From: an uncultured delta proteobacterium
GTDB lineage: Bacteria > Myxococcota_A > Polyangia > Polyangiales > Polyangiaceae
NCBI GenBank assembly: GCA_963850305.1
Contig: CAWKKR010000008.1
Coordinates: 544,001 to 608,000 of the forward strand
Direction of reading: 5' to 3'
DNA: 64,000 bases
Position numbers and translations under genes: made by a program. Positions within the stretch are counted from its first letter, which is position 1. Each line of letters begins with the position of its first letter. Shown here piece by piece: positions 1-64,000 of this stretch. The notes beneath the pieces are model-generated. The model searched no databases. It was given only the letters and a program-made list of their open reading frames with translations, and was not told the DNA's origin.

Positions 1-1228
1 CGGAGCTCTCGCTCACGCTGAGAAAAAGCTCGAAATTCTCGTATGCCCTGGGATTGAACGTGCGCGATACGTCGAGCCGCGCAAATTCGGGAACCTTGCC
101 CGCACGATCTACGTTGAACAAAACGGGGACCAGCGGAATGCGCGACGGGTCACGCACGACGGAGAGCCGCTTCAGCAATGTTCCGAACGTGAATCGTTGA
201 TGATCGAATGCGTCGAGCAGCTCCTTTCTCACCTGCCGGGCGAAGTCGATGAAGGAGAGCTCCGGGTCGACGACCGCCGGGATCGGCAAGGTGTGCACAC
301 AATGACCGACCAGACCAGGCTCGCCGGCAAACGGTTGTCCCGCCGCCGGCATACCGACGGCGAAGGTGGGCTCCCCTGAAATCCGGAAGATGAACGCCTC
401 GAACGCAGCCAGCAGAGTTCCTGCGAAGCCGACGTTGGTGCGCTTCCCGAACGCGCGCAGAGCGCGGACGAGATCTCGGTCCAGAACGTAATTCTCGCGG
501 GCGGCGTCGAACGTTCGCTCGGGAGGTCGCACCCGATCCGTTGGCAGGTCGAACGCGCGAGCGCATCCCGAAAAGCGCGAAACCCAGAACCGCTCGTTTC
601 GCTGAATCTCCTCGGAACCGGCGGAGTCCCGCTCGTGGGTCGCGTAATCACCGAAGCGAGGCGCCGCCTGCAGCTTCGGACTCTCTTCGCAGACCTCGCT
701 CGAATAGAGGATCCCCAGCTCCGAAAGGACGATGTCCGCGGACCATCCATCGCACACCAGATGGTGGGCGGTGAAGAGCAACTCGTGACGGTCTTGGCCG
801 AGACGAAACAGGCGAAACCGCACCAGCGGCCCACGCTCGAGGTCGAATTCCGTGCGTGCCTCGCGCTCCCGCGCAGAAGAGAGGAGGGCCGCCTGCTCAT
901 CCCTTGTTCTTGCCGAGACGTCGTCCTCCTCGAAGGGGGCGCTCACCGACGCGAGTACGCAGAGCGTGGCGCCATCGCGACTGAACGTGATCCGGAGCGC
1001 ATCGTGCCGCAAAAGGAGGCGGTCTACCGCTCGGCGGAGCGCACTCGCATCGAGAGCCCCTCGCATCGCGAGCGACAGGGACTGATTGTACGACAGGTTC
1101 GCGGATGTCCCGCCGAGCTGGATCGCGGCCCAGATCTCTTGCTGAGCTTCGGTCGCCGGAGCCGTGCGTTCGATCTCGCCGGCGCCGAAGGGATTGAACT
1201 CGACGGGAACGACGGTTCCGGCGCTCAT
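1..1228 (-). CDS. NRPS beginning with a condensation domain (partial; 3' end runs off window start)
   Basis: Absent from ORF track because it has no stop in the window. Manual minus-strand translation from ATG 1228 (overlapping the upstream TGA, ATGA) gives MSAGTVVPVEFNPF..TEAQQEIW..RHDALRITF..FDLERGPLVRFRL..HHLVCDGWS..LPTDRVRP, the C-domain core motifs. Confidence 0.9.
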   Translation of the reverse strand, partial: MSAGTVVPVEFNPFGAGEIERTAPATEAQQEIWAAIQLGGTSANLSYNQSLSLAMRGALDASALRRAVDRLLLRHDALRITFSRDGATLCVLASVSAPFEEDDVSARTRDEQAALLSSAREREARTEFDLERGPLVRFRLFRLGQDRHELLFTAHHLVCDGWSADIVLSELGILYSSEVCEESPKLQAAPRFGDYATHERDSAGSEEIQRNERFWVSRFSGCARAFDLPTDRVRPPERTFDAARENYVLDRDLVRALRAFGKRTNVGFAGTLLAAFEAFIFRISGEPTFAVGMPAAGQPFAGEPGLVGHCVHTLPIPAVVDPELSFIDFARQVRKELLDAFDHQRFTFGTLLKRLSVVRDPSRIPLVPVLFNVDRAGKVPEFARLDVSRTFNPRAYENFELFLSVSESS

Positions 1229-3297
1229 GACGACAGCTCGACTTGCTGGAACATGCCGGGCCGACTCGGGTCCGGGACGAACCACGCGGGGTTTCCGTTC
1301 GAATCCCGTCCTAGCCGCGCTCCGGGCAGCGGCGGCCGCGCGAGCGCGGCCGGCGAATCTCGTCGCAAGAATCCGCTTTGGGTAAGCTCGGTCACGCTCT
1401 CCTGAAACCGTTCGACCACGAAGTCGACGTCGGAATCCGTGTGCGCGCACGTGAAGAACGATGGACGATGGTCGATCGCGTGCACGCCCTTGTCGCGTAA
1501 GAGCAAGAAGAGCAAATCTCGAAATGGCGTATGCACGGTAAACTCGATGCCGACGACCGAACTGAATCGATGGACCACGAGCGGAGCGCCGGTCCGTTCG
1601 AACCAGGCGTTCATGGCCGTCGCGAAGCGTTCCGCCCTGGCGTCCATCACCTCGTGCGCGGACGCGCCGAGAGCTCGGAGGTGCTCGAGCACGGCCTTTG
1701 CCGCCGCGAGCCCGAGCGGGTGGCGCGCCAGGGAACCCACGAAGTAAGTGACGCCGGCTTCCGGCATCGAATCGTCGCCATATTGCCAGTTGCCGCCGTC
1801 GAAGACGTCCATGTACGCGCGCCTGCCCGCGATGGCGCCGATGGGCAGCCCGCCGCCAAGCGCGCCGCCGTATGCCGCGAGGTCGGCCTTCACACCGAAC
1901 TTTTCCTGAGCGCCGCCGGGCGCGCATCGAAAGCCGGTCATGGTTTCGTCGAAGACCAGGGCAACGCCGACCTCCGTGGTCAGAGCCCTGAGGTCGCGCA
2001 CGAATGAACCGAGTTCGTGTTGCAGGCCCTGCAGGGGCTCGACGAGGACGGCCGCGATGTCGCGATGCCGCGCTCGAATCGTATCGAGCGCAGCCGGGTC
2101 TCCTTGCGACAGGATCGAGACGTTTTCGATGGCCGACCGCGCGACGCCGATGGCGGCGGGGATCGCGCGTGATCCGCGCCCGCGGCGCACCACGACCTCG
2201 TCGAACGCGCCGTGATACGCGCCATCGAAGACGACGAGCCCCTGACGTCCCGTCACCGCACGAGCAGCACGAATGGCACCCTGCATCGCCTCGGCGCCCG
2301 TGCTGCAGAAGAACACGCGCTCCATCCCGGTGGCGTCGCAGAAGAGACCGGAAACATCCTCGACGAGTGGATGTTGCGACCCGGTCTCGACGCCTCGATC
2401 GAGCTGCGTGAGGAGCGCCTCCTTCAAGAATGCAGGCGAATATCCGAAGAAGCTCTCGCCGTGCGCCGAGACCAGGTCGACGTACTCATTCCCGTCGAGG
2501 TCCCAGAATCGACACCCCGAGGAACGACTGGCCACGATCGGATAGGTGACCTCCTTGAGCTCCCTGCTGAAGCCACGCGCCGCGCGCGGGTCCGCCAGGT
2601 GCGCGCGGTTCTTCTGGGTGAACGCCTTCGATGACCTGGTCTTTTCGACGTAGCGCTCGACGAGGCTCGCGACGTATCGCTCCTGTTCGGCGGTCAGCGC
2701 AGCCGCGCGTTCGCGAGACGAGAAGACCGCGAAGCGCCGCCCAATCGAGAGCGGGGCGGATTCTGGGGCCCGCGCGCGTTCGGACGGACCCGCGTCCAGA
2801 GCGAGCGCGTCGCGCGTCCGCTCGATGGCCGAGGACAACGCCGAGACGACGACCGAGGACGAGGCGTCTCCGATCGCCGTCAAGATCTCGAGCTGCCGCG
2901 CCATCACTCCGAGCTGACGACCGACCACGTGTGCGGCGAAACCGGCGGGCACGAGGGTGTCTCGTTGGTTCGCGAGCGGAGGGTGGAGAAGTCTCTCCGT
3001 CGGCTCACCCTCGTCGACGGGCAACGTCGCGTCGAGATGCTCCGCGAGCGCTCCCACCGACGATAGGTCTTCGAGCAAACGGCGCAGCTTGAGAGAAACG
3101 CCGAATTTCGCGGAGACCTGCTGCGCAATCTGCGTCAAGAGCAACGAGTCGAAGCCGAGCTCCACGAACGTTGCCGGTACGTCGCGTTCGGCGATCGGCT
3201 CCCCCGAGGTGCGAAGGACGAGCTCGCACAGTTCCGCCACGAGCCGCTCGCGTCGGGGCTGTCGCGACACGTCATCAGGACGATCCGTGGTCAGCAT
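1225..3297 (-). CDS. ACP + class III (GSA-aminomutase-like) aminotransferase domain protein of a hybrid PKS/NRPS
   Basis: N-terminal ACP motif FVELGFDSLLL; aminotransferase motifs WDLDGNEYVD, STGAEA, GAYHG, LVFDETMTGFR; McyE/MycA-type ACP-AMT architecture. Confidence 0.9.
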   Translation of the reverse strand: MLTTDRPDDVSRQPRRERLVAELCELVLRTSGEPIAERDVPATFVELGFDSLLLTQIAQQVSAKFGVSLKLRRLLEDLSSVGALAEHLDATLPVDEGEPTERLLHPPLANQRDTLVPAGFAAHVVGRQLGVMARQLEILTAIGDASSSVVVSALSSAIERTRDALALDAGPSERARAPESAPLSIGRRFAVFSSRERAAALTAEQERYVASLVERYVEKTRSSKAFTQKNRAHLADPRAARGFSRELKEVTYPIVASRSSGCRFWDLDGNEYVDLVSAHGESFFGYSPAFLKEALLTQLDRGVETGSQHPLVEDVSGLFCDATGMERVFFCSTGAEAMQGAIRAARAVTGRQGLVVFDGAYHGAFDEVVVRRGRGSRAIPAAIGVARSAIENVSILSQGDPAALDTIRARHRDIAAVLVEPLQGLQHELGSFVRDLRALTTEVGVALVFDETMTGFRCAPGGAQEKFGVKADLAAYGGALGGGLPIGAIAGRRAYMDVFDGGNWQYGDDSMPEAGVTYFVGSLARHPLGLAAAKAVLEHLRALGASAHEVMDARAERFATAMNAWFERTGAPLVVHRFSSVVGIEFTVHTPFRDLLFLLLRDKGVHAIDHRPSFFTCAHTDSDVDFVVERFQESVTELTQSGFLRRDSPAALARPPLPGARLGRDSNGNPAWFVPDPSRPGMFQQVELSS

Positions 3298-3307
3298 TCG
3301 AGGTACC

Positions 3308-6300
3308 TCATGCGATCTCCTCGGGCATGGCGCTCGCTCGGCTGAGCCGAGAAACTGCGTCGAGCTCCCGGGTCATCCGATCGAGCTGGTCTAGAACGAG
3401 TCGCTCGATGTCCGCGCCGCGTGCCGTCGCGACGAACGAGGCGCCGGGGCTCTCTTGCCGTGGCGCTGGCTCGAGAAAGTGACGATCGCGGGCGAAGGGA
3501 TACGAGGGGAGCGAGACGACCCGCCGAGGAGCCGCCGCCTGCGCAGCCTCCCAGTCGATCGAAACGTGAGACAACCAGAGCTCGCCGAGCGCGGCCTGGA
3601 ACGCAGCTTCCTCGCGCTCGGGTGCATCGCCGAGAGTGCTCACTGCGATTTGCTGCGTACGCCCGGTTGCGACTCGACGAGCGAGCGCCGAGCAGGTGCG
3701 ACCGGGGCCCACTTCGAGGACGAGCCGTGCGGGGTCGACGAACAGCGTCTCGAGTGCGTCGTGGAAGCGCACCGGCAATCGAAGATGCCTTGCCCAATAA
3801 TGCGGATCGCACGCTTCTTCCCCCGTGAGAAGCGCGCCCGTGGCCGTGGACACCACGGGGATCTTCGGTGGAGACATGCGCACGCGTCGCACCGACTCCG
3901 TGAAAGGGGCGATGACGGGGTCCATCATGCTGGAGTGGAACGCGTGGGAGGTCTTGAGCAGACGCACGGGCAGGCCCTCCCTCTCGAGGTCCGCAGCGAA
4001 CGCGGCCACCGACTCCCGCAAACCCGAGACGACGCACGAACTCGGCCCGTTCACGGCGGCGAGGGAGACTCCGGCCGGCAATCTGGCCTGGAGAGCCGTG
4101 GCGGGCGCTCGCGTGGCAAGCATCGCTCCGGGTGGCAGCGCTTGCATCAGACGGCCGCGCTCTGCCACGAGCAACGCGGCGTCTTCCAGCGAGAAGACGC
4201 CGGCGAGACAGGCCGCGACGAACTCGCCGACGCTGTGCCCTGCGAGCGCCCGCGGTTCGACCCCCAGGCTCCTCAGCGAGGACGACAGCGCATACTCGAT
4301 CGCGAAGAGCGCCGGCTGCGTGAACAGCGTCTGCTGGAGGTTCGCTTCCGCATCGCCGTCGTCGCCGCCACCGAAAAACATGACCTCGCGGAGCTCGCAA
4401 CCCAGAGCCTGCGTCAGGAGTTCGGAACATTGATCGATGCCCCGGCGAAACACCGGATCGACGGCGTAGAGGCCGCGACCCATGCCCGCGTACTGCGCAC
4501 CCTGGCCGGGAAAGACGAAGGCCAGCGCGGGCTCGGACGAACTCGTCGCGCACGACGCCCCGCGGGAGGCACGTAGAGCCGAAACTGCACTTTCTCGATC
4601 CGCTGCGACGACCGCGCGACGCCGCGAAAAATGAACGCGTCGCGATTGGAGCACATGGGCCACGTCGCCCAGGTCGACCCGTGGATGCGCATCGAGGAAC
4701 GCCGCGAGCTCCTCGGTAGACCGAGCGACTGCGTCGTCCGTCTTCGCCGACAGCAGAAGGAGGTGCGCGCCGCGCTGGTGGCCCTCCCGGACGGGAACCG
4801 GCGCTTCCTCGACGATCACGTGCGCGTTCGTTCCACCGACGCCGAAGGAGCTGACCCCGGCGATCCGCGGCTGCCCGTCGGGGACGTGCCAGGGGGCGAG
4901 CGACGTCTGGACGAAAAATGGCGTCTTCGGAAAATCGATATTCGGGTTCGGCGCGTCGAAGAACAGGCTCGGCGGGAGCGTCCGGTGGTAAAGCGCGAGC
5001 GCGGTCTTGATGAGCCCGGCCACGCCGGACGCCGCCGTCAGGTGCCCGAGGTTGCTCTTGACGGATCCAAGCGCGCAAAATCCGGCCTCCTCGGTGCGAG
5101 CTCGAAACGCGCGGGTCAAAGCCTCGACCTCGACGGGGTCGCCGATCGGCGTCGCCGTCCCATGAGCCTCGACGTAGGAGATCATCCGCGGGTCGACGTC
5201 CGCGTCAGCGTGCGCCATTTCGATCACGGCGACCTGACCGGCCACGCTCGGCGCCGTGTAGCTGGCTTTGCATCCGCCGTCGTTGTTGACGGCCGTTCCG
5301 CGGATCACCGCATACACCCGATCTCCATCCCGCTTCGCGTCGGAGAGTCGCTTGAGCACGACCATGGCGGCGCCGTCGCTGAACACCGTCCCGGTCGCGC
5401 TCGCGTCGAAGGGGCGCGTATGACCGTCGGCGCTCAGCATCGCGCCTTCCGTGTGCACGTGTCCGGACCGCTGCGGCACGGTGACGGACGCCGCGCCCGC
5501 GAGAGCCACGTCGCACTCGCGGTTGAAGAGGCTCCGAACCGCCTGGCAGACTGCGACGAGCGACGTCGAGCACGCCGTGTGAACGGAGACGGCGGGGCCC
5601 GTGAGATCGAGCTTGTGGGCGATGCGCGTCGCGACGAAGTCCTTGTCGTTCCCGAGCAGGACGCCAAACTCCCCCACTGCGTCCACGCGATCGCGCCGCG
5701 TAACGACGTTCCTCAGGAGATATGTGTTGTGTCCGGTTCCCGCGAACACACCGACGGGCCCGGCCGTCTTTCCAGGGACGATGGCCGCGTCTTCGAGCGC
5801 GGCCCACGCGACCTCGAGGAGAACTCGCTGCTGCGGATCCAGAATCTCGGCGTTCGAACCGGTCTCGCCGAAGAACGCGGCGTCGAACCGGTCCGCGTCC
5901 TCGACGATCCCTCGCGCCTTCACGTAATTCGGACTCGATGCGTCCACCGATTCGTCGAGCTCGCCGTCGCCGAAAAACCGTACCGACTCGACTCCAGCGC
6001 AGAGATTTTCCCAGAAGACGCCGACGTCGTTCGCTCCAGGGAACTTGCCGGCCATGCCGACGATGGCGACCGGTTCGCGCAGCGGGGGGCGACGCACGAC
6101 ACGCGCGCGGTCCACCGCGGGCTGGTTGCTCCCCAGAGCGAGCGCGACTCCGCGGACAGTGGGTCGCTCGAAGAAGGTGACGACGGAGACGGTGCGGCCC
6201 AGCTCGCGACCAAGCGCGAGGAGGCTCTCGACCGCCAGCAACGAAGAGCCACCTAGATCGAAGAATGCGTCGTCGCGCCCGACGCGCTCGACACGAAGAA

Positions 6301-7942
6301 TCCGACACCACACGTTCGCGACGGCGATCTCCAGGGCTCCCTGCGGCTCGCGGTACTCCGTGTCGAGAGCAGGTCTCGCTGCAGAAGGCGCCGGGAGGGC
6401 ACGGCGGTCCACTTTTCCGTTTTCGGTGAGCGGTAGCTTGTCGAGGAGGACGATGGCGGACGGAATCATGTAGTCCGGCAGCCGCCTCTTGCAGCGCGCG
6501 TGCAGCTCCTCACGAAGTTGCGGATTCGGTGCCGAGGCGGAAACGTACGCGACGAGTCGCTTGTCACCTGGCGCGTCCTCGCGCGCCACGACCACGACTT
6601 CACCGACGCCCCGGTGCTCCGCCAGAAGGGACTCGATCTCACCGAGCTCGATCCTGAATCCCCGGATCTTGACCTGCTGATCGATGCGTCCGAGATATTC
6701 CATGTCGCCCGAGGGCAAGCGACGAGCGGAGTCGCCGCTCCGGTAGAGCCGGCGAAGGACGCCGCCGATCTCCTTGTCGATGAAGCGCGCAGCAGTCAGT
6801 TCCGGACGGTTCAGGTAGCCGCGCGCCAGACCGGGCCCTTCCACGAAGATCTCGCCAGGCTCGCCGTCTTTCACCTCGGTCAGGGCGTCGTCGAGGAGAT
6901 GGACGCGAAGATCGGGGATCGGCAGGCCGATGAGACTCCCCTGCCTCCCGTTCAAATCACTTCGCGTGACTGGCCGGTAAGTCACGTGAACGGTGGTCTC
7001 GGTGATACCGTACATGTTCACGAGCCGTGGGCGCTCGTCGCCGAAGCGCTCGATCCAGGGGCGAAGGCTCTGGAAGTCGAGAGCCTCCCCGGCGAACACG
7101 ATGCTCCGGAGCGAGAGCTGCGGATCCCGCGTCTCGGCGGTCACGGCCATCGAAAACTGTCGGAAGGCGGACGGGGTCTGACTGAGGACGGTCACGTGCT
7201 CTCGCGCGAGAAGGTCGCGAAAGTCGGTCGGGGAACGACTGACCGCGTACGGCACGACAACCAGCGTTGCGCCGTGAAGCAACGCGCCCCACATCTCCCA
7301 GACGGACACGTCGAACGCGTACGAATGAAACAGGCAGAAGACGTCCGCCGGACCGAAGGCGAACCAGTTCGCGGTCGACTCGAACAGGCGAACGACGTTC
7401 GAGTGCGCAATCGGTACGCCCTTGGGACGACCCGTGGACCCGGACGTATAGATGACGTACGCGAGATCCCCTGCCTTCACTCCGGACACGACGCGATCAG
7501 CGGACTCGACATCCGTATCTTCGATGAACACGGTCCGGAGGTGCACGGGGCTCGGCACGTCGATGAGACCGCGGTGCGTGACCAGCACGGGCGCAGCCGA
7601 GTCCTCGAGCATGAAGCCGGCCCGCTCTCGCGGATACGCCGGATCGAGGGGAACGTAAGCACCACCGGCCTTGAGGATGCCGACGATCCCGATGACGACG
7701 TCGGGCGAACGATCGACCGCCAGCCCGACGAGCGAACCGGGTCCTACGCCGTGTCTCGTCAGGCGCTGCGCGAGGCGATTGGCGCGTCGATCGAGCTCTC
7801 CGTAACTGAGCCTGTGACCTTCGAATACGACGGCCGTCGCGTCGGGCGCCTCGTCCACGCGGCGTTCGAAGATCTCGTGCAAGCCACGTTCTGTGGCCGC
7901 CGCTGACCACGGTTCTTGCGAGCGATGGGGGGCCCTCTGCAC
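3308..7942 (-). CDS. Hybrid NRPS-PKS: adenylation-PCP-ketosynthase-acyltransferase
   Basis: A domain (YTSGSTGRPKG, NMYGITETT, YRSGD, NGKVDR), PCP (FFDLGGSSL), KS (HTACSTS, HGTAT, NLGHL), AT (GHSVGE, HAFHS, malonyl-type). Confidence 0.95.
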   Translation of the reverse strand: MQRAPHRSQEPWSAAATERGLHEIFERRVDEAPDATAVVFEGHRLSYGELDRRANRLAQRLTRHGVGPGSLVGLAVDRSPDVVIGIVGILKAGGAYVPLDPAYPRERAGFMLEDSAAPVLVTHRGLIDVPSPVHLRTVFIEDTDVESADRVVSGVKAGDLAYVIYTSGSTGRPKGVPIAHSNVVRLFESTANWFAFGPADVFCLFHSYAFDVSVWEMWGALLHGATLVVVPYAVSRSPTDFRDLLAREHVTVLSQTPSAFRQFSMAVTAETRDPQLSLRSIVFAGEALDFQSLRPWIERFGDERPRLVNMYGITETTVHVTYRPVTRSDLNGRQGSLIGLPIPDLRVHLLDDALTEVKDGEPGEIFVEGPGLARGYLNRPELTAARFIDKEIGGVLRRLYRSGDSARRLPSGDMEYLGRIDQQVKIRGFRIELGEIESLLAEHRGVGEVVVVAREDAPGDKRLVAYVSASAPNPQLREELHARCKRRLPDYMIPSAIVLLDKLPLTENGKVDRRALPAPSAARPALDTEYREPQGALEIAVANVWCRILRVERVGRDDAFFDLGGSSLLAVESLLALGRELGRTVSVVTFFERPTVRGVALALGSNQPAVDRARVVRRPPLREPVAIVGMAGKFPGANDVGVFWENLCAGVESVRFFGDGELDESVDASSPNYVKARGIVEDADRFDAAFFGETGSNAEILDPQQRVLLEVAWAALEDAAIVPGKTAGPVGVFAGTGHNTYLLRNVVTRRDRVDAVGEFGVLLGNDKDFVATRIAHKLDLTGPAVSVHTACSTSLVAVCQAVRSLFNRECDVALAGAASVTVPQRSGHVHTEGAMLSADGHTRPFDASATGTVFSDGAAMVVLKRLSDAKRDGDRVYAVIRGTAVNNDGGCKASYTAPSVAGQVAVIEMAHADADVDPRMISYVEAHGTATPIGDPVEVEALTRAFRARTEEAGFCALGSVKSNLGHLTAASGVAGLIKTALALYHRTLPPSLFFDAPNPNIDFPKTPFFVQTSLAPWHVPDGQPRIAGVSSFGVGGTNAHVIVEEAPVPVREGHQRGAHLLLLSAKTDDAVARSTEELAAFLDAHPRVDLGDVAHVLQSRRVHFSRRRAVVAADRESAVSALRASRGASCATSSSEPALAFVFPGQGAQYAGMGRGLYAVDPVFRRGIDQCSELLTQALGCELREVMFFGGGDDGDAEANLQQTLFTQPALFAIEYALSSSLRSLGVEPRALAGHSVGEFVAACLAGVFSLEDAALLVAERGRLMQALPPGAMLATRAPATALQARLPAGVSLAAVNGPSSCVVSGLRESVAAFAADLEREGLPVRLLKTSHAFHSSMMDPVIAPFTESVRRVRMSPPKIPVVSTATGALLTGEEACDPHYWARHLRLPVRFHDALETLFVDPARLVLEVGPGRTCSALARRVATGRTQQIAVSTLGDAPEREEAAFQAALGELWLSHVSIDWEAAQAAAPRRVVSLPSYPFARDRHFLEPAPRQESPGASFVATARGADIERLVLDQLDRMTRELDAVSRLSRASAMPEEIA

Positions 7943-8044
7943 GCGCGATCCGTCGCGCCGAGATCCTGTGACGTCAATGTGAGCGCGACTCCAAACACAC
8001 GTGCGCTCTTAGATTGCGAGGCCGACGCGCACGACGCGCGCCGA

Positions 8045-8608
8045 TCACTTACCCGCGCGATAAAATCCTGCGCCGGATGCGTAGAGGACCGTGGGCGCAT
8101 TCTTCGGAGTCAGCTTGAGCGCCTCGGCTGCCTCCGTATCCAGATAAAGACCGGGGCCCCAACCCTCCGGCTGATCTTCGTCGACGCGGGAAGCGGCATC
8201 CGCATAGAGAGCGCGACGGAGCGGCTCGCTTGGATTCGACAGCGTGACGACCGCAGCTTCGCCGACGAACTCACTCGAAACGGACGACTCTCGGTCTTCG
8301 ACCCAGCGGCCACCGTGCGTGACCGCTCCGACGGTCGGAAAACCTCCTTCGTCGAGCCGCGTCCGTACGAAGCGAGCCCACCGAACAGGGTTTTCGGTCT
8401 CCGCGCCCTCGGCGACTTCGGCGTAATGAGCGTGGCCGAAGTCGAGGATATTCACGTCGCGACCGAGTGGAAGGTCGCGAACGCACCCGCGCACGATCTC
8501 GCGAAAGGCCCGGAACCTGGTCACGAACTGGTCGCGTTCGAGACCGTATTCATCATCCTCAACGTGGAAGTACGACAGCCAGATCCCATACGCGTTCTCG
8601 TCGATCAT
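8045..8608 (-). CDS. Hypothetical protein
   Basis: 187-aa ORF with normal globular composition, same strand as and directly upstream of the NRPS-PKS gene. Confidence 0.7.
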   Translation of the reverse strand: MIDENAYGIWLSYFHVEDDEYGLERDQFVTRFRAFREIVRGCVRDLPLGRDVNILDFGHAHYAEVAEGAETENPVRWARFVRTRLDEGGFPTVGAVTHGGRWVEDRESSVSSEFVGEAAVVTLSNPSEPLRRALYADAASRVDEDQPEGWGPGLYLDTEAAEALKLTPKNAPTVLYASGAGFYRAGK

Positions 8609-8965
8609 GAAGGTGTTGCCTGCAGGGCGTTCCGAGCATCGATGCGCCTCGGCCGATCCTCGGGTTTGGCCGGGCGGAAGCGACTCGCTAGAGCGGACCG
8701 TGAGCAGCGATGGCGGGCTGCCTGATCCGTGCCGTGTTGACGGGTGTTCGGGCGATCACGGAACTCGACCGCGTCGCAGTCTACGCGACCACAATTTCAT
8801 TCGGTCGTCCGAGATCACGAGAGGGCCTCCAGAAGAGAAGCGCCGACGGTATCACTTTTCGGCGCGACCGGAGCCGACCGCCTTCGCGCCACTCGCAAGC
8901 GGGAGGGCACTCACTCGGACCGGGCCGTTGCCGAGGAGGCGCGGGCCACGGTACGCTGCTTTCCC

Positions 8966-10291
8966 ATGGAACTCCTTTCGCCGGGCATCGTTCTTGCGGC
9001 GTACGCCGAACCTCTGCTCGAAGGTCGCCGGGTCGTCGTCTTCGGGGACGGCACGTCGGCCCTTTCGGCCGAACTCGTGGAGAGGGGTGCGCGCACGGTC
9101 CACGTCTACGATCCGGAGACCTCCCGCGCGGCGGTCGCCGCCGGCAGAAATCGCTCGAAGCAGATATCGGTGGTGCCCCTCGACGAGGCGGACGTCGCGA
9201 TCCGTGACGGCGCGTTCGACGTCGCAATCGTCGAAGACCTCTGCGACGCAACGGAACCTGCCGCTCTCCTGAAGCGCGTTCGTCGCGCCCTGTCGCAGCG
9301 AGGCGTCGCGATCGTGGCGTCGCCGAACGCGGAGGCACGGCGCGCCCTCGTGCCTCGAACGGGCGCCGGACGTGGCGCCAGCATCGGATATTACGAACTC
9401 TATGACGCCGTCGCCGCGGAATTCCCGGAAGTGCGCATGCTCGGCCAGACGCCTTTCGTGGGGTACGCCATCGTGGACTTTGCCCCCGAGGGCGAACCGG
9501 ACGTGCGCATCGACAGCGGATTGGTGCCCGGTGGCGCCGAGGAGCCGGAGTGGTTCGTCGCGCTGGCAAGCCGCCACCCGGTCGAGTGCGACGCCTTTGG
9601 ACTCGTGCAGCTACCTTCGGCGCGCGTGCTCGGCCGGCGCGAAGTGGACGAGGAACTCGCCGCGGAGCTGAGAGCGGCACGAGCCAACGAGGCGCGCCTG
9701 GTCGATCGCGTCGCGGTCCTGGAACGCTCGCAGCTCGACGCGAGCGCGAAGGCCGCCACGCTCGACGGGTCGACAGCGAGGATCGCCGCGCTGGAAGCCG
9801 AGCTCGCAGGCGCGACCGAACGCTTCGAACGAGAGCTTCGTCACGTCCGCGGAGAAAGCGAGTCATCGTTGAATCGGATCCGCGCGCTGAGTCTCGAAAA
9901 GCAAGCCCTCGAAGAGACGCTCGCGACCGAACGGACCGCCCAGGTAGAGCTCGCCGCCGCGGTCGCTCGAAAAAGCGAGGAACTCACGCACCTCAGGGCC
10001 ACGGCGTCTCCGCCGGAGGACGAGGAGATTGCGCGCCTGGAATCCAATCTGAAGGAGCGTGGAGAGCGCGTTCGAGAGCTCGAAACGGATCTGCGCGAGT
10101 CGGAACGATTGGGGCACGAGCTCATCCGCGAACTCGCGAAGCATCGCGGTGAGACGGATCGAGCGGGCGTGTCGGGGACGGACGTGCTGGCAACGCAAAA
10201 TGCCCGACTTCTCGCCGATCTCGAAGCGGCGGGGTGGACCATCCAGGAGCTGGAAGAGCGCCTCTCACGAACCGCCACGGCCGCGCGTTGA
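8966..10291 (+). CDS. SAM-methyltransferase-like N-terminal domain + long coiled-coil protein
   Basis: Degenerate Rossmann motifs (RRVVVFGDG, DGAFDVAIV, LLKRVRRALSQRG) then an Glu/Ala/Arg-rich heptad region. Start taken at ATG 8966 rather than the track's 8744. Confidence 0.7.
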   Translation: MELLSPGIVLAAYAEPLLEGRRVVVFGDGTSALSAELVERGARTVHVYDPETSRAAVAAGRNRSKQISVVPLDEADVAIRDGAFDVAIVEDLCDATEPAALLKRVRRALSQRGVAIVASPNAEARRALVPRTGAGRGASIGYYELYDAVAAEFPEVRMLGQTPFVGYAIVDFAPEGEPDVRIDSGLVPGGAEEPEWFVALASRHPVECDAFGLVQLPSARVLGRREVDEELAAELRAARANEARLVDRVAVLERSQLDASAKAATLDGSTARIAALEAELAGATERFERELRHVRGESESSLNRIRALSLEKQALEETLATERTAQVELAAAVARKSEELTHLRATASPPEDEEIARLESNLKERGERVRELETDLRESERLGHELIRELAKHRGETDRAGVSGTDVLATQNARLLADLEAAGWTIQELEERLSRTATAAR

Positions 10292-10345
10292 CAGGCTCGC
10301 GGGGCGACTTAGCTTCAGGCGGCATTGTAGCCGCCGACAGCCAGC

Positions 10346-11446
10346 ATGACCGACAAGCGCGACTATTATGAGGTGTTGGGCGTCTCCCGGGACGCTGCAG
10401 AAGACGACATCCGCCGGGCGTACAAGCAAGCGGCGCTCAAGCATCACCCGGATCGAAATCCCGGAGACACCGCCGCGGAACACAAGTTCAAGGAAGCGAC
10501 GGAGGCGTACAGCGTTCTATCGAGCCAAGAGAAGCGCTCGACGTATGACCGGTTCGGTCACGCAGGGCTCGATGGGCGCAGCGATTTTCAGGGAGCGGGC
10601 ATCGGGGACATCCTGAGCCACTTCCAGGATCTGTTTTCGGATTTTTTTGGTGGAGGGTTCGGCGGGGGGTTCGCGGGGCAGAGCCGGCGCGGCCCACCGC
10701 GGGGCGCGGACGTCCGGGTCGACGCCACCATCACGCTCGAGGACACGATCGTCGGCTGCAAGCACGAGGTGACCATCCAGGGCAACGCTCCGTGCGAAGA
10801 CTGCGGCGGCAGCGGCGCGAAACCCGGCACCAAGCCGGAGAAGTGCCCGCAATGCGGTGGCGCGGGTCAGGTCGGAACACAGCGCGGGTTCGTCATGTTC
10901 ACGACCGCCTGCTCGCGCTGTCGCGGGAACGGCCAGCTCATTCAAAGCCCGTGCGCAGGGTGCGAGGGTTCGGGCAGCGTCAGCAAGAAGCGGAAGGTCG
11001 TGGTGAGTTTCCCGGCGGGCATCGACGCGGGGCAACGGCTACGCGTGCCGGGCCAGGGAATGCCGGGACCCGCAGGAGCTGCGGCGGGCGATCTGTACGT
11101 CGACGTCGACATCGAGCCGCACCCGCGGTTCGAGCGACAGGGCTACGATCTCGTCACGAAGGAGCGGATTTCATTTCCGCAGGCGACGCTCGGGACCGAG
11201 CTGTCGATCGAATTGCCCGGCGGCGGCCCGATGACGGCGAAGGTACCTGCGGGGACGCAACCCGGAGCGGTTCTGTCGCTTCGCGGAAAAGGCATTCCTC
11301 ATCTGGATCGCGGAGCGCGCGGCAACGTTCATGTCGTCATCGAGGTCGAGGTTCCGAAGCGACTCAGCAAGAACGCAAAGCGTCTGCTCGAGGAGCTCCA
11401 GGCGGAGCTCGGTGAAACTGCTCGCGCACGCACGGAAGCGCCCTGA
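10346..11446 (+). CDS. dnaJ: Molecular chaperone DnaJ
   Basis: KRDYYEVLG, HPD motif, G/F-rich region, four CxxCxGxG repeats, C-terminal domain. Confidence 0.97.
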   Translation: MTDKRDYYEVLGVSRDAAEDDIRRAYKQAALKHHPDRNPGDTAAEHKFKEATEAYSVLSSQEKRSTYDRFGHAGLDGRSDFQGAGIGDILSHFQDLFSDFFGGGFGGGFAGQSRRGPPRGADVRVDATITLEDTIVGCKHEVTIQGNAPCEDCGGSGAKPGTKPEKCPQCGGAGQVGTQRGFVMFTTACSRCRGNGQLIQSPCAGCEGSGSVSKKRKVVVSFPAGIDAGQRLRVPGQGMPGPAGAAAGDLYVDVDIEPHPRFERQGYDLVTKERISFPQATLGTELSIELPGGGPMTAKVPAGTQPGAVLSLRGKGIPHLDRGARGNVHVVIEVEVPKRLSKNAKRLLEELQAELGETARARTEAP

Positions 11447-11475
11447 AACTGTCGCGCCCCCACTTCGGTATCGCT

Positions 11476-12057
11476 TCAACCCTTGAGGCGCGACTGGAAC
11501 CGCGCCTCTGCCGCCGTTCCGAGCGCCGCCGCCACCGTTGCAATGAGCGATCGTTCTGCGACGCTGACCGATCTGCCGAAGCCGAACAGGCTGCCGCTCG
11601 CCTCCGCGACTCTCGCGCATAGATCGACGACGTTGGCCGTGTCGGCGCCCGTCCTCTCCGCGAGATCCCGAACGAGCATGAGTGACTGCGCCATGAAGCT
11701 GTCCGAGGGGCGCTGCTCGAGGAGCGTCTCCATGAGGATGCCAGCATCGCTCTCGGCATCGATCCCGCGCTCCCGGACGATCGACAGGATCTGCGCCCGC
11801 TCGGCCCGCTGGATCTTGCCGTCCGCCCACGCGACGTGAACGAGCGGCAGGAGGTCCACCACCTTGACGGACTCCCTCGTGAACCCGAGCTGTTCGAGGC
11901 GGTCGATGATCGACGTGTCGTCGGTGCCCGCGGCTTCGGCCAGCGCCCGGCGCTGCGCAATACGGTCGGCCGCAGCGTCGATCTTCAAACGGAGCTCTTC
12001 GCGACGGCGAAGCGTGGCCGCAAGAAAAGGGTTCTTCTCGTCGATGGAGGCGCTCAT
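11476..12057 (-). CDS. TerB-like (tellurite-resistance fold) protein
   Basis: LVHVAWADGKIQRAERAQI and VAEASG..VSVAER motifs; start taken at MSASIDEK (12057). Confidence 0.7.
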   Translation of the reverse strand: MSASIDEKNPFLAATLRRREELRLKIDAAADRIAQRRALAEAAGTDDTSIIDRLEQLGFTRESVKVVDLLPLVHVAWADGKIQRAERAQILSIVRERGIDAESDAGILMETLLEQRPSDSFMAQSLMLVRDLAERTGADTANVVDLCARVAEASGSLFGFGRSVSVAERSLIATVAAALGTAAEARFQSRLKG

Positions 12058-12121
12058 CGGTCCGACAGGCGTAGCATGAACGTCCGAAAAACCGCCATGG
12101 CGGCGCGGCCGAAGCGAAAAA

Positions 12122-13138
12122 TCAGCGGCGCGTGACCGTCCCGTCGGAGGCGATCTCGACCGCGACGGACCGTCCCCCCGTGGCGGCCGCAGACAGCGAC
12201 GCGCGGAGGTTGCCGTCGGTCGTCGGGTCGACGACGACGCGGGCGAGCGGGTCGAGCGTCTTCCCCGGCAGGCGAACGAGCGACAAGGGGCCTGGCCACA
12301 CGGGCCGTCCGTCGGGCGACCAGCGGCTCGCAAAGACATACCCCGGCGAACCGGGAGCGCCGCTCTCTCCGAGCCGGAACATCATGAGGCTGTCCGGCGT
12401 GTCGAGGCCGAACGAAGGCGGTGCCGCGGTCGGCCAGGTCCAGGGCAACGCAACTCCGTCGCTACCCCACGTTCGCTCGCCGTTCTCGTTCAGCAGCTGG
12501 AGGGTCGCGCCACCCGGGTACCCGACCGCAAGAACCCACCCGCGGCGCGGCCAGTAGAGAACGGACAGCGTCTGGCAAGCATCGACGTGAAGCGCGTCGT
12601 AGTCGGCGAATGCACCGCCGTCGTCGGCCCAGCGACGGAAAGCGACGCTGTCGGTCGAACCGTTGCACCAGGCGAGCCCCACGTGCCCGTCGGGACCCGG
12701 GACGAGCGTCGGCTCCATGACGCCGGGATTCACGCCGCCGACGGGGTGCTCCTTGCTCCAGATGACGGTCCCCTGACCGTCGAGAAGCCAGACGAGCGGG
12801 TGGGCGTCGCCGCGCGTGGCCTGAAGAAGGACTGCCGCGCGTCCGTCGTCGACCGATGCCACCTGAAAGGCGAGCGGATACGGAACAGGGGTGCCGAAAT
12901 GTGCTTCGAGCCTCGGTCGGTTGCGCTCCAGAATCGCGTCCGGGCGTGCCACGACACCGCGACGGGCTTCGACGCGGAGATCGAGCGCCGCGATCGCCGA
13001 TGAAACGGTCACGAACGAAGGCGAAGCTACCGCGACGGCCGCAACGACGCTCGGAACCGGACGCACGTTCTCCGCTGCCGCCCGTCCGCGGCAGCCAGCC
13101 AGCGCCACGACGCCCGCGAGCACGGCGAACCCCTTCAC
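12122..13138 (-). CDS. Putative lipoprotein
   Basis: Signal peptide with lipobox-like ALAGC; overlaps the upstream stop codon. Confidence 0.7.
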   Translation of the reverse strand: MKGFAVLAGVVALAGCRGRAAAENVRPVPSVVAAVAVASPSFVTVSSAIAALDLRVEARRGVVARPDAILERNRPRLEAHFGTPVPYPLAFQVASVDDGRAAVLLQATRGDAHPLVWLLDGQGTVIWSKEHPVGGVNPGVMEPTLVPGPDGHVGLAWCNGSTDSVAFRRWADDGGAFADYDALHVDACQTLSVLYWPRRGWVLAVGYPGGATLQLLNENGERTWGSDGVALPWTWPTAAPPSFGLDTPDSLMMFRLGESGAPGSPGYVFASRWSPDGRPVWPGPLSLVRLPGKTLDPLARVVVDPTTDGNLRASLSAAATGGRSVAVEIASDGTVTRR

Positions 13139-14565
13139 GCGATCCTCGGCAAGGGCACCGAGCGATCCGCGAGACGCCGGAGAGCGGCCGCAGCGAGGAT
13201 CGTGAACGCCGGAGTCACGACGAGGTGATATCGATCGTCACCGAAAAACACGGCGTGGGTCAGCGCCGTGACGAACACCCAGCCGAGCAGAAATCGCTCC
13301 ACGGTGGACGCGGGCGGTGCACCGGGCAGCGGCAAGAATCCCACGATGGGGAGCGCCACGACGAGGAGCCAGAATGGATGAAGGTCGCCGATCGCCGCGT
13401 AGACCGCGAATCCGAGGATAGCGAGCAGCAGGGTGGATTGAACCGCCGTTCCGACCCCGCCCACGCGCCGTGGCGACGGGAGCGCAACGAGACTGAGAGC
13501 CGCCGCGACCAACAAGATCTGATGAAACACCGTGAGCAGCGCGCGCCCCGCGACCCGACGCGACTCCGGCCAGCCCCCCGGATCGGCCTCGTGCAGGTAC
13601 TCGATCGGAAAAGACTCGTGATCGAAGGTCTGCGCGAGCTTCTTCGGGATCATCTCGACCCATCTCAGCGGATTGCTCGCGATCGTTTCCGCGCCGACCC
13701 CCGCCCAGCAACGGTCCTGCTGCACCTGGCCCGTCACGACGGCGCAGCCGTCCGTTGCATGGATGGCGTAAAAGCGCCCTGTCGGAGTGAGTGCGCCGAT
13801 CGCGAGGTTCCAGCCGCCGTTGGTCGACACGAGAGCACAGCCATCCATCACGCGACAGTTGCGATACGACCAGGGCACGACGGTGAGCAACGCGACGAGT
13901 GACACGACGGTGCCGCGAACCAGCGCGCGGGTCTTCGACAACGGGAGGAGCAATGCGGCAAGCGGCGCAGCGAGCAGCGCGGACGGGCGTACCAGGGCCG
14001 CGAGGCCGAACGCGATGCCCGCGAGAATCGTGCTCGACCAGCGGAGACTTCGCGCCGCGATCCACGCGCCGGTGAGCACCAGGAGCGCGCACGGGATCTC
14101 GCTCATCAGGACGGCTGAGTACACGATGAGGCCTGGGTGGAGCGCGGTGAGCGTCGCGGCGATACGGGCCCGGTTCACGGTCACGGCGCGGAGCGCCAAT
14201 CGGTGGACGACGACGACGAGGAGAGTGCCAATCACCGCGTTGACGATGGGCGCCACGAGTAGGCCGCTCCCGAAGATCCGATAGGCACCCGCCAGGAGCG
14301 CGCTGTACCCGACGGGATAGTGCGCCCATGGGTGCCACGTCCGGACGCCGTTCACGAAGACGTCGTCCGAATAGCCGAATCCCTCTGCGATGCGCGTCGC
14401 GCCGAAATGATAGTAGTGCCCGTCCCAGACGGGCTCACGCGACCATGCCAGCGCGACGAACAGGCGAGGCAAGAACGCCACTACGGCAACGACGGCTGTG
14501 AAGGCCACGTCCACGCCCCCTCGCCAGCTTTGCCCCTGCTCCGTGACCGGACCGGCGACGGTCAC
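13135..14565 (-). CDS. GT-C (ArnT/PMT, GT39-like) membrane glycosyltransferase
   Basis: Multiple TM helices; WDGHYY, YPVGYS, LMSE, LVRP, PWSYRN, STNGGWN, RYHL motifs. Start GTG 14565 overlaps the upstream TGA; the track's extension to 15315 overlaps the neighbouring gene. Confidence 0.8.
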   Translation of the reverse strand: MTVAGPVTEQGQSWRGGVDVAFTAVVAVVAFLPRLFVALAWSREPVWDGHYYHFGATRIAEGFGYSDDVFVNGVRTWHPWAHYPVGYSALLAGAYRIFGSGLLVAPIVNAVIGTLLVVVVHRLALRAVTVNRARIAATLTALHPGLIVYSAVLMSEIPCALLVLTGAWIAARSLRWSSTILAGIAFGLAALVRPSALLAAPLAALLLPLSKTRALVRGTVVSLVALLTVVPWSYRNCRVMDGCALVSTNGGWNLAIGALTPTGRFYAIHATDGCAVVTGQVQQDRCWAGVGAETIASNPLRWVEMIPKKLAQTFDHESFPIEYLHEADPGGWPESRRVAGRALLTVFHQILLVAAALSLVALPSPRRVGGVGTAVQSTLLLAILGFAVYAAIGDLHPFWLLVVALPIVGFLPLPGAPPASTVERFLLGWVFVTALTHAVFFGDDRYHLVVTPAFTILAAAALRRLADRSVPLPRIA

Positions 14566-16150
14566 CGCGGCCCCTGGCTCTCCGTGGCGCGCAGCCACTC
14601 GCGGAATCGTCGGAGATAGGTGCGAGTGACTTGCGTGGGATCGAGGTTCAGGCAGCGAGCAACCTCGTGCACGAAGCCCCGCGCATAGACGAACGCGGGC
14701 AGGCCGCCGAAATCCTCGCTCTCGATGGCCCGCAGATAAGGCAAGGAAATTTTCGTTCGCGCCGCGATTTCCTCGAGCTCGGTGCCCAGCGATTCGCGCA
14801 CCTTGCGCAGCAGCGGGCCAGTGAACTCCGTCTCCGCGTTGATCTCTCTGGCGAGCTCGGCCCGCAGCATCGCGCGCTCGGCCTCGACCGCCGCGTCCAC
14901 GGCGGGATTGCGAGGGACGGACGCTTCGTCGTCCTGGGGAAACGTGGAGACGTCGTAGGCTCGACGCCGGAGCGGGTCGAGCAGGGTGTCGTGCGCCTCG
15001 TCGATGCGCGCCTGCTCGGCGCGGAGCGCCTCTTCCGTGAGGAGCGACGTGAGCGACAGGCTCCCGCTCTGGTAGATCTCGCGCTGTCTCTTGTGGGCCC
15101 GACGGAGCTCGTCGTCCGTCGCGCTCCTGTGCGTGAGGAGCACGTCGTAGAGGTTCGGCTCGTCGGCCACGAGGGGAATCAGTGCCGCCTCGCGCGCCTC
15201 GGCGCGATTCGTCGCGAGCGCGAGCACGCGCCGCGCGATCCGTTCGATGTTGCGTGCGCTCTTGCTCGTCGGGCTGTCGACGAGGAGCGGTCTGCTCCGA
15301 ACGACGCTGAGCCACACGGCGTCGTCCTGTTCGACATGACCCACGTAGTCGAACGAGACGCCCAGATGGCGACGCGCCATATCGACCATCGCCGAACCGA
15401 GATCGGCGTCCGGGCGCAGGCGGGCGCCGTTGACGACCAGGCGCGGGCGGAGCTGTGACAGCTCCATCGCGGCGAGCTCGCCCAGCCCGATTTCATAACG
15501 CGCGAGCGCGCGAACAATCTCCTGAGGCTCCGCAAGGGGGGGTAAGTCCGCGTACGCCCTCTCCGCGAGACGGCTCTTGAAGCGGTCCTTGACGAGAACG
15601 CGACGAAGTTTGCGCTGAAAGAGCGCGCGGGCGAACCGGTACGCACCCTCGACGCTCGGCGGCTCGGGGGTGGCGACGAGAAGACCGATGTCCGCTCCGA
15701 GAAAAAGATCGAGCGCCGACGGCGCCGTCCCCGCTCCGAGATCGAGCAGCACGTAGTCGACATCCAGCGACCGGACTCCCCTCACCCACCTCGGCTTGCG
15801 GCCGGGGCGGACCGGAACCGTCGAGCCCACAGCGTACCGCTGCGGGAGCAGGCGGAGGCCCGGGACGGGCGTCGGCACCAGCTCGAGCCCCTCGTCGCCT
15901 CCCTCGACCTCGTGCAACCCGGGTCCGAGGGAGAGACCCAGCATCGTGTGGAGCTGAGCGCCCGAGACGTCCGCGTCCACCAACACCACGCGCCGTCCGA
16001 GCTGGGCGAGGTAAACGGCGAGGTTCACCGCAGTTACGCTGACCCCGACGCCGCCACGACCGCCCGCGACGGCAATGACGTGGCGCGCGCCCCCGGGGGG
16101 GACAGGCCCCGTAGGTCGCCCGCCGGGTCGCGGAGCTCGGCGTCCGACAT
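14562..16150 (-). CDS. MinD/FlhG-like ATPase + J-like domain + RodZ-type HTH fusion (5' frameshift near 16089-16101)
   Basis: HVIAVAGGRGGVGVS..VVLVDAD..LDLGAG (MinD-like), NLYDVL..AHDTLLDPLRRRAYD (J-like), LRKVRE..ISLPYLRAIE..YARGF (HTH). ATG 16150 is one base out of frame across a C/G homopolymer. Confidence 0.8.
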
Positions 16151-16236
16151 CGGTGACGCCGTGTACCTTACCGTGACCAGGGTCGCTCGCCCGAAGATCT
16201 GTCGCCGAATCGCGAAGTGTGATTTAGGCTCGCGTC

Positions 16237-17235
16237 ATGCCCTTCTGGAGAAGCGTCGGGAACACCGTCGCCCTCACCCTGGTGAACCTGAACGTGGCCA
16301 CCTGCCGGTCCCCCGCGGAGGAGGGCGGGCATGACCAGGCCGCTGTCGACGAGCCCCAGATAGTGAAGCTCGACGGCGTGGACACCTCGGCGCTGACGCC
16401 GCGGGAACAAAAGGAGTGGTCCACCTACGTGTCCGAGTTGCTGGCGCCCTGCTCGGACCAGCCCGTGAGCATCGCTCAGTGCATCAAGGAATCGCGGCCG
16501 TGCTCTCTCTGCCTGCCCGCGGCGAAGTTCCTCGTCTCCCGCGTGACCCGGGGCGGAACGCGGTCGCAGGTCGAGACAGCGTTCCGCCTGCGGTTCGCGT
16601 CGGATCAGGTCAAGACCGTCGACGAAGGGGACTCGCCCTCGAAGGGTCCGAAGGATGCGCCCGTGGTCGTCGTCGAGTGGGCGGATTTCCAGTGTCCTTA
16701 TTGCGGCGCCGCGTCGCCCGTCTTGAACAAGCTGGTCGAGCAGTACCCGGACAGCGTTCGTCTGGTGTTCAAGAATTATCCGCTGTCGAGCCATGAACAC
16801 TCGGAAATCGCGGCCCGCGCCGCCCTCGCCGCGATGAAGCAGGGTAAGTTCTGGGAGATGCACGACGCGCTCTTCGCCGACCAGCAGAGCGGACTCGACC
16901 GCGACGAAATCCTGCGCCTCGCAAGAGAGCTGGGTCTGGACGAGAAGAAGTTCGTCGCCGACATGGACAGTGAAGCCGTCGCGGACGCGGTGAACGTGGA
17001 CCGCAAGCAGGCCGAGAAGCTCGACCTGCGCGGGACACCGATGATCTACATCAACGGGCGTCACTTCGATCTCGAGCAGTTCAATCTGCTCGAGGATCTG
17101 AACGACTGGGTGGAGCTGGAGATCGAACAGCGCACGGGGAAGAAAGTGACGGCGAGGGCGGTGGGTGCGCCGGGCGCGGGAGCGCCTGCAAGCTCGGCGA
17201 CGACTCCCCCCGCGGATTCTGTGAAGAAACCATGA
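16237..17235 (+). CDS. DsbA/thioredoxin-family protein with Cys-rich N-terminal domain
   Basis: KGPKDAPVVVVEWADFQCPYC, FKNYPL, QGKFWEMHD, RGTP..INGR. Confidence 0.9.
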   Translation: MPFWRSVGNTVALTLVNLNVATCRSPAEEGGHDQAAVDEPQIVKLDGVDTSALTPREQKEWSTYVSELLAPCSDQPVSIAQCIKESRPCSLCLPAAKFLVSRVTRGGTRSQVETAFRLRFASDQVKTVDEGDSPSKGPKDAPVVVVEWADFQCPYCGAASPVLNKLVEQYPDSVRLVFKNYPLSSHEHSEIAARAALAAMKQGKFWEMHDALFADQQSGLDRDEILRLARELGLDEKKFVADMDSEAVADAVNVDRKQAEKLDLRGTPMIYINGRHFDLEQFNLLEDLNDWVELEIEQRTGKKVTARAVGAPGAGAPASSATTPPADSVKKP

Positions 17236-17973
17236 GGGCCAGTGAAGAGGGGGGTGGCTGCTTTCCGACGGGCCGTCACTATCCCGGCATCGCGCATCTG
17301 CTCAGGATCGTCGCGCAAGGTCTCGCGGACGAGGTCGATGGCTCGTCGTCGATACACGACGTCGTCATGGTGTCGATCGATACGGAAACGACGGGGATGG
17401 ATCCCGCCGTCGATCGCATCGTCGAGCTGGCCGCCGTCGTCTATCACCGCGGCGAAACGATCTCCGCGGCACCGCTGGCTGGTGAATCCCGGGCGCCCGA
17501 TCCCGAAGGAGGCATTCGACGTGCACGGAATCAGCGACGACGCCGTTTCCGGCATGCCACCCTTCGCGGACGTCTGCGGTGAGATCCTGGCCGTGCTCGA
17601 GAGCAAAGTGCCGCTCGCTTATAACGCGGACTTCGATCGCGCGTTCCTGCTCGAGGAACTCGGGCGGGCGAGCGTCGGGGGAAGAGCCCTGCCCCCCGCC
17701 GCTCGTCGTGGCGTGGAATGGGTGGACCCCCTCGTCTGGGCGCGAGAGATCCAGAAGGAGGAGAAGAGCCGGGCCCTCGCGGACGTGGCGGAACGACTCG
17801 GCATCCCGCTCGAGAAGGCACACAGCGCGGTCCATGACGCGGAAGCTGCGGCTCATGTCCTCGGCGCGTTCCTCGCGGACGACCGCGTGCCGGGGACCTA
17901 CGCGGCGTTCATCCAGGAGCAACGCCGCGTCGCGCGGCTCCATGAGGAAGACCGCCCGTACTGGCGCAAGTAG
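17232..17973 (+). CDS. DnaQ-like DEDDh 3'-5' exonuclease (frameshift near 17465)
   Basis: ExoI IDTETTG in ORF 17232..17582; LVNPGRPIP..VHGI, AYNADFD and HSAVHDA in ORF 17242..17973. Confidence 0.85.
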
Positions 17974-18006
17974 TTCCGCATCGACGCGCGCACCGTCCCC
18001 GAGGGA

Positions 18007-18207
18007 TCAAAGAGGCGCACAACTTCGCGGCTTCTCGACCGGCTCCTCGCGCTCGGCGTCCACGATGACCTCGACGAGGTCACGGCAGCCGCCGCAGCCG
18101 GTGGTCGCGCCGCAAACCGAGCCGACCGCAGCGGCAGAGTCGGCCCCACGACGTACGGCGTCGCGAATTTCTCTCTCGGTCACGCAATGGCAATGGCAGA
18201 CGAGCAT
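18007..18207 (-). CDS. bfd: Bacterioferritin-associated ferredoxin
   Basis: MLVCHCHCVTE..CGATTGCGGC; divergent from bfr. Confidence 0.9.
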   Translation of the reverse strand: MLVCHCHCVTEREIRDAVRRGADSAAAVGSVCGATTGCGGCRDLVEVIVDAEREEPVEKPRSCAPL

Positions 18208-18228
18208 CGACTTCCCGTGCAACCTAGC

Positions 18229-18251
18229 ATATTGAAATTGACTTTCAATAT
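18229..18251. promoter_or_regulatory. AT-rich palindrome, Fur-box-like operator
   Basis: ATATTGAAA-TTGAC-TTTCAATAT: perfect 9-bp inverted repeat in GC-rich DNA between bfd and bfr. Confidence 0.7.
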
Positions 18252-18437
18252 CGACTGACCGAGTTCCTCTAACTCGGGCTCGGGCTCATCCCGACCCGGC
18301 CTCCTCCCGGCGTTCTTCCACGAGTAACCATCGGTAATAACTGCTGTTTACGGCACGCTAGATACGAGCGGGTTGGTTTGGTGTTTTGACGGGGACCGAT
18401 TCCCGGCGACGGCACTAGAGTCAACGGAGAGGACGAT

Positions 18438-18908
18438 TTGAAGGGCGATCCCGAAGTCATCGAAGTGCTGAACGCGGTCCTCACGTCCGAGCTCACCGCC
18501 ATCAACCAGTATTTCATCCATCACAAGATGTGTGAGAACTGGGGCTACGAGAGGCTCGCCGCGAACAAGCGTAAGGAGTCCATCGACGAGATGAAGCATG
18601 CCGATCGCGTTATCGAGCGAATCCTCTTCCTCGACGGAGTACCGAACATGCAGCGATTGAGCCCTGTTCGGGTCGGCGAAGATCCGGTCGAGCAGCACCG
18701 GCTGGATCTCGCGCTCGAGCTCGACGCCGTGGAACGCCTGAACCAGGGCATCGCCCTCTGCGTCGCGAAGGGCGACAACGGCTCACGCGAACTGCTCGAA
18801 TCGATCTTGAAGGAAGAGGAGAGCGGGATCGACTGGCTCGAGGCGCAGCTCTACCTCGTCTCTCAGCTGGGTGCAGAACGGTACCTGGCCGAGCAGATCC
18901 ACGACTGA
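18438..18908 (+). CDS. bfr: Bacterioferritin
   Basis: MKGD..ELTAINQYFIH..ESIDEMKHAD..ERILFLDGVPN; TTG start after GGAGAGGA. Confidence 0.96.
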   Translation: MKGDPEVIEVLNAVLTSELTAINQYFIHHKMCENWGYERLAANKRKESIDEMKHADRVIERILFLDGVPNMQRLSPVRVGEDPVEQHRLDLALELDAVERLNQGIALCVAKGDNGSRELLESILKEEESGIDWLEAQLYLVSQLGAERYLAEQIHD

Positions 18909-18914
18909 CTCGGG

Positions 18915-19742
18915 CTACCGCCTTCTTCCCGAGACGGCCCCGTGGACAGTCGATCCCGTCGTATCGACGCGCGCATTGTCCGATGTGTGGACCGCGATGT
19001 GACGGCCCGCGACGGAGGAGTCGTGGATCCGGGCGCTCGCATTCCCGGTGGCCACGACGGTGGTCTCGCCGCTGAGGCGAGCGCTCCCGGACACGTCGAG
19101 CTCGGCATTGTCGGAGAGCACGACCGCGGGCCCGATGCCCGTCACGCTGCCTCCCTCGATCGTCAGGTGCGCGTTGTTTCTCGCGGTGATCGCGGTCGTG
19201 CCGCTGATCTCGCATGCGACGAGACGGAGCACGCAGTTCCCGGACGCGATGACCGGGACGCCAGACGGCATCGACAGATTCTTCCCCGTGATCGTCGCAA
19301 CCTGATTTCCGCTGCAGACCACCGGGATCGAGTCGCCTAGATCTCCGGTCATTGCAGACAGCGTCTGGTTCATCGTCCGCTTCAGCGTTCCCGATTGATC
19401 GAGCGCAGAGAGCGCCGCGTTCCCAGTCGCTCGGCCTATCGTGGACAGAACCCGCCATGAAGCGAATCCGCCGAAGCAGATCGTTGCTACGAACGCGAAC
19501 CACAGCCCGCGAAATACGGTTCTGACGACGGCCGCGGGTCGATACGCGAGTGGCACCCGCGGAAGCGAGGAGCCCTCGGGCGGAGTCCAGGCCGGCGGCG
19601 GCGACCAATCCGGCGGCGTCTGCTGAGCGACGGTCCGGAAGCGCGCAACCTGCGACTCCTGGCCGCAATAGTGGCATCTGGCCGCCGTCGCGCCGTCCGC
19701 GACGTCGAGCGGCGCCCCGCAATTGTGGCACTCGAGCAGCAT
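18915..19742 (-). CDS. Zinc-ribbon + TM + beta-helix-like repeat protein
   Basis: CHNCGAPL..CHYCG, one TM segment, repeated (A/V)SGN/DNA turns. Confidence 0.75.
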   Translation of the reverse strand: MLLECHNCGAPLDVADGATAARCHYCGQESQVARFRTVAQQTPPDWSPPPAWTPPEGSSLPRVPLAYRPAAVVRTVFRGLWFAFVATICFGGFASWRVLSTIGRATGNAALSALDQSGTLKRTMNQTLSAMTGDLGDSIPVVCSGNQVATITGKNLSMPSGVPVIASGNCVLRLVACEISGTTAITARNNAHLTIEGGSVTGIGPAVVLSDNAELDVSGSARLSGETTVVATGNASARIHDSSVAGRHIAVHTSDNARVDTTGSTVHGAVSGRRR

Positions 19743-19787
19743 GGACTCCGGGAGCCTATCACCTCAGTCGTGGTCGTTTCCATGGGC

Positions 19788-19823
19788 CCGTTGACCCTCC
19801 GTTGACCCCTCCGTTGACCCCCT
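19788..19823. repeat. Three direct repeats CCGTTGAC(C)nT in a divergent intergenic region
   Basis: CCGTTGACCCT, CCGTTGACCCCT, CCGTTGACCCCCT in tandem. Confidence 0.7.
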
Positions 19824-19863
19824 TGTTTCACGCTATAAGGTCGACCGAGAAAGCGAGATCCGC

Positions 19864-20796
19864 GTGAGCTTTTCCAGCTTCGACATGAATACGTTCGGCG
19901 ACCTTTCATCGCAGACCATCGTCATCACCGGAGCGAACAGCGGCATCGGCTTTGCCGCAGCGATGCTGCTCGCCCGAAGTGGCGCTCGCGTCGTTCTCGG
20001 GTGCAGGGACGCTGAACGCGGCGAATCGGCCGCGTCCCGGATTCGAGCGGCTGCACCGCGCGGAACAGTGGACCTGCTCGCCCTCGACCTAGCGTCGCTC
20101 GCCTCGATTCGCGCGGCGGCCACGACCGTCCTCGACCGGTACCCGACGGTCGACGTGCTGATCAACAATGCGGGGGTCATGGCCATTCCGCGGCGTGTCA
20201 CCGCGGACGGCTTCGAGATGCAACTCGGCACGAACCACCTCGGGCACTTTGCGCTGACGGGGTTGGTGCTCCCGTCCCTGCTCAGGGCAAAGAGCGCGCG
20301 GGTCGTGAGCGTCTCGAGCGCGCTCCACGCGCGAGGTCGAATGGACTTCGACGATCTGCAGGGTGAACGTCACTACGACAAGTGGGCCGCGTACAGCCAA
20401 TCGAAGCTTGCCAATTTGCTCTTCGCTTATGAGCTCGAGCGCCGCCTCCGCCGCGCGAACACCACCGTATCGAGTCTCGGATGCCACCCGGGCTACGCCG
20501 CGACGGAGCTCCAGCACCGCGGTCCGAGCATGGAAGGCTCGGTGCTGATGAGCGCAATCATGACGATCGGAAATCGACTCTTGGCGCAGTCCGCGGAAGC
20601 TGGCGCGTGGCCGACCGTCTTCGCGGCGGTCTCCCCCGAGGCCACCGGGGGCGACTACATCGGCCCGATGGGTCTCAGGAACATGCGCGGGCGTCCCGGT
20701 CGTCAGCGCTCGACTCGACGCTCCCACGACGAGGGGCAAGCGAAGCAGCTATGGGAGCGGTCGGAGCAGCTCACGAAGGTGAGCTTCCCGCTCTGA
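19864..20796 (+). CDS. Short-chain dehydrogenase/reductase (retinol-DH-like)
   Basis: ITGANSGIG, INNAG, NHLGHF, YSQSK. Confidence 0.95.
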   Translation: MSFSSFDMNTFGDLSSQTIVITGANSGIGFAAAMLLARSGARVVLGCRDAERGESAASRIRAAAPRGTVDLLALDLASLASIRAAATTVLDRYPTVDVLINNAGVMAIPRRVTADGFEMQLGTNHLGHFALTGLVLPSLLRAKSARVVSVSSALHARGRMDFDDLQGERHYDKWAAYSQSKLANLLFAYELERRLRRANTTVSSLGCHPGYAATELQHRGPSMEGSVLMSAIMTIGNRLLAQSAEAGAWPTVFAAVSPEATGGDYIGPMGLRNMRGRPGRQRSTRRSHDEGQAKQLWERSEQLTKVSFPL

Positions 20797-20811
20797 ATCA
20801 CTTCGCCAGGT

Positions 20812-23199
20812 TCAAGCCACGGGACTCGGGTCTCCGGGAGAGCTCGCCCCGACCGCTCCCGGTGCACCCGGCCGCCAGGCGTCGCGGGCCAGCGCGACGA
20901 AGATCACGAGATACCCGATGAGCGCACCCCAGCTCCATTGCGCGTAGCGCTCGTCGACCCCCAGCGCATCGAACCCCCAGTACTCGCTCACGCAGATGGC
21001 GAGCACGACGGCCGAGACGAGCCCCCATAGCTTCTGGTTCCGCCGGTCGTCCGTGTAGTCAACCATGAGCGGCAGCACGAACACGTAGTGGAGATAATAG
21101 TTCGAGGGGTAAAAGTAGATTGGGATCATCATCATCCCGATGAGCGCCGCCTGCCTGAGGTCCCGCAGCCGCGCTGCGGCCAGCGCGAGCGCCGTGAACA
21201 TGGCGATGATCAGGATGTAGAGGGGACGCCTGTCGATGAAGGTCTGAATCTGGTCCGCCGACCAGTCGCCGCCGGTTCGAGACAGCGCACGCAAGGTCTT
21301 CGACGGATCGAACTGGATCAGGGTGCGCAGACCGACGTGATTGATGTTCGGCTGCACGGAGTGGAGCGCGATCTTGTGGCTCCAGTCACCCCACGAATGC
21401 GAAAATCCGAAGACGGCACCCGATAGCCCGAAGAGTACGGCGACACATGCAGCGGCGCCGCCGACGGCCTTGAGCAGGGGACCGGAGCCGGCCACCAGCG
21501 CGTGCATGTCGAGCTTCTCCCCCTTCTTGCGCTTCTCGGCGACGGCGACCAGCAGGGGCGCCACGAGAAAGAAGACGGAGACCGCAGGAAACGCGCGAAT
21601 CATGGCGCCTCCGGCAAGCAGCACTCCACCGAGCACCCAGCGCTCCTTCTTGAGCGCACACACTCCGAGCCCCACCAGCACCATCCAGTCGTTGCGGAGC
21701 GTCGAGCCGGCCCAGTTCGACCCGAACCAAGGGAACGTGCTCGACCCGTACACGATCACGCAGACGAGCGCGGTGCGAAGACCGAACGTCCTCCACGCGG
21801 TGACGAAGAATCCGGCGAGCAACAGCGGATCGAGCAGCGCCGCCCAGAGCAGGGCATTTTCCGACGCCACCGTGTGGCGGAACATCAGAAAGGGCAACAG
21901 GAGCCATGCCGGCGTCGCGTTCCCGCCATGGTCCCGCAGGCTACCGAGGTAACCGCCGGAGCCCATGGTCTGCCAGAAGTAAGACATGTCCCGCTTGAAA
22001 AGCTTCCAGCGCTCGGGCGAAAAGCGGTCCTTGATCGTCGCGACCTGATCTCGAACGGCGTCGACCGTCGTCATGTCGTACGTGCGAAGATCGCGGATCT
22101 CGACGTTCGCGATGCGCCGTTCCGTCGCGCCCGGCGCGTCTTCGAGGTACGCAGCGACGCTCGCGAGATACAATCCGTCGAAGCCGAGTTCGTGGAAGTA
22201 CTTCGCCGTCGGGAAGTAGACACGCATGTCCCACGTGTGGACCCAGGTTTGCCTGCCGTCCTTCACGTCGTCGAACTGCGGCTGCCACATGTTGTAGAAC
22301 GTGGTCATCGCAAGGAACGCCATCGCCGCGAGCGCGCCCGTGATGAACCGGGGACTCGCGTCCTCGGGCCGCCACGCGAGACGGATCACCGCCGCGGCCG
22401 CAACGAACGCCGAGATCGCGCGGAGCGCGTCGATCACGGGTTGCCCGGGAGGCCACCCATTCATCACCGTGCCATACGCCCAGAAGGCGAGCGCTATCGG
22501 GGCCCCGAAGCAAAGCGTTCTCGCCCAGCCCGGAAGCGTCGTGCTGTGAACCAAAAGGGCGAGCGCGGCGACGAATCCGAAGATCAAGCTCTCGACCTCG
22601 CCTGGAAGCAGCGGCCGACGCCCGTCGAGGACGCGAAGAGCCGGCGGCCACACCGATGGCACGCTCTCGAACACTTCGAGCTCGCTCGCGCTCACCGCGG
22701 CGTCGCCACCGTGCGCGGTGAGTTTCAGGTAACGCGCCGTCGCGTCCAGACTTTGACTCTCTCTCGCCCGCATGCCGGCGCCGCGCACGTTCCCCGCCGT
22801 CCAGAGCACGCGGTAGTGCGTGCCGTCGTCGGAGATCGAGAGAAAGAAGTCGTCGTTGTTGTCGCCTTGAAGGTACGCGGCGTGGATGTGCACCGGCCGC
22901 CCGAGATCCCACTCGACCGAGGCGAGCGGAGTCTTGAAGACCGAGGAGAGATCCGTCTGCCAGAAATCTCCGGGCTGGGCGATCGCCCCATCCGTGAGAC
23001 GCAAGGGGTCCGTCACGTCCGAAACGCGAAGCGGCGCGCGCCCGAAAAGCACGTTGCCCGGAATGTTCAGTCCGCCGCGAGAGCACCCCACCGCCACGAG
23101 ACACGCCGCAAGGACGGCAACGACGAGCGCGATCCGGCGTGGCCCCGAGGATGGCATGCGAGCTCGCGGGTTTTGGCCTGCCCCGGGGGGCAACGTCAA
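20812..23199 (-). CDS. Multi-TM protein with discoidin/F5-8-like domain and GT-C-like membrane domain
   Basis: VEWDLG..ISDDG..ARYLKL..ELEVF (discoidin-like), then more than 10 TM helices with WD..YF and NATP motifs. Confidence 0.7.
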   Translation of the reverse strand: MTLPPGAGQNPRARMPSSGPRRIALVVAVLAACLVAVGCSRGGLNIPGNVLFGRAPLRVSDVTDPLRLTDGAIAQPGDFWQTDLSSVFKTPLASVEWDLGRPVHIHAAYLQGDNNDDFFLSISDDGTHYRVLWTAGNVRGAGMRARESQSLDATARYLKLTAHGGDAAVSASELEVFESVPSVWPPALRVLDGRRPLLPGEVESLIFGFVAALALLVHSTTLPGWARTLCFGAPIALAFWAYGTVMNGWPPGQPVIDALRAISAFVAAAAVIRLAWRPEDASPRFITGALAAMAFLAMTTFYNMWQPQFDDVKDGRQTWVHTWDMRVYFPTAKYFHELGFDGLYLASVAAYLEDAPGATERRIANVEIRDLRTYDMTTVDAVRDQVATIKDRFSPERWKLFKRDMSYFWQTMGSGGYLGSLRDHGGNATPAWLLLPFLMFRHTVASENALLWAALLDPLLLAGFFVTAWRTFGLRTALVCVIVYGSSTFPWFGSNWAGSTLRNDWMVLVGLGVCALKKERWVLGGVLLAGGAMIRAFPAVSVFFLVAPLLVAVAEKRKKGEKLDMHALVAGSGPLLKAVGGAAACVAVLFGLSGAVFGFSHSWGDWSHKIALHSVQPNINHVGLRTLIQFDPSKTLRALSRTGGDWSADQIQTFIDRRPLYILIIAMFTALALAAARLRDLRQAALIGMMMIPIYFYPSNYYLHYVFVLPLMVDYTDDRRNQKLWGLVSAVVLAICVSEYWGFDALGVDERYAQWSWGALIGYLVIFVALARDAWRPGAPGAVGASSPGDPSPVA

Positions 23200-23223
23200 G
23201 CGCCGGGGTCGAAGAGGGGAAGG

Positions 23224-24609
23224 TCAGGGGGTCGACGGGTCCATCAAGCTCGGCGTGGGCTCGCCCTCGGGATGCGTGATTTTGGGCCGCGCGATGTTCA
23301 TTTTCACGTCCAGGAGCACCGTTTCGCCGGGCTCGAGTGTCACGGTGCGACGTTCCGCGGGTGCGTTGGGGTGTTCGAGTCGCACGTAGTGCACGCCCGC
23401 GGGCAGGGCGATCGCCTCGGCGAAGGGAGTCGTGTCCACCTCTTCACCATCGACGATCACATGCGCCCACGGGTCCACCACGACGCGCAAATACCCGGCG
23501 TGAGGCGGCACCAGCTCGAGACGTGCCTCGCCCCCGGAGGCCCGCTCTCGACGTGCGACGGCCGACGAGTGCTGGATCGCGGTGCCCCCCGCGACGATGA
23601 GACCGAGCGCGACGAGCTGCCCCGCGAGCGCGGTCCGTACCGTCAGGGGCCGAACGCGATTCGCAGCGACACGCAACGAACCGGGCCGGGCGGGCGTGAT
23701 CGTCGGGTCCGCGACGAGCCCGAGTCGAACGAGCTCGGCCCGAACGGCTTCCGTCGGCGAGCCGAACCCCGCTTCGCCGAGCTCTGCCGCGAGCACCCGC
23801 GCGAGCTCGGCGGCAGTCGAGTGCCGGTCGCCCGGCATCTTCGCGAGACACCTGCGCACGGCACGGTCGAGGGATGCGGACGCACCCGCGACAATCCGGC
23901 CCGGCGGCAACGCCGAATCACGACGCCCCCTGCGAACCCCACGGCCTTCGCCGTCGAAGGGACGCTGTCCGGTCAGCATCTCGAAGAGCACGATTCCGAG
24001 TGAGTAGAGATCACTTCGGGCGTCCTCGGGTTCGCCCAGGAGCTGCTCCGGGGACATGTACGCTGGCGTGCCGAAGCCGGCGCTGCCCTCGAGTAGCTCC
24101 GGCGCCGTCGGCAAACGCTCATCGGCCGCGGCGGCGAAGTTGGCCAGCTTGACGACTCCCGCCTGCGAGACGAGCACGTTATGAGGCTGCAGATCGCGAT
24201 GCACGACGCCGTGCGCGTGAGCGTGACCGAGCGCCTCCGCGACGGACAGCGCGATCGCGACGGCGCCGGCGAGCGAGAGCCTTCCCTTCGCTGCCAGGAT
24301 CTCGTCGAGGGAGAAGCCGTCGACGTACTCGAGGACGAGCCACATCGAAGCCTCGTCGCGCACGAAATCGAGCACCCGGATGACGTTGGGGTGATCGAGC
24401 GCCGTCAGCAGCTTCGCCTCTCTCTCGAGTGCCGACGCGAACGGGGACGTCGGGAGGATGCCGCGGCCGAGAGCTTTGATGAACACCACCCGGCCCAGCG
24501 GCACCTGTTCGGCGCGATAGAAATCCGTCACCGGGCCCGCGCGAAGCTTCGCCTGCACGCGATAGCGCCCGAAATCGGGCTCATCGGTCGGATTCGAAGG
24601 CGGGGTCAT
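23224..24609 (-). CDS. Ser/Thr protein kinase-like protein (probable pseudokinase) with TM and PEGA-like domain
   Basis: HPNVI, HRDLQPHN, GTPAYMSPEQ, DLYSLG; C-terminal PWAHVIVDG..TTP. Confidence 0.9.
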   Translation of the reverse strand: MTPPSNPTDEPDFGRYRVQAKLRAGPVTDFYRAEQVPLGRVVFIKALGRGILPTSPFASALEREAKLLTALDHPNVIRVLDFVRDEASMWLVLEYVDGFSLDEILAAKGRLSLAGAVAIALSVAEALGHAHAHGVVHRDLQPHNVLVSQAGVVKLANFAAAADERLPTAPELLEGSAGFGTPAYMSPEQLLGEPEDARSDLYSLGIVLFEMLTGQRPFDGEGRGVRRGRRDSALPPGRIVAGASASLDRAVRRCLAKMPGDRHSTAAELARVLAAELGEAGFGSPTEAVRAELVRLGLVADPTITPARPGSLRVAANRVRPLTVRTALAGQLVALGLIVAGGTAIQHSSAVARRERASGGEARLELVPPHAGYLRVVVDPWAHVIVDGEEVDTTPFAEAIALPAGVHYVRLEHPNAPAERRTVTLEPGETVLLDVKMNIARPKITHPEGEPTPSLMDPSTP

Positions 24610-24674
24610 GAGCGCCGGGAGACTATATCCGTTCCAGAGTCCGCACTTTTGAACTAACCCTCCCTACCTGAGCG

Positions 24675-26576
24675 ATGGACTCCGAGGCGGTTCCGAAGCG
24701 CCCGTCGCGCAAGTTCTCCGATCGGGCACGCGCGGTCGCCGCGAAGGTCGCAGGGTACTTTGCCCATCGCGATCCGACCGTGCGCGACGCGTTCGGGCCG
24801 GCCCTCGTCGTCTCCATGCTCCTCTTCCTTCGGAGCCCGGCGAGCAACTACATCTTCGACGAGCAGGAAGCGCTGCTCGCGAACCCGTTCGTCAACGGCA
24901 AGGTTCCGTTCAGGGACATCCTCTCGCGCGACTTCTGGGGCTTGCCGCACGACCGAAGTATCGGGTCCTACCGGCCATTGCCGAACCTCGTGTGGCGGGC
25001 GCTCTGGCAGCTGGGTCCGGTCTTCCAGCACCCGTGGACCTTACACTTCGTCAATATCCTCGTGCACGCGCTGAACGCGGCGTGCGTCGCGCGGATCGCG
25101 TTCGGTCTGACGCGGCAACGTTCCGCGTCGTGGCTCGCCGGTGCGGCGTTCGTCACGTTCGCGGTCCTGACCGAAGCCGTCACGGGTGTCGTCGGCATCG
25201 CGGACGTGTTCGGCGCGCTGGGCCTCTTGCTTGCCGTGCTCGCTCTCGAAAAGTCGCTGCCGACGATGACCGTTGCCGTGTTCGCGTCGGTCTCGCTCGG
25301 ACTCTTCAGCAAGGAGAGCACGCTCGTCGCGCTGCCGATCGTCGCCTGGGTCGCCCTCGTCGCGGCGCCGATACACCACCGCGAGCGTCCGCTCCGCGTC
25401 GCGCGCAGTCTCGCAGCGTTCGTGGCGGCGGCGCTCGCGCTCGTCTTGTACGCGGAGACGCGACGGCACTTCTTCCCGAGCGAGCCGCCCGCGGCTCTGG
25501 GGCCCGGGGGGCAGGCGTCGCGGATCGCTCGCGGGTTCCACGCGTTCCTGAAGTGGTTCGACCAACCGAAGCTGCCTCAGGATCCAGTGAACAACCCTTT
25601 CATCCTGGCGGACCTGCCGCATCGAGTGGCCGGCGCACTCCGCGTGTACGCGAGCGGCGTGGGCCAGGTATTTCTCCCCCTGACGCTGAGCGGCGATTAC
25701 TCCTACGCCGCGGAACCCGTCCCCACCCGTCTCTTCACGGCGCGTTCGATCGCGGGCGGCCTGCTGCTGCTCGGGCCTCCGCTCGTCGGCGTGGGAGCGT
25801 GGCTCTCGGCGCTGGTCTCGGAGTACCGCGGCGTGCTCGGCGGCGCGCGCACGCGGCTGATCGTGGCAATCGCCTGCGTCTGGGCGCCCGTCGCTTACTT
25901 TCCGCACTCGAACATCCCCGTGACGCTCCCGACCGTCCGCGCGGAGCGCTTCTGGTACTTGCCCGCCGTCGGCGTCGCGCTCGCGCTCGGGGTCCTGTTC
26001 GCGAATCTGGTCCGCAGATCGCGCTTCTTCGGCGTTCCACGTGGCGGGCTGGCGGTCGTCACGGCGTTCCTGTGCTTCCAGGCGACGCGGGCCCGCATGC
26101 ACGCGTGCGACTACTCGAACGATCTCGTATTCTGGAGAGCAACGGCGCGAGCGGCGCCGCGAAGCGCGAAGGCCCACCTCAACTACGGCGTCATGCTCGG
26201 CGCCCGCGGCGAGCTCGAACCGCGCCTGGTGGAGAATCGACTTGCGATGGAGATCGCGCCGTCGTGGCCCATGGCACACGTGTATTACGCGGACACGCTC
26301 TGTCGCCTGAATCGCACGGACGAGGCCTGGCCACACTACTTGACGGGCATCCGGCTCGCGCCGAACGATCGCAACCTCATCGCGCTTTCGCTCCAGTGTC
26401 TGTGGGAACATCACGCCATCGAGTCGCGGGCCCAGGAACTCATGGACGAGGCGGACGAGCACCCCGGAACGTGGCTATCATACCTGTTCCGCGACATCGT
26501 CGCGAACGGCAAGGAGAACGGCGGCGTGCCGAAGAAGTACCGCCCGCGCGCCTACGACGAAGGTCCGTCGGAGTGA
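24675..26576 (+). CDS. TMTC-like membrane glycosyltransferase with C-terminal TPR
   Basis: FDE, DFWG..SYRPL, SKES, LSGDYS, AERFWYLP, SAKAHLNYG (TPR). Confidence 0.8.
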   Translation: MDSEAVPKRPSRKFSDRARAVAAKVAGYFAHRDPTVRDAFGPALVVSMLLFLRSPASNYIFDEQEALLANPFVNGKVPFRDILSRDFWGLPHDRSIGSYRPLPNLVWRALWQLGPVFQHPWTLHFVNILVHALNAACVARIAFGLTRQRSASWLAGAAFVTFAVLTEAVTGVVGIADVFGALGLLLAVLALEKSLPTMTVAVFASVSLGLFSKESTLVALPIVAWVALVAAPIHHRERPLRVARSLAAFVAAALALVLYAETRRHFFPSEPPAALGPGGQASRIARGFHAFLKWFDQPKLPQDPVNNPFILADLPHRVAGALRVYASGVGQVFLPLTLSGDYSYAAEPVPTRLFTARSIAGGLLLLGPPLVGVGAWLSALVSEYRGVLGGARTRLIVAIACVWAPVAYFPHSNIPVTLPTVRAERFWYLPAVGVALALGVLFANLVRRSRFFGVPRGGLAVVTAFLCFQATRARMHACDYSNDLVFWRATARAAPRSAKAHLNYGVMLGARGELEPRLVENRLAMEIAPSWPMAHVYYADTLCRLNRTDEAWPHYLTGIRLAPNDRNLIALSLQCLWEHHAIESRAQELMDEADEHPGTWLSYLFRDIVANGKENGGVPKKYRPRAYDEGPSE

Positions 26577-26579
26577 CGT

Positions 26580-27542
26580 TCAGCCCGTGCGCATCAGCCA
26601 CACGAGCCCCGCGACGCTGAGCGCGAGCACGATGACGGCGAGCAGCGCGACCAGCACGTCGGTCGGCGTCCATCCCCCGGGCTCTCCCCCCCCCGAGCGT
26701 ATGCGTTCCCCCACGCGCACGTTGCGCGAGGCCGGCGCAGGTCGCGATGCAGGAGCGCTGGCCGCGAGCGGAGGCGAGTTCGGCGGTTCGACGAGCTCGT
26801 TCTCCTTCATGCGCTCGTCTGCCGCGCTCTCGAGCTGGTCCAGGGCCTCGCCGACGGGGTCTTCGTAGACGAGCCGGCTCTTGCCGATGAACACCGATTC
26901 GCCGCGCGGCCACGGGGCCTCTTCCCTGGCGTCGAGCTTGCGCTGGCCGAGCTGCGTTCCATTCTTCGAGCCAAGATCCTTCACCATCACGCGATCGCCA
27001 CGCCTCGAGATCTCGAGATGACGTCGCGATAGATCCGGGTCATCGACGTTCAAGTCGATGTTCGGCGATCGCCCGACCACGTACTCGCGATTCGGCGCGT
27101 CCAGCACCAGCTCCGCGCCCGCTCCTGGGCCCTCGACGACCTCGACGCGCAGCGCGGAGCGCGAGCCTTCCGCGGCGAGCCCGTCCGCCACGAGCGCGAG
27201 CGCGATTTCGCGCGTCGCCATGGGCCCGTTCGCCGTCGGCAGCGCTTGCTCCAGCAGCACCTCGAGCCACACGCGACCGACGCGGACTAGGTCGCCGCTC
27301 TTCACGATGCGCGGCGCCTGCGCGGACAGGCGCACCGGTCCGACGAACGTGCCGTTCGAGCTCCCCTCGTCCATCACGATGTACTCGGAGCCGCGCTGCC
27401 GGAACGATGCATGTCGATGACTCACGCTCGGGTCCGGCAATCGGACCTCGCATCCCTCGCCGCGTCCGACGACGATGCGAGGCGCGTCGAACGTGACGCG
27501 GAGGTTGCCTTCGCCCGAGCGGACGAGGAGGGTGAGAGCCAT
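26580..27542 (-). CDS. Double FHA-domain membrane protein
   Basis: Two GR..S(H/R)RH..S(S/K)NGT motifs; C-terminal TM. Confidence 0.92.
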   Translation of the reverse strand: MALTLLVRSGEGNLRVTFDAPRIVVGRGEGCEVRLPDPSVSHRHASFRQRGSEYIVMDEGSSNGTFVGPVRLSAQAPRIVKSGDLVRVGRVWLEVLLEQALPTANGPMATREIALALVADGLAAEGSRSALRVEVVEGPGAGAELVLDAPNREYVVGRSPNIDLNVDDPDLSRRHLEISRRGDRVMVKDLGSKNGTQLGQRKLDAREEAPWPRGESVFIGKSRLVYEDPVGEALDQLESAADERMKENELVEPPNSPPLAASAPASRPAPASRNVRVGERIRSGGGEPGGWTPTDVLVALLAVIVLALSVAGLVWLMRTG

Positions 27543-27723
27543 GCGGGGGCGGAAGGATTGCCGACCCGCGAGCGTTCTGACAAATCCTCTTGTTTTTGGG
27601 GCACCTCCCGCGTCGCGCGGCGTACCTCGACAGAGGCCTCGAAAGTTGGCCCGGAGGGGGGCTTCGCCTTAGTCGAAAGCCGAGCGGGCTCCCTCGAAAT
27701 GAGGCGGCCCGCCGGAGGAATTC

Positions 27724-29589
27724 ATGGCCGAGACACAGGATCGCCGGGCCCCCGGCGTAAACCGAGTCACCGTCACCCGATCCGTCGACATCTGCGGGCG
27801 CGACGCCACCGTTCCGGCCTTCGAGGCCGAATCCGTCGAGCTCTCCGGCCGCGGCATGCACGTCCGCACGCCGTACTTGCCGCGCCTCGGCGCGCCGCTC
27901 GTCTGCCGCCTCGAGGAAGACGGTCGCGAGATCGTCGTAGAAGGCGTCGTCGCGTGGCAGCGCGACCGCGAGGGCGGCGGCGAGTTCGGAATCCAGTTCA
28001 CCGCGCTCGACAGCGGCAGCGTCGAGGCCCTGAAGGGGATGTGCGGCCTCGACGACGACGCGCGTCCCGGCGCGCCCGCCGCGGCGGAGACCCTGCCGGC
28101 CGCAGCGCCGCCGGCCCCCGCCGGGATGCCCGTGAAGCTTCACATCGACGGCCTCGGCGCGCCGATGAAGGCGCGCGTTCGCGCGGGGAGCACGCGCAAG
28201 GTCCAGGTCGGTTCGAACCTCGAGTTTCTCAAGGTCGGCCGGGGGCTCGAGATCGAGGACGTCGAGCAAGGCGACCGCCGCGGCGCGCGCATCGACGCCG
28301 TCTCGATCGCGATCGACCCCGAGACGCAGGTCCCGCAGCTCGTCGTCGCGCTCCGCTACGACGGCGAGGACGCCACCCCCGAACCGAGCGTCATCGGCGA
28401 CGAGGACGCTTCCGGCGTGGCGCCCATCGAAGCGAGCGAAGCCGCACCGCCCGTGCGCGTCGATGATGATGACGACGACGGTGACGGCGCGGACGACGAG
28501 GAAGAGCCGGCCCTCCGCGGCAAGGTCGACGCTTTCGCCGTGTCCGTCGGAAAGGCCGCGAAGAACACCGGCGAGAAGCTCGCCGGCGCGGGCGGCTCGG
28601 CCGCCGCCGGCTTCGCGAAGTGGGCGAAGGCGAGCGGTTCGAAGCTCGCCGAGCTCGCCGCGCGGCGCAACACGAACAAGCGTCGCTCGACGTCCAGGGC
28701 CGTCTCGGCGGCGCCATCGACGCAGCGACTCCGCCCGCAAAACGGCGAGCGCGAGGCCGCCGAAGCGGGCCCGAGCCGGCGCCAGAAGCTCGTCGCGGGA
28801 GCGAGCGCGAGCGCCATCCTGGTCGTTGCGGTCGGCGCCTTCGCGCTCACCGGGCATTCGAAACACCCGACGCCCCAAGGGACGCCCGCCGCAGCGCCTC
28901 CACCCCTCGCGGTCCTCACTCCGCCGGCAGCTCCCGGTGCCGTCGCGGCAGCCACGCCCGTCCCCGGGACGCCCGTGGTTCCCGGCGCGGTGCCTGGCGC
29001 CGCGCCCGCGGTGAACGCCGCGGGGCCGCACGCCGGCGTCGTCGCGAACGTGCCGCTCTTCGGCCCGACCCCGATGGCGACCCTCGAGCCCGCGCCCCTC
29101 GGTCCCGCGCCGGACGAGATCGCCGCTGCGGCGCCGAAGCCGGCACACGCGACCGAAGAGCGGATGGACGACGACGAGCCCAAATCGTCGAAAGACGAAG
29201 CCTTCAGCGACTCCTCGAGCAAGGATGACGACAAGGCCGAAAAGTCCGAAAAATCGGCCGATGCCAAGGCGGAGAGTGTATCGCCCTGGGGTCAGGGCAA
29301 ACTCCATCTGCCCATCGTTCACCGCATCAAGCTCGACCGACCCGGCGCGGCCATCGAAGGCAAACACGAGGCGGCTGGCTTCAGCATCGTGATCCCGGAC
29401 CGCAAGGTCGAAGGTAGCGGCCTCTCCATCACGAAGCGCGACGACCGCATCTCCGACGTGCGATTCAAGAATGGCCCTTCCGGCGCGCGCATCACCTTCG
29501 TGTTCCGGAGCCGGGTCCCCGGATACAAGGTCCGTCTCCGCAAGAGCTACGTCGAAGTGCTCGTCAGCTCGCCGGGCAGCGCGAAGTAG
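27724..29589 (+). CDS. PilZ-domain membrane protein with Pro-rich linker and AMIN-like C-terminus
   Basis: DRR..ELSGRGM..VAWQR..FGIQFTALD; central TM; C-terminal beta-rich domain. Confidence 0.8.
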   Translation: MAETQDRRAPGVNRVTVTRSVDICGRDATVPAFEAESVELSGRGMHVRTPYLPRLGAPLVCRLEEDGREIVVEGVVAWQRDREGGGEFGIQFTALDSGSVEALKGMCGLDDDARPGAPAAAETLPAAAPPAPAGMPVKLHIDGLGAPMKARVRAGSTRKVQVGSNLEFLKVGRGLEIEDVEQGDRRGARIDAVSIAIDPETQVPQLVVALRYDGEDATPEPSVIGDEDASGVAPIEASEAAPPVRVDDDDDDGDGADDEEEPALRGKVDAFAVSVGKAAKNTGEKLAGAGGSAAAGFAKWAKASGSKLAELAARRNTNKRRSTSRAVSAAPSTQRLRPQNGEREAAEAGPSRRQKLVAGASASAILVVAVGAFALTGHSKHPTPQGTPAAAPPPLAVLTPPAAPGAVAAATPVPGTPVVPGAVPGAAPAVNAAGPHAGVVANVPLFGPTPMATLEPAPLGPAPDEIAAAAPKPAHATEERMDDDEPKSSKDEAFSDSSSKDDDKAEKSEKSADAKAESVSPWGQGKLHLPIVHRIKLDRPGAAIEGKHEAAGFSIVIPDRKVEGSGLSITKRDDRISDVRFKNGPSGARITFVFRSRVPGYKVRLRKSYVEVLVSSPGSAK

Positions 29590-29599
29590 GCGAGAGCGC

Positions 29600-30298
29600 T
29601 CAGCGGCGCTTCAAGGCTTCGATCTCGGCCGCCAGACGCTCGGCCCGCTCGGTCTCGGCCCTGGCCCAAGCCACTTCGGCCTTGAATGCCTCGGACGGCA
29701 TGGGTAACGCCACGCCGTCTCCGTCGATCCATCGAAGCCACGGCGCTTCGACGCTCCACAGAGAAGAAGAGATTGGCGCCAGGGACAGCCCGAGCGCCTC
29801 GCAGCGGAGCCGTCCCTGTTCGTCGAGCGACTTTCTCCGATAGCGTCCGTGCGGCGCGTCGAGCTCGTAACCCTCGAGAACGGCGGAGAACGGATTGTAC
29901 AAGAAGTACTCCCCGACCCTGAGCCGGGCGTAGACGCGCATCTTCTCCCCCCGGTCGACGTGCTCCGTCTGCTCGGAAAGGAGCTCGATGACGACGTCCG
30001 GCACCTGGCCGTTCTCTTCCCAGACGACCCACGCACGCCGTTCCCGTCGCGTCGTGTTCATGACGACGAAGACGTCCGGGCCGCGGAAATCATTGTTCCG
30101 GGCCTGCGTCTCGCTGAAGTAAAGAAACATGTTCCCGCCGACGTAGAAGTCGTCGCGGTCCTGCCAGGCGTACTCGAGTGACTCGATGAGCACGGTCATC
30201 ATCTGGCGGTGCCGCGCCGATTCCATCGGCTCACCGTCGTCGTAAATGAGCTCGTCCGAAGCGGGCGGCCGGACCGGCAATCCGAGCGGTAGCGACAT
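29600..30298 (-). CDS. Uma2-family (PD-(D/E)XK) endonuclease-like protein
   Basis: DDGEPMES..H, GPDVFVV, PDVVIELLS, DRGEK..Y, EYFLYNP. Confidence 0.92.
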   Translation of the reverse strand: MSLPLGLPVRPPASDELIYDDGEPMESARHRQMMTVLIESLEYAWQDRDDFYVGGNMFLYFSETQARNNDFRGPDVFVVMNTTRRERRAWVVWEENGQVPDVVIELLSEQTEHVDRGEKMRVYARLRVGEYFLYNPFSAVLEGYELDAPHGRYRRKSLDEQGRLRCEALGLSLAPISSSLWSVEAPWLRWIDGDGVALPMPSEAFKAEVAWARAETERAERLAAEIEALKRR

Positions 30299-30580
30299 GG
30301 CTGCTCCTCATCGTAGCTCACCCCCATCGGTCCCGCGACAAGCCTGGTTTCGAGATTTGGGATGGCGTCGGGGCGGCGCTCACGCCACGGACGCGGCGCT
30401 CTCCACGGATTGCGACGCGACCCGCGTTCGACGTCGCGTGGCGACGAGAGCTCGCGCGCACGGCGCAATGACGTCCCCGACGACACGCCGGCCGTGCGTA
30501 CGATCTCGAGCGACCAGGCGACGCTCGTGCCAGGCACGTGACACGGAAATCTGACCGAATCTGGCCCCGAATGACAGGCA

Positions 30581-30600
30581 GTGGCACATCGTTGTGCCAC
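30581..30600. promoter_or_regulatory. Perfect palindrome upstream of the hot-dog/histone genes (putative operator)
   Basis: GTGGCACA-TCGT-TGTGCCAC. Confidence 0.45.
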
Positions 30601-30670
30601 ACTGCCCTCATGGCGGATGGAGCGTGCGGAGCAACGGCCGGCGCGCCGCGGCGCGGCTAGGATGCGCGGC

Positions 30671-31159
30671 ATGGACCCTGAACCGGTCTCCTTCGACGCC
30701 GAGTTTCTCGCGGATCTCCCCTACGACCCCGAGGTCTTGCTGTTCGACGCGATCGTCGCGCTCGACCGCGACGCGAGCCGCGTGACGTGCCGCATGCCGA
30801 CGCTCGAGTCGCTGCCGTTCACGCGGAGCCAGCGGACGCACCCGGTGTTCCACCCGCGCCACGTCGCCGGCGCCGTCTTCGTACACGCGACGGGCATGCT
30901 CGGCTTCGTCCACGCCTACTACGTGCTCGGGTTACGTCATCGCGAAGGCTGGGTCGGGTACGGCGCCCGGATCCACTCCGCGGCCTTCCGCAAGCTGGTC
31001 CCGCCCGGCACTCCCGTCCTGGCCGACTGCAAGGCGACGACCGTCCGCTCGAGAAAAGCGCGCCACGTCGTCCGTTACGAATTTCGTTTCACCCACGACG
31101 GCGAGACTTGCTACGAGGGCGACCAGACCGCCATGTGGATGAGGGTTCAGGAAAGCTAA
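30671..31159 (+). CDS. Hot-dog-fold (FabA/FabZ-like) protein
   Basis: LPY..LLFDAI..HV.G..HATG..AAFRKLVPPG..YEFRF matches the FabZ-like layout; start uncertain (30662 or 30671). Confidence 0.65.
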   Translation: MDPEPVSFDAEFLADLPYDPEVLLFDAIVALDRDASRVTCRMPTLESLPFTRSQRTHPVFHPRHVAGAVFVHATGMLGFVHAYYVLGLRHREGWVGYGARIHSAAFRKLVPPGTPVLADCKATTVRSRKARHVVRYEFRFTHDGETCYEGDQTAMWMRVQES

Positions 31160-31163
31160 GGTC

Positions 31164-31907
31164 TTGGAATCCCTCGACGCGAGTCTGTTCCGGCGCTGTA
31201 GCACCTGCAAGGATCCGATCCCGTTCGACACGGCGTACTTCCGGTGCAGCGTCTCGACGTGCAACCGAAAGAAGATGATGCTCGTCTTCTGTTCGCTTTC
31301 TTGCTGGGACGCTCATCAAGCCGATGTGCGGCACAGAGACGCCGGGGCCGAGGAAGCTCGTTCACCGACAGCCGCGGCGTGGGCCCTGGAGCTCGCGGAA
31401 CAAAAAAGGGAATCTGCAAGAGCGGACGCGGCGCCCGTCGAGATGCGGCGCGTCGCGGGCACGGCGTCGCTCGACATCCTCGTCGTGGCCGCGAAGCTGA
31501 AGGACTACATCCGCACGCGCGCCGGCATGAGCACGTCCGATCGTGCCCTGGGCATGCTGTCGGATCACCTGCGCGAGCTCTCGGATCGTGCGATCGCGAG
31601 TGCCGGAGCGGATGGACGCAAGACCGTGCTCGAGCGGGACATCGCGCCGCTCGTCGCGCGCGGGCTCGCGTCGCTCGCAAGTGGCGCGACCGAAACCGAC
31701 GACCGTGACGGCGAAGTGCTCGTCGTCGCCTCGAAGCTCAAGGCGTACGTGAAGGCACGCGCCGGCATGAGCACGTCCGACGCCGTCATCCCGCTCCTCT
31801 CGACGCACCTGCGACGCCTCGCACGAGGCGCGATCCGTCACGCCGGGACCGACGACCGCAAGACCGTCCTCGACCGAGACTTCGTCGCGGCCGTCGCGAA
31901 GTGGTGA
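31164..31907 (+). CDS. Zn-finger (ZZ/PHD-like) protein with two tandem bacterial histone folds
   Basis: CSTC..CSVSTC..CSLSCWDAH..H, then DILVVAAKLKDYI..GMSTS..DGRKTVLERD and EVLVVASKLKAYV..GMSTS..DDRKTVLDRD, each resembling the Bd0055/HBb-type histone fold with its RKT..RD signature. Confidence 0.9.
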   Translation: MESLDASLFRRCSTCKDPIPFDTAYFRCSVSTCNRKKMMLVFCSLSCWDAHQADVRHRDAGAEEARSPTAAAWALELAEQKRESARADAAPVEMRRVAGTASLDILVVAAKLKDYIRTRAGMSTSDRALGMLSDHLRELSDRAIASAGADGRKTVLERDIAPLVARGLASLASGATETDDRDGEVLVVASKLKAYVKARAGMSTSDAVIPLLSTHLRRLARGAIRHAGTDDRKTVLDRDFVAAVAKW

Positions 31908-32039
31908 AATGTCGATCGACGGTCCGGGCCTGGCGACGAACGCTCTTAGGCCTGCGAAGGTCCGATGATAAACCCCTCCGGCTCGCCACTACGAGCACTC
32001 ACGTCGGCCGATGCCAGACCGCCTGCAGGAGAACGGCCC

Positions 32040-32580
32040 CTCCAGCATCCGGAGCGTCGGCTCCAGCACCTGGAGCGTCGGCTCCAGCACCCGGCGCGTC
32101 GGCTCCAGCATCCGGCGCATCGGCTCCAGCATCCGGCGCATCGGCTCCAGCACCTGGAGCGTCGGCTCCAGCACCCGGCGCGTCGGCTCCAGCATCCGGA
32201 GCGTCGGCTCCAGCACTTGGAGCGTCGGCTCCAGCACTTGGAGCGTCGGCTCCAGCACTTGGAGCGTCGGCTCCAGCACTTGGAGCGTCGTTCCAAGCGC
32301 TCGGCGCGCGCTTCCGGACACGTAACTCGCCTTACCGCGCGCTGGTGTCGACGCTCCGCGTATCCGGGCCGCCCTTCCCGACGCTTGACTCGCCTCTCCG
32401 CGCGCCTGACACGCCCTTCCCGACGCTTGACTCGCCTCTCCGCGCGCCTGACACGCCCTTCCCGACGCTGGTGTCGACGCTCCGCGTGTCCGGGCCGCCC
32501 TCCCCGACGCTTGACTCGCTTTGCCGGACGTCGGTGTCATCTTCCCGAGCGCTCGGCGAGCGCTTCCGGACCCGGAGCTG
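32040..32580. repeat. 21-bp tandem repeat array: 12 conserved units (32040-32291), then diverged 21/42-bp periodic units
   Basis: Consensus CTCCAGCAYYYGGMGCRTCGG; then alternating CTTCCCGACGCTTGACTCGCC / TCTCCGCGCGCCTGACACGCC-type units. Confidence 0.95.
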
Positions 32581-32708
32581 GCCTTGCTAATCGCTCGGTG
32601 CGCGCTTCCGCTGGCACGGCGCGCGTTGCCGGAGGTCCGGCACGGGTCTCCTGGCTCTGCGCCCTCGGGCTCCGGGCGCGCCTCCATGCCGGTGATGCTG
32701 CAGCTCTC

Positions 32709-33776
32709 TCACCCCACGCCCGCTCTTCGCCCGCGCCCTTTGCGCGTCACTCGCGCGAGCACCGTCGCGGGGCTCGTCTCGATCCGACCGGTGTCGTCTT
32801 CACCGGCGCGGAGGCGCGAAAGGCCCGCCATGGCGATCATCGCGGCGTTGTCGGTGCAGCTCGCCGGAGCGGGGAGCACGACGCGGAGCTCGCGCTTCGC
32901 ACAGGCTTCGGACATGCGTGCGCGCAGCTCGCGGTTCGCCGCGACGCCCCCGCCGAGTACGACGGTCGACACGCGCTCGCGAAGCGCCGCGGCGATCGTC
33001 TTTCGCACGAGCACCTCGACGACGCGGTGCTGGAATGCCGCGCAGAGATCGCGGAGGCGCTGATCGTCGGCGAACGGGCCGTGACTCTCGACGAACCGGG
33101 CGACATTCGTCTTGATGCCGGAGAAGCTGAACTCGAGGGAGTCGCGCCGCGGCATCGGAGGCGATACGGCAATGGCGTGCGGGTCGCCCTCGGCCGCGAG
33201 GCGATCGATCACCGGTCCTCCGGGATAACCCAGGCCGAGGGCCTTGGCGACCTTGTCGAAGGCTTCGCCCGCGGCATCGTCGCGCGTCGCGCCGAGCTCG
33301 TGGATCGCGCTCGGCTCGAGGCCGTCGACGCGATAGAGCGCCGTGTGTCCGCCCGATACGAGCAGCGCGACGAACGGTAGCTCGGGCCGATCGGTGGGCA
33401 TCCCGGGTCGCACGAGATACGCCGACGACAGATGCCCGACGAGGTGGTCGACGCCGACGACGGCCTTGTGCGCGCCCCAGGCGAGCCCCTGTGCGATCTG
33501 CACGCCCACGAGCAGCGCCCCGGTCAGCCCCGGACGGCACGTGACGGCGATCCCGTCCACGTGCGCGATATCGACCTTCGCTTGCTCCAGCGCGGAAGCG
33601 ACGACGAGGGGAGCGTTCCGCAGGTGGTCCCGCGACGCGAGCTCGGGGACGACGCCGCCGTACGGCGCGTGCACGGCGATCTGGGTGTGCACGACGTCGG
33701 ACACCACGCGGCCTTCGTCGTCGACCACGGCCGCGGCCGTCTCGTCACAAGACGTCTCGATGCCGAGCACGAGCAT
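32709..33776 (-). CDS. tsaD: tRNA N6-threonylcarbamoyladenosine synthase TsaD
   Basis: LGIETSCDET, GGVVPELASR.H, HLVGH, VSGGHT, DDAAGEAFDK, TDNAAMIA. Confidence 0.97.
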   Translation of the reverse strand: MLVLGIETSCDETAAAVVDDEGRVVSDVVHTQIAVHAPYGGVVPELASRDHLRNAPLVVASALEQAKVDIAHVDGIAVTCRPGLTGALLVGVQIAQGLAWGAHKAVVGVDHLVGHLSSAYLVRPGMPTDRPELPFVALLVSGGHTALYRVDGLEPSAIHELGATRDDAAGEAFDKVAKALGLGYPGGPVIDRLAAEGDPHAIAVSPPMPRRDSLEFSFSGIKTNVARFVESHGPFADDQRLRDLCAAFQHRVVEVLVRKTIAAALRERVSTVVLGGGVAANRELRARMSEACAKRELRVVLPAPASCTDNAAMIAMAGLSRLRAGEDDTGRIETSPATVLARVTRKGRGRRAGVG

Positions 33777-33794
33777 GCGAGTCTGCCGGAGCCC

Positions 33795-34322
33795 TCAGTA
33801 CCCGCAGCCGTCGTCGTTGCGGTCGAGACTGAAGAGCGCGAATGCGTCGCCTTGCGGTACGCCGTTCACGGCGGCGCCCGCGGGCTTCATGAGCCGCACC
33901 TCGACGTGGTCGTTCTTGTATAGCGACGTGACGGAGTACATCGTCCCGCGACACGTCGAGTCCACCCACGCCAGGATGTTGTGCACCTGGCCATCCTCGA
34001 ACGACATGGTCGAAATGGAGTCCGGGACCATCTCCTTCGTGACGCGGAGCGCGGCATGCGAGAACGTCGGCTGCGGCGCGCACGGGCCGGCGACATCGTC
34101 CGTCGTGAGATGGCCGGGGACGGTCGTGAGGTTCGCCGTGTCGATCTCGACGCGCATGCGTAGGTCGTGCGCGAAGCCGCCCTCGGTGTCGGGCGTGAGG
34201 ATGAATTGCCCGCCCACGACGGAGCCGCAGTACGCCGCGCCGTTCGTCGTGTCGAACTGCTGGATGGTCTGACACCCGAGCAGCGAGGCGATGCCGAACG
34301 GAACGACGAGGTGACGGAGCAT
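33795..34322 (-). CDS. Putative lipoprotein
   Basis: Lipobox LLGC; co-oriented and tightly spaced with tsaD and the TPR gene. Confidence 0.75.
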   Translation of the reverse strand: MLRHLVVPFGIASLLGCQTIQQFDTTNGAAYCGSVVGGQFILTPDTEGGFAHDLRMRVEIDTANLTTVPGHLTTDDVAGPCAPQPTFSHAALRVTKEMVPDSISTMSFEDGQVHNILAWVDSTCRGTMYSVTSLYKNDHVEVRLMKPAGAAVNGVPQGDAFALFSLDRNDDGCGY

Positions 34323-34340
34323 GCGCGCGGAGAGTGTAAC

Positions 34341-37300
34341 TTACGGCGACCGCGACAGGAGGCTCTTCGCGAGCTCCCGGACGCGGGGCTCCGGATCGGC
34401 GCGAGCGACGCTTTCGAGCGAGCGACTGGCCTTGTCGCCGGGCGCGCCGCGCAGGGCCCGGACCGCGCTCTCCCGGACGAAAGCGATCGGATCGCGTCCC
34501 GCGACGGTCGCGAGGGCGGCGATGGCCGCGTCCGCCCGGGGCCCGTTCACGAGCGCTCCGAGCGCCCGCGTGGCGCGCTCGCGCATCGGCCAGTCCCCTG
34601 CCGTCTCGGACAGCTTGATCACGGCGTCGAGCGCGCGGTCGTCCCTCGTGCGCGAAAGCGATGCGAGCGCCGCTCGCTGAACGGAAGCGTCCTTATCGTC
34701 GAGCGCGGCGACGACGGCGGCGCGCGCCGCGTCCTCGGGACGATACGAGAGCACGCGGATCGCGTGGGCGCGCACGTCGGCCGACGGGTGGTGCGTCAGC
34801 AGCAGGAACGGCTCGACGAGCGCGGCAGCGACGCGCTCGAGCGTCGCGTCGGCCGCCGCGCGCGCATCCGGCGAGGCGGTGTCGAGGTCGTCCGTCAGCG
34901 GCGCGAACGTGGGCTTCCCGTTTCGCCCGAGCAACGCGTCGGCGACGACGCTCGCTCCCTCCGGGCCCGAGCGGACCGCCGTCACGGCAGCGTCGACGAG
35001 CTCCTTCTCGAGGTTCGCGACGGCCCGAGCGCGATCGTCTGCGGTGAAGCCCGTCGGGCGTAGCTCCTCGAGCACCGTCCGGACCTCGATGCGCCCCTCC
35101 GGCATCGGCAATACGTCGGCGGGGGCTCGATAGTCGCGCGTCGCGAGCACGAGCGCGGCGTCGGACGCCGCCGCTCGGAGCTCCACGTCCGGGCCGACGA
35201 GAGCATTCGCGACGGCCGTCTTGGCGGACGGTGAACGGGTGCGCGCAAGGGCCAGCACCGCGGTCCCACACAGAACCGGGTCCGTCGATTCCGCAAGGCG
35301 CGTCAGGACGGCGTCCGCGGCTGGCGACGCCCCGAGCGCCCCGAGCGCGTACGCGGCCGCGGCGCGGACCACGATCTCCTGATCGGACGAGTCGGCGAGG
35401 GCCACGAGCGCGCGAGCGTCGGCGTGGTTCGCGAGCAATCCGAGACCGATGGCACCCAGCGCGCGGACGCTCGGCGCGTCGCTGGAGAGCATCTCGACGA
35501 GCAGCGGGCGCGCCTTCGGGCTCTGCATGCGCGCGACGCTCCACGCGGCGGCGACGGCGACCGTGTCCGTCTCGTCCACGCGCACGTTGCCCGCGGGGGC
35601 GATGATGGCCGCGATGCGCGGCAGCAGCGCCGGATCCCGGAGCTCGCCGACGGCGAGCATCGCGCGCGTTCGCAGCTCCCCCTCGGCCTTGCCCATCGCG
35701 AACGTGATGAGCGCGGGCCCCGCGCTCGCGTTGGAGATGTACGAGAGCAGATCGACCGCGATCCGCTGCTGGGAATCCCGATCGTCCGACAGCGCGTCGA
35801 GGAGCGGCTTGACCGCGCGTTCGCCGAGCTCGTGCAGCGCCGCGCGCGCGGCCGTCGCCCGCGCCGGATCCGACGCGTTCGCCTCGTGCTCCAGCGGGAA
35901 CGCGAGGTTGCCGTACACCTCCACGAGCAGGCGACGGTAGATCGGCCGCCCCGGGTTTCCGAGTGCCACCGGCAAGAGCTCGCGCTCGAGCGATTCGAGC
36001 GTCCCTCGGCCGAGGTTCAGCTGCATGCTGAGCCTCGCGGCGCGCGCTACGAGCTCGTCGTCCGGGCAGGCTCGCACGACGCGCCGGAGCAACCGGTCCG
36101 CTTCATCCACCTCGCCGCGCGTGACGAGGAGATCGGCCAGGTCGAAGTAGACCGGAAATTGGCGGTCGTTCTTCGCCAGGGCAAGCCTGAGCTCGACGAT
36201 CGCGTGGTCCACGTCCTGGCGCCGCCGGTACATCTCGCCGAGCTTCCGGTGCCCCTCGGCGTCATCCGGACTGAGCTCGACGGCCTTCGATGCATAACGG
36301 ATGGCGTCGTCGTCACGGTAGAGCTCCGCGGAGTATTGCGCCATGCGCTCGTAATACTCGCGGGCGCGTCGCGCATCGACGTTCACGAGCCGCGCGAGCA
36401 CGGTGATCGCCGCGGCCAGCTCGTGCTGTGCGACGAGCGCGCGCTCGAGCGACAGGTACGCCTCTTCGTCGCCGGGGTCCTTCGTCACGATGACGCGCAG
36501 CACGCGCTCCGCGTCCGAGGGTCGTCGCAGCCTCCCGTATACTTCGGCGAGCAAGCGCCCCGCCTCGAGATCCGGCGGCGCCTGCGCCAGGCGCCGCTCG
36601 AGAGGACGCGCGTGGTCGCTCAGGCTCCCTTCGAGACTCCAGATCGTGACGATGTGCTGCCGTGCTTCGCGCGCTCCGGCCGGGTCGGGAGCTTCGTGGA
36701 GCAGGTTCTGCCAGAGCCGCGTCGCGGCGTCGTACTGGTCGCTGCGCGCGACCCCGGAAGCGCTCGTCCCGGTGCGTTCGAGCGCGAGCGCGAGCGCCTT
36801 CTGGTACTTGAGCTCGTGCGGGGCAAGCTCCGAGGCCTGTTTGAGGGCCAAAAGCGCCTCGTCCGACAGGTCGTGCTCGAGGAGCACCTCGCCGAGCGAG
36901 TGCAGCCCCTTCGCCCGGTCGGGGACCATGACGCGGATTCTCTCCCAGATCTCCCGAGCCCGCTTCGTGTCCCCCTTCCTGTAATACTGGTCGCCGAGAT
37001 CGACGAGATACCGCGGGTCGCTGCCACGCGTATTCGCGAGCCTGTCGAGGAGCCGCGTCGCGCGGTCCGGCTCGTTGATGCGCTCGTAGAAGTCGACGAG
37101 CGCCGACGCAGTCTCGTCGTCCCCCGCCGTGCGCGCCTCGAGCCGGCCGAGCTCGGCGAGCGCGCGCGCGCGGTCCCCGCGCTGGATCAGCGTCTCGGCG
37201 AAGCGAAAGACGAAGTCCGGATCGTTCGGCGACGCGCGGATGAGGAGCTCGTACTCGTGAGACGCCTGGTCGAGCTTCCCCTCGATCTCGAAGAGCTGCA

Positions 37301-38450
37301 CGACCTTGAGGCGTGTCGCGATATCGTCCTTCCGCGCGAGCGCGCGCTGATACGCTGCAAGCGCATCCTCGACGCGGCCCGTCTCTTCGTACAGGCCGCC
37401 GAGCAGCGTCAGTCGTTCGAAGTCGTCCGGGTGCTCGGCCTCGAGCAGCTTTACGAGCTCCGCAACGCCGCCTTTCGCACGATAGACGTCCGCCATCGTG
37501 TCGAGGATCTCGCGGCGGAGCCCGGATTGCCCGCCCGCGGCGGTGAGCGCCTTGCGCAGCACGTCGAGCGATTCCTGAGTCTTGTTCTCGCGCGCGAGTG
37601 TCCGTCCGAGGTCGCGCTCGGCCGGCGCGAGCGCACGGTTGTCACCGAGAGCCCACTTCACGACCTTGCGATACTCGGCCTCCGCGCGCTCGAACTCCCC
37701 GCGGTCGAAAAGATCGCGTCCGAGCTCCTCGCGCGCGAGAAACGAGCCCTTGGCGCGAGTGACGATCCCGTCGTGGTACTTCTCCGCAGCCGCGTAGTCG
37801 TCGAGCGAAAGACAGAGGCCGAGGAGGGTGTGCAGGAGCTGCTCGCGGTCGGCGTCGCCCTGCACGTCGGGAAGAGCCTCTTCGTACCTCCTCCGCGCGC
37901 CGGCCTTGTCCCCACGCGATTCGAGGAGCCGCCCGAGCGCGAGCACGCCGACCGGATTCTTCGGCGCTTCGGCGATCGCGCGCTCGTAAGCAGCGACGGC
38001 TTTGTCGGACTGTGCATCGTGGGCAAGCGTGCCGCCGAGGGCGACGAGAGCCGCGTAGCGCTCCGTACCGGTCTTGTCGGAGCGCGACGAAAGCTCGGCG
38101 ATGAGCTTGTCGAGATTGCCGTCGCGCTCGCGGTAGAGCTCGACGAGGCGCTCGAGCGGGAACGGCTCGCCGGGCCGCGCGAGCACGAGCGCCGTGTACC
38201 GAGCAATGAGCACCTCCGTGCTCTCGCCGTTCTCCGTCGCGCCGGGGTTTTGACCGGCGGCCCCCGACGGCGACGACGCCGCGCTCGGGCCGTGACCCGC
38301 TGCCCCGTGACCCGGCGCATGCGACGCTCCCCTCGCGCTCGGATGCTTCCCCGCATGACGGCCGAGCGGATTGAAGTCGGCAAACGCCGGCGACGCTCCG
38401 AGGGCGAGAGCGACGCACCCGAAGGCACCGAGACGGAAAAACGCGCGCAC
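34341..38450 (-). CDS. Large exported TPR + HEAT-repeat protein
   Basis: Signal peptide (ASPAFA-D), many TPR helix pairs, C-terminal HEAT repeats (VRA.AA.ALG). Confidence 0.9.
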   Translation of the reverse strand: MRAFFRLGAFGCVALALGASPAFADFNPLGRHAGKHPSARGASHAPGHGAAGHGPSAASSPSGAAGQNPGATENGESTEVLIARYTALVLARPGEPFPLERLVELYRERDGNLDKLIAELSSRSDKTGTERYAALVALGGTLAHDAQSDKAVAAYERAIAEAPKNPVGVLALGRLLESRGDKAGARRRYEEALPDVQGDADREQLLHTLLGLCLSLDDYAAAEKYHDGIVTRAKGSFLAREELGRDLFDRGEFERAEAEYRKVVKWALGDNRALAPAERDLGRTLARENKTQESLDVLRKALTAAGGQSGLRREILDTMADVYRAKGGVAELVKLLEAEHPDDFERLTLLGGLYEETGRVEDALAAYQRALARKDDIATRLKVVQLFEIEGKLDQASHEYELLIRASPNDPDFVFRFAETLIQRGDRARALAELGRLEARTAGDDETASALVDFYERINEPDRATRLLDRLANTRGSDPRYLVDLGDQYYRKGDTKRAREIWERIRVMVPDRAKGLHSLGEVLLEHDLSDEALLALKQASELAPHELKYQKALALALERTGTSASGVARSDQYDAATRLWQNLLHEAPDPAGAREARQHIVTIWSLEGSLSDHARPLERRLAQAPPDLEAGRLLAEVYGRLRRPSDAERVLRVIVTKDPGDEEAYLSLERALVAQHELAAAITVLARLVNVDARRAREYYERMAQYSAELYRDDDAIRYASKAVELSPDDAEGHRKLGEMYRRRQDVDHAIVELRLALAKNDRQFPVYFDLADLLVTRGEVDEADRLLRRVVRACPDDELVARAARLSMQLNLGRGTLESLERELLPVALGNPGRPIYRRLLVEVYGNLAFPLEHEANASDPARATAARAALHELGERAVKPLLDALSDDRDSQQRIAVDLLSYISNASAGPALITFAMGKAEGELRTRAMLAVGELRDPALLPRIAAIIAPAGNVRVDETDTVAVAAAWSVARMQSPKARPLLVEMLSSDAPSVRALGAIGLGLLANHADARALVALADSSDQEIVVRAAAAYALGALGASPAADAVLTRLAESTDPVLCGTAVLALARTRSPSAKTAVANALVGPDVELRAAASDAALVLATRDYRAPADVLPMPEGRIEVRTVLEELRPTGFTADDRARAVANLEKELVDAAVTAVRSGPEGASVVADALLGRNGKPTFAPLTDDLDTASPDARAAADATLERVAAALVEPFLLLTHHPSADVRAHAIRVLSYRPEDAARAAVVAALDDKDASVQRAALASLSRTRDDRALDAVIKLSETAGDWPMRERATRALGALVNGPRADAAIAALATVAGRDPIAFVRESAVRALRGAPGDKASRSLESVARADPEPRVRELAKSLLSRSP

Positions 38451-38610
38451 GAAATCCGAGCCTACGCTGGAGACAGTGTGCGAGCCAGTCGGTCTGCCGC
38501 CGCCACTTTCTTCGCGCCGTCGTCTCGGGAGAACCCCGCTTTGTGCATCCGCGGGTCGCCCCTGAAGACCCCGATTTTCGGGTAGCGACGATCATGCTAC
38601 TCCGTCCCGC

Positions 38611-39507
38611 GTGACGGCGCGCGCCAGGAACCCCGTCGTCGGGCTCGTCCAGTCAAGCACGACACCCGACAAGAAGACCAACGTGGACCGGGCCCTGCAG
38701 GGGATCCGTGAAGCGGCGCGGCGCGGCGCCACGCTCGTCTGTCTCGAGGAGCTCTTCGCGTCGCCGTACTTCTGCCAGGTCGAAGACGCCTCCCTCTTCG
38801 ACCTCGCGGAACCCGTCCCGGGGCCGACCACCGATCGGGTCGCGTCGGCGGCCCGGGACGCGAACGTCACCGTGGTCGCGAGCGTCTTCGAGCGCCGCGC
38901 CGCGGGCGTGTATCACAACACCGCGGTCGTCTACGGGCCGGACGGCACCGAGCTCGCGCGGTACCGGAAGATGCACATCCCGGACGATCCGCAGTACTAC
39001 GAGAAGTTCTACTTCACCCCCGGCGACCTCGGCTTCGTCGCGTGTCCGACGCCGAGCGCCGTCGTCGGGACGCTCGTGTGCTGGGACCAATGGTACCCGG
39101 AGGCCGCGCGACTCACGGCGCTCCGCGGCGCGGAGATCCTCTGTTACCCGACGGCGATCGGATGGCTGCCGCGCGACAAGTCGGAGCATGGGGCCGCACA
39201 GCTCTCGGCATGGCAAACGATCCAGCGGAGCCACGCGATCGCGAACGGCGTGTTCGTCGTCGCGACGAACCGCGTGGGCGTCGAAAAGAGCGACGCCGGC
39301 GAGATCGAGTTCTGGGGACACTCGTTCGTGTGCGACCCCGCCGGCAACGTGATCGCGGAGGCTGGCGCGGGGGAAGAAGTGCTGATCGTGGAATGCGACC
39401 TTTCGAAGATCGAGGCCACGCGCCGCGGCTGGCCGTTCCTGCGCGACCGTCGCATCGACGCCTTCGGGGATCTCGCGAAGCGCTGGATCGAGCGCGACGA
39501 CTCATGA
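38611..39507 (+). CDS. aguB: N-carbamoylputrescine amidase (carbon-nitrogen hydrolase)
   Basis: ELF, YRKMHIPDDP.YYEKFYF, CWDQWYPE, PTAIGW, WPFLRDRR; adjacent to agmatine deiminase. Confidence 0.9.
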   Translation: MTARARNPVVGLVQSSTTPDKKTNVDRALQGIREAARRGATLVCLEELFASPYFCQVEDASLFDLAEPVPGPTTDRVASAARDANVTVVASVFERRAAGVYHNTAVVYGPDGTELARYRKMHIPDDPQYYEKFYFTPGDLGFVACPTPSAVVGTLVCWDQWYPEAARLTALRGAEILCYPTAIGWLPRDKSEHGAAQLSAWQTIQRSHAIANGVFVVATNRVGVEKSDAGEIEFWGHSFVCDPAGNVIAEAGAGEEVLIVECDLSKIEATRRGWPFLRDRRIDAFGDLAKRWIERDDS

Positions 39508-40578
39508 AGGTGCCCGACGCGACGCCGCGTGCGCTCGGGTTCCGCATGCCCGCGGAGTGGGCACCGCACGCCGCGACGTGGCTCGCGTGGCCGCACAACG
39601 CGGACGACTGGCCCGGCAAATTCGAGCGCATTCCGGAGGTATTCGTCGAGATCGCACGCGTGCTCTCCGAGGTCGAACGCGTGCGTCTCATCGTCGACGG
39701 TCCGGAGCGCGAGGCCGAGGTACGCGCGCTGCTCGCCAGGGGCCGCGCAGACGTCTCCAGCGTCGATTTCTTCCACGCGAGGACCGATCGCTCGTGGACG
39801 CGCGACTTCATTCCTCTCTTCGTACGAAGTGAAGCCGAGCTCGCCGCGGTAAAGTTCCGGTTCGACGGCTGGGCCCGCTACGACAATCACGAGCTCGACG
39901 ACGCCGCGGGCGAGAGCGTCCCCGCGTGGCGTGGCATCCGCGGTTGGCGAGCGACCGCGCCGCGAGACGGGCGGAGCGCGAGCGTCGTGCTCGAGGGCGG
40001 GGCCATCGACGTCGACGGTGAAGGGACGCTCCTGGCTTCCGACGATTGTCTCGTCACGGGAGCCCACGGGCGGAACGCGTGGCTCGGCAAGGCCGGAACG
40101 GAGCGCGTGCTCGCCGACTATCTCGGAGTGGACAAGGTGGTGTGGGTCGGCGCGGGCGTCGCGGGCGACGACACCGCGGGCCACGTCGACGATTTCGTGC
40201 GCTTCGTCGCGCCGGGCAGAGTCGTCCTCGCCGAGGAACGGAATCCGCGAGATCCGAACTACCGACCGCTCTGCGAAAGCCACGATCGACTCGCGGGTGC
40301 GACCGACGCCAAGGGAAGGCGCCTCGAGATCGTCCGGCTGCCGATGCCCGCGCCCGTCCTCTGGGGCGAGGAGCGCTTGCCCGCGAGCTACGCGAACTAC
40401 TACGTCGCGAACGAGCGCGTCCTCGTCCCGACCTTCGACGACCCAGCCGACTCCAGGGCGGTCGGGATCTTCGAGTGAACTATTTCCCGCGCGCCGCGTC
40501 GTGGGGATCCGCGCGGTCGATCTCGTGCTCGGCCTCGGGACCGTGCATTGCAGTACGCACGAAGAGCCCGCCGTCTGA
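39504..40578 (+). CDS. aguA: Agmatine deiminase (frameshift near 40474)
   Basis: RMPAEW, WTRD, LEGGAID.DG.G, DDTAGHVD, ASYAN; the C-terminal GLGTVHCST (catalytic Cys) lies in another frame ending at 40578. Confidence 0.9.
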
Positions 40579-40710
40579 CGCCGCGACTCCGGTCCAGGAA
40601 GGTTCAACCACTCGGGCGCGCGTCCGGACCCGGGACAAGCTCTGCGGAGCATGGTACGGGTCACGCGGATCGAGAGCGTCGGCGGGTGAGCTCGCCCCAG
40701 GGATGGATCG

Positions 40711-41955
40711 ATGATGCGACGAGTCGTCATAACGGGGATCGGGGCCGTGAGCCCGTGCGGCGCGGACACCGAAAGCACCTGGTCGGCCATTGCCGCCGGG
40801 AAGAGCGGGATCGGGCCGGTGACGCGGTTCGACGCCTCGAAGCATGCGTCGCGCATCGCGGGAGAGGTGAAGGGGTTCGTGCCGGAGAAGTGGATCGAGA
40901 AGAAGAAAGTGAAGGAGGGCGACACCTTCATTCATTACTCGATCGCTGCGAGCCGCATGGCCGTGGAGGGCGCGCACTTCGAGCCGACCGACTCCGAGCG
41001 CGAGCGCATCGGCACGATCATCGGCGTCGGTCTCGGCGGACTCGACTTCATCGAGAAGACCGCGAAGGTCTTGAACGAGAAGGGGCCGAGCCGCGTCACG
41101 CCGTACTTCATTCCCGCGACCATCGCGAACCTGGCCGCCGGACAGGTGTCGATCCTCTACGGCTTCAAGGGCGCCAGCTTTTCGACGACCAGCGCGTGCG
41201 CGTCCGGGGTGCACGCCATCGGAGAAGCGTTCCGCGCCATTCGCCACGGATACATGGACGGCTGTGTCGCCGGTGGCTGCGAATCCTGTATCACGCCGCT
41301 CTCCATGGCCGGGTTTTCGCAGATGCGTGCGCTCTCGACCCGGAACGAGGAGCCCGAGCGCGCGAGCCGACCCTTCGATCGGGATCGCGACGGGTTCGTG
41401 ATCGGCGAGGGCGCGGGCGTCGTGTTGCTCGAGGAGCGCGATGCGGCAATCCGGCGTGGCGCTCACATTCACGCAGAACTGATCGGCTACGGTGCGACGG
41501 CGGACGCACATCATCTGACTCAGCCGGCGCCCGAGGCCGAAGGCGCACAGCGCGCGATGCGCGCCGCCATCGCCGACGCAAGCGTCGCGGCGAGCGACAT
41601 CGACTACGTGAACGCCCACGGCACGTCGACACCGGCCGGCGATGCAAACGAGCTGATCGCGATTCGCAAAGTGCTCGGGGATCGGGCGACGAATGGTCTC
41701 CTCGTTTCGAGCACGAAGAGCATGACCGGGCATCTCCTCGGCGGCGCAGGCGCGCTCGAAACGGTGTTGACCGTTCTCGCCATCGAGCGAGGACTCGTCC
41801 CCGCGACGATCAATCTCGAGAATCCGGTGGAAGAAGCGGCAGGGATGGATCTGGTGCCCAACCTCGCTCGAGAGACGAAGATACGCGTCGCGATGAACAA
41901 CTCGTTCGGGTTCGGCGGGACGAATGCCACGCTGATTCTCGAGCGACACGCTTGA
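40711..41955 (+). CDS. fabF: Beta-ketoacyl-ACP synthase II
   Basis: RRVVITG, TSACASG, NAHGTST, GHLLGGAG, NSFGFGGTN. Confidence 0.96.
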   Translation: MMRRVVITGIGAVSPCGADTESTWSAIAAGKSGIGPVTRFDASKHASRIAGEVKGFVPEKWIEKKKVKEGDTFIHYSIAASRMAVEGAHFEPTDSERERIGTIIGVGLGGLDFIEKTAKVLNEKGPSRVTPYFIPATIANLAAGQVSILYGFKGASFSTTSACASGVHAIGEAFRAIRHGYMDGCVAGGCESCITPLSMAGFSQMRALSTRNEEPERASRPFDRDRDGFVIGEGAGVVLLEERDAAIRRGAHIHAELIGYGATADAHHLTQPAPEAEGAQRAMRAAIADASVAASDIDYVNAHGTSTPAGDANELIAIRKVLGDRATNGLLVSSTKSMTGHLLGGAGALETVLTVLAIERGLVPATINLENPVEEAAGMDLVPNLARETKIRVAMNNSFGFGGTNATLILERHA

Positions 41956-41967
41956 ACGCGGTCCCCG

Positions 41968-42231
41968 TCACGGTCGTGGAGCGGTCACCGTGCTCGACGG
42001 TGGTTCGACGCCCGCCGAGTCGTCACCGTCGTCATCGTCCGACTCCGGCTCGGGTGTCTGCTGGAGCTCCTGTTCCGTCGTCTCCGACGGGTCGACGGCG
42101 CGCGCCGAGCTGATCCTGGGCGGCGGCGGCGCCGGAGCCGACGCCGACAGCGGCGTCGCGGACGGAATCTGCTGGCTGCAAGCGACGGCCATGCCGCCGA
42201 CCAGCAGAGCGAACGGAACTCCGCGAGCCAT
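41968..42231 (-). CDS. Small putative lipoprotein with acidic low-complexity tail
   Basis: MARGVPFALLVGGMAVAC; begins 5 bp after the DAHP synthase stop codon. Confidence 0.5.
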   Translation of the reverse strand: MARGVPFALLVGGMAVACSQQIPSATPLSASAPAPPPPRISSARAVDPSETTEQELQQTPEPESDDDDGDDSAGVEPPSSTVTAPRP

Positions 42232-42236
42232 GGCTC

Positions 42237-43304
42237 TCACTCGGCCGCGATGCGCGCTCGTCGTTTCCGGACGGCGGTGGCGAGCTCGGAGAGCAAGGGC
42301 GCCGTGGCGTCCCAGCCGATGCAGGCGTCCGTGATGCTCTGCCCGTAGGAGAGCGTGTTCGGATCCTTCAGCTCCTGTCGGCCCTCGGTGAGGAAGCTCT
42401 CCACCATCACGCCGAACACTCCCGTGCTGCCGGATTCGATCTGCCGCGCGACGTCGCGCGCGACCTCGGGCTGACGGCGGTAATCCTTGTTGCTGTTTCC
42501 GTGGCTGCAATCCACGAGCACGCTCGCGCGGAGGCCGGCCTTGACGAGCGCTTCCGTCGCCTTCGCGACGTTCGCGGCGTCGTAGTTGGTTCCCGACGTG
42601 CCGCCGCGGAGGATGACGTGACAATCCGGATTGCCGGTCGTCTGCACGATCGCCGCCATCCCTTGTTCCGTCACACCCAGAAACCGGTGCGCGTGTGCGG
42701 CCGACACGACGGCGTCGATCGCGAGCTGCACGGTGCCGTAGGTGCCGTTCTTGAATCCGATGGGCATCGACAGGCCCGACGCGAGCTGCCGGTGTACCTG
42801 GCTCTCCGTCGTGCGCGCTCCGATGGCGCCCCAGGCGACGAGATCCGCCGTGAACTGCGGCGTGATCGGATCCAGGAACTCCGTGCCGCACGGGAGACCA
42901 AGGCTCGACACGTCGCGGAGAAGAGTCCGCGCCCGGCGAAGCCCTTCGTTGATCTGGAACGTCTCGTCGAGGAACGGGTCGTTGATGAGACCCTTCCAGC
43001 CGACCGTCGTACGCGGCTTCTCGAAGTAGACGCGCATCACGACGCAGAGATCGTCCTCCAGCTGTCGCGCGAGCTTGGAGAGCCGCTCGGCGTATTCGAG
43101 ACCCGCGCGCGGATCGTGAATCGAGCAAGGGCCGACCACGGCGAGGAGCCGGTCGTCGGTACCGTGGAGAATGCGCGAGATCTGACGGCGGCCTTCGAGC
43201 AATACACGCGCCGCGTCATCCGTGGGCGGCACTTCCTCGAGCAAGATGGCCGGCGAGAGGAGCGGGCGCACACTCTCGACGCGGAGGTTCCGGGTGCGTT
43301 CCAT
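42237..43304 (-). CDS. Class I-alpha DAHP synthase (AroF/G/H family)
   Basis: GPCSIHD, YFEKPRTTVGWKG, IGARTTESQVHR, DCSHGNS, YGQSITDACI. Confidence 0.96.
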   Translation of the reverse strand: MERTRNLRVESVRPLLSPAILLEEVPPTDDAARVLLEGRRQISRILHGTDDRLLAVVGPCSIHDPRAGLEYAERLSKLARQLEDDLCVVMRVYFEKPRTTVGWKGLINDPFLDETFQINEGLRRARTLLRDVSSLGLPCGTEFLDPITPQFTADLVAWGAIGARTTESQVHRQLASGLSMPIGFKNGTYGTVQLAIDAVVSAAHAHRFLGVTEQGMAAIVQTTGNPDCHVILRGGTSGTNYDAANVAKATEALVKAGLRASVLVDCSHGNSNKDYRRQPEVARDVARQIESGSTGVFGVMVESFLTEGRQELKDPNTLSYGQSITDACIGWDATAPLLSELATAVRKRRARIAAE

Positions 43305-43424
43305 GTGCGCGCAGACTTTGACACGCGAATCGCCGGGTCGCGAGGGCAATCACCGCGCGGCGCCTCTCTCGGAGCCCCGTTTGCCCCGATCTCCAAATCC
43401 GCATATTCTCCCGAGATTCGCGAA

Positions 43425-44714
43425 ATGCACTCCTGCGGATTCGCCCCTGGCACGCGCCCGGAGACAGGTCGATCTCGGTACCTGTTCGCGTGCGTCGGCG
43501 TCGCGGCGAGCCTGCTGGTCGCGGCGCCGGACACCCGTGCGGCCGGCAGCGACGAGGCCGGCGCGGCGAACGCCGCGACCGTGGACGCGGCGCCGAAGCT
43601 CGTCGTCGTGGCGGACGTGGCGGCGGACGAGACGGACAATTCCGAGCTGCGCGCGGCGGTGTACGACGTCGCGCGCCGTCACGGATATGCGCCCGCGGGC
43701 AAGCTCGATGTCGATGCGGTCGCGAGCCGGGAGTCGCTGATGAGCGCGGGCAGTGTGACCGCGGATCCCGCGGAGCTTGCGCGACTCCGCACGGCGCTGG
43801 GCGTCGCGGTCGTCGTGCGCGTTTCGAAAAATCCCGGCGGAGCCATCCGCGTCGCCATCGTGACGAAGAAGGGAACCGACGCGCAGACCGTCGCGGGCGC
43901 GACGTCGGGAGCCATCTCCGCGGCGGTCGATCAGCTGCTCCCCCATGTCTTCCACGCGGGCGCGACTCCCACGAAGTCGGACCAACCAACCTCTCCTCTG
44001 GACGATGCCCGCGCGGGCAGGCTGGTGCTCGACGAACCGACCCCCGAACGCCCGCCGTCGCCCGCGGAGGCCTGGGAGAAACGCGGAGGGCTCCGGCCCT
44101 CGTACGGCGCGGTCGTGCTCGCGTCGGGCACGGAGCTCCATCATGTCGCGTTCACGGGTGTCGCGCCGAACGGGACGGCAGCGCCGGGACGCGCGACGGC
44201 AACCGGCGTGGGCGGAGGCATCGGCGTGCGCGTCGGGTTCATGTACTTGCCCGTGCCGGATCCGAACCTTTCGTCGGGTGGGTTCGTCGCGTTCCGGTTC
44301 GGGCTCGGACTCGACACGAACGTGTTCTGGCTGGCGGCGCCGCACGGGTATTCATACAGCGGCACGGAACGAACCGTCTCGTACACGAGCGAGGCGCTCT
44401 GGGTCGTGAACGCACCGGCGGAGCTGGGATTCGCGATCGCCGCGGGTGGTTTCGGCGATGAATCCATGTGGCACGGCGTGCTCGTCGGATTCGCGTACGC
44501 ACCGGCGGCACAGTTCTCCATGAACCTCGCGCATACGTCCGGGGCCTTCCGTGTGAACCCCGCGGGCGCGGAGGCGAGCGTCGACATCACGCGGCTCGAT
44601 TCGGACCGTGACGGCGAAGAGATGCAAATACGCGTGCTCCTGTCGGGCCTCTATCCGCTCGATGACGCGCACCCCGGCATGCTGTCGCTCGGGCTCGGTG
44701 CGATCTGGTACTGA
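43425..44714 (+). CDS. Exported/outer-membrane hypothetical protein
   Basis: Signal-like N-terminus; beta-strand-rich C-terminus ending LGLGAIWY. The track's start at 42501 overlaps DAHP synthase and was rejected. Confidence 0.65.
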   Translation: MHSCGFAPGTRPETGRSRYLFACVGVAASLLVAAPDTRAAGSDEAGAANAATVDAAPKLVVVADVAADETDNSELRAAVYDVARRHGYAPAGKLDVDAVASRESLMSAGSVTADPAELARLRTALGVAVVVRVSKNPGGAIRVAIVTKKGTDAQTVAGATSGAISAAVDQLLPHVFHAGATPTKSDQPTSPLDDARAGRLVLDEPTPERPPSPAEAWEKRGGLRPSYGAVVLASGTELHHVAFTGVAPNGTAAPGRATATGVGGGIGVRVGFMYLPVPDPNLSSGGFVAFRFGLGLDTNVFWLAAPHGYSYSGTERTVSYTSEALWVVNAPAELGFAIAAGGFGDESMWHGVLVGFAYAPAAQFSMNLAHTSGAFRVNPAGAEASVDITRLDSDRDGEEMQIRVLLSGLYPLDDAHPGMLSLGLGAIWY

Positions 44715-44724
44715 GCGCGGGCGA

Positions 44725-45699
44725 TCACGGCAGGAGAACCGTCGAGCCCATCGTCTTGCGGCCCTCGAGATCGGCGTGCGCCTGCGCCGCGTCGCGGAGG
44801 GCGTACGTCTGCCCGATGTGCACGCGGACCGCTCCCGACTCGAGCGCGTGAAAGACGCGATTCGCGGACAGCAGGAGGTCCGCGCGCGTCGCCGTATAAG
44901 CGGCGAGAGTCGGACGCGTGAAAAACAGCGACCCCTTCGCGGCGAGGAGCCCGGGATCGAATGGCGCGACCTTGCCCGACGATTGCCCGTACGAGACGAA
45001 CAGGCCGCGCGGCGCGAGCGAGTCCAGCGACGCCGCGAACGTATCTTTCCCGACCGAGTCGTAGACGACCCGCACGCCCGCGCCCTTGGTGAGTTCGCGG
45101 ACGCGCGGCGCCACCGCTTCCCGTGACGACACGATCGCGTGGTCGCATCCGTTTTCCATCGCGAGCGCTACCTTCGAGTCGGTCCCGACGGTGCCAATCA
45201 CCATCGCGCCCAGAGCCTTCGCCCACTGACAGAGGATCGACCCGACACCGCCCGCCGCTGCGTGCACCAGAATGGTGTCCCCGCGGGCGATGACGGTCGT
45301 GCGATGGAGCAGATACTCCGCGGTCATTCCCTTCAGCATCATCGCGGCGGCCGTGCGATCGTCCACGTCGTTGGGCACTTTCACGACGCGCTCCGCGTTC
45401 ATCACGCGAGCCTCCGTGTACGCACCGAGCGACCCTGCATAAGCAACCCGATCCCCCACGCGGAAATCCGAGACGCCCGCGCCAACCGCGTCGATCGCCC
45501 CTGCGCTCTCCGACCCCGGCACGAACGGCAGTGACGGCACGGGATACAGACCCGTTCGATAATAAACGTCGATGAAGTTCAGCCCGATTGCCGTCTGCTT
45601 CAGCCGCACCTGCCCCGGCCCCGGCTCGACGGACTCCGCCTCCTCCCACACGAGAACCTCTGGACCCCCGTGCCGCGCCACCGCAATTCGACCGACCAT
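44725..45699 (-). CDS. qor: NADPH:quinone oxidoreductase (zeta-crystallin family)
   Basis: GGPEVL, GLNFIDVYYRTGLY, HAAAGGVG, VYDSVGKDT, KGSLFFTRP. Confidence 0.93.
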   Translation of the reverse strand: MVGRIAVARHGGPEVLVWEEAESVEPGPGQVRLKQTAIGLNFIDVYYRTGLYPVPSLPFVPGSESAGAIDAVGAGVSDFRVGDRVAYAGSLGAYTEARVMNAERVVKVPNDVDDRTAAAMMLKGMTAEYLLHRTTVIARGDTILVHAAAGGVGSILCQWAKALGAMVIGTVGTDSKVALAMENGCDHAIVSSREAVAPRVRELTKGAGVRVVYDSVGKDTFAASLDSLAPRGLFVSYGQSSGKVAPFDPGLLAAKGSLFFTRPTLAAYTATRADLLLSANRVFHALESGAVRVHIGQTYALRDAAQAHADLEGRKTMGSTVLLP

Positions 45700-45831
45700 C
45701 CTCGGTTCCTTGTCCAGTCCTCGTAGCCCCGCAAGCCGTCACCCGCCCATTCGACGTCGAACCTCGACGAAAGCGGTGCCCGCGACGTCCAATTGCGAAC
45801 ACCGGGCGCCGGGCGCTATGGTCCGCCCCTC

Positions 45832-45913
45832 GCACGAGTGGCGGAATTGGCAGACGCAGCGGATTTAGGTTCCGCCGCCGCAAGGCGTGGGGGTTCAAGT
45901 CCCTCCTCGTGCA
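45832..45913 (+). tRNA. tRNA-Leu (anticodon TAG); CCA not encoded
   Basis: Acceptor GCACGAG/CTCGTGC + A; D arm GCGGAATTGGCAGACGC; anticodon arm GCGGA-TTTAGGT-TCCGC; long variable arm; T loop TTCAAGT. Confidence 0.97.
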
Positions 45914-46335
45914 CTGAGATGGAATCGTTGAGCTAGTTCAGATCGAAGCGGGACTGCTTCTTCTGCACGACTGGCTCGTGCGTCTGCGCTGCCGACGGCC
46001 GAGGTCGCCGTACCGATCGGGACAAGCTGACCAGTCCCCTGATGCGCGCGGGCGTCGTTGAAGTCGCCGCCGGCTCCGACGTCGAGGGCCATCGCCCTCG
46101 CGCTCCACCAGCCAGCCCACGAAACGCGCCGCGCATCATCGTGGCGCAATGAATGATCCGTACGCCGGACGTGGTCTGAGAAGGCTCGGCTGGCCCTGCG
46201 GAAGCGTTGCACGCGTCACGGCGTGAAGCGCGCTCTGTTGCGCATTCGCGCATGACGCGTGAACCCTTGCTGCGATCGATTCTCGTGCCCAAATTTTCAA
46301 TAAGCGGTCGTTCCGCATCACCAGGGAGGTGAGCG

Positions 46336-46665
46336 ATGATCAGCATCAAGGCAGGACTCGCAATTACGCTATTCGGTCTCGGAGGAGCGGCGATGGGAAG
46401 CGTCGCCTATCTCGAATACGGAAAGCGAATCCCCGTCGCAGAGCCCGAACTAGCGACGCCTGCGCCGCTGCGTGTGATGACAAAATCGGAAGCTCCGCCG
46501 GATCCAGTCAACACCGCCGTCAGCATCGAGCCCGTGGTCATCTACGGCCGCATCGCGCACCACGAGACGCCACTCGCCAAGCCCCCGAAGGCCATGGTGG
46601 TCTGTTCCGGCTGGCGGTCCCTGGGACCCGTAGGGCACGGCGTCCGGGCGCTCTGCATTCAGTGA
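46336..46665 (+). CDS. Small membrane-anchored hypothetical protein
   Basis: Strong RBS GGGAGGTG, N-terminal TM, C-terminal Cys pair. Confidence 0.65.
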   Translation: MISIKAGLAITLFGLGGAAMGSVAYLEYGKRIPVAEPELATPAPLRVMTKSEAPPDPVNTAVSIEPVVIYGRIAHHETPLAKPPKAMVVCSGWRSLGPVGHGVRALCIQ

Positions 46666-46764
46666 CGCTCCGCCACGGAGACTCCGCGGACGAATGCTAC
46701 GGCGCTTGATAACCCAACCGCGATTCGTCCCTGTGCCGGCTACTTCGGGCATCCGGCATCGAAC

Positions 46765-46873
46765 GAAGTGAGACCGGCCGCGTCGCCGTCCGCAGGGCCG
46801 CGTCGACGCGCTCGGCGATCCTGCCGACAACGCCACGAACCCGCCGAAGCAGCGCCGCGATCACGACCTTCAT
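46765..46873 (-). mobile_element. Possible N-terminal remnant of an integrase-core (rve) transposase
   Basis: MKVVIAALLRRVRGVVGRIAERVDAALRTATRPVS resembles, from memory, N-termini of myxobacterial rve transposases; not verified. Confidence 0.3.
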
Positions 46874-47000
46874 CTCATCGATCTCGCGGGGCAGTTCAAG
46901 ACTTGTTCGCGCTGGATTCCTGAGCGATCGTGCGGCGGACGACGCGAGTAGCCACGACGGCCGTTCGCCGCCTTCGCCGCCATAATCTGATACGATTCCA

Positions 47001-48140
47001 TTGATGGATTGCGCGTTCAAGCTGCCGCAAGACTTCGAGCAACTAGTTCACGCGGCGATTGTGAAACACCTCAAACCGCACCTCGTTCCGGTTGTGTACG
47101 TTCCGGACTGCACCGAGATTGGCGAGGTTCTGCAGGTCGCTCTTTGGTCCAGTGTCTTACGTGACGAAGGTCGCGTAGTGAGGTTCACGATCAACCTGCG
47201 ACCGAGAACGACTCCAAGCCGGGTCATCCCTTTCGCCAGGCCCATTGGATTCACGGCGGCGCAGCTTGCAAAACTCTCGATGGCGACAACACCCGATGTT
47301 TCGGCCGTCCACGTGGGTCCCGGAGCGGATGGCCTGGAGATTTTTGGAATCGACACCGTGTTCGGCGATGCGTCTGCTGTCAGGGTCGAGGTTCTCGGAC
47401 CCGCTACCGTTGCCATCAAATCCGGTAGCGTCACCGTCGCTTTTATCTCCGGCAACAACGCAGAGTTGATCAGCGTCGATATTTACGCGAAGTATTTCTT
47501 CATCGATGTTCGGTTCCCCGCGGAACACGGCGCGGACTCCGATCGTGAACATCGGTTTTTCGATATCGCGCGAGCGATGCACAGACATGGCCACGGCGGA
47601 ACCCTGCTCGTGCTCGGTTCGGACACGACGGCATCGCGTGTAAGTGAGCTGTCTTCGTCCATCGAGCCTCATTATGAGCTCGCACACGCCTTCGACGGAT
47701 TGCGCGAAGTGGACGCTGCGGAGGCCAGTATTTTTGGCGCGATGCAAACCGCCACCTCGGCGAGCGAGGCACGCGATTTGTTTTCGCAGCTTCGAGCCAC
47801 GGAGGTTCTCCACTTCCAATACATCTCCGGCTTGGCGCGCACCACTGCCGTAGACGGCGCAACGGTCGTTTCTTGGGAGGGATCACTGCTCGCGTTTGGT
47901 TGCAAAATCTTGCTGCAAAATAGACCTCTCCTGAGGCTCCGGCGACCGACGGCTGCGGCTGCCTCCCTCGTCGATCTCGCCGACTTCGGCGGAACTAGAC
48001 ATCAATCGGCAGCTCGGTTCGTCGGAATGAATCCAGGAAGTCGCGCGATCGTGTCGTCGCAGGACGCGAAAGTGTCGATCCTCAATCACGTGGCGATCGA
48101 CGAAGTCGACTGCCTTGAGCACGCAGAGTGGTGCTTCTGA
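47001..48140 (+). CDS. DAC/DisA_N-like nucleotide cyclase-domain protein with N-terminal DACNV-like sensor region
   Basis: HGHGGTLLVL, AVDGATVV, FGCKI, GGTRHQSAARF, VSSQD: the DGA and RH motifs of the DAC fold; visibly more AT-rich than the flanking core genes. Confidence 0.8.
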   Translation: MMDCAFKLPQDFEQLVHAAIVKHLKPHLVPVVYVPDCTEIGEVLQVALWSSVLRDEGRVVRFTINLRPRTTPSRVIPFARPIGFTAAQLAKLSMATTPDVSAVHVGPGADGLEIFGIDTVFGDASAVRVEVLGPATVAIKSGSVTVAFISGNNAELISVDIYAKYFFIDVRFPAEHGADSDREHRFFDIARAMHRHGHGGTLLVLGSDTTASRVSELSSSIEPHYELAHAFDGLREVDAAEASIFGAMQTATSASEARDLFSQLRATEVLHFQYISGLARTTAVDGATVVSWEGSLLAFGCKILLQNRPLLRLRRPTAAAASLVDLADFGGTRHQSAARFVGMNPGSRAIVSSQDAKVSILNHVAIDEVDCLEHAEWCF

Positions 48141-48495
48141 CCCGGTAGAGCCACTCTGATATCCCCACGAAGCGTACCTCCGAGTTCCGCCGTCCGATGC
48201 TCTGGACAAAGCGTCCCCCCATGACACCTTCGAGGTCAAAGTACAGTCCCGGACCCTTCACGTCGAACGAGGACGAGTGACGCAGATCGTCACGAATGCC
48301 GCGTCGTGACACCCCCGTTCGGATCGTCCGCACGCCGGCACTGCATGCGTGGTGCAAACGGTGCGTGTCTCATCAGCTGACGAACATCGATTCCTCATGG
48401 ATCCGGGGTCATCGGGTGACGAGGGGAACGGGGCGTGGATCTTGCGTCCGAAGTCATCAGGGAGCTTCGACAAGCGGCCCTCCCGGGAGATCAGC

Positions 48496-48981
48496 ATGTC
48501 CTCATCGAGCAGGGAGTTGGTTGTTTCCGCCGAATCCACAACCGAAAGCGAGTTGGCTGGGATTACCGAGGCGGTACTCGAAGGGCACGCGGAACTCGAC
48601 AAGACAGTCTCGCGGCTTCGAGGGTTGTGCGTCGCCCTCCACGATGGCCACACTCCAGCGGACGGCGATCCGGCGAGCCTCATCGAGGAATTCGAAGCAC
48701 AACTGCTCCCCCACTTCGCCGCCGAGGAGGCTGAAGAGTTCTTCGGCAGCCTAGTGACGGATCAGCCGTCGCTGCTGAAGCGGGTCGAACTACTGCAAGA
48801 CGATCACATTGGGATGGCCGAAGCACTCGACGCCCTTCAGAATTTTGCCGAGAGCGGTCCTACCGGCCCCGACCTGGCGGTACGCATCACGCAGTTCCTG
48901 GACCGATTCGACGCTCACGAGCACGCAGAGAATGAGCTGATGCAGGAGTTCTTCCTGCTCGATCAAGGCGGGGGCGGCTGA
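48496..48981 (+). CDS. Hemerythrin (HHE) domain protein
   Basis: H..L, LLPHFAAEE, DH, HEHAENELM; GGAG RBS before ATG 48496. Confidence 0.85.
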   Translation: MSSSSRELVVSAESTTESELAGITEAVLEGHAELDKTVSRLRGLCVALHDGHTPADGDPASLIEEFEAQLLPHFAAEEAEEFFGSLVTDQPSLLKRVELLQDDHIGMAEALDALQNFAESGPTGPDLAVRITQFLDRFDAHEHAENELMQEFFLLDQGGGG

Positions 48982-50402
48982 CCACGGTGAGCGAGCCCCT
49001 TCATCTGCAAGGACTTAAGGTCCGGGTTTCCAGGGAGCGTCCGAGCGACATCGGCGTCCACCTCGCAGCCCTTGCCCGCCCGTGTCGAACAGGGATGCCT
49101 CGCCATGCGCCCCGTCGCCTGGGGAATCCCGCGATGAACGAGCGCTTCTTCGACGGCGCGAACGATCTTCGCGCGCGCGACGTTCGGGAAGTACACGGCG
49201 ACGATTCCTCCTGGGTTCAGCGTCTCGATGTAGCTCTCGACCGCCTCGCGCGTCATGAGGTACGTCTCGGTGAGGAGGGTGCCGGAGCTGCCGAAGAGCG
49301 TCGCGACCGGCACGTACACCAGATCGAACCCCGGCGCGCCGCGCTTCCGCGTCATCGCGAAGCGAGCTGCCACCTCCCTCCCCTCGCCGACCACGAGCGA
49401 CACTCGCGGGTCGCGATATGGATCTTGGCGTTCGGGGAGCGCCTGTCGCATATACCGTGGAATCATCGGGTCGATCTCGACGGCGACGACCTTGCTCACG
49501 CCGTGCTCGAGCGCTGCCACGACGTTCCTCCCGGCGCCGCTGCCGAGCACGAGCACGCGAGCGGGGGTGAACGCGTAAGGCACGACGTCGAGTGCCGAAC
49601 GCATCGCCGCTCGAGCTGCCGGATCGACCGGCACCGTCGCGGTGCCGGCGTTCGCTCCCGCCGTACGGAAGACCAGGACACCGCCGGGCGCACGCTGCAC
49701 GTCGATGCGGGAAACGGCGTCCGTTTCGGCGTAAATGGACCTCGGATGAGCCGAGCGATCCGCGGCGCGGAGCCCGACCATGGCAGAGGCCACCGACGCC
49801 ACTCCCACCATCGCTGCGAACCACCGCACGGGGCCGGGCCGAACGAAGAGGAGCGCCGCCGAAGACGCCAGCGCGACGAACACGACGTAAGCGCCGACAT
49901 CGCCCGAGAGCTCGGCCACCGCGAGAGCGCAGGGTGGACCGAGCGCGCCACCGACCAGGCTTGCTGCGTACACTCGGTGCGCGCTTCCGGGGTTCTGCCG
50001 CATCTCCACGTAGACGGGAACCGCGGAGAGCGCGATGGTCGTCAGACACGCGGCGCCGCACCCGAGGAGGCGTTCAGCCGTCGCAGCGCCACCGGTATGA
50101 ACGTGCTCGAGAGAAAACAGAACGAAGCCCGCGAGCAGCGCGGCGATCTGCAGCGACGCGGCGGCTCGTTCCGTTGCACGCGCACCGCCGCCGAGCGCGC
50201 GCGCCAGCGGATCGGACAGCGACACGCCCAGCATGGCGAGGCCGACGACGCCCAGGGACAAGGAACCGAACTCGTACTGACTCAGCTTGATGAACAGAAC
50301 CTCGAAGCCCAGCTGCGCGAACGAAATCGCTGCAACGCCCACCAGCCCGCGGCGGTGCAGGACGGTGCTTCCGGGAAGCGACGAGACGCCGGATGATGAC
50401 AA
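48963..50402 (-). pseudogene. Membrane-fused spermidine-synthase-like protein, probably 3'-truncated
   Basis: TM N-terminus (FEVLFIK, YAASLVG), RVLVLGSGAG, VEIDP, GEGR, YLMTREA..LNPGG; the sequence after about 49110 is non-homologous and overlaps the hemerythrin stop. Confidence 0.65.
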
Positions 50403-50479
50403 GCGCCGCCATCATAGTCGCCGCCGGGGGACAGTGCGCTCGCGCCCGGCCCGTCAGATCTTCACGACTGAGGTCGCGC

Positions 50480-50568
50480 GGGCGACGGAGCCGAAGGAGT
50501 TCGGGAAAGTCGTCGCTCTTTCCCGGGTGGGCGGCTTGCATCACCGTCACGTCAGGAGGGCGGTGTGA
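50480..50568 (+). mobile_element. C-terminal remnant of an integrase-core (rve) transposase
   Basis: FGKVVALSRVGGLHHRHVRRAV* matches the typical G.V...P.(L/V)GGLHH.Y.R.A* terminus. Confidence 0.6.
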
Positions 50569-50633
50569 CGTGCCCCGACCGATTCTCGGACGCGTATTTC
50601 GCCAGCGGGCGTCGTGATGTCGATGTGCCGTTT

Positions 50634-51170
50634 CTAGCGCACTCGAGCGTGTCGCTCGAGTGCGTAAAAGAGTCCCGCGACAAGCTCTCCGATGAGAACG
50701 ACGACGAGCCACGGGTCGACACCGAGCGTTCCGGGAATCGTCATGCCGATTCGCGGGGACCCCGCGATACGCGGCAGGATCCACGGATAGGCTCCGCCGA
50801 ATGCGAGCGCACCTGCGATGAGTCCCAAGGAGCCCGGGATCAAATAGTCCAGACGTCCTTCCCCCACGCCAGCGGCGATCGTTCCAGGGCAGAACCCGGA
50901 CGACGCCATGCCGACGCCAAAGATCAGGCCGCCGCAAAAATTGCCCGCGAAATAGGTCGGAGGGACCGGAATTGGAGCCGCGAGATCGAGCGCTTGGAGC
51001 GCTCGGATCCCAGCGGCGCCGACGACGAGCGCACTCAAGAGGAACTTAATCACCGTGAGATCCCGAAGCCGATACACGTTGACGATGACGTCGTAGCGAG
51101 CAAGGCCCGCTTTCTCGAGAAGCCACCCGAAGCAAACGCCGACGCCGAGGGCTTCGAAGACACTCGTCAT
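50634..51170 (-). CDS. YeeE/YedE sulfur-compound transporter (half-type)
   Basis: GVCFGWLLEKAG, LRDLTVIK, GGLIFGVG..GFCPGT; ATG 51170 overlaps the upstream stop. Confidence 0.88.
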   Translation of the reverse strand: MTSVFEALGVGVCFGWLLEKAGLARYDVIVNVYRLRDLTVIKFLLSALVVGAAGIRALQALDLAAPIPVPPTYFAGNFCGGLIFGVGMASSGFCPGTIAAGVGEGRLDYLIPGSLGLIAGALAFGGAYPWILPRIAGSPRIGMTIPGTLGVDPWLVVVLIGELVAGLFYALERHARVR

Positions 51171-52198
51171 CGCGTTCTCCTGTTGAGGAGCCACGCCGTC
51201 GGTGTCCCCGCCGCGAACATGCCGGCCATGAAGGCAAACGCGGCTGGTGCCAGGGCGGCGCCGCCGGATACGGCGAGACTCGCCGTGCACCCCCCCGCGA
51301 CGCCGGCAGCAAACTCGGTCAGCGCGGCTCCGGCGAACGCGACGATCCATCGTTTGGCGACGGTGTTGCCGAACGCATCGGCCCATTGAGTATCGGGCAT
51401 GATTCGAAACCGGAAACGCCCGCCCATGACGGCGGCTATCAGCGCGCCCCAAAGGGCGCCGACGAGAAGCAAGACGTCCCAGTGGTCGCGGGTCGAAACG
51501 ACGTGGCTGAAGTAGACTGACCGAGGCGCCAGCGTTCGCCCGATCGGAGCCGCAAGCTCCTGATACGCGCCACCCCCGCTCAGCCGGTGCCCGAAGAGCG
51601 CCATCGAGAAGGCGACGACGATACCGAGGAGGCTTCCGGCGAGATACGGGGACCAATATCCCCGCTCCGTCCGCGCCGATTGAATATCCGATGCGGCGCC
51701 TGCGCGTCGCCGCCGCTCGTTGACCACGACGTAGAACGCAACGAGAACACCGACACACAGAACGGTTCCCGCGAGAATCCTGTTGCCGGTCTGGTTTCGG
51801 TGACGCGGTTCGGGTGGTCGCGCCGACGTCGGCGGCCGTGGTGGTCCGGGAGCGCCGCGCGCCGCCACGTACGTCGACGAGATGCCCGGCTTGTCGGCGT
51901 GACACGACGCACACCGCTGCCCCGCGTTCGCCAGGGGGTCCGCCAGGCCCATGTGCGCCGTATCGTCGTACGCGCTCCGAGTCCCGCCGTGGCAGTCGAC
52001 GCAGAAGTCGCCGAATGCATGGTCTCGGTGCCAGGCGTCCGTGGCCACGAAGGAGCTCTCGCCAGAGATCTCATGGCATTGACGGCAGTTCGAGGGCGGC
52101 ACGCCGCACTGTGCGCCCGCCGGATCCGCGACACCGAAGATCGTCGCCGCAACGGCCGTGATCAACGACCATCGACGGAGTTCGGTAACGTGAGGCAC
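51167..52198 (-). CDS. Triheme cytochrome c fused to YeeE/YedE transporter domain
   Basis: Signal peptide; CRQCH, CVDCH, CASCH; TM; then YWSPYLAG..W..GA..AGGCTAS. Start approximate. Confidence 0.82.
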   Translation of the reverse strand: MPHVTELRRWSLITAVAATIFGVADPAGAQCGVPPSNCRQCHEISGESSFVATDAWHRDHAFGDFCVDCHGGTRSAYDDTAHMGLADPLANAGQRCASCHADKPGISSTYVAARGAPGPPRPPTSARPPEPRHRNQTGNRILAGTVLCVGVLVAFYVVVNERRRRAGAASDIQSARTERGYWSPYLAGSLLGIVVAFSMALFGHRLSGGGAYQELAAPIGRTLAPRSVYFSHVVSTRDHWDVLLLVGALWGALIAAVMGGRFRFRIMPDTQWADAFGNTVAKRWIVAFAGAALTEFAAGVAGGCTASLAVSGGAALAPAAFAFMAGMFAAGTPTAWLLNRRTR

Positions 52199-52436
52199 CC
52201 ACGGGTGATCGCAACAGCCGTGCCGGGTCGAAGGGCGCAAGCCCAGCGCGCCGCCGGATTGAATCGTTGATGCTCGAAGTCACCGACGCTTGTCACTGGG
52301 CTCGCGCACGCCGTGCACCGCCTCGCATGTTCTGCGCCCCTGAGGAGACGACATCATCTCCTCCTCGGGCCTTCACCTGAGGAGCGCCACTGGACCGGGG
52401 GCACGAGGCACTCGAATGCTGCGTCGTGCATTCGGC

Positions 52437-53684
52437 TCAGAATGTGGCGTCCAACCGAAGCTCCGGGGGCGCGACGCTTCGGCGGCTTTCGAGGGGCGCG
52501 CCGTCACTCAGCACTTCGGTTTTCGCCCCGCTCGAGACCAGGAGATAAACGCCGGGGGCGATGGCAATAACGCCGATCCCCGCCGTGACGCCGCCCGCCA
52601 CGAGGAGTCCGCTCTGGTCGGCGAGACCACCGGCGAGCGCCAGGAAGCCTCCGATGAACGCGAGGCCTCCGCCGAGCCCCGTCGTCACGATGCCGCCCAC
52701 GAAGGCGCCCGTGTTCCGCTCGTGGGCGAGCACTTCGAGGTCATTCTGCCCCGAGTATTTGCCGAGATCCGGGACTTCGAGCGTCTGGAAGTCGGGGCCC
52801 GTTTCCGTGCGGAGCTCGTAGTCGTCCGACGGGTTCATCCAGCGAGAGCAGGGTGTGCGGCAGACGAACTGCTGATTCGCGCGGAGCTCCCAGGCTCTGT
52901 CCGGCGTACCCGACTTGAACGTCACGTGCAGGGTTCCATCTCCGCGCTCCCTGGCGAATCGCGGCAGCGGGACCAGGAATGCCTGGATGGGCGAGCTGCA
53001 GTTCATCTCCGGGGTTTCGTCGGTGGATAGTTTGCAGCTCTCCCCGTCGCCCGCCTTGCGAAGGAGCGTCTCCGAGCTGCTCGTCTGCGCGCCGCCGGAG
53101 TACAGGCCGACGTTCACCGAGGCGTCCCCGCTCAGCGTGCCGCCGGAGTGGAGCTCGAAGGCGCCCATCGAGATCCCGACGAGCAGATGAGTGGCCCCGG
53201 CGCACTCGCCATAATCGGGGACGTCGGCGGCGGTGGAACCTTCGAGCACGTACTGACCCGAAACCGTCGTGGTCACCTCGAGGCGGCCCGAGCGCGCAAG
53301 CTCGCCCTTGAGTGCAAGGGCGCCGAGAGGTAACTTCGCGAAGAGCTCGTCGTTGTCGTGGATCTCGATCGAATCCGAGGACAGCGTCGTGCGCTGCCAC
53401 CGATAGCTCCCGCGAACGGTGCAGCCCGTGATCGGGCGCATGCTGCAGCCGGTGTACTCCACCGCGAGCGGGCCCGAGCGGAGACGCGCCTGAAGGTTTG
53501 CCTTTTCCGCCGCCGACCACTCCGTCACGAGCGGACTCTCGCCCCGCGCGGCCGCCTGGCAGCGCGCCTCATCGTCGGGCAGGCCCGGGGCCGTCGCGCG
53601 CATGAATCCTCTTCCGCCCCCGCAGGCGACGGTCAGCGTGGAGAGGATCCACGCAGTCGGGAACCGTCCGAACGCTGCGGGCAC
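52437..53684 (-). CDS. Cys-rich lipoprotein with C-terminal TM helices
   Basis: LTVAC lipobox; PLVTEW..EKANL..YTGC motif; hydrophobic C-terminus. Confidence 0.75.
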   Translation of the reverse strand: MPAAFGRFPTAWILSTLTVACGGGRGFMRATAPGLPDDEARCQAAARGESPLVTEWSAAEKANLQARLRSGPLAVEYTGCSMRPITGCTVRGSYRWQRTTLSSDSIEIHDNDELFAKLPLGALALKGELARSGRLEVTTTVSGQYVLEGSTAADVPDYGECAGATHLLVGISMGAFELHSGGTLSGDASVNVGLYSGGAQTSSSETLLRKAGDGESCKLSTDETPEMNCSSPIQAFLVPLPRFARERGDGTLHVTFKSGTPDRAWELRANQQFVCRTPCSRWMNPSDDYELRTETGPDFQTLEVPDLGKYSGQNDLEVLAHERNTGAFVGGIVTTGLGGGLAFIGGFLALAGGLADQSGLLVAGGVTAGIGVIAIAPGVYLLVSSGAKTEVLSDGAPLESRRSVAPPELRLDATF

Positions 53685-53840
53685 GATACACGACGATAAC
53701 AGATGCTCTCGGGCGCAGGGGGCGCATTTCGATTGGCACCCTTGCTCGACGGGTTCGGTCTCAGGGTTTCACTGGAGCCGGCGGTGCTGGGCAGCGTGGG
53801 GGAATGGATCGCTCTCGAACGACGGTGCCTCCGAGGGCGG

Positions 53841-54437
53841 TCATCTTCCAGCGCGGAGCGCGATCGCGATCGTCTCCTCGACGTGCTCTTGACCGATCGA
53901 GCGAAGAAACTCCACGTACTGCGCCAGCCTTCGGCGAAAGGCTTCGCCTTCGGGAGTGTCGCGGTCGGCATGCTCCACGTCTTCATGCGCGACGTCGAAG
54001 TTGATGTAACCACGACAGCACGGGGAGCCGCAGCAGCAAGGATCTCGCGCGGGTTCGTTCCGCGTGACCCAGCCGTAGAAGATGGTCACTTCCTGGCCCG
54101 GCGCGATCGGACGTTCGCATTGGATTCGACCTTCGCCATTCGAATAGATGGCCGCGTTCGGATTGCAGCTGTGATTGCAGAGCCACCCGCCCGGAACACT
54201 CGTATCCGGAATGATGACGAATGCTCCTTCCGACAGGAGGGTGAGCTTGGTATCCGCGGCGGCGATCGCTTCGGGGTCGTCGGCGTCGAGCCGGCGCTGC
54301 CTCGGTGCATACGCGACGATCATTTCTCCGGGGTCGAACCGCTGCTTGGCGAAGACGCCGCGACCGGCGATCGAGCTGTTGCGAAAGACGACCTTCGCCA
54401 GGCTGTACATCGGCTTCAGCGCCGGCCGCTTGCTCAT
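53841..54437 (-). CDS. SET + post-SET domain protein (lysine methyltransferase family)
   Basis: SSIAGRGVFA, NHSCNPN, PGQEVTIFY, CCCGSPCCRG; start ATG 54437. Confidence 0.9.
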   Translation of the reverse strand: MSKRPALKPMYSLAKVVFRNSSIAGRGVFAKQRFDPGEMIVAYAPRQRRLDADDPEAIAAADTKLTLLSEGAFVIIPDTSVPGGWLCNHSCNPNAAIYSNGEGRIQCERPIAPGQEVTIFYGWVTRNEPARDPCCCGSPCCRGYINFDVAHEDVEHADRDTPEGEAFRRRLAQYVEFLRSIGQEHVEETIAIALRAGR

Positions 54438-54493
54438 GAGGTGTGAGTCTATCAACTCCGCGTCGATGCCGCGGCGGGCCCACCGAGCTTCGT

Positions 54494-55471
54494 CTAGAAC
54501 GTCTCGTCGAGGCTCACGAAGCCTCCGCCGAGCGACGCGGTGGCATCCAGCGTCGTCGTTGGATTGCCGTGGTGACTCGTGAGGATGAAATACGTTCCGA
54601 CGCCGAGCGCCGCGGCGCCGACGATGAAGCTGACGGTGCTGACCGTGGACAGGGTTCGACCTGCGCTCGCGGCGTCGATGCCGGCCTGGCTGTCGCAAGT
54701 GTGAGCAGAGGTGTCGCAGTGATCGGCGACCGTGCTCTTCTTGCCAAGCGCCAGACCGCCGAGGACCAGCGCGGTGCCGACGCCAGCGACGCCGACTCCA
54801 CCGATAACGTAGCCCATCGTCCGATTGTCGCTGGCGGGCGCCGACTCCGTTGCGGGCACTGGCGCAGCGCTCGTCGGGGGTGCCGTGACGGCGTTCGCGA
54901 TCAAGGCAGGACCGGGGGCGACCACGAGCTCGCTCTTTTCGGCCTCGTGGAGCTCCGCCGAGTACGTCCCGTCGGCGAAGCCCGGTGCGGAGACGATGAT
55001 CGAGTGCGCGCCGGGATCCGCCGGAAGCGGAGTTCCGATGCCGATGCTGCCGAGATCGACGCCGTCACGCAAAACCTTGGTTCCAGCGGGCGCGCCCGGT
55101 GCGAGTCGGACCGTCAGCATTGGCAATCGCGTCTTCACTTCCGTGGCGCGTTGCTCGGCGATGTCCCGGCGCGGATCCCCTGCTGGAAGCTTCTCGGCCG
55201 CTTCCTCATACCACTGCCACGCCGCCGACAGATGGCCCCGCTTCTCCTCGCATCCGGCGAGATTCGCCATGGTGCCGGGAGCGGGATCGAGACGGTTGCT
55301 CTCCGAAAAGGAGGCGCACGCGGTCGCGTAGTCCGCGGCGGCCATCGCGGCGCGCCCCTTCTCGAAGAGCGCTTCCGCGATGCCCTTGTTGTCGCCATCG
55401 GCGTAGCTCGTCCCCGCGAGCAGCAGGGCCGTGCTCGCCGCCATCGCCCATCTTGCCGACCGCATTCGCAT
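54494..55471 (-). CDS. TPR + PEGA-like exported protein
   Basis: AEALFEKGR..AC..F.ES..LDPAPGT..NLA.C; DPGAH; C-terminal TM segments. The track's 5' extension is an antisense shadow of the kinase. Confidence 0.85.
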   Translation of the reverse strand: MRMRSARWAMAASTALLLAGTSYADGDNKGIAEALFEKGRAAMAAADYATACASFSESNRLDPAPGTMANLAGCEEKRGHLSAAWQWYEEAAEKLPAGDPRRDIAEQRATEVKTRLPMLTVRLAPGAPAGTKVLRDGVDLGSIGIGTPLPADPGAHSIIVSAPGFADGTYSAELHEAEKSELVVAPGPALIANAVTAPPTSAAPVPATESAPASDNRTMGYVIGGVGVAGVGTALVLGGLALGKKSTVADHCDTSAHTCDSQAGIDAASAGRTLSTVSTVSFIVGAAALGVGTYFILTSHHGNPTTTLDATASLGGGFVSLDETF

Positions 55472-55600
55472 GCCATCGCGAGGATACCCTGCGCGAACGG
55501 CAAGAGTAAGCAGGCTGCTCACGCGGCCGACACCCATGTCCCACATTGGCGCCAAAGAGGAACTCGGGCGCGCGCTGGTCCGTGATACCTTCTCGAGAGC

Positions 55601-57100
55601 GTGGATTCGCAAGCGGAACGTGCGGCGGCGAGGGTCGGCCTCGTCCTGAAGGAGAAGTGGCGACTCGACAAACTCGTCGGAGTTGGCGGCATGGCAGCGG
55701 TCTACGCGGCAACGCATCGTAACGGCAAGCGCGTCGCGATCAAGATGCTGCATCCGGAGATCTCGTTCGACACGCACGTCCGCGAACGGTTCCTGCGGGA
55801 AGGCTACGTCGCGAACGCGGTGGGACATCGAGGAGCAGTCACGGTGGACGATGATGACGTCGCCGACGACGGCTCCGCGTTCCTGGTCATGGAGCTCCTA
55901 GAAGGAGAGACGCTCGACCATCGCGCCGAGCGTAAAGGTGGCAAGCTCTCGCCGCCGGACGTTTTATCTCTCTGCGACCAGGTCCTCGACACGCTCGCCG
56001 CAGCGCATGCGCGGGGTGTCGTTCACCGCGATCTGAAGCCCGAGAACCTCTTTCTCACGAAGGACGGCGTCGTGAAGATCCTGGATTTCGGCATCGCGCG
56101 GCTGCGCGAACTGTCCGGAAGTAGCACGAGCACGCAGACCGGCTCGATGATGGGGACTCCCGCGTTCATGCCCCCGGAGCAGGCGCGTTCGCGCTGGAAC
56201 GAGGTGGATGCGCGGACGGACATCTGGGCGATCGGTGCGACGATGTTCACGCTTCTCACGGGGAGGTACGTGCATGAAGCCGAGACCGCCACCGAGGCGC
56301 TGGCGATGGCCGTGATGTCCGTGCCCCGATCGCTCGCCGAGATGGACGCGACCCTGCCACCGCTGGTCATCGAGGTCGTCGACACGGCGCTCCGGACGGA
56401 CAAGGCCGCGCGCTTTCAAGACGCAACCCTGATGCAAAACGCCGTGCGCGCCGCCTATCACGCGACGCAATCCACGAACGCAACGAGCGGCGAAGCCTTG
56501 CCCCCGGTCGACCGCTCGATGCTCGGCATGCCCGCGGACGACGCATTCGACGACCCGGACGCGCGAACCCCCACCGGCCCCGGCGTGGCCGCGACGCTGA
56601 CGCGATCCGCTGGGGGCACGAAGACCACCGGGGCCGGGGCGAAGACGATGCGTTCGCTGTCGCGCCCGGTTCTCGTCGCCGCAACGGCCGCGGGTGTGGC
56701 GCTCGTCGGAACGCTCGTCGTGCTGGGCACTGGCCATCGCGTCGCGCCCACGGCCGCGTCAATCGGTCGCGGGACCGCCAGCGCGGGACAACCGCTCGCA
56801 CCCGCTCGAGCGGCGAGTCCGGCGCCGGAGAATCCTCCGCCGCTCGTGGCCCCGGTGACGACCGTGCCGTCGGCGACTACGGAGCCCACTCCGCCGGCTC
56901 CGGCGGAAGCACTGCCCACTCCCAGGGAAGCGGTAGCGCACCCGCACCCGACGAACGAGATGTCCGCGCCGGCACGGGAACCACATCACGAGCGGATACC
57001 CGTGCGTGTCAAAGTCGGCGACGCACCGTCGAAGCCCGCGAGCGGGGCCGAAAAGGCGAAGCCCAGGACCGCAGACGACCCGTTCTCCGGGAGGTTTTGA
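55601..57100 (+). CDS. Membrane Ser/Thr protein kinase
   Basis: GVGGMAAVY, VAIK, HRDLKPEN, DFG, GTPAFMPPEQ, TM, Pro-rich tail. Confidence 0.96.
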   Translation: MDSQAERAAARVGLVLKEKWRLDKLVGVGGMAAVYAATHRNGKRVAIKMLHPEISFDTHVRERFLREGYVANAVGHRGAVTVDDDDVADDGSAFLVMELLEGETLDHRAERKGGKLSPPDVLSLCDQVLDTLAAAHARGVVHRDLKPENLFLTKDGVVKILDFGIARLRELSGSSTSTQTGSMMGTPAFMPPEQARSRWNEVDARTDIWAIGATMFTLLTGRYVHEAETATEALAMAVMSVPRSLAEMDATLPPLVIEVVDTALRTDKAARFQDATLMQNAVRAAYHATQSTNATSGEALPPVDRSMLGMPADDAFDDPDARTPTGPGVAATLTRSAGGTKTTGAGAKTMRSLSRPVLVAATAAGVALVGTLVVLGTGHRVAPTAASIGRGTASAGQPLAPARAASPAPENPPPLVAPVTTVPSATTEPTPPAPAEALPTPREAVAHPHPTNEMSAPAREPHHERIPVRVKVGDAPSKPASGAEKAKPRTADDPFSGRF

Positions 57101-58197
57101 GGCTCGTGCGTTCCTCGAATTCCTCGTGGCTCGTTCTTGCTGGCTTGCTCCCGACCATTGCGTGCGCGGACATCATCGGCGCCGACTTCGGGAGCTACCG
57201 ACTCGGCAAGGCCGACGCATCGGCGAACGGAGGAGCCGCGGAGTCAGGGGGACGTGGGACGTCTGATGGAGGCACCAGCACCGGGGCATCCGGGTCAGGC
57301 GGAAGCTCGGGTGGCGCGTCGTCGACCGGCGGCGCCGGCGGCTCGGGGGGAACGGTCGGTGAAGGCGGGACCGGTGGATCGGGCGGCGCACTGGACGCAG
57401 GCTCAGGAGGGATGGAGGGCGGTGTGGAACCCGACGCTGGAAAGTCGGGCCGCATGCGCGTGTTCGTCACGAGCTTGGTCCTGGATGGCTCCGCTTCCGC
57501 TGAGGCGTCCATCCTCACGCACCAGAATGTCGGCGGCCTCGGGGCGGCAGATGCGCTCTGTCAGTACCTGGCAGACAATGTCGCGCTCGGCGGAACCTGG
57601 ACGGCGTTCGTCTCCGGGGTGACGTCGAGCAACGTCCTGGTCGGCGCGGTCGATCGGATTCCGGAGGTGGGGCCCTGGTATCTCGTCGATCGGACGACGC
57701 GCATCTTTTCTTCGAAGCAAGCCTTCTTCAGCGCGCACCCCGAGATCGATAGGACCGAGACGGGCGCGACGGTCACATCGCCGACCCTCGTCTGGACCGG
57801 AACGACGACGACGGGAACTGCGTCCAGCAACCGCTGCATCGACTGGGCCGATGATCAGGTGACGGTCCTCGGAACGTGCGGGGACTCGACCTCGACCTCC
57901 ACGTCGTGGATGTCGACGACTGACGAGCCGTGTTCGACGTCGGGCCGGCTTTACTGCTTCGAGACAGCGCACGAGAATTCGCACGGAAGCGACGCAGGAA
58001 GCGGGGGCAACAGCGGAAGCGGTGGGGCCAGCGCGAGTGGTGGTGCGACGGGCGCCGGCGGAAGCACGCGTCCGTCCGTTTGCGCCGACGGCTCGACCAC
58101 GACGGGCTGTCCGGCGTGCATCGCCACTTCCGCAGTGTGCTGCAAGTCGACCGGCGTGTGCGGGTGTTCCGCGCTGTTCATCGAACCTTGCCAGTAA
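57097..58197 (+). CDS. Lipoprotein with DUF1554/endostatin-like domain
   Basis: TIAC lipobox, Gly/Ser linker, VFVTS..GGLGAADALCQ..WTG..C.DW..LYCFE. Confidence 0.75.
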   Translation: MRLVRSSNSSWLVLAGLLPTIACADIIGADFGSYRLGKADASANGGAAESGGRGTSDGGTSTGASGSGGSSGGASSTGGAGGSGGTVGEGGTGGSGGALDAGSGGMEGGVEPDAGKSGRMRVFVTSLVLDGSASAEASILTHQNVGGLGAADALCQYLADNVALGGTWTAFVSGVTSSNVLVGAVDRIPEVGPWYLVDRTTRIFSSKQAFFSAHPEIDRTETGATVTSPTLVWTGTTTTGTASSNRCIDWADDQVTVLGTCGDSTSTSTSWMSTTDEPCSTSGRLYCFETAHENSHGSDAGSGGNSGSGGASASGGATGAGGSTRPSVCADGSTTTGCPACIATSAVCCKSTGVCGCSALFIEPCQ

Positions 58198-58268
58198 CTC
58201 GCGCGAGTCCGATCCCCGCTGCCTCGTGCCCGGCCGACGTTGCCCGGCCTCGAGCTCACGCGCGACCC

Positions 58269-59105
58269 CTACGGACCTGGCCCCTTCGCTTGCCACGTTC
58301 CTGAACCGCTGCCTTGACTGCCCCCGACGCTGTGGGTCTCTGTCCAGGTGCCCGACGGGAACGACGCGGATGACGGATCGTACGTGGCGTCGATCGTGCC
58401 GGTGAACGGCGTGGGGGGCGTCGTGATGATGCCGAGGAGGTTGACGAGCTGGTAAGCGCCGTTCGTGAGCGAGCCGGTCAGGTTTCCCGTGCGGCAATCC
58501 AGGGTGCCCACGACGGTCGCGTCGAAATGCGCGAGCGCAGCCACCGAGCCCGCGTTCGTGCCGTCGAAGGTACCATCGAGGTTTCCATTCTCGAGCTGGA
58601 ACTGCGTGGTGCTCCCGGCGACGGGCGCCAGCGTGAAGACGATGGTACCGTCGAGTTGCGTTCCCAGGGAAAGCGAGGAAGCTCCCTTGAACGTCCCCGA
58701 GTACTTCCCCGCCGCGCATTCTCGAGCCGGGGCCGCGTCGGGGTGCGGACCTGCCTCTTTCGCCGGAGTGACGACGCTCGAATCATGCGGCGGCCTCGAT
58801 GCGTCGCGTCCGTCGTCGGTGACGGTCGAGGCCGGCTTCACGCCGTCGTAAGCGTACGTCCCGTCGATGCCGAGAATCTTCGTGCAACCCGCGCTCGCGA
58901 CGCCGGACGCAACCAAGAGCGCTCCGGTCGCGACGCGAGTCCGGGCAAGACGCCGATACACACCTGGCAATATACCCGAATCAGAGTGTGCCAGATGGCA
59001 CACGTCCAGCGCGACGCCGAACGCGGGCGGCGCAGCCCGAAGGAAGCACGTCCACATGCCCTTTCGCATGCATCGACGGCGCGTGTGGAGGCACCCCGTC
59101 GTCAC
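58269..59105 (-). CDS. Putative lipoprotein (start uncertain, probably near 58960-59020)
   Basis: SAGCTKILGID lipoprotein-like segment; Thr/Gly-rich beta domain. Confidence 0.65.
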   Translation of the reverse strand: MTTGCLHTRRRCMRKGMWTCFLRAAPPAFGVALDVCHLAHSDSGILPGVYRRLARTRVATGALLVASGVASAGCTKILGIDGTYAYDGVKPASTVTDDGRDASRPPHDSSVVTPAKEAGPHPDAAPARECAAGKYSGTFKGASSLSLGTQLDGTIVFTLAPVAGSTTQFQLENGNLDGTFDGTNAGSVAALAHFDATVVGTLDCRTGNLTGSLTNGAYQLVNLLGIITTPPTPFTGTIDATYDPSSASFPSGTWTETHSVGGSQGSGSGTWQAKGPGP

Positions 59106-59129
59106 CCCATCCGATTATGAGCGTTCAGA

Positions 59130-60772
59130 TCACGGCGCTTCGACGGCGCCAAGGGTGCAGCCCGTGGCGGCGCGGACGTCGCCGCGCTGATCGGTCGACG
59201 GACAGTTCGCACCCTGGCCGTCCGCGGGGCTACCGGACGCAGGCGCCATGGTCTCCGTCGCGCCGCCGTTGTCCTTCAGTGCGCCTAGCTCGGGATTGCC
59301 GCTCGCCGCCGGCGAAACACAGCCGTCGGAATCGTACGCGAGGTTCTGACCGCCGCTCACGAACGCGGTGCCCTTGCAATTGTCGTTCGAAAAGATGCTG
59401 TTCTCGAGCTTCACGCCGTTCGAGACCGCGAACAGGGCGTCGCCGTAGCCGGAGGTATTGCCCGCGAAGGTGCAGTTCAGAAAGGTGCCGGTGACATCGC
59501 TGGCAAACCACAACGCGCCACCCTGGTCCGAATTGTTGTTCGCGACGGTGACGTTCGTGAGGTTCGCGATCGCCGATTGCCCGACCCAGACGCCGCCGCC
59601 GTAGTGAGCCTGGTTGTTGGAGAGGGTGGTCGCCGTCATCGTGATCGCCGTGTATTCGAGGTAGAGGGCGCCGGCGTTTCCGGTCTTGGCGTCCGCGGAG
59701 TTGCCGTCGAACGTGGAGCGATCGATGGTCAGTCGGCTCGTCGTTATACGCGACGCGGAAGATCGCGCCTCCCGCGGCGTTCGAGTGGTTTTCGCGGAAC
59801 TGATCTCCGCAGAACGTCCAGTGAGTTGTTCTGGCCATCGTAGGAAAGCGCGCCGCCATCGCCACCGTGGCCGGGGTTGCCGTCGGTTCCTGTCGCGGGG
59901 TTGTCGTGAAGACGCTGTTCACGACGGTGACGTCCTCGTCCTGCGTGCCCACCGCGCCACCGTTGGAGCCACGTTCCCGGTGAACGTGCTCCCCTCGATG
60001 ACCAGCTTTCCGACGCCCTGGCCGTTGATGGCGCCGCCGGAGACGTCCTCGCCCGGTCGATCGCGCAATGGTTGTCCGTGAAGGTGCAGTCGATGACGGT
60101 GAGCGAGCCGCCGTCCTCGAAGATGGCGGCGCCGCCCGCCGTCGTGGTCCGTCGTGTTCAGCACGTCGGTCGTGAAGCCATCCGCGAATCCGAGGTTCTG
60201 CACGGTGAGCAGCGGCGTCGCGACGTTCCAGGCGCTCGTGATGTGAAGGATGCGCGTCTCTTGCTGCCGCTCAGCGTGACCTTGCCGCCACCGTCGATGA
60301 CCGTGTCTTTCTTGACGTCGATCTGCGACGTGACGGTGATGGTGTGCGCCGCAGCGCCGCAGTCGAACGTGACGACGCCTCCCTTCGTCACCGCGGCGAT
60401 TAGCGCTTGCTCGGTGCAGCTATCCGGCGTGCCGTTACCGACGACGGAACCAGGCGAGGACACGTCGGCGAGCGGGACCGGAGCGTCACAAGTAGCCGGC
60501 GGCGCGGAAGCGATGCCGCCCCCATCCGTCGCCGAACCGCCCGCGCCAATCGCACCGCCGGAACCGTTCGCCCCTCCGTTGCTCGACGCGCCACTCGAAC
60601 CCTTCGCTCCGCCGCTCGCACCGGAGCTACCCCCGGTGCCTGCGGCGCTGCCGCCGGCACTGGATGCGTCTGCGTCCTTGCCGCCGTGATCGCTTCCGCT
60701 CCCGCAGCCGAGCAGCACGAGGCACGAGACCAAGGCGGCCACCCGGAACGCTTGCTTCCGAAGGCCCGACAT
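59130..60772 (-). pseudogene. Right-handed beta-helix / choice-of-anchor Q-like lipoprotein split by several frameshifts
   Basis: Track ORFs 60158-60841, 59919-60203, 59230-59952 and 59130-59639 each carry consecutive pieces (LLGC lipobox; VTFDCG; GGAI..F..N repeats; LGALKDNGG..DQRG..GAVE). Confidence 0.8.
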
Positions 60773-61062
60773 CAGCCTGCCTCGTGATTCGGGCAACGAG
60801 CCCCTACTCCAACCCAAACAGGGTGCGCCATGCATTGCCACCTTCGCGACGAAGACTCAAGCTAACACGATACTCTCGAACCCTCGTCGAGCGACACTCG
60901 ACGAGCGTCAGGGCGATCTCGAACGATGCTCGGTCTCACCCCGAACACACCTCGAACGGAGAAAGTTCGATGAGAGGAGAATCCCATCGAAATTTCCGTC
61001 TCGGCGGGAAGGGTTTCGCGGACGCCGCCGTGTCTTGACGGACCTTCAGCGCGCGCTTCACC

Positions 61063-62170
61063 ATGCCCGTGATGACGCCGTTGCAGACTCCATATACGCA
61101 CCCGGCAGCAACCACGCTGATTCGCACGTCGTTCGTAGCTGCGCTCCTGCTGAGCGCAGGGTGCTCGAGCGGCGCATCATCGACCAAGGGTGGGACGCAC
61201 GATTCGGCAGGAACCGACGCGGGCGCCGCGGGAGGCGGGAGCGGGAGCGGGGGCGTTAGCAGTGCGGGCGGCAGCAACGACAGCGCGGACAGCAATGGCG
61301 GGAGCCGCAACGGCAGCGGGGGCAGCGGGGGCAGCGGGGAAGTTAGCAGCGGGGGCAGCAACGGCAGCGGGGGCAGCGGGGAAGTTAGCAGCGGGGGTAG
61401 CAACGGCAACGGGGGCAGCAACGGCAAGGTGGATGGTGGCGCACAGGGCAAGACTTGCAAGCGCGGCATCGCCGCGAACACGGCGCCCGGTGCGGCGTTC
61501 TCGCGGGAAGATCACCTGGTGGTACAATTGGGCAACTCAGGGAACCGGCGAAGGAGCCAGCATCGAGTTCACACCGATGATCTGGGGGACGGGGAGCCTG
61601 AACGCGAAGATCGAACCCGACTCGAAATTCCTGCTCACGTTCAACGAGCCGAACTTCATGTCGCAGTCCAATCTCACGCCGGCTCAGGCCGCAGCAGATT
61701 GGCCCCAGATCGAGGCACGGGCCGCCGAGCAGAACCTACCGATCGTGAGCCCGGCGATGAACTTCTGCGGCCCCGCCGCCCAGTGCAACGGCACGGACCC
61801 GTATCAGTATCTGAAAGACTTCTTCGCCGCGTGCACCGACTGCAAGGTCGATTACGTCGCGGTGCACTGGTACAATTGCGATCTCCCGTCGCTCGAGGAT
61901 TACCTCGAGCCCGGCGGGAATCTCGAGGGGTTCGAGCAGTTCGGCAAGCCCATCTGGCTCACCGAGTTCTCCTGTGACGGCAGCGCGTCGGTCGCGGACC
62001 AGGAAACGTACATGAAAGCTGCGGTCCCTTACCTGGAGGCAAGCCCGTTCGTGTATCGCTACTCGTGGTTCAGCGCGGATCCGATCCCGAACGCGAAGCT
62101 CATCAACGCGGACGGTTCGCCGACGGATCTCGGCAAGGTGTACGCGGGGCTTCCGCAGAGCTGCGACTGA
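61063..62170 (+). CDS. Lipoprotein glycoside hydrolase, GH128/Glyco_hydro_cc-like (frameshift near 61500)
   Basis: LSAGC lipobox, Gly/Ser linker and CKRGIA in the 61063 frame; WWYNW, PMIWG, FNEP, VHWY, PIWLTEF, RYSWF in the 61190 frame. Confidence 0.85.
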
Positions 62171-62226
62171 GGTCCCTTCGCGCCCGCAGCCTTGGTTGCG
62201 CAACGTGAGCGGAAGGCGTGCGCTAA

Positions 62227-62763
62227 CTACACGCCGCCGGTGCCCATGTTCATGCCGCCGCCAGTGCCCATGTTCATGCCGCCGCCGGTGCCCATGTTCA
62301 TGCCGCCGCCAGTGCCCATGTTCATGCCGCCGCCAGTGCCCATGTTCATGCCGCCGCCAGTGCCCATGTTCATGCCGCCGCCGGTGCCCATGTTCATGCC
62401 GCCAGCGTCCATGCCGCCGTCGGTACAAGGCCCCATCATCATGTCCATCGATCCGTCGCTGAGCGAGGCCGCGCTGTTACAGGTCGTCATGCACGAATTG
62501 AGCTGCGACTGGCACTGCGACTCGATCCCGGTCTCCATGCCCGTCACGTGACAATCGTGCACCGCCCCGGGACTGCCGTCGTCCTTCGGCATGCAGGCCA
62601 TCGAAATCTGCTGGCACGCGGGCCCGAGCTCGCAAAAGCCCTTCATCGTGCCCGTGTCGTCGGCCGTCGTGTTCTTGCTGCTGTTGCTCGAACACGCGGA
62701 GCTCAGTGCGAGCGGGAGCACGAGGGCGATACAAGTAAAGATTCGGTTCGGCGCTTTCGACAT
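62227..62763 (-). CDS. Cys/Met-rich lipoprotein with (GGGMNMGT)n tail
   Basis: GAGGAG RBS, SSAC lipobox, Cys-rich core, seven MNMGT repeats. Confidence 0.8.
   Translation of the reverse strand: MSKAPNRIFTCIALVLPLALSSACSSNSSKNTTADDTGTMKGFCELGPACQQISMACMPKDDGSPGAVHDCHVTGMETGIESQCQSQLNSCMTTCNSAASLSDGSMDMMMGPCTDGGMDAGGMNMGTGGGMNMGTGGGMNMGTGGGMNMGTGGGMNMGTGGGMNMGTGGGMNMGTGGV
62233..62404. repeat. 24-bp coding tandem repeat x7
   Basis: Unit GTGCCCATGTTCATGCCGCCGCC(A/G). Confidence 0.95.
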
Positions 62764-63050
62764 GGCTCCTCGAAGGGTACGGGTGGAGAGGGTCATAAAC
62801 GAGGGAGAATATCTTTCCGGAGCTGACGCCATGTGTCCCTGTGGCATGTCGTCGCACCCAGTACTGTGGGCACATCCGGCGGCACATTGGTCGGCTCTTT
62901 TTCGACCCCGGGGGACCCACGGCAGAGTGACGAGCGGGGTCCGCGACTTCTGCTTGAAACACGGGGGCTGACGGAGACGTCCCCGTCGCAGGCAGAGGGT
63001 GGGAAAAGGCCTCGATTTTGCTCGCTGGCGGGTGCCGAACGAGTGCGTGG

Positions 63051-63521
63051 TCACTGGCCCATACCTGATTCCGAACCCCCCGCGCCGTACAGGTACGGCG
63101 CGAGATGCGGCGTCGCCTCTTCCGTCAGGAAATCCGTAACCACCCGCGTGCCAGCGGCCGAGAGCAGCGCTACACCTCGGCCCTGGTTCTTCGGGTGCGG
63201 ATCGATGAGAGCGATGTAGACAGCGCCAATCCGCCGCGCGATGAGTGCCTTCGCACACGACGGCGTGCGCTGATGAAAAGCGCAGGGTTCCAGGGTCACG
63301 AACGCGATCACATCGTCGAGATCGCCGTCCATTTGCGCGAGCGCGAACGGCTCGGCGTGCGGCTGATAGGGGGGCTGAGTGAAGCCTCTCGCGACGATCG
63401 CGTCACCGCGAACCAGGACGCAGCCCACCGGGGGATTTGGCCGGCACGCGGGCAGTGCCTTCTGCCCTTCGGCGATCGCTTCACGCATGAAATAACGGAG
63501 GCGTTCATCGGGCACGGTCAC
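63051..63521 (-). CDS. Stand-alone RibD-like deaminase domain protein
   Basis: PNPPVGCVLV, HAE, TLEPC..RTPSC, DP; no reductase domain. Confidence 0.88.
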   Translation of the reverse strand: MTVPDERLRYFMREAIAEGQKALPACRPNPPVGCVLVRGDAIVARGFTQPPYQPHAEPFALAQMDGDLDDVIAFVTLEPCAFHQRTPSCAKALIARRIGAVYIALIDPHPKNQGRGVALLSAAGTRVVTDFLTEEATPHLAPYLYGAGGSESGMGQ

Positions 63522-63729
63522 GATCGCGAACTTAGACCCAGCGCCCGACTGGGTCGATCATGGGAGCAGGCATCGCCGGGGTGGCACCGGTCGGATTCCC
63601 CCCGGGCGCGGCGCGGCTGCGCGGCGCGGCCTTGGGGGGAATCGGCCGAGCGCGCCCGGGCGCGAGGACGATGGGGGGCATCGCCAGAGAAAGAAGCTTC
63701 GTCTCTGGATCTCGCGCGGCGAGCGAATC

Positions 63730-64000
63730 TCACGGAATGACGCAGATGAAATTCGTGCACACGGCGGCGCCGCAGCCTTCGAGCAGGCAATCGAAGACCG
63801 GGTCGATGCAGATCTTTTGCGCGCACTCGGCCTTCAGCGTCTGTCCTGCATCAGGCGATGACATGGTGCCGCCCCCAGCGCCGAAGGAGGGCAGCCCACC
63901 GAGGCCGAGCCCCCCTGCTCCCGTCGCGTAGCCGCCGCTGCCGGTGGAGTAACCGCCGCTGCCGGTGGGGTAACCGCCGCTGCCGGTGGAGTAGCCGCCA
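63730..64000 (-). CDS. C-terminus of Gly-rich, Cys-rich secreted protein (partial) with 21-bp repeats
   Basis: Manual translation: (GGYSTGS)n..AECAQKICIDPVFDCLLEGCGAAVCTNFICVIP*; repeats at 63928-64000. Confidence 0.7.
   Translation of the reverse strand, partial: GGYSTGSGGYPTGSGGYSTGSGGYATGAGGLGLGGLPSFGAGGGTMSSPDAGQTLKAECAQKICIDPVFDCLLEGCGAAVCTNFICVIP

Follow-up and report, generated by a model that had tools for sequence, protein, structure and literature searches.

A zinc-finger histone with two tandem bacterial histone folds in Polyangiaceae, a probable single-chain ZZ histone

The 64,000-nucleotide stretch of DNA analysed here (the window), from a soil myxobacterium (Polyangiaceae), carries a gene (Table 1) that probably encodes a single-chain bacterial ZZ histone, in which a ZZ-like finger and a connecting helix are followed by two HBb-type folds paired intramolecularly, with one finger per pseudodimer. 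In the part of the literature covered, ZZ histones are a published category described with one fold, with D0LYE7 from Haliangium ochraceum as the exemplar (Schwab et al. 2024, Nat Commun, PMC11390915), as the earlier note on this DNA had stated. Under the scenario we favor, the doublet takes the place of the single-fold ZZ histone in its lineage. Its N-terminal finger would be a two-zinc, ZZ-like module that acts as a tether or regulator of the histone module through some ligand, and the pseudodimer would carry one such finger rather than two. Non-specific DNA binding would use the alpha1 pair together with the two L1-L2 sites, and the DNA would be bent as by HBb, but by a monomer. The duplication may have let the two halves diverge, giving a polar pseudodimer.

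Table 1. Features of the doublet gene and its upstream neighbor in the window.
Feature	Coordinates	Strand	Details
Upstream ORF, weakly FabA/FabZ-like	30581..31159	+	192 aa listed; homology from ~aa 33-37
ZZ-finger histone doublet CDS	31164..31907	+	247 aa, TTG start, TGA stop
Zinc-finger core, C12-H57	31197..31334	+	eight ligands, proposed cross-braced C4 + C2H2 sites, ZZ-like
Connecting helix, finger to fold 1, aa 70-86	31371..31421	+	DSSP H70-86/87, two AF2 models
Histone fold 1 (HF1), near-neutral half, aa 104-160	31473..31643	+	HBb match E 9e-8
Linker, aa 161-183	31644..31712	+	23 aa; conserved S170, A172, G174, D179, D180
Histone fold 2 (HF2), basic half, aa 184-240	31713..31883	+	9qt0_A match E 1.5e-4

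The start codon of the doublet lies 5 nt past the stop of the upstream ORF and is the sole ATG, GTG or TTG codon between that stop and Cys12. Full-length homologues of the protein align at 55-73% identity with 95-100% coverage. The genome's own gene call (P0038, 154 aa) begins at M94, and the zinc finger is therefore missing from the annotation, which can be corrected in that the N-terminal finger upstream of Met94 belongs to the doublet gene. The only cluster annotation of the protein is the JGI name 'histone H3/H4'.

The two repeats reported in the earlier note were recovered with their 23-aa linker; they align without gaps at 34 of 57 identical residues (BLASTP E 2e-22 in a single comparison). 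Their assignment to the HBb/Bd0055 type holds in sequence, as residues 104-161 match the Bdellovibrio histone (8cmp_A/8fvx_A) at E 8.8e-8 and residues 181-240 match 9qt0_A at E 1.5e-4 (phmmer against PDB sequences), and in structure, as described below. With the HF-HMM, HF1 scores 99.9 bits and HF2 104.8 bits. The NCBIfam family archaea_histone matches two stretches of the doublet at 3.6e-7, below the family cut-off. The RKT..RD motif noted earlier is kept in both folds as R-K-T-V-L-x-R-D. The R-D clamp of HBb (R51, D58, D49) corresponds to R152, D159 and D150 in HF1 and to R232, D239 and D230 in HF2, and R152, T154, R158, D159, R232 and D239 are invariant among 53 aligned doublets. The alpha1 basic residues (HBb K10, K12, K16) are K111, K113 and R117 in HF1 and K191, K193 and K197 in HF2, with K113 at least 90% conserved and K193 invariant in the same 53 proteins. 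Each of the five linker residues named in Table 1 is likewise conserved in at least 90% of them, and the linker is 17-23 aa long across 12 doublet genomes. Purifying selection acts on all parts of the protein, both folds included (dN/dS 0.04-0.25 for HF1 and 0.07-0.18 for HF2).

Modelling also points to pairing within the chain. The AF2 model (pLDDT 92.4, pTM 0.71) places both folds in one intramolecular handshake, with helices at 109-120, 126-149 and 157-165 in HF1 and at 189-200, 208-229 and 237-246 in HF2 (DSSP). The lowest-confidence block (aa 171-180, mean pLDDT 70) falls in the linker. Each fold alone superposes on HBb at 0.8 Å (Foldseek match 9f0e_A, TMt 0.92, 57 columns, 42% identity). 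For the two folds together, the best Foldseek match is the Methanopyrus doublet histone 1f1e (E 1.3e-4 over 148 columns). By VIA-align, the best 34 rows for residues 102-247 are all single-chain histone pairs, with 6k03 at Z 10.2, 1f1e at Z 9.9 (rmsd 3.0 over 130 residues), and Sos 1q9c, the Melbournevirus doublets and 1wwi also matching. The analogy to doublet histones drawn in the earlier note is thus borne out, as is, at the level of a model, a handshake with one finger per pair; the word 'obligate' that the note attached to this pseudo-dimer exceeds the evidence. The model suggests that HF1 and HF2 pair within one chain as a pseudodimer and that the protein is probably monomeric. A two-copy complex prediction of the whole protein scored 0.00 and 0.00, which has no bearing either way.

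The Cys/His cluster at aa 12-57 that the earlier note had recognized resolves into C12-x2-C15-x12-C28-x4-C33-x9-C43-x3-C47-x3-H51-x5-H57. All eight ligands are invariant in the 53 aligned doublets, and also in a set of 60 sequences with single-fold relatives among them, and their spacing equals that of D0LYE7, as printed in the source, at seven of eight positions. The finger is predicted to bind zinc, and the allocation of its ligands to a C4 or a C2H2 site is putative. An AF2 model of aa 1-100, the finger region, has a pLDDT of 89.1, and the ZZ domains of p62, HERC2, p300, ZZZ3, Nbr1 and BIG head its structure lists, weakly: the top Foldseek matches are ZZ domains (5yph_A at E 0.13; list E 0.13-3), and structure alignment gives 7dd9_A at Z 4.5, 6e86_B at Z 4.1 and 6ww3_A at Z 4.0 (list Z 3.8-4.5). 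With matches up to E 1 considered, Pfam lists PF00808 and DUF3330 only, neither of them a ZZ family. Constraint is strongest on the finger (dN/dS 0.03-0.12), whereas aa 69-103, which include the connecting helix, are less conserved (0.12-0.49).

In the phmmer alignment, HBb residue numbers are shifted by +101 in HF1 and by +181 in HF2. In the part of Hu et al. covered, the HBb DNA contacts are N22, R57, S9, T53, T8, S24, K10, K12, K52 and K16; in that order, they correspond to S123, R158, A110, T154, A109, S125, K111, K113, K153 and R117 in HF1 and to S203, R238, S190, T234, A189, S205, K191, K193, K233 and K197 in HF2. Seven of the ten are retained in both halves, six of them identical to HBb and one (N22) replaced by Ser, and eight are retained in HF2, where S9 is kept too; T8 and S9 are Ala in HF1, as is T8 in HF2. 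These conserved contact residues suggest that the doublet may bind and bend DNA. In the earlier note, both folds were said to look functional, which stands as far as conservation and selection are concerned, with DNA binding predicted from sequence.

The two halves differ consistently in charge. The mean net charge in 64 doublets is +0.94 for HF1 and +5.14 for HF2, D141 is found in 100% of the HF1s and R221 in 98% of the HF2s, and HF2 is more basic than HF1 in all 12 doublet genomes. Duplication would have freed the halves to diverge and would thereby have made the pseudodimer polar. Given the helix numbering, in which fold positions 31 and 38 are symmetric about the alpha2 midpoint, R221 of HF2 could lie opposite D134 of HF1 at the alpha2-alpha2 crossing. 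It is tentatively proposed that the protein is a polar unit, with an acidic HF1 face (D141), a basic HF2 face (R221) and the finger at one end, suited to directional DNA binding or bending or to head-to-tail stacking, and that its genus has no other histone-fold chromatin protein. It would then mark a bacterial step from a symmetric homodimer to an asymmetric single-chain 'heterodimer', which, if true, is the same kind of step as the one before H2A-H2B and H3-H4, taken here by a DNA-binding histone of HBb type with one ZZ finger.

Among the matches listed, 68 of 120 homologues have two folds; one of these is the window's own call and the others are 67 protein clusters from metagenomes. The remaining 52 are single-fold proteins of 164-231 aa (E 1e-52 to 5e-43, 48-60% identity, 62-68% query coverage). 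Of 383 Polyangiaceae genomes surveyed for the finger-fold-fold architecture, as the earlier note had proposed, 12 have the doublet, all seven of the window's genus among them, with the finger and two folds in one open frame in all 12 and one histone match per genome in each; three named Polyangiaceae MAGs carry it. The doublet is the only histone-fold gene found in the window's genome, which also has three HU/IHF-type genes; a second HF-HMM match (E 0.003) was rejected, being 19 residues in a 56-aa arginine-rich frame. G136, aligned over query residues 8-240, was likewise rejected as a doublet since it has a single fold with a long Pro/Ala linker, and the 72-aa P0122, considered as a free-standing HF2-like gene, comes from a contig of just 1140 bp and appears to be part of a doublet. 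A search for longer homologues found no larger fusions, which is weak evidence. The closest ESM Atlas clusters have a single fold, are 187, 158 and 197 aa long and carry the name 'hypothetical protein'; among clusters of at least 50 members, none was a doublet.

The upstream ORF is only weakly similar to known proteins (Pfam FabA at E 0.02, below the cut-off; PDB FabZ 1u1z_A at E 0.055). By tblastn, its homologue adjoins the 5' side of the doublet in loci L002/L032 and L033, lies 2.4 kb from it in locus L031, and is absent near it in locus L003. As the upstream stop is 5 nt before the TTG, the two genes are possibly co-transcribed. No conserved neighbors were found in the 1.5-kb flanks of L003 or of 27 single-fold loci. 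A scan of positions 30200-32800 gave nothing promoter-like, and its one terminator-like hit, within the doublet gene, is at chance level. In a search of sequencing runs, no RNA run was listed for the doublet; the only ones listed were two DNA runs of soil metagenomes, both from a single study and with a small word share. Their reads gave short contigs only, with an exact 151-bp piece corresponding to 31761-31911 and none spanning both folds.

That the second fold is an artefact of assembly or annotation is vanishingly improbable. The assembly is of metagenome type, in 11 contigs, and its own gene call is shortened, both of which could raise that suspicion. However, the architecture occurs in the 67 other protein clusters, which come from several sources, in 11 further genomes and in the three named MAGs; 58 of the 171 bases are different between the repeats; and both halves are under purifying selection. 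For practical purposes, the independent occurrences refute the artefact reading. Identity between the repeats at 113 of 171 bases, with 28 of 57 third codon positions identical, indicates an old duplication rather than an assembly duplicate, which answers the worry raised in the earlier note. The fold tree proposed in the note bears on how the two folds came together. The HF1s form one group (SH-aLRT 92) and so do the HF2s (SH-aLRT 98). A 219-row tree without constraints puts the HF2 clade next to a group of 12 single-fold ZZ histones (SH-aLRT 85) and HF1 next to other singlets (SH-aLRT 83), as would be expected had the doublet arisen by fusion of two diverged single-fold genes, a ZZ histone and a second histone, rather than by tandem duplication; the HF1-HF2 identity of just 40-60% inside one protein also leans that way. 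These placements are unsupported with 57 columns, however, and when HF1 and HF2 are constrained to one clade the tree is 16.9 lnL better and is not rejected (p-AU 0.786). The analysis likewise turned up no stand-alone gene that is close to HF2. Fusion is thus an unlikely origin, and the sequences are compatible with a single internal duplication.

Even with both folds accepted as genuine, they could pair between chains, HF1 with HF2 of the next molecule, in domain-swapped dimers or in head-to-tail filaments with a polarity set by the acidic and basic faces. The complementary D141 and R221 and the low model confidence at the linker center would suit such an arrangement. It is nevertheless quite improbable, as the predicted handshake is of high confidence and can be superposed on single-chain histone pairs, natural as well as engineered, the known tandem histone folds in the part of the DHF review covered are intramolecular pseudodimers, and a linker of 17-23 aa is present in all 12 genomes. 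A somewhat unlikely reading, to be given more weight than interchain pairing or fusion, concerns function, namely that the protein is a low-abundance specialized factor, a regulator or adaptor rather than a general nucleoid protein, with the pseudodimer as its tether and the finger as a ligand reader. According to the parts of Schwab et al. 2024 (PMC11390915) covered, RNA and protein of the Bdellovibrio ZZ histone are both at very low levels, and non-architectural roles are suggested for some histone-fold proteins. The genome's retention of three HU/IHF-type genes and the strong constraint on the finger fit as well, as do the finger's best fold matches, the ZZ domains of p62, HERC2, ZZZ3 and Nbr1, which in eukaryotes bind peptides and recognize N-terminal ones. 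On the other hand, the HBb DNA-contact set and the R-D clamp are kept in both folds, the gain of about four positive charges by HF2 is what DNA contact would lead one to expect, the residues of the ZZ peptide pocket are reported as unconserved in bacterial ZZ histones (Schwab et al. 2024, PMC11390915), and outside close relatives no conserved partner gene was found. Because the Bdellovibrio single-fold ZZ histone is reported to be lowly expressed, a major architectural role for the ZZ family is disfavored. For that reason, and because there is one gene with only a weak FabZ-like neighbor in close relatives, the 'undescribed chromatin system' of the earlier note was too strong.

Compared with known histones, the single-chain ZZ histone proposed here is closest to the ZZ histones, with which it shares an N-terminal C4 and C2H2 finger, an HBb-like fold behind it and an occurrence in Myxococcota; single-fold relatives are about 50% identical across the finger and one fold. 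It differs in having two tandem folds, so that there is one finger per histone pair and not two, as well as a conserved 23-aa linker and halves diverged in charge, and after the second His most doublets read RHRDAGAEE where singlets read RHRDAWAE. As it has two fold domains, it is filed as a variant of the ZZ histones and not as a typical member. The supplements of Schwab et al. label 528 entries 'ZZ histone' in a table that gives no lengths, so doublets are possibly among them; neither 'doublet' nor 'tandem' occurs in the supplements examined. HBb/Bd0055 (8cmp, 8fvx, 9f0e; 'bacterial dimer') has the RKT motif, the R-D clamp and most DNA contacts in common with the doublet halves, in addition to the structural match given above, but is a free homodimer of 60-odd residues, whereas the doublet is fused, finger-bearing and asymmetric, with a longer modelled alpha3. 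The modelled alpha3 helices have 9-10 residues, with an extension beyond the 57-aa core in common with HBb; alpha3-truncated histones are defined by an alpha3 of 3-4 residues in the part of Schwab et al. 2024 (PMC11390915) covered.

Other histones with two folds per chain are more distant. Archaeal doublets (HMk of Methanopyrus kandleri, 1F1E, and haloarchaeal HstA) are also single-chain two-fold pseudodimers, but they belong to the nucleosomal histone family, lack a zinc finger and are 16-22% identical to the ZZ doublet, which is a duplication independent of theirs within the bacterial alpha3/HBb-type lineage. The DUF1931 histones (1WWI of Thermus, 1R4V of Aquifex) are bacterial with two folds per chain, 1wwi matching at Z 8.5 over 134 residues with 23% identity. 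Unlike the doublet, whose halves keep such residues, they are reported in the source text covered as having no DNA-binding residues, and they have no zinc finger. DUF1931 gives no Pfam match in the doublet protein at E up to 1; 9qt0_A, the 65-aa PDB chain matched by HF2, is named 'DUF1931 domain-containing protein'. The Marseilleviridae doublets (7N8N, 9CVT; Z 9.0-9.4) are likewise fused pairs acting as single-chain dimers, but the pairs are eukaryote-like (H2B-H2A and H4-H3) and form nucleosomes, and the ZZ doublet gives no sign of octamer-like assembly. No description of a ZZ finger with two tandem histone folds was found in the literature searched, in agreement with the earlier note; the single-fold ZZ histone is described and the doubled form appears to be new to the literature.

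In the portion of the literature covered, the bacterial histones with DNA-binding residues are all single-fold homodimers, and the only bacterial pseudodimers mentioned are the DUF1931 proteins, which are said to lack such residues. The ZZ doublet, probably a monomer, would be a convenient natural construct with which to study how bacterial histones bind DNA, by structural and single-molecule methods. It is also a natural experiment on dimer halves that evolve separately, in which one half has reproducibly gained about four positive charges. As the doublet halves the ratio of finger to dimer, it bears on the role of the ZZ finger in this family of bacterial histones.

The histone doublet is encoded by an open reading frame of 247 codons with a TTG start, 5 nt downstream of the stop codon of the preceding ORF. 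This TTG is the sole ATG, GTG or TTG between that stop codon and Cys12. Since the gene call made for the locus in the window's own genome (P0038, 154 aa) begins at Met94 and omits residues 1-93 (31164-31442), the zinc finger is missing from the called proteome. Several metagenomic relatives have calls of 210-216 aa that begin at the position matching Met38; as one such cluster also includes the same protein called at 250 aa, they look like start-site miscalls. Short calls of this kind probably arise systematically where the true start is TTG or GTG.

The ligand pattern that the earlier note gave for the finger is exact (C12-x2-C15, C28-x4-C33, C43-x3-C47-x3-H51, H57), and the finger would bind zinc. 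Modelled alone (residues 1-100, 60-row alignment), it reached a pLDDT of 89.1. Its best Foldseek matches were the ZZ domains of p62, HERC2 and p300 (E 0.13 to 3), and a wide VIA-align search returned Nbr1, ZZZ3, HERC2 and BIG (Z 4.0-4.5). The modelled finger is weakly ZZ-like; low structural scores are expected as the domain is 50 residues. In Pfam, DUF3330 matched the finger below threshold (E 0.24).

The two 57-residue repeats (HF1, aa 104-160; HF2, aa 184-240), described in the same note as histone folds of the type found in the Bdellovibrio histone Bd0055 (HBb), are identical at 34 of 57 positions (BLASTP E 2e-22), joined by a 23-residue linker, and indeed of that type. In phmmer searches of all PDB chain sequences, residues 104-161 matched the Bdellovibrio histone (8cmp_A and 8fvx_A, E about 9e-8) and residues 181-240 matched 9qt0_A, a 65-aa chain named DUF1931 domain-containing protein (E 1.5e-4). 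Foldseek superposed a single repeat on HBb 9f0e_A with an rmsd of 0.8 Å over 57 columns at 42% identity. Pfam gave only sub-threshold matches to the doublet (PF00808, E 0.02), and NCBIfam archaea_histone matched two stretches under its cut-off (E 3.6e-7).

An AlphaFold2 model of the whole doublet, built from an alignment of 53 doublets (mean pLDDT 92.4, pTM 0.71), has the helix pattern of a histone fold in both HF1 (109-120, 126-149, 157-165) and HF2 (189-200, 208-229, 237-246). Its top Foldseek match in the PDB was the doublet histone of Methanopyrus kandleri (1f1e, E 1.3e-4, 148 columns). With VIA-align, model residues 102-247 aligned as a single unit to single-chain histone pairs, which made up all of rows 1-34, including an H2A-H2B fusion (6k03, Z 10.2), 1f1e (Z 9.9, rmsd 3.0, 130 residues), the Sos histone domain, Melbournevirus doublets and 1wwi (Z 8.5). 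The two folds are thus predicted by AlphaFold2 and VIA-align to shake hands within one chain, in line with the intramolecular pseudo-dimer suggested beforehand.

Among 8000 scored candidates from metagenome and genome predictions, 1797 proteins matched the doublet at E up to 0.001. Within the best 120 of these, a profile HMM of the fold found two folds in 68 (ranks 1-66 and two further ranks, the call from the window among them); the other 52, proteins of 164-231 aa with about 50% identity, have one. Three named genome records, all Polyangiaceae MAGs, carry the doublet. At class level 236 of 401 genomes had a match, a tally that takes in two genomes flagged unpublished (G332 and G364). At family level the two-fold part was matched in 141 of 383 genomes and the match spanned both folds in 12: all seven of the window's genus, three of genus g216 and one each of g176 and g18. 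Each of the 12 has a single match, in which one uninterrupted reading frame encodes the finger motif and both folds, with linkers of 17-23 aa. A further candidate (locus L040, G136:C157:52600-56300) had looked doublet-like in a coverage table because its finger and fold are separated by a Pro/Ala-rich linker some 100 residues long; it is a single-fold ZZ histone and was rejected. The length of this linker varies widely in the ZZ histone family. Searches with the doublet protein itself, with NF043032 and with the fold HMM over all six frames found no second histone fold gene in the window's genome (94.8% complete), the next HMM match being a chance one over 19 residues. That genome has three HU/IHF-type genes.

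ZZ histones are described as an N-terminal ZZ-type finger with C4 and C2H2 sites followed by one bacterial-dimer-like histone domain with a truncated alpha3 (Schwab et al. 2024, PMC11390915). The ligand spacing printed there for the exemplar, D0LYE7 of Haliangium ochraceum, equals that of the doublet at seven of eight positions; according to the authors, the pocket by which eukaryotic ZZ domains bind peptides is not conserved. In the main text of that paper "doublet" occurs in the reference list only, and neither "doublet" nor "tandem" occurs in the supplementary files covered, where 528 entries are labelled "ZZ histone" without lengths. The bacterial pseudodimers named in the available text of a 2026 review of double histone folds (PMC13088155) and of Hu et al. 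2025 are DUF1931 proteins only, which both describe as without DNA-binding residues. Hocher et al. 2023 report size classes, singlet and doublet, that typically lack additional domains, and the available text contains neither "zinc" nor "Myxococc". Full-text searches of the literature available turned up no account of a ZZ finger combined with two histone folds. The protein is a real, conserved and lineage-restricted doublet variant of the catalogued ZZ histone category. The architecture proposed earlier as part of an undescribed chromatin system is apparently undescribed, but no multi-gene system was seen around the gene.

Features around the histone doublet gene in the window
Feature	Position	Strand	Remarks
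PilZ-domain protein	27724-29589	+	621 aa, N-terminal PilZ E 6e-11; long low-complexity Ala/Pro-rich middle
Uma2-family putative restriction endonuclease	29600-30298	-	PF05685, E 3.6e-22; between PilZ gene and FabZ-like ORF
192-aa ORF, weakly FabA/FabZ-like	30581-31159	+	Pfam E 0.02; PDB FabZ E 0.055
Histone doublet	31164-31907	+	
21-bp tandem array	32040-32290		12 copies, 92% matches
42-bp tandem array	32370-32519		3.6 copies
tsaD	32709-33776	-	
ORF	34341-38450	-	1369 aa, looks repeat-rich, TPR/HEAT-like by eye

Of the neighbors, just the FabZ-like ORF, whose stop precedes the TTG by 5 nt, stays beside the doublet, and this holds for close relatives alone: it adjoins the gene at loci L002/L032 and L033, lies 2.4 kb off at L031, and is missing from the surroundings of L003 and of 27 single-fold loci. 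Both tandem arrays lie in the gap of about 800 bp between the histone gene and tsaD and are crossed on both strands by long ORFs for repetitive peptides without a convincing Pfam family.

Computation also reveals a conserved asymmetry between the halves. Across 64 main-family doublets the mean net charge is +0.94 for HF1 and +5.14 for HF2, with single-fold ZZ histones at +1.71 and fold-only histones at +2.56; HF2 is the more basic in all 12 doublet genomes. At fold position 38, HF1 has Asp in every case (100%, D141) and HF2 has Arg in 98% (R221); at position 31 the residues are Asp in 92% (D134) versus Ala in 70% (A214), and at position 48 Gly in 92% (G151) versus Asp in 98% (D231). Positions 31 and 38 flank the modelled alpha2 midpoint, each at a distance of 3.5 residues. 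From helix numbering, an antiparallel alpha2 crossing would set R221 opposite D134 and D141 opposite A214.

The simplest reading of the fold trees is that the doublet arose by one internal duplication followed by divergence. In a quick search with 219 fold sequences and 57 columns (omitting P0038, the partial folds P0061 and P0063, and the fragments P0137 and P0157), 64 of 66 first folds formed one group (SH-aLRT 93), which also held the probable fragment P0069, and 63 of 66 second folds formed another (SH-aLRT 94); P0070 and P0071 fell outside for both folds and P0059 for the second. A reduced tree used the query and every third doublet of the main family (22 of 64), plus 75 single-fold and 8 fold-only sequences, and left out the likely fragments P0069 and P0122; in it a single branch set the first folds apart (92), and another did so for the second folds (98). 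The tree holding all 44 folds together was 16.9 lnL above the free search result and was not rejected (p-AU 0.786), on which, with the groupings, the duplication reading rests. Fusion of two diverged genes, the alternative raised in the earlier note, is the less likely reading, judged on fold trees of just 57 columns. P0070 and P0071, with short linkers of 9 and 14 aa, may have separate origins as independent duplications of a ZZ histone. The duplication is old: between the coding repeats of the doublet 113 of 171 bases agree, and among third positions 28 of 57 do. Computed with three relatives that share about 71% identity, dN/dS (Nei-Gojobori) was 0.03-0.12 for the finger, 0.04-0.25 for HF1, 0.07-0.18 for HF2 and 0.06-0.58 for the linker, figures that are rough as dS is near saturation.

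The HBb residues reported to make most DNA contacts are N22, R57, S9, T53, T8, S24, K10, K12, K52 and K16 (Hu et al.). By phmmer alignment, these correspond in the same order to S123, R158, A110, T154, A109, S125, K111, K113, K153 and R117 in HF1, and to S203, R238, S190, T234, A189, S205, K191, K193, K233 and K197 in HF2. On this mapping both halves keep the R-D clamp and the RKT loop together with most of the contacts. The main rival to a nucleoid role holds that the family acts as a specialised factor of low abundance. This rival, the less likely reading, is favored by the low expression reported for the Bdellovibrio ZZ histone, a singlet (PMC11390915). The best-supported reading remains that the single-chain histone pair would bind the DNA backbone non-specifically; DNA binding, the monomeric state and any role of the finger are what we infer here. 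The doublet would then be a unit with one ZZ-like finger, one basic end and one near-neutral end, which would bend DNA as HBb does without the need to dimerise.
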